A stretch of 63,260 bases of DNA, filler included, from Welwitschia mirabilis (GCA_051453625.1; 5 parts of one record of this genome joined end to end with filler, not necessarily neighbours in it), one strand, 5' to 3'. Counted from the first letter of the whole stretch, positions 1 through 63,260 are shown. Made by a program: numbers and translations. The notes: a model not told the origin generated them from the sequence alone.

Positions 1-13628: not shown

Positions 13629-15589
13629 GGAATACACAGCTAAATTATCCTCAAGATGCAAGACTGGGTTCTCATATAGGAAAAAATATTATTAAATATT
13701 TTAAATAGGGCTTGTAGTTACAAGTGGCCAAGTACACACACAAAGGCTTTGACTAATGTCAATTTGTTAAATCAGAGTACTTAACTTAGACAAGTATTGA
13801 ATGATTTGAGGGTGTCAAGATTCGAAAATGTAATGAACTCAAACTCTAATATGCAAGTCAGTATTGAGAAAGTAGGTAGAGTTGAAGATACAATAGTCAA
13901 GTTCTAAATCCATTGATGTAGGTAACCCTGTTATTAGATTTACCATTACCATGAAATGTGAAGATCCCAATTCAACTTTGGGAGTATCATCTAACAACAT
14001 ACAACCATGAAATTTCTACCCAGAAGCATGGTCTTGTTGCCTATACATGTGTTTTGAAACTACAGTGGAACAAGAGAAGTATCTTGCCTATGGTCATTTG
14101 GCTATAGAATATTAAAATGAAGTTAAGATAAGGTATGTAAAAAAAGATGGATATGGAGGTACGATAGTAGATTAAACATCAAGAGATGATTCTGTTTATA
14201 GACAAAAGTAAAGAAGTGACAATGGACCTACTATGGACATAGCTCAAGAAAAGTGTTTCAAATCCAGCATTGGTTCCTATCTAGAAAACTATGCTAATAA
14301 TGGTTTTTGGACAAATATTCCAGTAACGGCCATGGCTCTAATAAAGTGGGCAAGGTTACTTTCAAGATTCATGTTAAGATGTTTTAAAAGATAATGAGAA
14401 GAATAGAAAGAACATATAAAATGATTCTTAGCTACTATGATTACAAGTGATGCCTCCAGTAAGATTTCATTGGGTGTGAATACTCCACATGAGGACACTT
14501 ACAACAATCAAGGAGGCGATTCATCCCATCACACATTTAAGTCCCAGCAAATGGTGTCTACTATAGGAGTTGACCATACTCATAATGTATTAGAGACTTC
14601 TACTTTACCTCTTTCTAAAGAGAATACTAAGATGGAGAACTTAAAATGTTTCTGAAACAAGTATCTTAAAGACTATTCATGCCAGAAGCACCTATCTTCA
14701 AATGTATTACAGCATTATAACTAGAAAATAAATGCCTTTTGGAAGGAGGAAGGGTCTTAAAACTAGACAAAACAAGCAAGAGGCTGAGTGCTAAGGCATA
14801 ACTCACTCAGTTACGAAGGAAAATTGCTAAAAGCAAATGAATGAGCATCTTGCATTAGAAAGCCCTATCATAGATCTTACTGATACCTTTGCTTTTATGC
14901 ATTAAAACTTGTTAAACATGTATTTGTTACGAGAAAGCTTTTTAAGAAAACTCCCTTACCAGCTAATGTAAGTTTATGCATTGAGTATGTTCGTTGGAAA
15001 AGTTAAGACCAGTATGTTCATTGGGGCATTGAAGCAGCAGTGGGAAAGATAGTTTGTTTAGTCAGTAAGTGAACATAAGAACAATTCTACTTAAGATGCT
15101 TTAGTATACTCTCAATTCTACCCATTTCCAGGTATCCAGAATTATACTTCTGAATCCGAGATCATTGTTTTTAGCATGATCTAAATACTTATTATTTGTT
15201 TGAAAAAATGCAGTATCCAAAGAATCTTCTTCCTTTACTAAAATAGGGGATGCTAAAGTTTTAGCTCTTTCTCAGTAATCTCAAAAAAAAAAAAAAACCT
15301 AAAATAGTAGATATTCTTATTAAATGTGTTAAATTTTTAAAACATAAAAGTCAAAATTGTTGTTATCTATTAATTGTGTTAAATTTTAATCTTTCATCTA
15401 AATCTTGAACAATAAAGTACAGTTGTCCTACAATGATTGAAATGATCGAAAAATATAATCTAAGGCTCTTGAAAATTATTTTATAATTANNNNNNNNNNN
15501 NNNNNNNNNNNNNNNNNNNNNNNNNNNNNNNNNNNNNNNNNNNNNNNNNNNNNNNNNNNNNNNNNNNNNNNNNNNNNNNNNNNNNNNNN

Positions 15590-18500
15590 GAAAATGAAAG
15601 TCTTTCAAATGGATGTAAAGAGTGCTTTTCTGAATGGACACATTGAAGAAGAAGTTTACGTAAAGCAACCTCAAGGCTTCTCTGATCCTCATAAACTTGA
15701 TTATGTGTGTAAAATTAACAAAGCCTTATATAGATTAAAACAAGCTCTTAGAGCTTGGTATGAAAAGCTTTCCTTCTTATTACTCTAGCATGGTTTTTCT
15801 AGAGGCTCCATTGATAGAACTTTATTTAGAAAAGTTTTAAATGATGATTTAATTTTGGTTCAAATTTTTATGAATGATATTATTTTTGAGGAAAAAAATG
15901 TAAAATTGTCAAATTATTTTGCAAGTCTAATGAGTTCTAAGTTTGAAATAAGCATGGTTGGACTAATTAACATGTTTTTAGCTCTATAAATTCAACAACA
16001 TGAAGATGGTATTTTTATAAGTTAAAATAAATACTTCTCAGATTTAATCAAAAAATTCAAAATTGAGAATGCAAAATGTATGAACTTTCCAATGGCCATA
16101 AATATTAAAATTTCTCTTGATGAATATGGTAAGGATGTGGATCAAAAAATATATTATAGTATTATTGAAAGTTTGTTTTATCTAATAGCTAGTTATCCTG
16201 ACATAGCTTTTAGTATTGATTTGTGTGCTAGGTATCAAAGAAAACTAAAAGAATCACATCTTATTACTACAAAGAAGATACTTTACTATGTTAAAGGTAC
16301 TCTTTATTTTGGTTTATGGTTTTCAAATAATACTTTCTTAAGCTTAATAGTTTATAATGATGTAGATTGGACTAGATGTAAAGATAATCACAAGATCATA
16401 AGTGGTGAATGTTTCTTGTTTGGAAATTATCTCACCACTTGGTATAGTAAAAAATAATGCTCCATCCCTCTACATTCGAAGCTGAGTATATAGCTGTTGA
16501 ATCTTGTTACACTTAGACTTTGTGGATGAAAGAAACCTTAAAGGATTATGACCTAAACATCACAGAAATGCCCATTTTATGTGATAACTCAAGTTTTATT
16601 CAAATTTCTCATGACCCAATTCAACATACTCATGCTAAGAACATCGATATTAGGTACCATCTTATTTAAGAATTAGTAAAAAAAAAAAAAAAAATCACCT
16701 TAGAATATATTTGTACTAAATATGAATTAGCAGATATATTTACAAAACCTTTATTATCTGATTGATTTACTACACTTCATTATTTTTTGGGTATTAAGTC
16801 TGAAATAGACTCAAAAAATCCAGTTTTATCTGAACATTAGAGTTTAGTTGAGGGGTTTAAACCTTCTATTATGATATAAGTTTAAAGCCCGATGGACCTC
16901 CTTCATAAAGTGGGATGACCGCTTGTCTTTTGGTTTCTTACTGCTAAACTTTTCCTTCATTTTGACTAATTATATCATTGGGTCAACCAGTTTAGTCCTA
17001 GTTTTCCTATAAAAACTTCAAGTCACTAGGTCTACCACTAAATATTATTAAGTCAATCTCTTTTAGATCCGATTCTAGTTATATTAGGTCGATTGAAACT
17101 TTTATTTAGGTTGATCGACTTTGACTTGGTTTGCTTTATCAAAACTCCATCTTGCAGGGTCAACCACCTAATTATCTATGGTTAACCACTATCTTACTAT
17201 TCCAGTTTTAAAATCTTTACATGGGTCGATAGACCTTGATGTTCGGTCACCCATGTTTAAGGTAGTGCACCATGAATTTTTAAAATACACCTACCATTTT
17301 TCCACAACTTACTTTCTTGTCTCTTCTTTATCATTTTCTCACCTCCTGTGAAACCTCTCTTCATTTTTTCTTTTACTTTTCTCTTAGACCTAATGTTAAA
17401 ATGGCTTCTCCATAGTTAGGAAATACTTCTAAGAAGAGAAGAAAGAATACTTTTGTCAAACCATCAAGTTATGTCTTCTCCAGAATGAGTAGTAAGCAAC
17501 TCATATATTTCGAGAAGCATTTTGAGACTAGTCCCATTGCTTTACAAAGAACCTATGAGCTTGTGCAATTTCTTAGCTTGAGGAAAGCCCAAACTTTGAA
17601 GATGAAGTCAACGAGGGATATTTTCTCTATGTCTTAGGCACATGCTATCTTCTTGTCGCTAGGTTATTTTACTCAAATGTTAAATTTAATGCTGCTCATT
17701 CTACTTTCATTACTTCAGCTTTTTTTTATGAGATGTACATTACTGCTGACCTATAGCTTCCCTCATTAGGTTACCTCAAGGAAACTAGGGAGAATATTGG
17801 TCCATGATTGAGTCCTTTGAAGAAAAGAAAATTCCCATGCAACATGTGTATGACACTTATGTTAACTAGAAGAAGAATCTTAAAGCTTCCCAGCTTCTTT
17901 CAAGGTTTTATCTTTTGCACCTTATTATGTCTTATAATTTCTTACTAGTTTTTGGGTACAGAGATGAGCTCTCCAACTACAAGATCTTTCTTCTTTACTT
18001 GCTAAATAGAAGATGAGATATTGATGCTCTTAGTATCATGCTCAAGCACATGGCCAATCATCTTCAGCTTCATAAAAGACATGCTTTGCCCTATCCCTTT
18101 CTTATCACTTGGATTTGTCATCACTTTGACATTTCATATCTTGCTCGGCAGGAGATTTAGAAGCCCATGAGGCCTATTGATCATGCCACTCTATCTAGGA
18201 TGTACATTTTTAAAGAACTAGCTACTCCATCTAGGCCTAAGGTTAAGGCCTCACAAACTCTAGAGATTCTTCATCTCCTATATCATATTAACTCATTAAC
18301 ACATCACATCAAAGAAGCAACTCATCATAATTGTACTCCAATGGCTAACACCTCTCAAAATGAGGGTGCACAGTCTTTGGAGCCTTTGAGTCTGATTGAG
18401 TTATTATGCCTTTTCCTTGTTTTCTCATTTTTCTTATCCTTCCTATTCTTGATTTTGTCAAAAAGGGGGAGAACAAATTGTACTTGTATTATTACTATTA

Positions 18501-19931
18501 AGCATTAATGAAAAATTTACTTCTCATGTTGTAATCTAAACTTTTTGATTAATATAAATAGTCCTTTATCTTTATGAAAATATCTTTGATCTTTAATTTT
18601 CATTCATGTAAAGCTCATATAAATTTGATCAATTACGAAGTTAATTGATTTAGAAGAAGATCCATATGCCTAATTATTATTTTTCTTCAATCAATAACAA
18701 AGGGGAAGTTTATTGAGAATGTAGTATTATTGATTAATTTAATAAGTTTTTATAGTTAGTCAATTATGCATATATTTTTTAACACTAGGTGACTAATTCA
18801 CATCTCAGGTAATTAGCCTGTTAATAACTATAAAACTACTTGAGCTTTGAGTGAATGATCCTATTCTACTAGGTGACTAAACTGATACATCAAGAAGAAG
18901 ACCGGTTCTAGCATAAGTAAAGATGAAAGTCTCCTCAAGAAACCTAGTTAATACTTCTACAAAAGATTAGAGCAAATGCAGGAAACCCGAAAAAAAAGTC
19001 AAGGGTAACCATGTTACAATCTACCGAGTTCAGTCTCATAATAGTACAAGTAACCGACCAGTTATAAACAAGCAATCGTATGACAATTTTTGAAAGCTCA
19101 ATCTCATAACAGTAAGGGCAACCAAATAGGTAGATATGGATGATTGCATACTACCTAGAATATACCTTTACAAGGTAGATTGATTCATCAAAGTAAGGGT
19201 GATCGACAGAAGGTCGATCACATATTTATATAAGGGTAACCCAAAGTTCATCTATTTCATACTGAGAAATCTGCGATAAACAAGGGCCACCGAAGCAAAG
19301 AAAAAAGGGCAACTGGATATTAGGACAATCGAGTTAGTTTCTAGTTCAACTATACGTATTGCAAATGTAACTATTATGTTTCTAATGGTTCATCAAAAAT
19401 CATAAAATGTTATAATGATTCACTTTCCTTCTCTTAAATGGTTATCTTATGTATTTTCTCTATTTAAGCTTTCTTCTAATCAAAAGGAAGACACCTCTTT
19501 TTGTCACAACAACGTATAAGAGAACAAAATTGCCACACCATTTTATCATTGTATTTGAATAAGCTGTAAGTTCAAATTTCTGCTTAAGGTTCTCATTGCA
19601 TCATACATTGTGAAGAAATTGCTATACCATTAAAATCATATCTCTGCATTAGTGCATCCATTCTACTTTATTTCTTTTGTGGTTAAGGATCAATCCTAAA
19701 ATCCTCTGATGTTGGAATTGGTTTTTAGTAAGCCTAAAAACCAATCTTGGAAGTTAATATATGCCATCCAGGGATAGGAGGTCTAAGGGCTAAAGGGTGG
19801 TGTCTATTCATCATTAAAATATCTTACACTTGTGTTTGTCCATTTGTTTGTTTTACTTGTAGGTCTTGAAGAGGATGAAGATTGGTACTAAGGCCTATTC
19901 ACCCCCCTTTAGGGTTGATCTGTAATTATCA
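15590..19931 (+). mobile_element. Sirevirus 3' half: RT, RNase H, env-like ORF, PPTs, 3' LTR (18711-19931)
   Basis: [27 protein letters not shown] at 15594; RNase H to ~16800. PPT-like AAAAGGGGGAGA (~18461) and AAAGGGGAAG (~18699). LTR end (CCTATTCACCCCCCTTTAGGG...TATCA) resembles the 12030-12610 LTR end. Confidence 0.9.
17401..18300 (+). pseudogene. Sirevirus env-like extra ORF, decayed
   Basis: Lies between pol and 3' LTR. Fragments LVARLFYSNVKF, LHLIMSYNFL, IMLKHMANHLQLHKRHALPYPFLITWICHHFDI match the usual FY.N and LPY..LIT motifs of this ORF. Confidence 0.7.
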
Positions 19932-21189
19932 GAGTTATTTGATTTCTTTTCTTTAGAAGATCTCTTTAATCACACTAAATAAGGATAAGTTTTTAGATTT
20001 AATTTTTATGTTAGAGATGGAAGGAGAACCTCATTTTAAATCCATTCATATCAAGAATTACATTGGCTACCTCTATTTGGAAAATGCCATTGTTAAAGGA
20101 TCCTCCAAAGAAATCTTAAATATCAATGGAGGTATCTAAGACTGCTATAGAAGTCAAACATTTAAATGTGAATAGGGAAGAAATTTGCTAGTGGAACACC
20201 TATTATTAAGGTTCCAATTAAGAAAGAACAAATTAATGGAGTTGGATTATATGGTTAGGTAATGTTGTAAAATCCTTGGTTGTTGCAACCATCTAAAAGA
20301 GAAGTTACAAACTATCATCTTTAATTAAAATAGGCTTTATTTATAGAAATACCATAAAGTGGCTTAGTAGGTGAGTAAGCAGTAGAAAGCTGAGGCATTA
20401 GATTTACTGTATTTTAAGAGGTGAATGATGGGAAGAAGAGTATAATGAAAGAAGAGGTAAACAAATTTTTAAATCAAGTGGGAAGAGGAGGAGTTGGGTG
20501 AGATTATCATGGGCATCGTCCAAATGGGAAGTAGGTTGTAGTTAAATTCTTTTTAGAAAGTTTTAAGTAAGTTTTCTTTCTAAACTTTTTATTTGCCTCT
20601 TAGAAGAATTGTAGTAGAAATTTGATATGTTTTATCTAATGATTACTATTAAAAACTTACATTTGTTATGTAAAATCATTAATGGTATATTTAGAAGCAT
20701 TATTATCTTTAATTTACTTTGATATTTAGTTTTTCTCAATCATTAATTTAATAAAATAATTTAAGTTATTCTTAAAATTTGTAAGCTATAGTATTTTTTT
20801 TTTTGGGTTGATTAATATAGCATAAGTTCTTAAAATATTTAATGTTTATGGCCAGATTCTAAGGCTTATAAGTTTACCTCCTAGAAAATACCTTCTAAAA
20901 ACTAGTTCTATCATGCTTAGCATAAATGCAATGAAGAAAATAATTAGAGAAAAACTCAATCCTGAAGCTTCAACATGTAATGGTTCTATATACACAATCC
21001 CATCATAAGTAGTGAGAGAAACAAGGTTTTAATTGCATGAAAACATGTTTACATTACAAAGACCATTGTATGATGCTCTTTGCTATTTTCATCTAACCAA
21101 TAAACAACTGCTAAAATATAACACTACCAATTGGCTTTTAAACTAACTAGAAAAATTGATCGTGTGTGGTAAATTTTAGTCCCCTATTA

Positions 21190-21545
21190 AGCCTTTTGAG
21201 GCCTTTATTTAGTAAAATGCCTCAAAACGGCTTTTGAGGTGTTTATCTATTAAAAGTATTTTGAGGCATTTATCTATTAAAACGCCTCAAAAGCATTTTT
21301 CAAGGCGTCTATCCCTAAAACATGCCTCAAAATGCTTTTGAAGCGTTTCATGAAAAAACACCTTAAAAGACCTATTAAAGTGTTTTTATTAAAATGCCTT
21401 AGAAATACCTTAAAAGCACGTAGGTTTTTAAGGTGATGCTTTTTAAGGTGTTTTGTGAAGAAATGCCTTAAAAGCTTTTAAGGCATTTTTTAAAGCCTTT
21501 TAAGGCATTCTAGAAACACCTTAAAAGCCTATATTTCTTGTCGTG
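21190..21545. mobile_element. CACTA (En/Spm) element terminus with subterminal repeat array
   Basis: Many direct and inverted copies of AAA(A)CGCCT(C/T)AAAA / TTTT(G/A)AGGC(G/A)TTT ending in TTTCTTGTCGTG at 21534-21545, one mismatch from the reverse complement of CACTACAAGAAA. CACTAC at 21122 is a possible left end but no TSD is seen. Confidence 0.7.
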
Positions 21546-22298
21546 AGTTAGTATCATCCAAACGATCAACAGAATAACATCTATTATAACACTCCATTGA
21601 ATATTCACCTAACTTTTACCATTTGTCTATATGTCTCTTACGCAGTTATTAGAATTATGACTACACCTGTTTGTCTGTTTTGCTGTTTGTGTGTCTGTTG
21701 TCAATAAGTATCAATTCCGCCTTTAACTCCATCTTCTCTTCACTTGCACCAGAAATTCTCATGATAGAAGATTGAAGTGTCAAAGATCCATCCTTAGTAG
21801 TTGCAAAGAGACATCTTCCTTAGTGTTGAGCTGTGCTTCCTCCATTGAGGTATGGCTACTTTGCAACATGGATGTGGTTCGAGATTAATACAAAGAATTC
21901 TTTTTCATTTTTTATGCTTGTTGTTACTTATTCCTTATAGTTTATGTTTCTTCTAATTTAGTGATAGTTTCTTAAGTGATACAAGTTATGAGAGAAACCT
22001 TTGTTAAGGTTGAGCATTATTAGTTTAGGTGCATTACTCCTTTTCTTTCCTAGATTAACTTTGCATAAGTACGTCGCATTGTGATTTTCTGCATTACAAT
22101 TATTTCTGTTGCTAGAATACATAAGTGTTTCTTATTGAAATCAATTCTCTTTCTTTTAGCATTGGCCTTCGACGGATTACAACATTTGGGTCCACTCCCA
22201 TCTATATTAGTGTGTTGTGTTGTGTAAAATATCTATTTTACTTGTGAATGATAGGATCTTCTTGAGCATAATCATTTGCACAAATATGCACCGCAACA
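21546..22298 (+). repeat. Athila-family LTR fragment (3' part), no PBS after it
   Basis: 22135-22220 is reverse-complement similar to 1-90; 21810-21865 is similar to the reverse complement of 520-580. Ends CACCGCAACA (cf. CACTGCAACA at 11621 on minus). Confidence 0.75.
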
Positions 22299-23464
22299 CT
22301 GAGGAAATTCAAGTGTGGAGTAAACATTATTACGATTACTCTTTATTTAGTCTTATTCGATAAATACAACATATAAATGCATGCAAACAATTCTAACTAA
22401 TGTGGATATTTAACAAATTATTTACCTAGTTATAATAATTCTAATAATCATTTGGTACATTTTATAGAAACAACCATAAAAAAAAGCAACTATACAAGAA
22501 CTTTTTTTTTTAAGATTATAATAATAAAAATCTAGATAAAAGAATTATTCCTTTCTTTTTTATCTAAATATAGGAAACATTCTTTTCTTTTTCTTTTAAT
22601 AGTAATAAAAATATAAAATAATGTACTTACAAAAACTAAAACATCCCTAGAACTATGTCAACCCTAGAAACATTCTTCCATGTTCATATAACAATCTACA
22701 TGGATTAGTTAAAAGAAGGCAAAAAAAAAAAAGTAAAGCTTAAGTATAATTATTAAGATATAAGTATTTGTCCAAGGTTTTATATGGATATATTATAAGT
22801 CAATAAAAATAAGTGATAAGCTAGAGGCTACTTATGTTAGTTAAACTACTAAGGTGAAAACTCTTACAAGCATACACATTCAAAGTAAGCTAAACAAAAA
22901 GGATAAAAGACGTATTTTTACAAATAAATATCACTTATGGGTAATTTAATTTAAGTCTATTGATATAAAAATATTTATATACTTAATTTCCTTATAGAAT
23001 TTTGTGTAATAATTTTTATATGATTTTCAATATTAATTATAACATTTTGGGCTCCAAGGAGACATCATAGTTAAAAATTAATAATTAATTAATTAATTAA
23101 ATTATAGTAGTTTTTCAGAAACTAGACACATAATAGGCTCCTCAAAATCTAACTTAAATTATCTTAGAATTATAAAAATATTATTTCTAGCATTATCATT
23201 CAAAGCTAAAAACTGTCAAATTTTCTAAAATTATAGTCCTACTGCATTACATTAAAAATGATCATAACTTGAGCTAGAGTGAAGGAGGAAGTTAGGATTA
23301 GGGAAGCACCAAGTCGACAGAGGTGGTTTCAATTCCATATAACCACAGTGAAAAAGGGACAGTATCAGCCACCAGATAATTAGGTAAATGGGTAAGACGT
23401 AATATTATTTCTTTCTTCAAAGTTAATTTGAAGCAATGTTTAAAGAAGGGCTTTTGCCCTTAAA

Positions 23465-26400
23465 ATGGAGAATACTCAATTCTCTAAAGAGGAGAAAACC
23501 CTAATTTTAGACATAGATGAAGATACATGCTCTAAAATAGAAAAGAAACTTCAATATAGTTTAATAGGTAAGTTTGTTTCATCTGGTCTAAGGCCTAGAC
23601 TCGATCTCATTAAAGAATGGGTAGCCACTAAATGGACATGGGTTAGTAAAGTTGAGGTAATAGCTATGCTAGAAGGATTAGTGCTCTTTCAACTTAATAA
23701 TGAATAGGATTGAGATGATATAATAGCATAAGAACCATGACTTTTTGGAGTGAGGGGTTAAGTCTAGCCAAATGGACACTGAGAGTGCAATTGGACCCAA
23801 ATCTGTTTAGAAAACTACTAATATAGATCCATATATACATGTTTACTTTAGAGTTCTAAAATGAATATCTACTAAGGAAAATTACTTCTCAATTTGAAGA
23901 ACTAAGAAAAATGGATATGATACCTATAAAACAAATGAGATTGGTTCTGATAAGATTTCGTGTTTGGATTAGCATAGAAGAAACAAAGGAGATTCAATCT
24001 ATGAAGTTCAAATCTAAATAGGGTACGTATGACCTCAAAGTTACTTATGAGAACCTACTAGTAGTGTGAGACCTATGGAAACTCTGAACACACCCCAAGA
24101 AGATGTGCAGTAATAAAAGAAAGATGTACTAATTGTAGGAGAAAAGGCCATAAAAAGAAATAATGCAGAAAGAGACTAATTGACATTAAAATAAAACATA
24201 AGGAAATATGCTCTTTTTATGGAAAGATAAGGCATAATCAAAATAACTGCTGGTATAAACAGAAGAAAGAGAAAACAGTCAAGAACATTATGGTCTACCC
24301 AAAGGGAAAAAAAAGAAAAAAGACAGGGAATACAATCCCCTTCAACACCTAGCGGAGAAAGAGCCTAAAGACATCCATCAATCTCAGAATCTAATAAATA
24401 CAGATAAGTTAAATGATGTTGAAGTTCAGATGAAAAAAAGACCCAGTAACAGAATACTCCAAAAGAGGGGATTTGCAGAAAATATGGTCAATAGCTTTCA
24501 AGCAACTATCAAACACACATTAAAAAAAGATTAAGGGGTGCCTAGAAAGGAGCAAAACAAACTTAATGGAGTATCTTACCTTGAATTACAAGGGACTAGA
24601 ATTTCCCTATAAGAAAAAGACCCTAAGAGATGTGAACAAAAAATTTAACATCAACTTAGTCTGTTTACAAGAAACAGAAATGCGAGATATCATGAAATTA
24701 AACAACTTTTAGTAGTAGTAGAACATTTTTACATCTGTAACATAAGGAAACTCAGCAAAAATTATAACCCTCATGAATAAGGAAGCAAAACTAGTTAATG
24801 GTAACAAAAATCACTTAACTATCTATCTGAAGGAAGAAGGATGAACTATTATAAATGTTTCCAACCCTTAAAATAGTCTAGACAAAGCCTCCATGCTGGA
24901 GGACCTTTAGAGGATAGTGATGGATAAGGCCAAATGATTAGTGGCGGGGGATGCCTTCACCATTAGCAGAAAACTGGGGGTGAAAACTGGAATAACAAAT
25001 GGGTAGCAATTCTCAAATATTTTATGGTGCAAAGATCCTCTTAGATGTACCACTTATAGGATGCAAATACACCTAGTCCAAAAAGAGAATGGGAGGCAAC
25101 TAGGTAATGTCCTGAATAGATCAAATCCTCACTAAAAAGGACATAGCTAAGTGACTAATTGAATCATGGGGTCTAAATAGAATGATTTCAAATCATTAGC
25201 CAATTAAATATAGAATAGGGGTAATAGCGCCTCTCAGAGCCTTATTTCAGATGGAAGGATATTACATTATGAAGGAAGAGACTAGAATGTTAATTAAGAA
25301 TATCTAAAATCAATATGATGGTCATCACCCTTTTACTTTTCTATACAGAGGCTTAAACACCCTTAAGTCACACATCAAGGATTGGAGAAGAAAAGACAAG
25401 AAGAGATTCAAATCAAAAAAGAAGATGGAGGAAGAGTTACAGAAAATTCAAGCTAAGCAAAAAGATGGAGGAGATTAGAACTGCCTTCACAATAGAGAAT
25501 ACAAATGCCTTATGGAACTTTAAGAAATAAATGAAAATGAGAAAAAATTATTGTAGGGAAAGATCTAGGATTAAGTAGCTCAAAGAGAAGAACAGACACA
25601 TCAAATTCTTCTTCTAGCAGGCTAACCAGCATAGAGAAAATAACAGAATAAAAAGGCTCACCATTAGGGAACAAGTTATTAAAAATAAATAGGAAATAGC
25701 CAAGGACATATAGACCCACCTCAAGAAAACATGGGAGTGGAAAGATATCACACCCAACCTTATTCTAGAGGATAAAAACATTACTGATGAGGATAATATT
25801 CATTTAACCATGCCTCTGGTTAGAGAAGAAGTTCAATCAGCTTTGAAATCAATGAAGAATAATAAAGCCTTAGGAAAATCCTACCTCAACCTGGAGCATA
25901 GGAGAAGGGGAGTCCTACCTTAGAAAACACCTTTGCAATGCTAGAAGAAACTTGATGGAACTAAACAATTGCAATAATGATACATCCAATGTGATACTCA
26001 TTAAGAAATACGAGAAAAGTGAGGCTTATAAAACTTTTTGGAAGGAGAAAATTCTAAATAAAATCAAGATCTTCTATTTACTGAAGGACCATAACCAAAT
26101 TCTCACAAAGGACTAACTATTTAAATGTGGCATTTAGATTAATACTAACTATTCAATATGTCAATCTTGTTAAGAAAATGCTCAACACATTTTTCATAAT
26201 GCAGATGGAGTGTTGAATTAATGAGAGTTATGACTAGTTATTATAACAGTTGCAACATGTATAAGACATGCAAAAAAAGATGGGATATGCCTAACATTAT
26301 GGAAAATTTGGTGTACCCATAATGAGGTGATATTTAATAATGCCCCTCTTCCATTCCCTATAAACACTGCTAGAAAGATTAAATTTTATTATTCATAAAT

Positions 26401-27802
26401 TAAGATACCTATGAGGGCTACTCCAATAATTAAACCATCAAACCCAAGCTTATTCAAAGGGTTCTCTACACTCTGGGATAAGGTGCAGTGCCTAGGATGG
26501 GAAGCTCTCTTGCACAAGCTGAAAGGAGAACCTGAAGCTTATATCAACTCATTTTATAGAAGATGGAAAGGGTAAACAACCATGTCTAAAAAAATTTTAA
26601 TTGAGTTTATAAAAGACCCTAGAAAGAATTCTTCTCAAGAGTAGAGGATAGTAAGAGGCCTCCAATTTCTTCTTGAGAGGCATCCTAAATATTTTAAGTG
26701 GTCATACTAATCACAAGATGCTTCTGCCCCTATGGGGCTTAGAGGATAAGATGATTTATTACTACTTTATTTAGACTATCTATTGTTTGAAGTTGTCAGG
26801 GCTACATTTTACCTCTTTTAAGTCCTAAGACGTAGGATATCAAGTTAACCTTCCTTAATTTTTCATTCAGGATTTATAATGGAAAGATTCTGTGAGGCAT
26901 TCAGGCCTTATCATGATCTTTTAGAGAGCTGCAAGGGATTTGAGGATAAGGTAGGCCTCCTCTCCTCCTCCTCCTTAGCGAAGAACTTTCAAGGAGATGC
27001 CTTCTAAGGGAAAAAAGAAGAAATTTCCTAAGTCTAACAAGGTTCCCCTAACTGAGAGGGATACTGAGCCAGGAAGCCCCCATTCTCAGAGAGAGGTGTC
27101 TTCGCCTTAGGAAGATTAGGCAGAAGAAGTGATTCTGCCCTAGCATAGGAAGAGGCAATTCAAGAAATACCCCCAGTTGAAGCCCAAGAATAAAGGCATT
27201 CAGAGTAAGGCCAAGAGGCATCCCCTCAAAAGGAAGCTCCTATCATAGTCAGGAGTCAAATTCCCATTCTCAATCAGATTCCTCCTCCGAAGAAGGAAAT
27301 CAAGAACACCAAAAGGACATTATTATGGATCATGCAAGAAGAGTAGTCCTTCTAACTACAATTCATGGCCTAAAAAGATGCCTCTTTTTTCCCTTAAAAA
27401 TCTCACATTGAACTCAACTACATGTCATTAAGTCCAGTTATTGGAAGAAGGCTATCAGACTGCATCCTGACAAGAACCAGGAGGAAGCAGAGAAATTCAA
27501 AGAAACATACGAAATGGGATGATTTCTGGTTCAACACCCTCATGAAAACCTCTTCCCCAACTACAGCGGATATTAATCATATGTTATTTATAGTGTTATA
27601 TCATCTTTTTCTAGTTCTATGTTAATTTCAATAGTTTGAGGTGTTTTCGCCCCCAATTTTGCTTTGTATCCAGCAGGTTTACATGAATTTTGTAGGCTTA
27701 TTTTTAACAACTGAGTTTATTATACCTCTCAAAATAGGGCAGTTTCACCCTCCTCTATAAATTTTCTCCTTTAATATAATGCTCTTTTTTTTAAAAGAAA
27801 AA
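23465..27802 (+). mobile_element. L1-type LINE remnant: ORF1, APE endonuclease, RT deleted, zf-RVT, extra 3' region, A-rich tail
   Basis: ORF1 SLIGKFVSS..IKEWVATKW (DUF4283-like) at 23465. Endonuclease motifs LNYKGL and LVCLQET ~24570-24680. MKNNKALG ~25852 is followed closely by zf-RVT-like KIKIF..NQILTKD and LWKIWCTHNEVIFN (~26040-26340). 3' end TTTAATATAATG...AAAAGAAAAA at ~27770-27802. Confidence 0.78.
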
Positions 27803-28120
27803 TGATTATAACTTTCAAATACTTTGAGTTTTTAAATGATTCAAGATGTTTTGGAATGCTTATTCAATTTTATACAACTTAAAATGCTCAAGTTTTCAAA
27901 TATGTTGACAAATATGTACAAAAACATAAATTACTTACTTACCATTTTTTGCATTTATTTTTATCATATTTTAACAAATAATTTCTTAAAAAATAATTAT
28001 CCATCCAAAAAATTATTATTTTTACATTTTCACATTAATAACATAACCCTAGACTTACATTAAAAATTTCACTAATTTATACCTATTAAGTAATGAGATA
28101 TGATATTTTTATACTATAAC

Positions 28121-28220
28121 NNNNNNNNNNNNNNNNNNNNNNNNNNNNNNNNNNNNNNNNNNNNTTAATTAATTAANNNNNNNNNNNNNNNNNNNNNNNN
28201 NNNNNNNNNNNNNNNNNNNN
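28121..28220. other. Artificial scaffold-join spacer
   Basis: N44-TTAATTAATTAA (28165-28176)-N44. Confidence 0.95.
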
Positions 28221-28547
28221 AATTTATTTTTCTTTCTTACTTTTCTTTTTATTTCATTATTTTAAGTACATGCTCTTTGTAACACGCGATGCGCACCCCT
28301 AGGCACTACCTGTTTGAGGTGCACATAAAACAAAGATGGAAGGCGATTATCGGTGAAGGACAACGCCTGAAATTGAGGTGCCTAAGTGACAAATAAGAGC
28401 AAATTTCTAAGAGGAGAAATCCAAAATTTTGCAGACTTTGGCAAGCAGACTCAGAGAAGGAGAAGAAACGAAAGTTGTATCTTCAGCGCCTACGAGTCCA
28501 TGCTAGAATAATTTTGCTTCCGCTTCCATCATGTAATCGTCGAAGCG

Positions 28548-28772
28548 CATGAAATGTTGCAGAATCCTCTGGACACAATCGACATCATATAGTGTTTTTA
28601 CTCTGGAAGAATAGTTAGGGATAAGTAAATTGTCTACAGTTGCTTCATCCAGCCACATTCCAATCCATCTCTTGATGCTATTTATGTAGCTCTTTGAAGC
28701 ATTTAAAATGATAGCTATTTTAAGTAGAGCAAAGAGGAATTTCGTCGGAAGCACAGAATCTTTTTCAAAAGG
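28548..28772 (-). pseudogene. NPH3-domain (NPH3/RPT2-like family) gene fragment inside the Tat/Ogre 5' LTR
   Basis: PFEKDSVLPTKFLFALLKIAIILNAS...RWIGMWLDEATVDNLLIPNYS...TLYDVDCVQRILQHFM matches the conserved NPH3 core (IG.QL..A.L.DLLIP...TLYDVD.V.RI...F). No BTB domain or flanking NPH3 sequence. Confidence 0.9.
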
Positions 28773-29664
28773 AACTTGAACATGAACGAAACAAAAGCGG
28801 AGAAAAAAAAGAAGGAAGAAGAATGGGGAGAACACATAAGAAGAACATGAGAACAGAACAGAAGAAAATAGAGGGGGTGTATCAAAATAGTCTAGGTTAT
28901 TTTATTTTATTTTTAAAAGGCATTTTTCTAATAAAAAAGAAAGGGGCCCTTTAAATATTTTTTTTTAAGTTATACATTTGAAAAAAAAACTTAGGAAAAT
29001 CTTTTTTCTATATAGATAATAGTTTTCTTTTAAAGCTATTAATTAGGATTAGTCTTATGTTTACAAAAAAAAAATTCTTTTTCAATTTAATTTTGAAAGG
29101 AAAAAAACTTTTTTAAATATTTTTGAAATCATATTTAAAACTTAGTGTTTTTCTAGTTTAGGCATTAATTTAAATTTCTCTTAAAAACCAAAAACAAAAA
29201 TCACAAAAATCCTTAAGTCCTAAACTTCTCTTTTTTAGAACTCATTTTTATGCATTTAAATTTTTACTATAGGTAAAACTTCTTAAGTTTAAAATAAATT
29301 GCAAGGAAATATTACAACATCAGGAAACTTTATCAAAATGAAATTAATTAAATTTAGTCAAATGTAGTCAACAAATATCGCAATTTATTCAAACTAATAA
29401 GAGTTAGTCAAAATCAGTTAAACCCAGTCAAACTGTTAAAATGACAGTCAAAATCAGTCAAAATGAGTCAAATGATATCAGTCAACGTAAGTCCAAGTTA
29501 GTCAAACATAGTCAAATTCAGTTAGCTTCAATCAAACTAGGTCAATTCATTAAGTTTAGCTTAAACTTGTTTAAATCACTGTCAAACCGCCAAAGTCACC
29601 TATCATCACGTAATGTTAGAACTAATTCATTATTTACGACAAACACAAAGTCTCGTAAATAGTT

Positions 29665-29681
29665 TGGCGTTAGAAGGAGGG
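29665..29681 (+). promoter_or_regulatory. Primer-binding site complementary to the tRNA-Asn 3' end
   Basis: TGGCGTTAGAAGGAGGG, one mismatch from TGGCGCTAGAAGGAGGG, directly after the presumed LTR end. Confidence 0.7.
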
Positions 29682-32600
29682 CCCCTCTAGTGGGTTTTTT
29701 AATAATTTGTCAAGTCTTTTACATTCACTTTTTTTCATCGCCTTATCAGAAACTTAGAATAGTCACAATGCCAATATTAACAACAGGCAAAAAGGCCTAC
29801 AATTCTGAGGAGATGTACAAACTCCTCATTCAGCAAGACCCCTCTACACTCACTACAGATGAGCTTCACACTATCATGAACTACAGAGCATATTGGGACT
29901 CATACCTTATCCATCCTAGTGAATGAATTCATTTCATGGCATCCAAAAGGTTAGGATTAACTAGTCAGGAAGGGAGTCAAGCTCGTTAGAATGAACTCCT
30001 TCATGAAAAAATAAATAATGAAGAGTTAATCAATGAATGGGGTCATGAAGAAAACCTAGAAATCCAACAACAACCACAAGGCCCAAAGAAACAGGCTGAC
30101 GATGATAATAGCTTATTCTAATACTCCACAGATGGAGAGGAATCACCTAGAAATAGGCAAGCTGAAAACAAAAATCTCGATCAACCTAATTTGACAACCA
30201 TTTGGGAAGCTATTAATGATCTGAAATAAGATCTCCAAAACAAGAAAAACTATAATCAAATTTGTAGGAGAAGAGAAAAGAGCCATAAAATATGGTAATA
30301 CATCCTAAAGGGAACCATCCAAAAGGGACAATAACAATACTCTAAGCAGTACCCCAAAGAATGTTGCTTTCGTCAGTCAACCAATTCGACTAATTTACCC
30401 GTCCCAACTAAGGGGTAATCCAATGATGGTGTCAATGGCTCCCCAAGCCCTTTTTTCTCCACAAGCTTTTACTCCCTGACTAACTTACCATCAACCATTT
30501 TATCCTCCACCACAATAAGTGCAACCGCCACTACCACCACAACCTCAACAATAGGCATATACGCCTCAAAATCAAGGTCAAAGTAGGCCTCAAAATCAAA
30601 CCTCAATTCTCAACCTAAAAGGATTTTCATGAAATTAAATATTCCAATGAGGTAAATCCTCTTAACGTTACTGAAAAAGGGGGCAATCCAGTTGCCTCCA
30701 ATTAGACAAAGGAACCTAAATACACTTAAACCAAGAGGGTATGATGATTCAAAGTATTACAAGTACCATCAAGTTCGAGGACATCATACTGATAATTGTT
30801 TCAATCTAAAACACATTATTCAAGATATCATTAAAAATAAGAAAGACATAAAATTTGATACTATTTTAGCAGCTGCAATTGAGATTTATAAGAACCCCTT
30901 TCCTACTCAACCTCCTACATCGCAATCACCACAAAATGCAGCATTTCAAAATGATGACAGCCCCTATGCAATTTTAGTAATCTAGGATCAACATGAGAAA
31001 TCATTAAAACAAATTATTCAGGAGAACAAGGAAAAATTAGAAGTAATGGTTTGAGCAGAATATTCTTAAACTCGTCCTATCCCTCGATAACATACACCAA
31101 CACAGGCGCTTGCCTCTAAAGTAAAGGAGGCGTATCATTATTGACCTCACTCACTGAAAACTCTGAGCCCCTAGACTCGCATTTAAAAGGATATGCAAGG
31201 AGCGTTTGAGCTTGAAAGCATCTCCCAATCACAATCAACCACACAAGGAAAGAACTACCTCAAATAAGGTGCATGCTCAAAAGAATAACAAAAATGAAGA
31301 GACAATTCACTTCTCACATCACGAGATTTCTATGACCCCTAAGAAGATGATCATTACTAAACCACCTTACATATCTGTAAATATCAGGACTACCAAAGTA
31401 AGTAAAGCTTTTATCAATTGTGGAGCTGAACTAAATGTGATAGGTTTATCATGCCTTGAGAAGCTTAAAATGAGTCATCTCTTAAACACAAAGAAAAATG
31501 TGATGATTAGAGGATTTAATGACTATGAGGATAAATCAAGAGGGACAGTTACTTTACCTATCGAAGTAGCTCAAAAAGTTAATGACACTGAATTCTACAT
31601 AATTGACAATACAGCAGTGTTTATTTTGTTACTAGAATGTCCTTGGATACTGGACATAGGGGCAATCATATCTATACCCCATCAAAAGCTAAAATTTATA
31701 GGCTCTAAACTTCCAGTGCCATAGAACGCAATCATACTATGGCAAATGTGAAAGCACCATCGACGTCATCTTCTCCATCACCACCATCCGCATCTGAGAA
31801 GATGACTATTCCCTTCTTACATTTTAAACATGATCTAGTAGACTCTTATAAGATGAAGGTTTAACCCATTTCTGACACTCAAATTTTAGACATAGGATGG
31901 ATTGCATTCCTCTCAGATGTCCAATTATCTCATGATTTAAAACTCTCAACGAAAAAAATAAGAGAGAAAACCCCTATTCAAAACCCAAAAAAAAAAGATG
32001 AAAATACAAAAACAAAAACATGTACATATGTGTATATACAACAAAATATATTTAAAAAATAAAAACAAAAATAAAAACAAGACAAAAAATAGATAACAAC
32101 ATGGAAAAAAGGAAGATGCTAGTTTATTTATCTAGTTAAAACACGAAGGACAAAGTTCATGACAGTCAAAGTACCTCACACAAAATGAGTTTACACATCC
32201 GAGCAAAGTCTTGACAGCTAAGAAAAGCCTCTGCCTATCACACTACTCATAAACATGTGTAAAGTGTAATGTTTTAAAACTTTCTTTTGGATAGGAAAAT
32301 GAAAGAGCGAAGTCTCTTCTAAAAATAGTGTATATTTTGTTTTCCAAATCTTTCCGTTAAAGTAGTTTGACATGTTTTTCAGTGTCTGCTTTTAGTTTGT
32401 NNNNNNNNNNNNNNNNNNNNNNNNNNNNNNNNNNNNNNNNNNNNNNNNNNNNNNNNNNNNNNNNNNNNNNNNNNNNNNNNNNNNNNNNNNNNNNNNNNNN
32501 NNNNNNNNNNNNNNNNNNNNNNNNNNNNNNNNNNNNNNNNNNNNNNNNNNNNNNNNNNNNNNNNNNNNNNNNNNNNNNNNNNNNNNNNNNNNNNNNNNNN

Positions 32601-35600
32601 NNNNNNNNNNNNNNNNNNNNNNNNNNNNNNNNNNNNNNNNNNNNNNNNNNNNNNNNNNNNNNNNNNNNNNNNNNNNNNNNNNNNNNNNNNNNNNNNNNNN
32701 NNNNNNNNNNNNNNNNNNNNNNNNNNNNNNNNNNNNNNNNNNNNNNNNNNNNNNNNNNNNNNNNNNNNNNNNNNNNNNNNNNNNNNNNNNNNNNNNNNNN
32801 NNNNNNNNNNNNNNNNNNNNNNNNNNNNNNNNNNNNNNNNNNNNNNNNNNNNNNNNNNNNNNNNNNNNNNNNNGAGATAAAGGTTAGAAAGTTAAAACCT
32901 CATCTTGCATTAGTGTGAAACAAGATCTAGAGTGTCTCTTGACTGCCTATTTTATCCAACCAGTAGATTACTCAAATTGGCTATCAAATATGGTGGTCTT
33001 TCCAAAGAAGAATGTCCAGATTAGGATTTGTATTGATTATCATGATTTAAATAAGGTTACCCTAAAGGATGACTATCCTTTACTGAATATCGACATCCTA
33101 GTAGATAACACTACTGGTTACGACCTCTTATCATTTATGGATGATTACAATCAGATCTTTATTAATCCTGCAGACCAGCACAAAATAACTTTTATAATAC
33201 CATGGGGCTTTTCTGTTACATCATGATGCCCTTCAGATTAAAGAATGCTGGTGCAACCTACCAGCATGCAATGACACATATCTTTCACAATATGATTCAC
33301 CGCAACGTCGAAAACTATGTTGATGATGTTGTGGTTCAGTCAAAGATAATTGTTGATCATTCTAATGATCTAAATCAACTGTTCACATAAGTAAGATGAT
33401 ATAATTTGCACCTAAACCCAAAGAAATATGTATTTGGTATGCCATCAGGAAAATTCTTAGGATTCATGGTATCGAAACAAGGCATAGAATTTGATCCTAA
33501 TAAGATCAAGGCAATTGTGGATATGTCATCACCATGTAACTTGAAATAATTAGGTAGTCTTCAAGGTAGGCTACAAGTAATACATCAATTTATTTTAACT
33601 TTGGTAGATTGATGTGAATCATTTATGCATTTACTTAAGAAAGACAACCAATTCAAGTGGGATAAAAATTGTCAAAAGGCTTTTGATATAATTAAGGAGT
33701 ATTTGACATCCATCCTTGTTCTAAGTCAACCTAAGCCTGATCAACAATTTTACCTTTACTTAGCATATACATCATCATCGATTAGTGCAATGATCTTTCA
33801 ATGTGATAAATTACATCAAGATCACCTAATTTACTACATCAGTAAAACACTACATCGATATAAGATAAATTATACTAAAGCAGAAAAGGCATGTTTGAGT
33901 TTAGTTTTTGCTTCACAAAAGTTTCATTATTATATGATGACAAATAAAACAATTGTGATTAATAATTAGAATTTGCTCAAACATCTACTTGAATACTTTA
34001 TTGGTAGCACACGTTTAATAAAGTGGGCATCAATTCTTGCTGAATTCGACCTATAATTCCAATCGCAAAAATCATTCAAGGGAAAGTGCATAACGGACCA
34101 AATGGTAGATCTACCAATATAAGCTAAATGTGAAACCTCAAGTGAATTTGAACAATTACCTGATGAAGAAACTCATATTGTTGAAATAAAAAAGACTTAA
34201 GTGCATTGATGTTTTTCAATGACGCATCCAACCGAAATGGTGGATTTGCAGGAGTAGTCTTCTTCCTCAATAATGAAACAAGCTTACCATTCTCTTTTAA
34301 ACTAAATTTTCATTGCACAAATAACATTGCTGAATGTGAGGCTTTAACAAGAGGAATCATGTTCACTATTCAAGTAGGTTTCAAGAAATTACGTATTTTT
34401 GATGAGACTCGTAATTAGTTGTCAACCAAGTCTTAGGCAAGTACAAAGCTAGATCAGGAATCCTAAGTGCATATCTCAGAAAAGTAAGAAAGCTTCTTAT
34501 ATTATCTAAGGCATGTGAAATTCTAGTTGTTCCTAGAAATGAAAATCAATTCGCAGATTATCTTGCAAACTTTGCTCAAATGTGTCTTAGAGATTCCTCC
34601 CTTAAAGAGTATGTCACATGCATGGACATCAGTCAAAATTTCCTCGATAAACATCAGATGACTGCTTATCTAGAGCTATCACGAGATGAGGTGAGTCAAT
34701 TGATAAAAGATCCTCAAGCAAATGATGAGTGGTATGATACTTTGCTAGATTACTTCACTGATCAAAGGCTACCCGAAAATATCTCTTCATTACGTAAGTG
34801 AAACTTCAGGGATCAAGCGACGTGTTTTGCCCTAATCCAAGGACAATTATATAAAAAGTCAAACGAAGGTATCCTGTTAAGATGCCTAAAATCAAGCGAA
34901 GCTGCTTATGCCCTAAAAGAGACCCATGCTGGACTATGTGGGCCCCACTAAAGGGCAAAATCACTATTGGCTCATGTGCTACGGTCTGGTTATTTCTAGA
35001 AAACGATGAACAATGATTGTTTCAAGATAATCAAAACATGTCACACTTGTTAGATCTTTTCACTAAGAATACATCAACAAGCCTACTGAGCTTTTTCCTT
35101 CTGATCCAATTTGGGTTTTTAGAAAATGGGGTATAGATTTAATCGGTCCTATTACGCCTGCCTCATTGGGACATCATGCGTTCATCCTTACTACAACAGA
35201 ATACTTTTTTAAATGGGTCAAAGCAGTCCCATTACGGCAAACAACATCAAAGTGAATTCAAAATTTCATTCTTGATCACATCATTGGTAGATTTGGCATA
35301 CCTTATGTCACTGTCACTGATAATGGTCCACAATTTAGATCAACAGAATTGAAGAATTTCCTAAGCAGATTCGGAGTAAAACATTCCTTTTCGACACCAC
35401 GTTATCTTCAAGCAAATGGACAAGCTAAAGCTACAAATAAGTTGATCATAAATTATCTCAAGAAACTCTTACAAAGGAATACGACGTCNNNNNNNNNNNN
35501 NNNNNNNNNNNNNNNNNNNNNNNNNNNNNNNNNNNNNNNNNNNNNNNNNNNNNNNNNNNNNNNNNNNNNNNNNNNNNNNNNNNNNNNNNNNNNNNNNNNN

Positions 35601-38600
35601 NNNNNNNNNNNNNNNNNNNNNNNNNNNNNNNNNNNNNNNNNNNNNNNNNNNNNNNNNNNNNNNNNNNNNNNNNNNNNNNNNNNNNNNNNNNNNNNNNNNN
35701 NNNNNNNNNNNNNNNNNNNNNNNNNNNNNNNNNNNNNNNNNNNNNNNNNNNNNNNNNNNNNNNNNNNNNNNNNNNNNNNNNNNNNNNNNNNNNNNNNNNN
35801 NNNNNNNNNNNNNNNNNNNNNNNNNNNNNNNNNNNNNNNNNNNNNNNNNNNNNNNNNNNNNNNNNNNNNNNNNNNNNNNNNNNNNNNNNNNNCTTATCGC
35901 ACTACAGTAAAAACTGCTACAGGGATAACACCGTTTCAACTCATCTATGGTACTGAAGCGGTCTTTCCCACTCAAATTCAGATTCCCACATTAAAAACAT
36001 TAGTTAAGGATCTAGAGTTATCTAACATGGAAAAGAAAATGCGACTTACACAACTTGGAACTTTAGATGAAAAATGAATAAAAGCCTTGCAACAAACCCA
36101 ACTTTACCAAAAGTAAATTAGTAATGCATACAATAAACATATGAATCTAAGATCTTATGATATAGGTAACTTAGTGTTAAAAAAGAACTTAACTGAAAAG
36201 ACTTTAAAGTTTTCACCTAATTGGTTAGGACCATTATCATCTTACAGAAGTTCGACAAGGAAACATATAAACTAAGGAGTTTAAATGGTGTTGAAGAGAG
36301 TGAACCAATAAATTCCCTATATCTTTGACCTTATTTTCATTAAAATAAAGTTCAAAAAACATGTCATTTTTGTTTCATGTTGCAATTTAATTATTTTCAT
36401 TAGTAAGTTTGCATAATTTTTCATGTATACATACATTGGTTCTCGTGCAAAACAACATAGGTCTTTTTTTTGCATCGCACAAAGTCACACATTTTAGTTT
36501 CTATATTTGAAGTCCAGATTATGGCTGATGATCATCTTCCACCCTTTCCTTCTTTCTATCAAAGGGCACACACTGCTTTTCTTCGAGCACAATGCCAATG
36601 AGGGGAAGCACCAAATTTACTATAATTGACATTCCATTCCATAAGGCTCCACTCACGGAAGATGACGATGATGAGATATATTGCATCAATCCATGCTATA
36701 ACCCACCCAATCCTTCCTTAACTATGATTTACAACCTTGTATGAGCCTTCTTATTCTACTTACTTGTATATCACCATCATCATCCTACTAGATAGTAGCG
36801 GATACATATTCCCTCCTGTCATGCATTTTATCACATCCTTCATCCATCACTACTACCTTATTTACTTCATTTTGTTTATACTCATCATGTCACCATTTCA
36901 TCATACCCGTGTTACACTTCTGAAGCTCTCGTTTTCATCTTATTTTCATAAAAACAAAAAAGAAAAGAAGAAAAAATAAGAAAAAGAAAGAAAGAAAGAA
37001 AGAAAAATTCCTTTCTACTTCTTTTGTTGTACAGCCTATTACATACCTGTATATACTGAGTTAACTCCTAAGTGACTAAGTCTTTATTTAGTAAAAAAGT
37101 GCATTTTGGATGACTCTATTGAGATTATTAATTTAGATGCTATGAAAACCTTAGGGTTGATGGATAATAATCAAGACTATACCAACTGATAACTGATATG
37201 CTATTGGCATGATAGAAGAAATTGAGTAGGAAGTTCATCTCAATTAAGAGATGTGATTTTTCTTCACTTTTAGCTAAATGACTCCTTAGCATTATTTCTT
37301 GATTAAGGTTATTTCTTTGTTCAATCGTCCATTTGTTTGATTTTGTGTTAAATTACATTCAAGTCTCATCAAAGTAGTTCTCTACTTTTGGGTGTTTATA
37401 GTGGTAAGATTGGATTTCATCCAATCTGAAGACATTTCCATGTCTATGACCTCCAGTGTCTTGAATTATTCTGTATTAGCATTAACTGTATCAAATTTGA
37501 CGCTTATTTTCAGCTGTGAGCTTTACAATTTTCCATGCTAATGATCAAGTAATGTTTAAAAATAAAGAGAGAATCTAAGCCAATTGGTCAAAAAAAAAAG
37601 AAAGAAAAAAAGAAGAAGAAAAAAAGAGAAAAAAAGAAAAAGAAAAAAAAATCATAATGTTCTACTGCAAGCACACCAGGGCAAATATTCCCAAGAGGGG
37701 CCTTTGGTAGTGCAATATGGTAGCTGTGAGAACTCCACCAGGGTGTCAGTTGGTTACGATCTGGCTTCTGCTTACGGATCCTTATGCTCTTGGCAGTGGT
37801 TGCACTCCCCTTATTATGATGGATAGTGTTTTTTTTAAACATCCCATTGGCTTGATTTTCCTATGACTCTGAGGCTATGACTTTCCGAGCATTTAGAACA
37901 TCTTGGTCATTAGATGATAAGTTAGTAAGATCTCACTTCTTGTTGTAGTTAATGATTGGATTGAGTCATAGTCTAGACACTATATTGATACTTTGCAGAA
38001 TAATCATAGGCATTGTCATGACTGTTGCCCTTATCATATAATACTCTATGTTATTTAACATTGAATCATTATGTTAATAACATCGAATGACTTTATGATT
38101 CATACCAATAGACTTTGCTAGGTTGGCATTTAAAGGTGTAGAAATTAATCTTCTTTGTGCCCTATTTGTCCATCTTCACCTAATCTTTTCTTAGTATTTA
38201 TGATTAATTACCTCAAAGTCATTATTGCATTTACTCTTACCTGCTTGAGACTAATCCTACTTTCTAGTTAACTTGTTATCTTTTGATATTTGTCCCTTTT
38301 ATTACTCCCTTTACCATCTTGTAACATGGTGAAAATCTATTTCATAATGCCATCGCCTCTCATTCCTTTTACTTACTGTTCCCTTACACCCTAGCTTTCC
38401 TTATCCATTTTCATAATTATGGTCAAATGCTAATCATCATTCCTCGTCTCTCATTTTCTACATTTATCCCTACTTCTATTTCTCGACATCTTATCATCTC
38501 ATTCTTCTATACTTTCCAAATATTTACATGATCACTTTCGATATAAGGCTCATCTTTTACTTCATATCAAAAAGGGGGCAACTATGGGCGCACTACACAC

Positions 38601-38986
38601 CCCAAGAAAGGGTGGTGACAGATGGCAGCATCAAAAAATGAGATACTACCCACCATAGCATGTTCTATAAAACAACAATGTGAGTGGAAAAAGAAAAGAA
38701 GATGGAGAAATAAACGAGGATTTAATAGGGAGAATGTGGGGCAAAAACGCAGAAGCAAAACAAGATAGAAAAAGGAAGAAACACAGGGAGGTGGCCAGAG
38801 GGAAAACAAGAGCTTATAAGAATAAGAAAGGATGCCAGAGAGAGTTAAAGGGGAAGTTCAACAACGCGAACAACACGAGAGGAGATAATTTCTAAGGTTT
38901 TTTAATTATTATTTCATTTTCTTTTTTGAAGTTTTTTAAAAAAAGAAAAAGACTTTTAAAAAAAACAAAAAGGGGCCACTTAATTT

Positions 38987-39086
38987 NNNNNNNNNNNNNN
39001 NNNNNNNNNNNNNNNNNNNNNNNNNNNNNNTTAATTAATTAANNNNNNNNNNNNNNNNNNNNNNNNNNNNNNNNNNNNNNNNNNNN
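38987..39086. other. Artificial scaffold-join spacer
   Basis: N44-TTAATTAATTAA (39031-39042)-N44. Confidence 0.95.
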
Positions 39087-42000
39087 AGCGAGTGAGCGAA
39101 GCAAAACGAAATGAGGGGGCCAAATATTTGGGATTCATCTATGCAGTTTCACAGCAGTCTTTTTTGTGTTTGTACCTGTTGGATACATTTCTTTGAGGCG
39201 AAGCATGATGGAGAGACGATGGATATGCTCGTTGGTCGAAACTGAAACATTTGGATTGTTCTAAAGAAAGCCACTTTTGTGTAGAAGGGTGTCTTGAAGC
39301 TCTAGAGCTTGTGCAGCCGACATCCATGAAGGACGAAGNNNNNNNNNNNNNNNNNNNNNNNNNNNNNNNNNNNNNNNNNNNNNNNNNNNNNNNNNNNNNN
39401 NNNNNNNNNNNNNNNNNNNNNNNNNNNNNNNNNNNNNNNNNNNNNNNNNNNNNNNNNNNNNNNNNNNNNNNNNNNNNNNNNNNNNNNNNNNNNNNNNNNN
39501 NNNNNNNNNNNNNNNNNNNNNNNNNNNNNNNNNNNNNNNNNNNNNNNNNNNNNNNNNNNNNNNNNNNNNNNNNNNNNNNNNNNNNNNNNNNNNNNNNNNN
39601 NNNNNNNNNNNNNNNNNNNNNNNNNNNNNNNNNNNNNNNNNNNNNNNNNNNNNNNNNNNNNNNNNNNNNNNNNNNNNNNNNNNNNNNNNNNNNNNNNNNN
39701 NNNNNNNNNNNNNNNNNNNNNNNNNNNNNNNNNNNNNNNNNNNNNNNNNNNNNNNNNNNNNNNNNNNNNNNNNNTTTGTAGCTGAAAACAAAGACAACAA
39801 TAAGAGACGTGATCATGCAGGGGGAGAAGTAAAAGCAGAGGAGTTTCTCGTGGCGGAAACATAGAATGCTAGTTCTACAAGAAACTCGGGCATACGAAGA
39901 AAGACTATTACGCATGGAAGCCGAAGCAGAAAGAGGCATAAACAGGGCCATTCGGTAGAGTCTTCCTCATGGGTTAATTAGGCAGATGAGGGAGTTAGTT
40001 TTCTGGTGTCAGAACCATGTAGTCTTCTGGCAGAGAGGTCTAGTCAAGACGTCTGGCTAGTTGATTCAGGTGCTTCTTTTCATATTTGTCTAGATCATTC
40101 TATTTTCTCTACTTACAATTCTATTTCTTTCGGAGTTGTTTACACTGCCAATGAAGAACCTCTAAAGGTTGTTGGAGTAGGCAACATTGTTTTGCAACAA
40201 CCAGGATTGCCCAAGGTTACCATTAATAATGTTTGTCATCTTCCAAAGATGACGAAAAAGCTGTTTGCTATTACATAGCTTGATGAACTAGGTTTGGGCT
40301 TCTCTAGTGGAGGACGTTGGAAAATTACCAAGGGAATTTTAACAGTGTTGCAAGGAAAGGAAGATGGCAACATTATACCTTGGATGTAGATGCATATGTA
40401 ATGGTTGCTGCTATTGCAAAAGAGCAAAATGTTAGAGCTGTAACAGCTTCAGAGAATGTAGATGTCTAGCACAAACATTTGGGACACATAGGCAACTCCT
40501 GTCTTAAGGTGCTTTAATCTCTTTCCTTAATCCCTATGTTTTCACATGCTTCTATTGATATCTGTAAAGACTGTATTGTTGGTAAATCTAAAAGAGTCAA
40601 TTTCCGTAGGTATTTGGACATAGAAAGAAAAATAAATTAGAATTGGTTTATTCTGATGTGTGTGGGCCTATGAATTTTGCTTCTATTGGTGGCTTGCTTT
40701 ACTTTTATTGACGATTACACTAGGAAGGTTTGGGTGTACCCTCTCAAGTCCAAAGATGAAGTATTTGGTGTTTTTAAGTCTTTTGTTGCCAGGGTTGNNN
40801 NNNNNNNNNNNNNNNNNNNNNNNNNNNNNNNNNNNNNNNNNNNNNNNNNNNNNNNNNNNNNNNNNNNNNNNNNNNNNNNNNNNNNNNNNNNNNNNNNNNN
40901 NNNNNNNNNNNNNNNNNNNNNNNNNNNNNNNNNNNNNNNNNNNNNNNNNNNNNNNNNNNNNNNNNNNNNNNNNNNNNNNNNNNNNNNNNNNNNNNNNNNN
41001 NNNNNNNNNNNNNNNNNNNNNNNNNNNNNNNNNNNNNNNNNNNNNNNNNNNNNNNNNNNNNNNNNNNNNNNNNNNNNNNNNNNNNNNNNNNNNNNNNNNN
41101 NNNNNNNNNNNNNNNNNNNNNNNNNNNNNNNNNNNNNNNNNNNNNNNNNNNNNNNNNNNNNNNNNNNNNNNNNNNNNNNNNNNNNNNNNNTTGGTGGCTT
41201 TCTTTACTTTTATTGACTATTACACTAGGAAGGTTTGTGTGTACCCTCTCAAGTCCAAAGATGAAGTATTTGGTGTTTTTAGTCTTTTGTTGCCAGGGTT
41301 GAAACTTAAAGAGACCTTAGGCTGAAATGTATGTTGATTGACAATGGGGGGAGTATACCTCTAAGGTCTTTGGTGAATATTGTAGTAACAAAGGAATATG
41401 TCACATTTGCACTGCTCTAGGTACACACAGGAAAATGGTGTTGCTGAGAGATGCAACAGAACTTTGTTAGAGCGTACCAGATCAATGGTTGCAGCTGAAG
41501 GTCTGTCCAAGGTTTTCCACGTAGAGGCAGTGGTAACAGTTGTATAATTGGTGGATAGGTCTCCTCACTCCTCTCTCAGTAATGGAATTCCATAGATTTT
41601 TTTGGAGTGGTAAAAATGTTCCTTACAAACATCTAAGAGTTTTTGGATGTGAGGCCTACATGCACATTGAAAAGGAGAACAGGACAAACTTGCAAGAGAG
41701 AGCCAAACAATGTATATTTCTTAGTTTTTCAAAAGATGTTGAGATAGAGGATGAGCAAATTCCTGAAGAAATACATGAAGAAAATGTTTCAGAAGGTGAA
41801 AATTAGCAAGCTGAAAATGATGAAATTCTCTTGGATGAAAGGGAAGAGGAGGATGAATCACCTCTTCTTGCACCACATTGGGTGAGGCGTTTAACAAGTG
41901 CTACACGTCCACTAGACACGTATTCCTCATCATTGCATTATGTTTTGTATACTGGTTGTGGAGAGCTTAAAACAGTATAAGAGGCTTTATCTTGTGCTGC

Positions 42001-45000
42001 TGCTGTCAAGTGGAAGGCACCTATGGAGGAGGAATGGAAATCTTTGCAAGACAATAAAACTTGGGAGTTGGTTACTTTGCCCAAGGAAAGCAAAGCTCTA
42101 CATAGCAGGTGGATCTTTAAAATAAAAGATAAGGCTGATGGGAAGAAGAGCTCCAAGGCCAGGTTAGTAGTGAAAGGTTATGCGCAAAAGTCAGGTATTG
42201 TTTTTACAGAAATCTTTTCTCTTGTTGTAAAGCATTTATCAATTAGGATAGTTCTTTCTTTAATTGCTTGCTTGGATTTAGAGTTAGAACAATTGGATGT
42301 TAAGACAACATTTCTAAATGGGGACCTTGATGAAGAGATCTATTTGCATTAACCAAAGGGGTATTCAGACCAGCAAAGTTCTAATCTAGTTTGCAGGCTA
42401 CGAGAGAGATTGTATGGCTTGAAACAAGCTCGTAGACAGTGGTATAAAAGGTTTGATACATTCATGAAGCAACAATCTTACCAGAGAAGTCAGTTTGACT
42501 ATTGTGTTTACTTCTCTGAAGTGTTACAAGTAAATTTATCATTTTGCTATTATATGTAGATGACATGTTGGTTGTAGGGAATGATGTAGGTGAAATTAAA
42601 CGTTTAAAAACAACGATGAATAAGCATTTTGAAATGAAAGATCTTGGACAGGAAAATAAAATTTTGGGGATGAGAATAATGAGAGATAGAAGGTAGAGGA
42701 AGGTGTGGCTCAGCCAAAGTGATTATATTGGCAAATTTCTTCAGCGTTTTGGCATGTCAAATGCAAAATCAATAAGCACACCGTTGGCATCACATTTTAA
42801 GTTGTCAAGAGAAGATTGCCCACATTCAGATGAAGAATTTGCTAAAGTTGAAAATGTTCCTTACACTTCTACAATGGGATCTCTCATGTGTGCAATGGTA
42901 TGTACTCGTCCTAATATTGCTTATACTGTAGGAGTGGTCAACAAATTTATGACAAATTATGGTTGGAATCATTGGCTTGCTATTAAGTAGATTCTTATGT
43001 ATTTGAAGGCAATGCAAAAGGACTGCTCATGCTTTGGGAATGGTGAGTTATCCTTTCAAGGATTTGTGGATGCAAATTTTGCCGCAGACTTAGATAGTAA
43101 ACGTCCTTCTACTGGTTATGCATTCACACTTGCAGGGGCAACATTTAGTTGGTTGTCTCGATTGCAACATTAGTAACTTTGTCAACCATTGAAGTGGAAT
43201 ATGTGGTGCTTATAGAAGCTTACAAGGAGGTGATGTGGTTGCGCAAGTTTCTTGCTTCCCTTGGTTTTAAACAAGGTAACAGTCAAAGTGCAATACATCT
43301 TGNNNNNNNNNNNNNNNNNNNNNNNNNNNNNNNNNNNNNNNNNNNNNNNNNNNNNNNNNNNNNNNNNNNNNNNNNNNNNNNNNNNNNNNNNNNNNNNNNN
43401 NNNNNNNNNNNNNNNNNNNNNNNNNNNNNNNNNNNNNNNNNNNNNNNNNNNNNNNNNNNNNNNNNNNNNNNNNNNNNNNNNNNNNNNNNNNNNNNNNNNN
43501 NNNNNNNNNNNNNNNNNNNNNNNNNNNNNNNNNNNNNNNNNNNNNNNNNNNNNNNNNNNNNNNNNNNNNNNNNNNNNNNNNNNNNNNNNNNNNNNNNNNN
43601 NNNNNNNNNNNNNNNNNNNNNNNNNNNNNNNNNNNNNNNNNNNNNNNNNNNNNNNNNNNNNNNNNNNNNNNNNNNNNNNNNNNNNNNNNNNNNNNNNNNN
43701 NNNNNNNNNNNNNNNNNNNNNNNNNNNNNNNNNNNNNNNNNNNNNNNNNNNNNNNNNNNNNNNNNNNNNNNNNNNNNNNNNNNNNNNNNNNNNNNNNNNN
43801 NNNNNNNNNNNNNNNNNNNNNNNNNNNNNNNNNNNNNNNNNNNNNNNNNNNNNNNNNNNNNNNNNNNNNNNNNNNNNNNNNNNNNNNNNNNNNNNNNNNN
43901 NNNNNNNNNNNNNNNNNNNNNNNNNNNNNNNNNNNNNNNNNNNNNNNNNNNNNNNNNNNNNNNNNNNNNNNNNNNNNNNNNNNNNNNNNNNNNNNNNNNN
44001 NNNNNNNNNNNNNNNNNNNNNNNNNNNNNNNNNNNNNNNNNNNNNNNNNNNNNNNNNNNNNNNNNNNNNNNNNNNNNNNNNNNNNNNNNNNNNNNNNNNN
44101 NNNNNNNNNNNNNNNNNNNNNNNNNNNNNNNNNNNNNNNNNNNNNNNNNNNNNNNNNNNNNNNNNNNNNNNNNNNNNNNNNNNNNNNNNNNNNNNNNNNN
44201 NNNNNNNNTTCCCTTGGTTTTAAACAAGGTAACAGTCAAAGTGCAATACATCTTGTTAAGAATTCAGCCTTTCATGCTAGGACAAAACACATTGGTATCG
44301 GATTTCGTTTTGTAAGAGAAATTGTTGAATGTGGGTTGGTTAACATTCAAAAGATTCATATGAAGTTGAATGTTGGTGATTCTCCTACAAAGGTGGTGGC
44401 AGTGGAGAAGCATAACTTCTGTAAAGGAAAGCTTGGAATTGCCATAACTTGAGCAATGGACAGTAAAGGGACACTTTGAAGCAATGCATCTCTTTTAATT
44501 CTTGGAGGCTGGTTAGATTTGTTTTGAAGGGGAAGAATTGTTGGAGTTGATGTCAAATCCTTTTTTGTATCTTTTATTTTTCCCTTGTTGCAGCACTTTA
44601 TTTGTAAAGTGTATTCCTCTTCTTATATTATTAAAGTGAGAGGGGGCTATTTTACAAAGTTAATGTAAGATTAGGTTTTTTAAACCTAAAGTGAGCCTAT
44701 TTAAAGGGAAGGGTTTTGAGGGAGGATGATCATTTTGAACACTCTGGCTATTGAGGATGACTTGTGTCCTCGCCTTATTTTCAAAATCTTAAGAGAGCTC
44801 TGCATTGCTTCCCTGGTTTTTCCCCACAGTGGGGTTTTCCATGTAAATTCCAGTGTGCTGTTTTGATTTCTGTTTTTGTGCTACTTTTTGCTGCTATTCT
44901 TAACACTTCATACCTCCCAACATCCTGTCTTACGTTTTTTCCCCTTAATCTTACCCTTGGGTTTTATATCCCTAATTTCTTTCTTTGGCTTTCACATGCC

Positions 45001-45080
45001 TTAGCTTCTTATCTTTGAGCTTTACACATCCTAGTCTCTTGTCTTGGGCTTCATATGCTCTTTGTTATCTTCTTGTAACA
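39087..45080 (+). mobile_element. Ty1/copia retrotransposon (Tork/Tnt1-like); 5' LTR missing, 3' LTR 44539-45080
   Basis: Protease WLVDSGASFH at ~40054; integrase ELVYSDVCGP, FIDDYTRKVWVY, NGVAER; RT KARLVVKGY, QLDVKT, LLYVDDML; RNase H LSTIEVEY. PPT GAAGGGGAAGAAT then TGTTGG at 44539; LTR ends TTGTAACA at 45080. Confidence 0.93.
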
Positions 45081-45899
45081 AAGTCCTCTTAACACCATTG
45101 GATTTTTAGTAGTTTGCCTAACCTGAAACTCTACTTAATAGCCAATTCATTCGAATTGGCTGCTCTAGCTACTAGAAGACTTAATCCTGCTTTGTGCAAT
45201 GTTACTCTAATTGATGTTGAAGAATGTATGCGTCCTTGTGTTGAGCTTCATATGGGTTTTAACATAACTAATTCTACTTTTGAACAAATAGCTTAGTACA
45301 AAATTGTTCATGGGCTCAACTTGTATGATCCTCATGGTGCTGCCTTTAGCCATGCATCTGTTGTCAGATATTTCTGATTATTGCGATGAACAAATATGCT
45401 TAACAGAAAAGCTACTAGGTTAATCCTCATTGATATTAATAAAGATTCTCTGGATATTTTTATAAAGGAGCAGAAAACCAAGTAGATGAGCCAAACCACA
45501 TAAACCAAAATATGGGAAGTGAACAAGCTTTAAATGAAAACGTAACACACAGTTTAAGTAAAACCCTCATGAAATCTTACCCAAGCTTCTACTTGATATG
45601 CTTCAATCCTTTACTTGGGTCCATGGTGAGCCTATAAGTGATGGCATTGGGACTTCAAATCCAACAGATAATACTAATACTACTGAAAATCCCATGAAGA
45701 TGTAGATATACCAAATCCTACAAAATTACTAGACTTGATACACCTTTCCAAGGACTGAAAGCTGAACCCAGCACCCTCAACCTACGATAGGAAGACTACT
45801 CAAATGATTACAACCACGAAGAACACAGATTATTCCACAATTACACAACTCACATCAAAAGTCTAACTTGAACACAAGGGAAATGTTACTCCAAGAACA

Positions 45900-47260
45900 A
45901 GACGACCTTGAAACTATACAACCTAATCCTTCTTTCCAACAACATACTCACCAGCTTATCCGTAAGCCAAGGAGAAGCCAAAAATTGGCAAAACACAGAA
46001 TGGAAGTAAAGACCCTTGAGAGGACACTTCCATCTCCTACCTAATTAGAGAGCTTTGACAATGATGAAGATCACGGTTTATATCCTGTCAAAGACATCAT
46101 AGGAGACATCAAAACCAATGTAGAGATCATCAACCGCCTCTACATGTGGGTCAGAACTAAAACGACATTATTATCCAAAAAGGCTATAGTTGTACCTTAG
46201 GTTTTCCAATCCCAAACGGATCGTAATCTACCCAATGTCATCCAACAATTAAAGAGAGAAGTTCAACCACTTTGCTAAAAGCGACTTGACCTCGTCAGGA
46301 GACTTTGAATTCCTAGCACAAGACCCTATTTATCGTAGCATACCCATACCACATCTACCTCAAGGAACTGAAAGCCTTTGCATTGAGGAATTTACTAGTG
46401 AAATCGACCTAGTGGCACAGGTTTAAGCCTATTGCAATGTCTTCATTATGTTTGCTGATTACTGACAAGCTGGGATAAATTTCTTCTGTTGTTCCCTAAA
46501 AGGCTATACGTTAGACTGGTGTTGCAATCTNNNNNNNNNNNNNNNNNNNNNNNNNNNNNNNNNNNNNNNNNNNNNNNNNNNNNNNNNNNNNNNNNNNNNN
46601 NNNNNNNNNNNNNNNNNNNNNNNNNNNNNNCTGGTGTTGCAATCTACAATAATATTCCATATCAAATGCACAAGAATTATATGAAGCTTTTTTGCAAAAA
46701 ATTGACATAAACTAAATTGAAGAAGATCCTTCTTTGACCTTGAAAAACACCCAAGGCAATGATCAATCACTTTAGATTTCACCATTGATTGGACTAAGGC
46801 TTGACGAGCACTCCACCCACTTCTCGATGACAACAAACTGGTCTCTATATGTGTAGACAAATGTGACCTTTCCATGCACTTTAAAGTAGCCTACATAGAT
46901 ACTAGTTCTCAAGGCAAACTTTTGCAAGGTGTAGCGAAGAGGTTGACATTCACAAAAATTGGCTTATCTAAGACCCAATCAATGGCAAAGCATTATGTCT
47001 TGAATCCAATGATCAACATAACAAGACTATTGACAGCAATATCACAAATTGAATAGAGATCAAGGTGGACGAAATCATCAAATTCCACGAATGTCAAACC
47101 TCTCAAATTGCAAAATGGGTCAAACATCTAAATGAAATGAGAAAACAATGTTATCAGGTCACACAACAAAGAAATTATAGGAGTCATTTTCGTGATCAAA
47201 ATTGAGGTAATGCACAAGGACATCAATCTTATAGAAATGGTGGATTATACTCTGCTACCT
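45900..47260 (+). mobile_element. Decayed gypsy (probably Tat) gag remnant
   Basis: EEFTSEIDLVAQV*AYC...FFCCSLKGYTLDWCCNL (~46385-46530) resembles the Retrotrans_gag pattern F..SL.G.A..W...L; downstream sequence is low-complexity gag-like. Confidence 0.55.
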
Positions 47261-48232
47261 TGCTCACAAGCCCAAAACTCATAACTTGTGAGTACAAAAC
47301 TCATAACATGAGTGAACTGATTTTCAAATCATGCTACCGAGCATAGAATTCAAAGCATCAAAAGTGAAATCCTAGCTTCTCAAGTTAGGAGTCACGAAGA
47401 CAACACGAAAGTCACTCAGTTCATCTCAGCCCAAAATTTGACATTTCCTACATAAAATGATTTTCCGTTTGATCTTTGAAAGTGTTAAAAACTTTTAAGT
47501 TTCATAGGCTGTTGCGTGCACACACATCTTTCATTAGTTTGGTTCTTATGCTTTTTACGCCAATTAGCTTTGAAATAGTGTGCTCTAGTCTGACCAATGG
47601 ATGATCTATATCAAAATTCTCATTGGTAACAAAGCAATCTACATAGATTGTTGTACTAAGCTGATTGAATACTAAACATAATTTACCATGCTCAGTAAGA
47701 AGTGTGTTATCTACTTGAAACTGACCTACTAACCATCTCATGTATTCGACTAACCAAACCCTTTCTAGATCTATTTTGTCCACTATCACACCATTGTTGG
47801 CTTCTTTCTTGCCAATAGTCACAAAACATAAATTCTGGCAATATTTTGCTTTATCATTTGTGAGAAAGCTCCAACATGTCTTCAAGTTTTCCTTTGATAA
47901 AGAAAACTGTATGCCACCCCTAAAATTATGGAACAATAAATCAAAAATCTTTATAAAATTGGCATGAAGGACAATTTGTTTTCATGCATCTATGTTGCAA
48001 TTGCGAAAGGTTTTGGTTCCTTAACATCATCTTGCTGAAACGGTGTATAGTGGGGCTTTATGACCACCAATTGATTTTTGAAACCAATTGGGCATGCAAT
48101 CGCATGAACCCTTTCACCATTTCTTTTCATTTATTCTTTCCCATACTTTCTCTGGAGTTGGAGGGGGATGAACATGACTTAAGGCCATCACTTCAAAACT
48201 ATACAACACCAACAAATCATTCAAATTATTTT

Positions 48233-51055
48233 TGTGAAGTCAAAAAGCAATGAATCAATCATTCAATGTATTCAAAATCACAAAAATAAGGGCAACCTAT
48301 AATCATGTCCTTTGGTAAAACCCTCAAACGAAGATGAAAACATCCAAGAGAGAAGAGACAACCCTTCTATCCAATGTGCAAGGATCTAAGCCCTTTAAAT
48401 AGGGTAGGGGTTGTAATCTAAATCAAGCTTAAAACCTTAAACCTCACCATGCATTGTCTTATTCCTTAGATCTATTCATAGACGTCGATTTACATTCTAA
48501 ACTTTAATTATAAGATGTAAGTGGACTCCAAGGGTTAATCCTCCTTTACAACATTGCAGTATCACTCATTAATTCTAACACAACATTTGGCTTCAAACTT
48601 TGACAATCTCCCACTATAAGGCGAATCTACCTTCTCCATCCATGCAAAGCAACTAGATTATCAATTCAATGTCCAACATCACATAACATCTTGTGGCCAC
48701 GATACCTCCAACTAAAACAACCTTCAACAAGACTAAAAGGATTCTTGCATAAATCCACTAAAACAAATTGGATCATGGTAGAGAGTAAGAGCTATGTTGC
48801 AAACATTACAAACTAGAAGCAATATGTCATGATGCAGAGAGAATACAGTATGAGAGAATATCATCCTCCACAACAACACCATAGACTTATCCTAGAGACT
48901 CGACCTTGTTGGAGGACTCATTACCATGCATAAGTAAAGAAAAAGTTTTCTTTAAATGTCCTTTCCAATTGCAATTTCAGCAATATTGGTTGTTACTTCT
49001 TTTCCTTCTTTTCAGTTCCACTTAGATACGTCATGTCAGTCCTGGATGGAAATCTATATATCTGAGAACATTGTCATTCCTCCATCTTGAGAACACTTAA
49101 GACTTCATCATAGTCCATGGCAATGAAGGTATTTGCACTTATCACTGTCACTACATGGCCCTAGCCTTCTAGTAAGGCACTCAACAAGATTAAGAAGCAT
49201 TCATTGCATGAAACCATACATTTACCGATTGGATCGGAATCGCGATCTAGGTGATCTTGGATCATGCTTCAATTGAAGCCGATCTGGATTGGTTCTGGAT
49301 TGTCCTTTCATAAGAATCATGATTTGTAGACCTGAAGTCGCGATTTGGAGTAGATCGTACAGATCACAATCTGCACGATTTCATGATAGTGGGGACTGTT
49401 TTAAAAAGCTACCGAATAGTGCCTTTAAAAACACAATTTTCCCAGCACCGTTGTCATTTTTTCATCCTAGCGCTTCAAAAATTTAGACATCATTTGATAA
49501 AATCGAAAATTGATTTCTTTGATTGAATCAATTGCACTCTAGCACTGTTCTCTTTGGTAGTCACCATGTACTTTTGAACTTGGATGAGTTGAATGTTTTG
49601 AGTCTTTTGACTGTTTTGAGATGATGATTTATAATTTGGAACTCTGCATTTTTAAAGTTGTATTCACATTGTATGACACTTATGTGGTTGAAGGCTTAGA
49701 GTTTTAAGTAATTCAACTTTTAATTACCTATATGCTTGCTTTTCAAATTAATCATAACAGTGAAAATTGAATTATAGTTTTACATGTTATTGTCCTCACA
49801 ATTGCAAGGTTGTCTTTTAAAAATTAAAATATATCTATTTTTACTTTTTTTAATATTTTCAATTCGGAGTGATCTGGGGTCCACTTCGGAGCGATTTGAC
49901 GATCCAGAATCTTCAAAACCAAAAAGTGATTTGTGGTCCGCTCCGATCCATGCAAGTATCCCTAAAACCTTGAGAACTTATTGCTTCAAATTTGAGATTG
50001 CAGCATTAAATTGTGCTGAGAAATTTGGCAGCTTCTTAGATTCTTACATATCCATTTAATGAAGCTTTTTGTACAAATAAACCTTATTGCATTCCATTTT
50101 TGCATGGAAACACATGTCCATCTTCTTTAATTTTCCTACCATCATATGTTCATTTTGGTGCTTGGTCAAGGTTGAATAAGCAAGGTACCTTAGGACTAAG
50201 CCAAGTGCCCTTTGCTCTTAGCCTCAACCATTTCTCACCAAAAATAGACAAAGATTTGCTAGAAAGAGCAACACATCATCCTTTCTTATATAAGAGATCT
50301 ACGATTTTCATTTTGCATAGACCACAATCCCTTTTACCAACATTTTCAACAGTAGTTATTTTTGCATTCATTAGTCACATTGAATCAAGAATTTGTAACG
50401 AAAGAAAAACAATCAACTATAACTCTTAGCAAAGCTCAAAATACTCAATGTTGACACTGCACATTCTCAAAGATTTGCACAAATCTCTTCATAGGAAGAG
50501 TGGAGCTCAAACAACTGAAAGACCTCTTGATCCGACTTCTTTAGACATTTGCACTACCTTCTTGTTCATGCAATTAGTAAAACCTGTGGCTCAAGACCTA
50601 ACATTGTAATACCAATTGTTACAAAAAATTAGAGCTTGTGCACAACAACAAGAAGAACAATAAAGCATGAAGCAACAAAAAAGTGAAAAACAAGAAAATC
50701 CACAAGACGTGCAGATTTACATCGTAAAACCCTCAAAGATTTGAGGGAAACATTTACGAGAGAAGAAAGAGCTCTATTGTTTATTTTGTAATTGAATTTG
50801 TCACTATACAAAGTGCTAGGATCCAATTTGTTTAAATAGGGTTAGGGTTTTAACTCAAACCAATTTGGAAACATTAGATCCTACCTTTGATTTGCTTACA
50901 TGTCTTGCTCTTGCATTTATTCGTAGATCTAACTTTATGTTTTAGCTTTTAATTACAACATGTATATGAACTATTAGACTATAAGGGCTGATCTTCCTTT
51001 ACAACTTTACAATGTAACACAACTTCAACACAAGATTTGACTTCAAACCCTAACA
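48233..51055 (-). mobile_element. Non-autonomous copia derivative: two LTRs, PBS, gag, no recognisable pol
   Basis: 5' LTR 50617-51055 and 3' LTR ~48233-48605 share GTAAAACCCTCAAA, TTTAAATAGGGT and CTTCAAAC...ACA. Decayed iMet PBS (ATACCA ~50609-50614); PPT AGTGGGAGAT at 48606-48615 (minus). Gag remnants 48850-50400 include knuckle CNWKGHLKK. Confidence 0.75.
49216..49970. mobile_element. hAT-like non-autonomous element/MITE inserted in copia gag
   Basis: CGATC/GGATC-rich subterminal motifs at both ends (49225-49380, 49860-49950) around an AT-rich core; right end TAAAACCTTG (CAAGGTTTTA-type TIR); left TIR not found. Interrupts the gag remnant. Confidence 0.5.
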
Positions 51056-53250
51056 TATTGATAATCAATATTGGCTTAATAACACACAATCATAGTTCAA
51101 TTTGATCTTTATTTCTACATGCATCAATCTGTTAAGGTGCAATTAATAGTAGATTAACTACCAATGACACTACTTCTTGATAACCATGTTGTTGATGATA
51201 CCTTGCTACTTGGTGATTTCTTTAACCTTGTTTCCTTAGTCAATGACCTGAAAAGGTCCACATCTTCATTAGATTTCCATAACATCATGCATTTTGTTAG
51301 TGCCAAATCCAACCATCACATTGTTACAACCCTTGTTTTTATTCCTAATGATAACCATGTCACCTCTCCTATTTTCCACCTTGATTTTCTTGACATTACT
51401 CATAATGTTGTTGAATATGAAGTTCTCGTTTTGGTCTTCAAAGCGCTTGCGATAACCAAATACCACAAGTCTTGATCGAATGAGACTTATCAATTGATTG
51501 TTAAAGACATCATAGCCTCTTATCAATGTCAAACTAAGTGCTTAATCCATACGTCCAGCTTACTAAAGGCTGTTTATGTGAATCTGAGAAACATGAAATC
51601 ATACACATCCCTCATCTTGAAAACCATATCATTGATCTCATAGCCAATCTTCTTCCCCATCTTATCCATTGCATAAGTATTTTCCTTGCACCCACAACCC
51701 TATTCTTTCACCTCACTCGCATGCTCGAATCCTAAAGAAACTAAATTTTCACTAATTCTGCATCACCATGCTACCTACACTTTTACATCTACCTTCCCAC
51801 TGATAACTATTCCACTTACTCATCTAATCATATTGTGAATGGATTACATTGTTGAAGTCTTCACTACAAGCTACAAGATAGCATCTTGTATAAGCAAGCA
51901 TTTGGTAGTTCTATACCTAGATGTCTCGATGGAAACTAAACAACACAAGTTCTCCAAGAGTTGCCTGATCGAGCATTTGCTAAACACCTTAAGGCTTGTG
52001 TCATGGCCATGTTGGGCCCTTTACCATCACGCCAAAAGCCATGACTTCGGTGGACATTGGAACCCTTTATATTTACCTGCTTGTTGGGCTGGGCAGGGGG
52101 ATTGCATACCCAACAATCTCTCCCTCGATTCACACGCCAAGTGCTCACATGAATGTGGAAGCCACCGAAGAGACTCGAACTCGAAACCAGCCAACAACCA
52201 TAGCTCTGATACCAATTGTTGGACCCTTTACCATCACACCAAAAGCCATGACTTCGGTGGACATTGGAATCCTTTATATTTACCCACTTGTTGGGCTGGG
52301 CATGGGGACTGCATTCCTAATAGGCCAAATGTTTCATCTGTTGAGGATTCTTTTAACTGAAGATGGAAGCATCTTGCCTTCATCACGTTAACATTGTCAT
52401 CAATGCCAACTCCATGGAAACGTCCTCCACACCCAGTGTCATCCCTTCATTCCTTTGATCTCTCTTGGCTTTGATCTTATGAGAACCATTTCACCACGAT
52501 CATCCTCATGCCACCAATATATCAGTATTGCCATCGAATATTTCATTAGATTGGTCAAAGCTGTTTCACTTTGTTCTACGACTAGTAAAGTCATTATTGA
52601 CTTCATTGTATCCCACATCCTTGCTCTTTTTGGTAACCGCCAGAAAATGGTCACTAGTAATGGCCCTTAGCATCAATTCAAAGACTTCTTTAGACTTTGT
52701 TGTTGATACAATATGCAACAACCACTTTCGACTTAGCATTTTCTGTAGGGAGACAGTGAAGTAGAAGCATCCAGTAAGACCATCGTCTGACTCGTTAAGA
52801 AGACAGTTGGGTCCACTCCCAAATCATGAAATGAAAAAGTCCTCCATGTCCTTTAGGTGTATTGCACCACTTGGTAAACATTGGTGAATGCCATTCTCTT
52901 TTACCTTTGTCAAAGTCATATTACATATTGAACTTTCCATTCCCTCTTGTGGCATCAAATTGCAATTTCTTATCCTTGATAACCCTACTAATCCTAATGC
53001 TTGACTTTATAAGCTTAATTTTCTTGAAGTCCTTTGGCCAGCCTGTGCTTCCCATATTTCTCACCACCAAGCCAACATCTTGCAAACTTTTAATAAATGC
53101 ATTCAAGCTTGCAATTCCCTCCAGACATCCAAATATTCCCCACATTGGATTGCAACTTACATAATTCATAGCAAATTTTCCATAGAGGCATTCAGATTGA
53201 AATTCCTTTCTGGAAAAAATTCTGCGGGAGCCTACTACCCACACAAATCC
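51056..53250 (+). mobile_element. Highly decayed Tat-lineage pol remnant (archaeal-type RNase H and integrase)
   Basis: FHLDFLDITHNVVEYEVL and HIPHLENHIIDLIANL (aRH); LGFDLMRTISPRSSSCHQYISIAIEYFIRLVKAVSL...MVTSNGP (rve core). Same domain order as 34206-35460. Confidence 0.75.
52010..52322 (-). mobile_element. Complete TRIM (terminal-repeat retrotransposon in miniature), 313 bp
   Basis: 106-bp LTRs 52010-52115 and 52217-52322 (10 mismatches by my count); PBS TGGTATCAGAGC on minus at 52203-52214; PPT GAGGGAGAGAT on minus at 52116-52126; perfect 5-bp TSD GGCCA at 52005-52009 and 52323-52327. Confidence 0.96.
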
Positions 53251-54063
53251 TTACATTCTTCCAACCTGCCATCCTTCTTCTATCCTTTTTACCCCTTAAT
53301 TTTATCTCTCTTTGCTATCAGACCCCACAAGTTCTCTTGTGTAGTATTCCCACTTATTTATTCTCGTTTCTCTAACATTTTCTCTGTTTCATACCTTCTT
53401 ATCATTTACCATTCCCCTTCTTCTCTAATTTACCAATTCTCTTGAATTTCCTTTCTTCCCAATTTTCAATTTTTTGTTGTACGTTGTTTTTACTTCATTG
53501 CCACATCATTTCCTCTAGCAATCTTTTTCAGCAAAAACATCTGAAAACACACTCTTTTGCATTTGGAGTATTTTATTACTCTGCATATCGATTCATAAAG
53601 AGGGCCAGCACCAAGATCATCAATCCAGTACATAGCACAACATAGTCTAGCCAATGGTGTCTTAACAACAATGAGGCATCCTTGCAAGCTTCACGTTTGT
53701 GAGGCATGCCCTTGATTCACCAATAACCTCAACAAGAACAACCACATTTTCGATTCCTATCAAAGTCTTTGTATGTGTGCTTTACTGTATCTTAGAATGC
53801 CTCCAAAGAGGGGCAAAATTGCAGGATCAAAATTTAGTTTTCATAATGAATGTGGCATCATAAGAATCCGACCTTGTTCTATAGTTATTTTAGTACTTGT
53901 GAATAAACCCCAAAATCTTCTTTATTCGAATATTCTCTTGTATATTTTGCACTACGGGATTGTTGGATTCTGCTTTCGCCAATTATTATGCCTTAGCAAC
54001 TATAAGCCTCTTTGTTATACCTCAAATCCCATAGTTTCCTAAAATGCCTTTGTGTCTACCTAA

Positions 54064-54135
54064 ATCCTGCCATGGGCTTGATATCCTACCATGGGCTAGG
54101 TATCCCAACATAGGCTTCGTATCTTGCCATGGGCA
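54064..54135. repeat. Short tandem repeat, ~19-bp unit x4
   Basis: Units resembling ATCCTGCCATGGGCTTGAT repeated with substitutions. Confidence 0.7.
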
Positions 54136-56129
54136 TCATACTTCTTGGGCTTTTGGTGTCATACACCTGTATAAAGCCTATAACAGCTTCGAAGGGTGCC
54201 CTTAGATGCCCAAACATTTCAAAAACCCTAACTCTAGTGGCCTACCATGTCTTCACATGTGACAAGTCACTAATAAACTGAAAATTGTCTACAAATACCC
54301 CAATAAACCCTCATTTTTAAATGCTAATGATGTCATAATCATTCTTCCAATATCCAAGCTATCACTGTTATCATCTATCGAGCCTTAAAAAATCTTCTGA
54401 AACCCTTAACTGCATCATAACCATTCATCCATTGTCCTTAAACCCTTAGAGCAATCATTTTCCAATTAATTTGAATATTTTGGACATGCATGGGCTCTTG
54501 TAATGTTGTTTTGTTATTAAAAAACGACCTTTCTGTTTATTGTATCTTTTGCCATTAGTGTATTTTTATATATTTTTTTGTTAGAGCTTTGTTAGCTTTA
54601 ACATTTCAGCACTTCTTTAGCTCTTGCATTTCTATTTTCTGTTTCATTCATTCTTTAACATAACCTGCTAAATGAAAATGTCTATTTTTGAATGTTCTAT
54701 TGGGTTGGCCAATCATATTTTTGAAACTAATATCTTTAGGATTTAAGGATTATAATGATAGTTTGAACTGTTTATTTAACAGCTTTCAAATCTTAAACTT
54801 TATTTCAACGTTTTCGTGCTATGCTTTGCTAAGTAATGCCAATTATCGAGTGATTTGATTTGTTTGAGTTAATGTGTTGAAAGCTGTATATAATACATTA
54901 TTTTGAGATTCTTATATAATTTTGATATTGTTAAAATATCTAAAACAAATAGATAGACATATGTATGTTTTGGTTGTCCACTACTATCATATTTTCTAGT
55001 CATGATATTTCCAATGTTATTTCTTAGATGTTATATGTGTAGAATCATGTCTCGATGGATTTGTGCATGGGAAGAGTCATTTTCCTATATCTCTTAGTTT
55101 TTATGTGGTTTTGTTAATTATTTAGTGATTAGTCACTGATCTAGATTGGAATCTACCAAGGATGATGGGAGTTCTAGGTATGTGTTCATTGACCAACATC
55201 AACATTTCCCAATGACCACCTTAACCCTTTCAAAGTGACTTTTCTCAAGAGGTCTAAGTCGCAACCCAAACAATAAGTAGGAATGGATGAGTGTGAAAAT
55301 GTGCCTAGATGCATTGTACATTCACAAGTGAATCTCTTTCATGCTTAGGTTTACTAAAGATTGTTATCATAGCCTTGGAGGAGGTTGTAATAGTTTGAAA
55401 GTAATAAGAAGTGGTTTAATTATGTAGCACTTTTGCATGACGAAGATGTAGAATACTATACATAGTTGATCTTTTATCAAGCTAAATAGGGTGAAGAGCA
55501 TAATTTCAAGAAGGGTGCTTAGACCTGGAAAGTCTCATGTTCCCAAGAGAAGGAACAAAAGCCCATGAGTGCACTCTTATGAGTAAATACTACATAGGCT
55601 AGACTCTTAGGGTACACATGGTGTTGTCATCTTTGATGTTGACCACATCCACAAAGATGCCATTCTGTACCAGTTGTGCATAGTTAATTGTGTGAACAAA
55701 TCTATCCTAGTGGGTAGATAGATAATCATAGTTAATTGTGTGAATTTCCAGTGATTGGTTAAGTCATTAAGAGATCTCATAAAGCAATTTATTAACACAA
55801 CAATTTGTTTATTAAATGTTTATTTTATGGTATAGCAGGTACATCATCATCCTCCTCACTTGGATGGTTGGACACCATTCCCCCTTCTTCCCCGAACCTT
55901 GGATCCGGGTGAACAAAGACAAATGTTGCTAGAAGCATGAAACATCTATTTGTAGTTTCAACCAAACATCATCATTTCATCATTCATGGTTCGCGACCAT
56001 GTGGCATAAATTGGCACATCACAATCTACCTCTTAAAAGTGCTTTTCATCTTTAGCAATCATTCCATGTAATCATGGCATTAAAGACCATTCTTATTCAT
56101 CTTCTCTTCCTCTTGTAATACATTAGTGT

Positions 56130-57560
56130 CCATAGAATACTATGCAACCATTAACCTAGCATGTTTCTGGGCTTCGTTGTTATGTAGCTTTTGGCAAGTT
56201 TCAAGTTTATTTGTCCTTACTTTTAACTAGATATCAAGGTTTAGGTCTTTGACAAGTCCTACTACCTTCTCAATATCCATCTTTTGGGGTAACTAACACA
56301 AGTGCTTCATGTATCGATATTAATTATCATAGGCAGAATCACTTCCTTCTCAGACATTTATAAGGATTCAATCTACAATGAATGAGTTTAGTATAAATCT
56401 TGCATAATACTTTGTTGAAATTCTTCCATGGATGATGTTGGTTCTTTAAATACCTATCTATCTATGCCATTCACTATTGCATGTGTAGAGATATGAACTA
56501 GCAACGTCAATCTCATCATTCTTGGGGATTTGCTGAAAATTGAAGTATAACGTTATGACATTATTGTTGCCTTTGTGTTCACTATCTCCTTTGCCATGGC
56601 AAATAGTGAGGTAGTACTATTTCATATGGTTAGATTTAGAAATACCTTGCTAGTGTTCCTTTTTTCTCTCTTAATCTTTGCTTTCGTCATTCCTCTTGTT
56701 CTTCCTTTCTTGTAGTTTGAGATTTTACTTCTTCCTCTGTTGTCAGGAGGTCATTTGGGCCATATGTGATTCTTGCTGGACATCTCATTTTTCCTTTAGT
56801 TGTTCCCCATTTGTTTTAATTCATGATTTAGTTGTCCTACTTTATAGGTGTCATTTTTGAGAGTAGTCTCTGTTTGAATGAGTTATTTGCTATTTTCGAC
56901 CATTGCTCTTGTAAATATCATTGTCTTTGCATGAGGAGGCCAAAGACAAAACATTGTTTATCTGCTGACTTCTGCTAAGTGATAAAAAGGAAGAATACTA
57001 CAGATAGTTTGCCTTAAGTTAAACACTCTGACCTAATAGCTCACTGCTAGGCAAGGTGCTTGGACTTGTACAATGCCATTTTTTTCCCAAGGCAAGGTTC
57101 ATAAACCCTCAGCACACTCTTGCAAGTGTTGCCAGATGGGCTAAATCCTTTAGGATATAATGGTGTCCATATCTATTGCTGAGGCCACACCCACATAAAT
57201 GTTGTCCCACATTAGTTACTCACACTTCAACATGTGAATCCATTTGTTGTCTATGTTGGATGGTTCACCATGGAATACTATGTCAAGGCTTAGTAATTGA
57301 TCAAGCCTTTATATGTCCCTATATGTCCCATATAACATTGTGTGCATTCACCAAAATAATGCAATGAGCTCCTTTGGAACATTTGTTCTCATTGATTATG
57401 GTAGGAAATCAGTACCCAATTTAATATGTGCACACTCAAACCTTCAAACCAAGATTACTATTTACCCACACATTAATGCACTTGTTAAATGTTTATTTCA
57501 TATCATAACAGTGATAAGATCATCCTTGTTCCCTAGGTGGGTGAGGTTACACAATTCCTG
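56130..57560 (-). mobile_element. Possible very degraded MULE (MuDR) transposase remnant
   Basis: Minus-strand fragments in expected order: MHTMLYGTYR (cf. DGT.LYGKY) ~57330, HISTHAIV (cf. SWIM PC.HA) ~56480, RPK-like and CQKLHNN ~56180-56250. Weak, short motifs only. Confidence 0.35.
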
Positions 57561-58082
57561 CTAGAGCTGGATGACATTCACATCTTTCTTGCTTTCTCCA
57601 AACATGATGTTCATGTCATTTGTTGTTACCAATCATGTCGCGAAAATGAGAAGAGGCGTTAATTGAGGGTCTTTGTGGTATTGTTGAAGCATAGGCCAGA
57701 GGGGAGCAAACGAGCTTGGGTCTCTGTGGAATTGCTGAAGCATAGGCTAAAGGGGACAACATGAGCTCATGTTGGATGGGCTGGCTTTTTAAACAACGTT
57801 ATCTATTTGTTCTCACCATTTGTCATACCATTTGTTGAGGCTACCTCACTTGTATCCTAATTTACATCTAATCTGGGGGCTAGAATTGTCAATTATGTAA
57901 CTGCTGAGGTTGTATTGTGGACAGCATTTTGGTCGTTGGACAATTAGGGTAAATTCTAGACCAGCAAAAGTGTTGCAAGTTTCTTCCTTTTCATAGTTCT
58001 CAAATTGTTGTGGTAGTCCTTTTGCAATTGCTAGTTTTGAAACCTCAGGTTATTGATTTGATCAGTATTGTTGACGGAAGAA

Positions 58083-58270
58083 GGTGTCCTCTCCTCTTAC
58101 CACCTAATAGAAGAGATAGCAGGTAGGGCATTTTGTGCCACACAAATCCCCGGTGGCACTTGGGCTTAGGAAGTCTATTCCATTTTTTATGTTCCCCGCC
58201 ACTGTCAGGGTTTGAACTCTAGACCTCTCGGTTTGTGTGTCTGTGACCTTACCACTCTGATAAGCAGTCA
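58083..58270 (-). mobile_element. tRNA-derived SINE-like element
   Basis: Minus strand: TATCAGAGTGGTAA (A-box-like) and GAGTTCAAACCC (B-box) about 30 nt apart, followed by a non-tRNA body; no clean cloverleaf, TSD or tail seen. Confidence 0.6.
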
Positions 58271-58851
58271 TTGACAAATAGAAGTAAGATATTATATTAC
58301 TATCTGTTTTAAGATTTTTTGGAACAACCACAATCTATATTCCTTATTGTTGTTGTTCAGGTTTCAGTTCTTGCTTTGCTGTTACTGGTATTAAGAATCA
58401 TTAGAACTTCAACATTTGTTCTTTATTTCTATATTTTGTTCAGCTGCCAGCTAAGGTTATAAACCAAAATTTTATTTATTTATTTATTTGCACAGTGTCA
58501 TGGAGTTTGAAGAATATTTTAAAGTCACTTGGGGCTTGCATGCCCTGCAAGGAAATGACAATCGAAGGAATTGGCATTGCAGTCTCACTAAGTTGAAATA
58601 TATGAAACAGTACATTCGTGTTCTGGAAGATGAGGACACACTAGTTTAGGAGTCTTTTATACAGGCTTTGATTGGCATACTTAGATGGATATTATACTAA
58701 ATGACAGAAATTCAAATGACATTTCATCTTACACGATTCATGTTGATGTATTCTAGTTTTCTAGTGAATGAATTACTGATAAAAGAAAGCACAATCCATA
58801 ATAAAATGCAGAGTCAGTAAGCTGAACCTACGAGCTTGGAATTTCTTGCAG

Positions 58852-58918
58852 GATTGTAGAGGAAAGCATGGGGAATGGATTTGAAGATGTTATTGATGTA
58901 TATCTTGGTTATTTACAG
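58852..58918 (+). other. Isolated exon-like segment, unassigned gene
   Basis: TTTCTTGCAG| 67 nt |GTAAGG with open frame IVEESMGNGFEDVIDVYLGYLQ; no partner exons confidently identified. Confidence 0.4.
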
Positions 58919-60668
58919 GTAAGGAAATGAAACAATCTTCTAACAGTTATCCAATGATATTCTCAATGCTTTTTAGTAAGTCTGTGCTAAGTGAATAATT
59001 GATATAGCTCAGTAATTTTTGATGTTAAAAGAGGACATTCTGAATTGATGGGAGATGTCTACCTTGTTTCATAAACATTTAGATTTATTACTGTTTACTC
59101 CATTGTTACAAATACTCTGATTTGTATGTTCATTCATGAAATGGTCAGAATAATAAAAAACGTAAATTGATGATGTTGCTACTTATTTTTCATAACTTAA
59201 AACTTTTTGCTTTTTATGCTTGTTATATGAGATTCTATAGGGTTTTTCACTGATAATCAGGAGGGACAAACTTCTTTTATGTCTTGTTTTTCTTTTTGTT
59301 GTCTTGTGGGGATAGGTTTATAAGACAAAGCTGTTATAATGTTTTTCCCCCCTAAAAGGCTAAAGACCTTTGGTAGAATAGCCGATTTACTAAAAAATAA
59401 TTTATGGGACTGTTCTATGCAAGCATGTTTTAAAATGAGACCAATAAATTCACATAATAATCAAACTTATAGAAGTAAAAAAAAAAGGAAATAATGCTTT
59501 ATTTTGCTAAAGAAAGAATAAAAAGACTTTTGAAAACCATAGAATAAAAATAATCCCCTTACCTCCTCTCCTTTTTTTTAATCAAAGTAGAAGCGAAACA
59601 AATTCTCTCTTGTTTCCTACTTCATCATAACAAAATAATGTAGAAACATGATTTTAAAGGTACAACAACGGAATGGACAAAAGGCTAGAATTAAAGATTA
59701 TCTAAAATTAAGTGAAAATAGAGATTTGAACAATAGATTTGGATGTTGTAGTGTAGCAAAATTTCATGGATACATATGGAGTTTAATTTTGGAAACAGGA
59801 AAAAAGACCATCATAAAACATTTTCCGTAACAGAAGTCGGGATAAGAAAATAAGAACCTGATTTATTACCATTGAAATCTAATTGTCAAATGCTGTCCTG
59901 CTGATTTTGCGAGATGGTCCCACCTCCTTTTGTATTCTTCTGGTTGCCAACACTCCGCTTTGCTATGTGCCTTACGATTTTGCTCTATTCCTTTCCCTGT
60001 GATGTCTTTCGTTCAGTAATGCTTCCTTCGCATGTCATTTTTTTATGTTGGCGCTTTTCTTCCTCCTTGCCTGTGTTTGCGTTTTGATCTCTCTGCAATT
60101 GTTCCTTAGTGTTGGTCTCATCTTTTACGCTTTTGTATTGGGTGCGTTCTTTGTTCGAATTGATGTCCGCTTGTTTTTGATGACGCTTTCTGCATTGTTC
60201 CTTACTGTGATCTATTGTGTCAACCCCCTGTGTTTTTCTGATGCACATTCACTTCTTCTCCGATGCGCGTTCGTGCGTTAGCGCTTCTTATGATGCATTC
60301 CTTCCTGATTGCGATGCGTTCTGTCTGTGAATCTGATCTCCTCTATGATTTTGTTCTGTTGCTTCCCAGTTTTATCACGTCTCTTTTGAGGCGCCTTCCC
60401 TCTTTGCCTCCTTTTCTGTTTCTTCTATGAACTTTTATCCGCTTCCCTCCTTTTTTCCCCCTATGGTGCTCTTCTTCTTCGCTAATATCACCGTTATTAG
60501 TGAATCGGATTACAAGATCCGAGAAATGTTGGATCCGTGAGCGAATTTGGCGAAAGCTCCGTCAAATGATGGAAGATTTGAATTCTGGAAAGCTTCAAAG
60601 CACTAGCCACAAATGGAAATACATGTAACGAGGTTCCGAACTAGCCGCAAAGGGTACTAGATTGCAGA

Positions 60669-60746
60669 TATAAGTTTGTAAAGATTGATGAGCTTGCGCC
60701 TTATGTAAATGGTAGGGAGCTTGGTGATTTGGTGGGCGTCGTTCAT
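60669..60746 (+). pseudogene. Replication protein A 70-kDa subunit (RPA1B/D-like) fragment
   Basis: YKFVKIDELAPYVNGRELGDLVGVVH resembles plant RPA70B/D FNFVPIDELG.YVN.K.L.DVIGVVQ. Confidence 0.7.
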
Positions 60747-60781
60747 ATTCTAAAGCTTTGAATTTTATATGATTGTTTTTC

Positions 60782-60999
60782 TTTATAGCAAAGCACACTT
60801 GTGCCTACTACAAACAACTTTTGGAGCGGAATAAGCAGTGTATTCAGGAGCCTGCCACATTGGAGAAGTGCAATAAACTTCCAAAAAGCTGTTTTGCACT
60901 TGGCTAGCAAGTATTACAGGTTAATATGAATCTTTCTACAAAGAGTTAGAAATGCTTAAGCAGAAATCGAAGACTAAGCAAAATCTGAAAGTGGAGGAG
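60782..60999 (+). pseudogene. Mitochondrial ATP synthase subunit g fragment
   Basis: FIAKHTCAYYKQLLERNKQCIQEPATLEKCNKL (frameshift) LFCTWLASITG*YESFYKELEMLKQKSKTKQNLKVEE versus plant subunit g FVAKHG.SYY.QLLE.NKQYIQEPATVEKC..LSKQLFYTRLASIPGRYE.FWKE...LKVED. Confidence 0.88.
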
Positions 61000-61146
61000 G
61001 TGACTGGTGTAAGAGTCTAGATATGCAGCGCAAATATGCAAAATTTTGAAGATATCGAGAGAGTGATGATGGAAGCTGGACCGACGGATGTGATAATTTG
61101 CAATCATGGAATATCCATCCCTGAGGAATTGGAGGTGCAGTCTCTA
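61000..61146 (+). pseudogene. TSC10: 3-ketosphinganine reductase (SDR) fragment
   Basis: VTGVRV*ICSANMQNFEDIERVMMEAGPTDVIICNHGISIPEELEVQSL versus plant TSC10 ATGVEV..FSADVRD..AV..A..E.GPIDVL..NQGVF...ELE.Q. Confidence 0.8.
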
Positions 61147-61312
61147 GGCGAATCTGCGGATAGTGACTGTTGGCGGTATGTCATTCCGACGTCATACCTT
61201 AATCGGTCGATGTTCCGTGCGCTGCTTGATTTGGTAGCCGAGGAGTTTGGCTTCCAACACCTTGGTGGCTTGACCATCTCCTGCGACGTGGTTACCTTTG
61301 AGTGCATCTTCC
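61147..61312 (+). pseudogene. SAUR: SAUR (auxin-inducible) domain fragment, fused in frame to the TSC10 fragment
   Basis: RYVIPTSYLNRSMFRALLDLVAEEFGFQHLGGLTISCDVVTFE is the canonical SAUR core; the N-terminal VPKG..AVYVG part is missing. Confidence 0.92.
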
Positions 61313-61346
61313 ACTCCTCCGCAGCTGCTGCTGCTCATCGAGAGCC

Positions 61347-61898
61347 GTGGCTGTTGTCACCCATCATCCGCATTTCTTGTTTCTGCATTCAAAATCGAAA
61401 CTAAATTCAAGCAGCGGCACTAATCTCCCTAGAGTTGTCACCTCTTCTGCCTTGTCCTTTTTAAAAAAAAAAATGTTTTGAAAGACAAGGCAGCTGATGT
61501 AGACACCGAGAGAACTAAGATAAATGTCCTAGAAAATGCTCCAACTAGGAATGAAGCTCTTCTAACATTAACCAGTTGTTTAGAATTAAAGGGCATCCCA
61601 AGAAGCTGATAGATGAAAGATTTGACTACAACTTACAAAGCCAATTACTTGGCCACCACTTTTTTTGGGTGTCATTTGTGGGGCTACTGCTTCTAGGAAT
61701 TTTCATTCGACTATCGAAGATGTCAGCTAGTCTATTCTTTGCACAATTCTGTTAGGACCTCTTCTTACTGGTTACACACAAGCTTTAAATGATTGGTATG
61801 ATAAGAAAATTGATGCCGTCAATGAACCATATCGACCAATACTGTCAGGATTGATCTCTGAAAATGAAGTTATACTGCAGGTTTGGATACTACTACTA
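61347..61898 (+). pseudogene. CHLG: Chlorophyll synthase, intronless 5' fragment (transit-peptide-like region to ~QVWILLL)
   Basis: SSNINQLFRIKG / ASQEADR*KI*LQLTKPITWPPLFLGVICGATASRNFHSTIEDVS*SILC..GPLLTGYTQALNDWYDKKIDAVNEPYRPILSGLISENEVILQVWILLL, colinear with CHLG without introns; contains stops and frameshifts. Confidence 0.95.
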
Positions 61899-61972
61899 GT
61901 GTTGGAAGTGAAGCCAAATCTCTTGATGTTATTTATTCCTTTATAGTGTGACTTTATATATTTTTATATAGT

Positions 61973-62072
61973 NNNNNNNNNNNNNNNNNNNNNNNNNNNN
62001 NNNNNNNNNNNNNNNNTTAATTAATTAANNNNNNNNNNNNNNNNNNNNNNNNNNNNNNNNNNNNNNNNNNNN
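61973..62072. other. Artificial scaffold-join spacer
   Basis: N44-TTAATTAATTAA (62017-62028)-N44. Confidence 0.95.
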
Positions 62073-62289
62073 CTAAGCCTAATTGCAATTTTTTTGTTTT
62101 AAGCATTGATTACTTTTGAAATGCCAATTTAGGTAACCAACATAATCGATTCTACTTAATCTTGAATATGGGTATAGAAACTTATTTTATGGCATATTAT
62201 GATTATTTAGAAGGTTCAAAGTTTTTTTAAGTCTATTTTTCTAAATTTTCTTTCTCCCTTTTCTCTTTCTTCTCTTTCCATTATTACAA

Positions 62290-63260
62290 TACCAACTTAT
62301 GTGTATTTGATAGGGTATTTTGAGTTGTTTTACATATGAACTAATAGATAAATGGTTAGTCTCTATGACAATCAAGAATCAAGGAGCACAAGATGAAAAT
62401 ATATAGTTTATCAGATAATTCACAAGCATTTCATGTAGATAAAGATAAATTGTATTTTTGAATAACTATTCCTGCAAATAACAAAAGATCATACTAATTA
62501 AAGATGAAGAAAAGACTGTCATCTCCTTAGTCGTCCCCACGACAGTCAGGATGACAACTCCAATTGAGCGATAAAAAGACTTCTTTCCAGATAACTTTTA
62601 GATAAACTGAAGACTTCTGACCATCGTCCACCTGATCGTCCAGATGACACTAGTGGACGACATCTCGAGAACCAATTGACAACAGTTTGCATGCAGTTAG
62701 ACAAGGAGATAAACTGAAGCAGAACCAAAGTTATAATTATCTATCCTTGTCATTTCTTCCATCATCTGAATGACAGGCAAGACGACACTATTCTCTCACA
62801 CTTTTACTGAATGTTTTTCCTAGTTATCACCTCTTCTTTGCGACTTTATTTTGCATGTCAACTAGAGTTTTTCTTCTACTTCTCTGTCAGTTCCCTTTCC
62901 CTTTCTGTCTATAAATAAAGGTTTCCCTCTTAATCCCTAATCATCTTCAATAGCACCTGATATTCTCGTGATAAGAGATTTTGGAACCAAAGAACCATCT
63001 TGTAATCCAGAGAGACATTATCTTGGTGTTAGGCAGTGTATCCTCTATTGAGGAATGACTACTTTGTGATACAAATGTCTTTTTTACTTTTAAAATGAAT
63101 TATATTTTTTATCAATAATTGTAGGAACTTATCCCTTATAGTTTATGTTGTTTAAGATTTGTGACAGGTTTCTTTGATTATATAGATTATGAGAGCAGTC
63201 TTTGGCAAGATTGAGCTTGATTAGATTAGGTGCATCACTGTTTCTTTTCATAGATTAGTT
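62290..63260 (+). repeat. Athila-family LTR (runs off the window end)
   Basis: 63010-63070 is similar to 21808-21865 and to the reverse complement of 520-580; 63120-63260 is similar to 21925-22060; TATA-like CTATAAATAAAG at ~62909. Confidence 0.7.

Follow-up and report, generated by a model that had tools for sequence, protein, structure and literature searches.

The window, a 63,260-nucleotide stretch of DNA from Welwitschia mirabilis (GCA_051453625.1), contains a mosaic of about 1.3 kb in which pieces of host genes lie side by side, all on the + strand. Four of the gene identities are supported by computational tools: ATP synthase subunit g (ATPg), TSC10 (3-dehydrosphinganine reductase), SAUR, and CHLG (chlorophyll synthase). 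An earlier note on this DNA had claimed fragments of five host genes, closely abutting on one strand at 60669 to 61898. That arrangement was confirmed, with every piece on the + strand and near the positions first given, as were the four identities above, while the fifth, RPA70, reached no more than a weak match (E=0.11). The pieces adjoin one another directly or, in one case, through a 34-nt spacer at 60749 to 60782. Their borders follow from the points at which matches to reads of the parent genes end, which place ATPg from 60783, TSC10 at 60991 to 61145, and CHLG up to 61899.

The mosaic sits at the extreme end of a scaffold spanning 39087 to 61972, the last gap-free part of which is 46631 to 61972. 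An identical joiner, 44 N followed by TTAATTAATTAA and another 44 N, is repeated at 13529, 28121, 38987, and 61973, the last of these four artificial scaffold joiners occupying 61973 to 62072. Thus, the window is a chain of unplaced scaffolds and not a single locus, and the DNA past 62072 is from a different scaffold, unrelated to the mosaic.

Stop-to-stop frames of the + strand were scanned against profile libraries, and copies and parent genes were traced through public sequencing runs, four of which (X1, X6, X11, and X18) were aligned to 56000 to 61972 at 80% likeness. X1 is a DNA run from organism A and X6 a DNA run from organism B. X11 consists of contigs guessed to be RNA, and X18 is one oligo-dT RNA-seq run whose reads are from the same species as the window. 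A six-frame Pfam scan of 54001 to 61972, with stops read as X, recovered SAUR alone, indicating that such a scan is insensitive on long read-throughs. Rfam and tRNA scans of 57500 to 61972 returned no match.

The leftmost piece (60669 to 60748, + strand) is plausibly RPA70-like, judging by its sequence. TIGR00617 rpa1 was the sole NCBIfam family at E≤1, the match lying at a plausible location within the profile (positions 293 to 320 of 608), and a longer read-through of the piece returned the same family at E=0.22. No usable result for this piece came from Pfam, PDB, the word-index protein search, or the Atlas: the PDB sequence search produced one chance match (E=1.4), the word-index search yielded one candidate and scored none, and the Atlas look-alikes, bacterial transposase clusters below recognition level, were taken as chance. 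The spacer, also on the + strand, separates the RPA70-like match from the ATPg read border and was assigned no parent.

The ATPg piece (60783 to 60999, + strand) corresponds to about 217 nt of mRNA. It matches Pfam family PF04718 at E=0.0035, under the curated cut-off, and reads of its parent are abundant, with 115 RNA reads carrying loose ends before 60783. Near 60879 the piece is frameshifted, the RNA reads showing one additional parental C behind this position. A candidate splice donor or intron remnant at 60917 to 60930 was rejected, as 71+43 ATPg mRNA reads pass through it as coding sequence, with two transitions.

The TSC10 piece is 155 nt long (60991 to 61145, + strand), and its borders are sharply defined by RNA reads, 131 of them having loose ends before 60991 and 122 past 61145; an X11 contig with a depth of 158.7 ends exactly at both. 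A 50-amino-acid query from this region (61021 to 61170) was searched against 1.84 billion proteins and returned only four at E≤0.001. Two of the four were repeat proteins (chitin-binding and zinc-finger arrays) and were treated as compositional. The remaining two, P0003 and P0004, are short-chain dehydrogenases (SDRs), to which BLASTP aligned the piece with 43 to 45% identity over 42 amino acids (E values of 2e-14 and 6e-14). The name TSC10 comes from the source record of P0004 alone, "3-dehydrosphinganine reductase TSC10A-like", because NCBIfam, run on P0003 and P0004, placed generic SDR families first and does not separate TSC10 from other SDRs. The stretch comprising the ATPg tail and TSC10 had no match in a PDB sequence search, and the word-index protein search with the TSC10 and SAUR frame gave three candidates, none of them scored. 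Among the matches listed, the piece has at least 12 differences from its parent mRNA over 155 nt (at least 7.7%). One of the sites that set it apart is 61018, where all 87+83 parent RNA reads carry C, so that the parent has CAG in place of the mosaic's TAG (61018 to 61020). By eye, the unmatched tails of the reads continue as coding sequence of the same proteins, and those of TSC10 resemble the flanking residues of P0004.

SAUR is represented by the C-terminal half of its domain (61165 to 61330, + strand), with a right border that falls within 61311 to 61349. Pfam family PF02519 matches here at E=1.9e-14, over approximately 61165 to 61308 and profile positions 44 to 91 of 95. Few RNA reads cover this piece, and they are diverged (10+3 at 61203).

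The ATPg tail, TSC10, and SAUR had been described as joined in frame, and they are indeed read in a single frame, 60925 to 61404, with the TAG at 61018 as its one stop. At the join between ATPg and TSC10, matches to TSC10 reads start at 60991, and the ATPg reading (KVEE) continues for 9 nt beyond that point. It is possible that up to 9 nt of letters are shared at this switch, an ATPg loose end being absent among the matches listed.

The CHLG piece is the longest (61349 to 61899, + strand) and extends from the 5' region of its mRNA as far as approximately codon 180. The NCBIfam profile TIGR02056 ChlG matches 61626 to 61898, read through one stop, at E=3.6e-41, scoring well above the other prenyltransferases, and Pfam UbiA matches at E=2.8e-11. 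Decay is evident from five extra A in the run at 61464 to 61474, two 1-nt deletions, and one in-frame stop. Over 61486 to 61899, the piece matches an mRNA-like contig (depth 93; X11 record 14) as one colinear block, with 38 differences over 414 nt (9.2%) and two one-letter gaps, and reads with the parent letter at 61437 (60+47) reach a depth similar to that of the contig. Fifty-eight of 61 RNA reads are without five letters at 61460, in the A-run; the parent thus lacks five of the run's A, which restores the parental CHLG frame. We considered this run of 11 A as a poly(A) remnant behind SAUR and rejected it, since it lies within the CHLG mRNA and parent reads pass through it. Nine cDNA molecules start at 61349, within the CHLG match, which suggests that transcription of the parent gene starts there, inside the piece. 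In line with the earlier description of this piece as an intronless 5' part of the mRNA, it reaches into the 5' region and is colinear with one mRNA-like contig over 414 nt. Past 61899, 102 RNA reads continue in a manner unlike the window. A paralog (X1 record 5) matches 61509 to 61899 at 88% and then extends for 454 more letters, indicating that CHLG originally contributed about 1 kb or more.

The mosaic is not confined to one assembly, as 14 of 24 listed runs, from five studies, contain the stretch or part of it; no RNA run was among the index-listed runs that match it. Contigs identical to the window have depths of 4 to 7 (X1 records 1, 3, and 6; X6 records 17 and 19), and a 100% identical X1 contig covers 61557 to 61924. 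In organism B, X6 record 19 is a near-identical copy over 60683 to 61123, with 5 differences in 441 and two junctions spanned. Diverged copies are represented by DNA contigs over 60667 to 61123 (X6 record 18, 47 differences) and 61211 to 61534 (X6 record 21, 44 differences), and by contigs over 60751 to 61263 (X11 record 12, 37 differences and 18 gaps) and 60284 to 60770 (X1 record 2, approximately 90% alike). Summed depth over 60000 to 61799 is 14 to 43 in X1 and 7 to 38 in X6, values that are not copy numbers.

Some copies are rearranged. One variant (X1 record 4 and X6 record 20) has ATPg only at 60809 to 60937, then 43 other letters, then 61243 to 61344. Its ATPg segment has unmatched letters on each side, and it could be either a deletion derivative or an exon with intron flanks. 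A second deletion variant connects 61155 to 61240. Because copies that are 86 to 92% alike and carry two organism labels have the same junctions, the mosaic was probably formed once and duplicated afterwards. The divergence of the TSC10 and CHLG pieces from their parents is similar, which fits a single event.

These copies bear on whether the mosaic could be an artefact of assembly or contamination, for example cDNA reads misjoined at a scaffold end. The draft is rich in gaps and the mosaic lies at the tip of an unplaced scaffold, which would suit such an origin, but we regard it as extremely improbable: the stretch or parts of it recur across the runs and studies counted above, the near-identical organism B contig and the diverged paralogs span the same junctions, and the mosaic is 8 to 10% removed from the expressed mRNAs and so was not built of them.

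The copy in the window appears to be silent. The 1,699 X18 RNA reads that aligned divide into 43, 110, 648, and 898 at 99% or more, 95 to 99%, 90 to 95%, and less than 90% likeness to the window, respectively, so nearly all of them stem from related genes and not from the window copy. At the diagnostic sites, all X18 reads carry the parent letter (120+103 at 60797, 87+83 at 61018, and 73+46 at 61500); in this one RNA run, then, neither expression of the window copy nor its co-transcription with a carrier was visible at these sites. X11 is uninformative on expression of the copy, being only guessed to be RNA and covering the non-genic flanks at a depth of 4 to 5. In a selected sample of 27 sites at which RNA and window differ (60797 to 61507, from the best 40 of 765 rows), 15 are transitions with A/T in the mosaic and G/C in the parent, 6 are transitions in the reverse direction, and 6 are transversions. 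A methylated pseudogene is expected to show such an excess of G/C-to-A/T transitions.

The pieces are colinear with mature mRNAs, CHLG as one block and ATPg and TSC10 with reads that are continuous across the pieces. Judged against the parent mRNA reads, no intron remnant was found in the pieces of the mosaic. Together, mRNA colinearity and the lack of intron remnants favor a mosaic that was copied from RNA with template switches. From barley CHLG and general knowledge, we infer that the CHLG, ATPg, and TSC10 parents have introns in the copied spans. According to excerpts of the barley study (PMC11288739), CHLG has 377 codons in 15 exons, exon 8 containing residue 212; with this structure, a copy reaching from the mRNA start to about codon 180 should cross some six introns. 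For dicots, the pea ChlG paper gives no CHLG exon count.

To the left of the mosaic, contig depth and X6 record 15 delimit an AT-rich, moderately repeated block (59174 to 59922, no strand assigned) with a sharp left edge, TGTTG, which resembles an LTR end. Depth is single-copy over 58400 to 58999 and then climbs, the summed depth over 59200 to 59799 being 44 to 76 in X1 and 56 to 72 in X6, compared to 4 to 7 for the window-identical contigs. X6 record 15 aligns from 59174 onward, and its first 139 letters match nothing. This block may be an LTR or an unrelated neighboring repeat, the latter being suggested by its patchy depth and by one paralog that shares sequence only from 60284. At 59921, CA followed by nine pyrimidines forms a PPT-like string on the minus strand, the sole such site bordering the AT-rich block and one of three strings of this kind in a pyrimidine-rich region; it would place the LTR on the opposite strand and make the mosaic antisense to the element. 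On the + strand, there was no convincing TGG-type PBS after a CA end. A mosaic antisense to a minus-strand LTR would fit poorly with simple switching inside a particle, an observation that runs against a reading modeled on the maize element Bs1. The earlier note had proposed serial template switching at the RNA level during LTR reverse transcription, or a retroposed chimeric transcript. The RNA origin is supported by mRNA colinearity and the lack of intron remnants. The LTR particle is a putative agent; the flank offers one TG edge and no PBS on the + strand.

Between this block and the mosaic is a pyrimidine-rich block (59923 to 60500, no strand assigned) with 67 to 80% C+T on the + strand, measured per 100 nt, which is partly common to paralog copies (X1 record 2 from 60284). 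It had no Pfam match in six frames and no tandem repeats, the only such arrays being two of 9 nt further left. Across 54 to 62 kb, no transposase or reverse transcriptase (RT) domain was detected by six-frame Pfam, a scan that is insensitive on long read-throughs. Ten upstream ORFs that by eye resembled retroelement remnants yielded a weak BNR match as their only Pfam family and were dropped. A candidate CACTA end at 59746 to 59753 was likewise rejected, with the motif at chance level (4 matches versus 1.9 expected). No inverted-repeat partner was found in 50000 to 63260, nor any self-match, and the 3' end of the carrier is absent.

On the right, the CHLG piece is cut by the start of a nested, very-high-copy element (61900 to 61972, + strand, beginning TGTTGG), recognized by summed depth and loose ends and running to the scaffold end. 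Its summed depth in the last bin is 1.4e5 in X1, 2.2e5 in X6, and 7.8e4 in X11. Loose ends before 61900 number 113, 93, and 66 and agree at a level of 0.38 to 0.39, meaning that many different flanks precede the element; it is thus a dispersed repeat, here inserted within CHLG. Its presence explains why the scaffold ends there, and with CHLG cut at 61900 and the scaffold ending at 61972, the 3' side of the carrier is missing.

These flanks and borders also bear on DNA-level capture, in which a Helitron or a Pack-type TIR transposon (MULE or CACTA) would have picked up the fragments and later amplified. Such carriers, as treated in parts of PMC13317346, hold several unrelated gene fragments in small families, and the mosaic resembles them in that it, too, forms a small repeat family with several such fragments on a single strand. 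The variant's lone ATPg segment, if an exon with intron flanks, and the pyrimidine-rich block upstream of the mosaic would also suit this origin. However, Pack-MULE, Pack-CACTA, and Helitron captures are expected to retain introns and to have TIRs or Helitron ends, whereas the pieces here follow spliced mRNAs and abut without intron remnants. The 13 kb searched holds no inverted-repeat partner or self-match, the CACTA motif occurs at chance level, and the left repeat edge, TGTTG, is neither TC nor a known TIR. We therefore consider DNA-level capture improbable.

The reading that we prefer, and hold to be probable, is an old, dead chimeric retro-sequence in which spliced mRNAs were copied by an RT with at least four switches and then duplicated, likely with an LTR vehicle of the Bs1 kind. 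That an RT made the joins, and what kind of carrier was involved, we infer from the features described above. Under this model, an RT would have copied spliced host mRNAs while switching template at least four times. The switches would have joined, in the same sense, an RPA70-like segment, about 217 nt of ATPg, 155 nt of TSC10, the C-terminal half of SAUR, and at least 550 nt of CHLG. Having formed once, the mosaic would have been duplicated, with roughly 400 nt or more of flank, into several copies, which would then have diverged by 8 to 14% and lost segments. The most likely vehicle would be a nonautonomous LTR-type retroelement of the Bs1 kind, and the window copy would later have been hit by the very abundant element at 61900. 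A stronger version is tentative and, in our estimate, rather doubtful: all five pieces may have been joined in one RT event (at least four to five switches in one particle) and spread nonautonomously, with ATPg-TSC10-SAUR, a frame with two in-frame joins and one later stop, as the remnant of a hybrid protein that was once expressed.

Template jumps by LINE-type RTs occur at the template's 5' end, and Wang et al. reportedly described LINE-mediated or plant chimeric retrogenes in 2006. Target-primed reverse transcription of this type would also act on RNA and could have produced a near-full-length CHLG processed pseudogene, whose copies were later duplicated or carried as passengers of a repeat. 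Several observations agree with this: CHLG reaches the 5' region of its mRNA, at 61349, where nine molecules begin; the paralog runs 454 letters past 61899, for a CHLG part of about 1 kb or more; and the LTR features that were searched for yielded none that could be verified. A further resemblance to a LINE chimera is that the mosaic has an intron-free copy that extends to an mRNA's 5' end and is preceded by copies of other RNAs, fused to it in the same orientation. Unlike such chimeras, its switches lie mostly inside mRNAs, three of the four being internal and recurring every 80 to 220 nt, which is more typical of a retrovirus-like RT as portrayed in sections of PMC5131818. The presence of several dispersed copies with deletions also speaks against a LINE, and we judge this origin unlikely, though less so than DNA-level capture.

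The chimeric retro-sequence of the preferred model can be compared to two described systems. One is Bs1 of maize, an LTR element that, according to parts of a 2026 review (PMC13317346), has taken up segments of three host genes and is present in one to five copies with identical switch points. The mosaic resembles Bs1, as characterized there, in that partial pieces of unrelated host genes are joined within a low-copy repeat and in that a hybrid reading frame is present, here ATPg, TSC10, and SAUR in one frame. It differs in having five parents, four of them firmly identified, in contrast to three. Bs1 is also transcribed and translated, whereas the mosaic copy has no reads of its own and contains stops and frameshifts, and Bs1 lies in an LTR element, while LTRs at the mosaic are only putative (one TG edge).

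The second system is LTR-mediated retrocopies. Sections of Tan et al. (2016; PMC5131818) give as their marks mRNAs copied in part, several parent genes, joins with microsimilarity, and co-transcription with the element; secondary copies keep identical switch points. The mosaic is like those retrocopies, as far as these sections describe them, in its partial mRNAs, several parents, more than two switches, and secondary copies, and possibly in microsimilarity at one join. It is unlike them in that theirs are young, have LTR-element sequence on both sides, and are co-transcribed. We have filed the mosaic as working like LTR-mediated chimeric retrocopies, as partial copies, several parents, and secondary copies were all found; its membership in this class is putative.

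The locus is a dead, silent pseudogene cluster. It exemplifies a known process, with an unusually large number of parents, and not a new mechanism. If confirmed on a complete copy, this plant retro-mosaic would exceed Bs1 in its number of parent genes. It would then also document, in a natural setting, the frequency and the positions at which an RT switches between cellular mRNAs, with one switch near an mRNA 5' end and three internal ones, spaced every 80 to 220 nt. If confirmed, the mosaic would bear on exon shuffling by retroelements.

Within the mosaic, a head-to-tail series of intron-free gene pieces on the + strand, positions 60925-61404 form a single reading frame that passes through two joins and takes in the ATPg tail, TSC10, and SAUR. 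The sole break in this frame is a TAG at 61018, where the parent, the expressed host gene whose mRNA matches the piece, reads CAG. Two in-frame joins would be expected by chance in about 1 in 9 cases. Diverged paralogous copies of the mosaic bearing deletions were found under both organism labels of the public DNA runs. One deletion (60937-61243) removes 305 nt, with 43 other letters in their place and TSC10 lost, and another (61155-61240) removes 84 nt and with them the first part of SAUR.

On the left of the mosaic lies a pyrimidine-rich block of approximately 600 nt (59923-60500; 67 to 80% pyrimidine on the + strand), in which we found no tandem structure and no protein match; part of it is common to the paralogs. 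On the right, 61900-61972 is the beginning of a dispersed element starting TGTTGG. In three runs its contig depths add up to about 1e5, a figure that is not a copy number, and it has many left flanks that differ from one another. This element is also contained in RNA reads, at a depth of 70 to 81.

The same artificial joiner (N44, TTAATTAATTAA, N44) occurs at 13529-13628, 28121-28220, 38987-39086, and 61973-62072. From these identical joiners it follows that the window was made by stringing unplaced scaffolds together, and no feature should be read across the four sites. A separate gap of 100 N's at 46531-46630 has the same 15 letters on either side, which suggests a hidden overlap with no sequence missing.

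A short high-copy element of approximately 165 nt (58111-58277) was identified by a summed depth of 1500 to 3500 in DNA runs, again not a copy number. Rfam and tRNA scans of the element gave no match, RNA reads of it are present, and AT-rich, unlike flanks follow behind 58274-58277. It may be a SINE or a MITE. Single-copy sequence at 58840-58926, preceded by AG and followed by GTAAGG, resembles an exon, with no Pfam match and a few RNA reads over it (depth 2.6/0.6 in 58800-58999). This stretch may be part of a host gene adjoining the mosaic.
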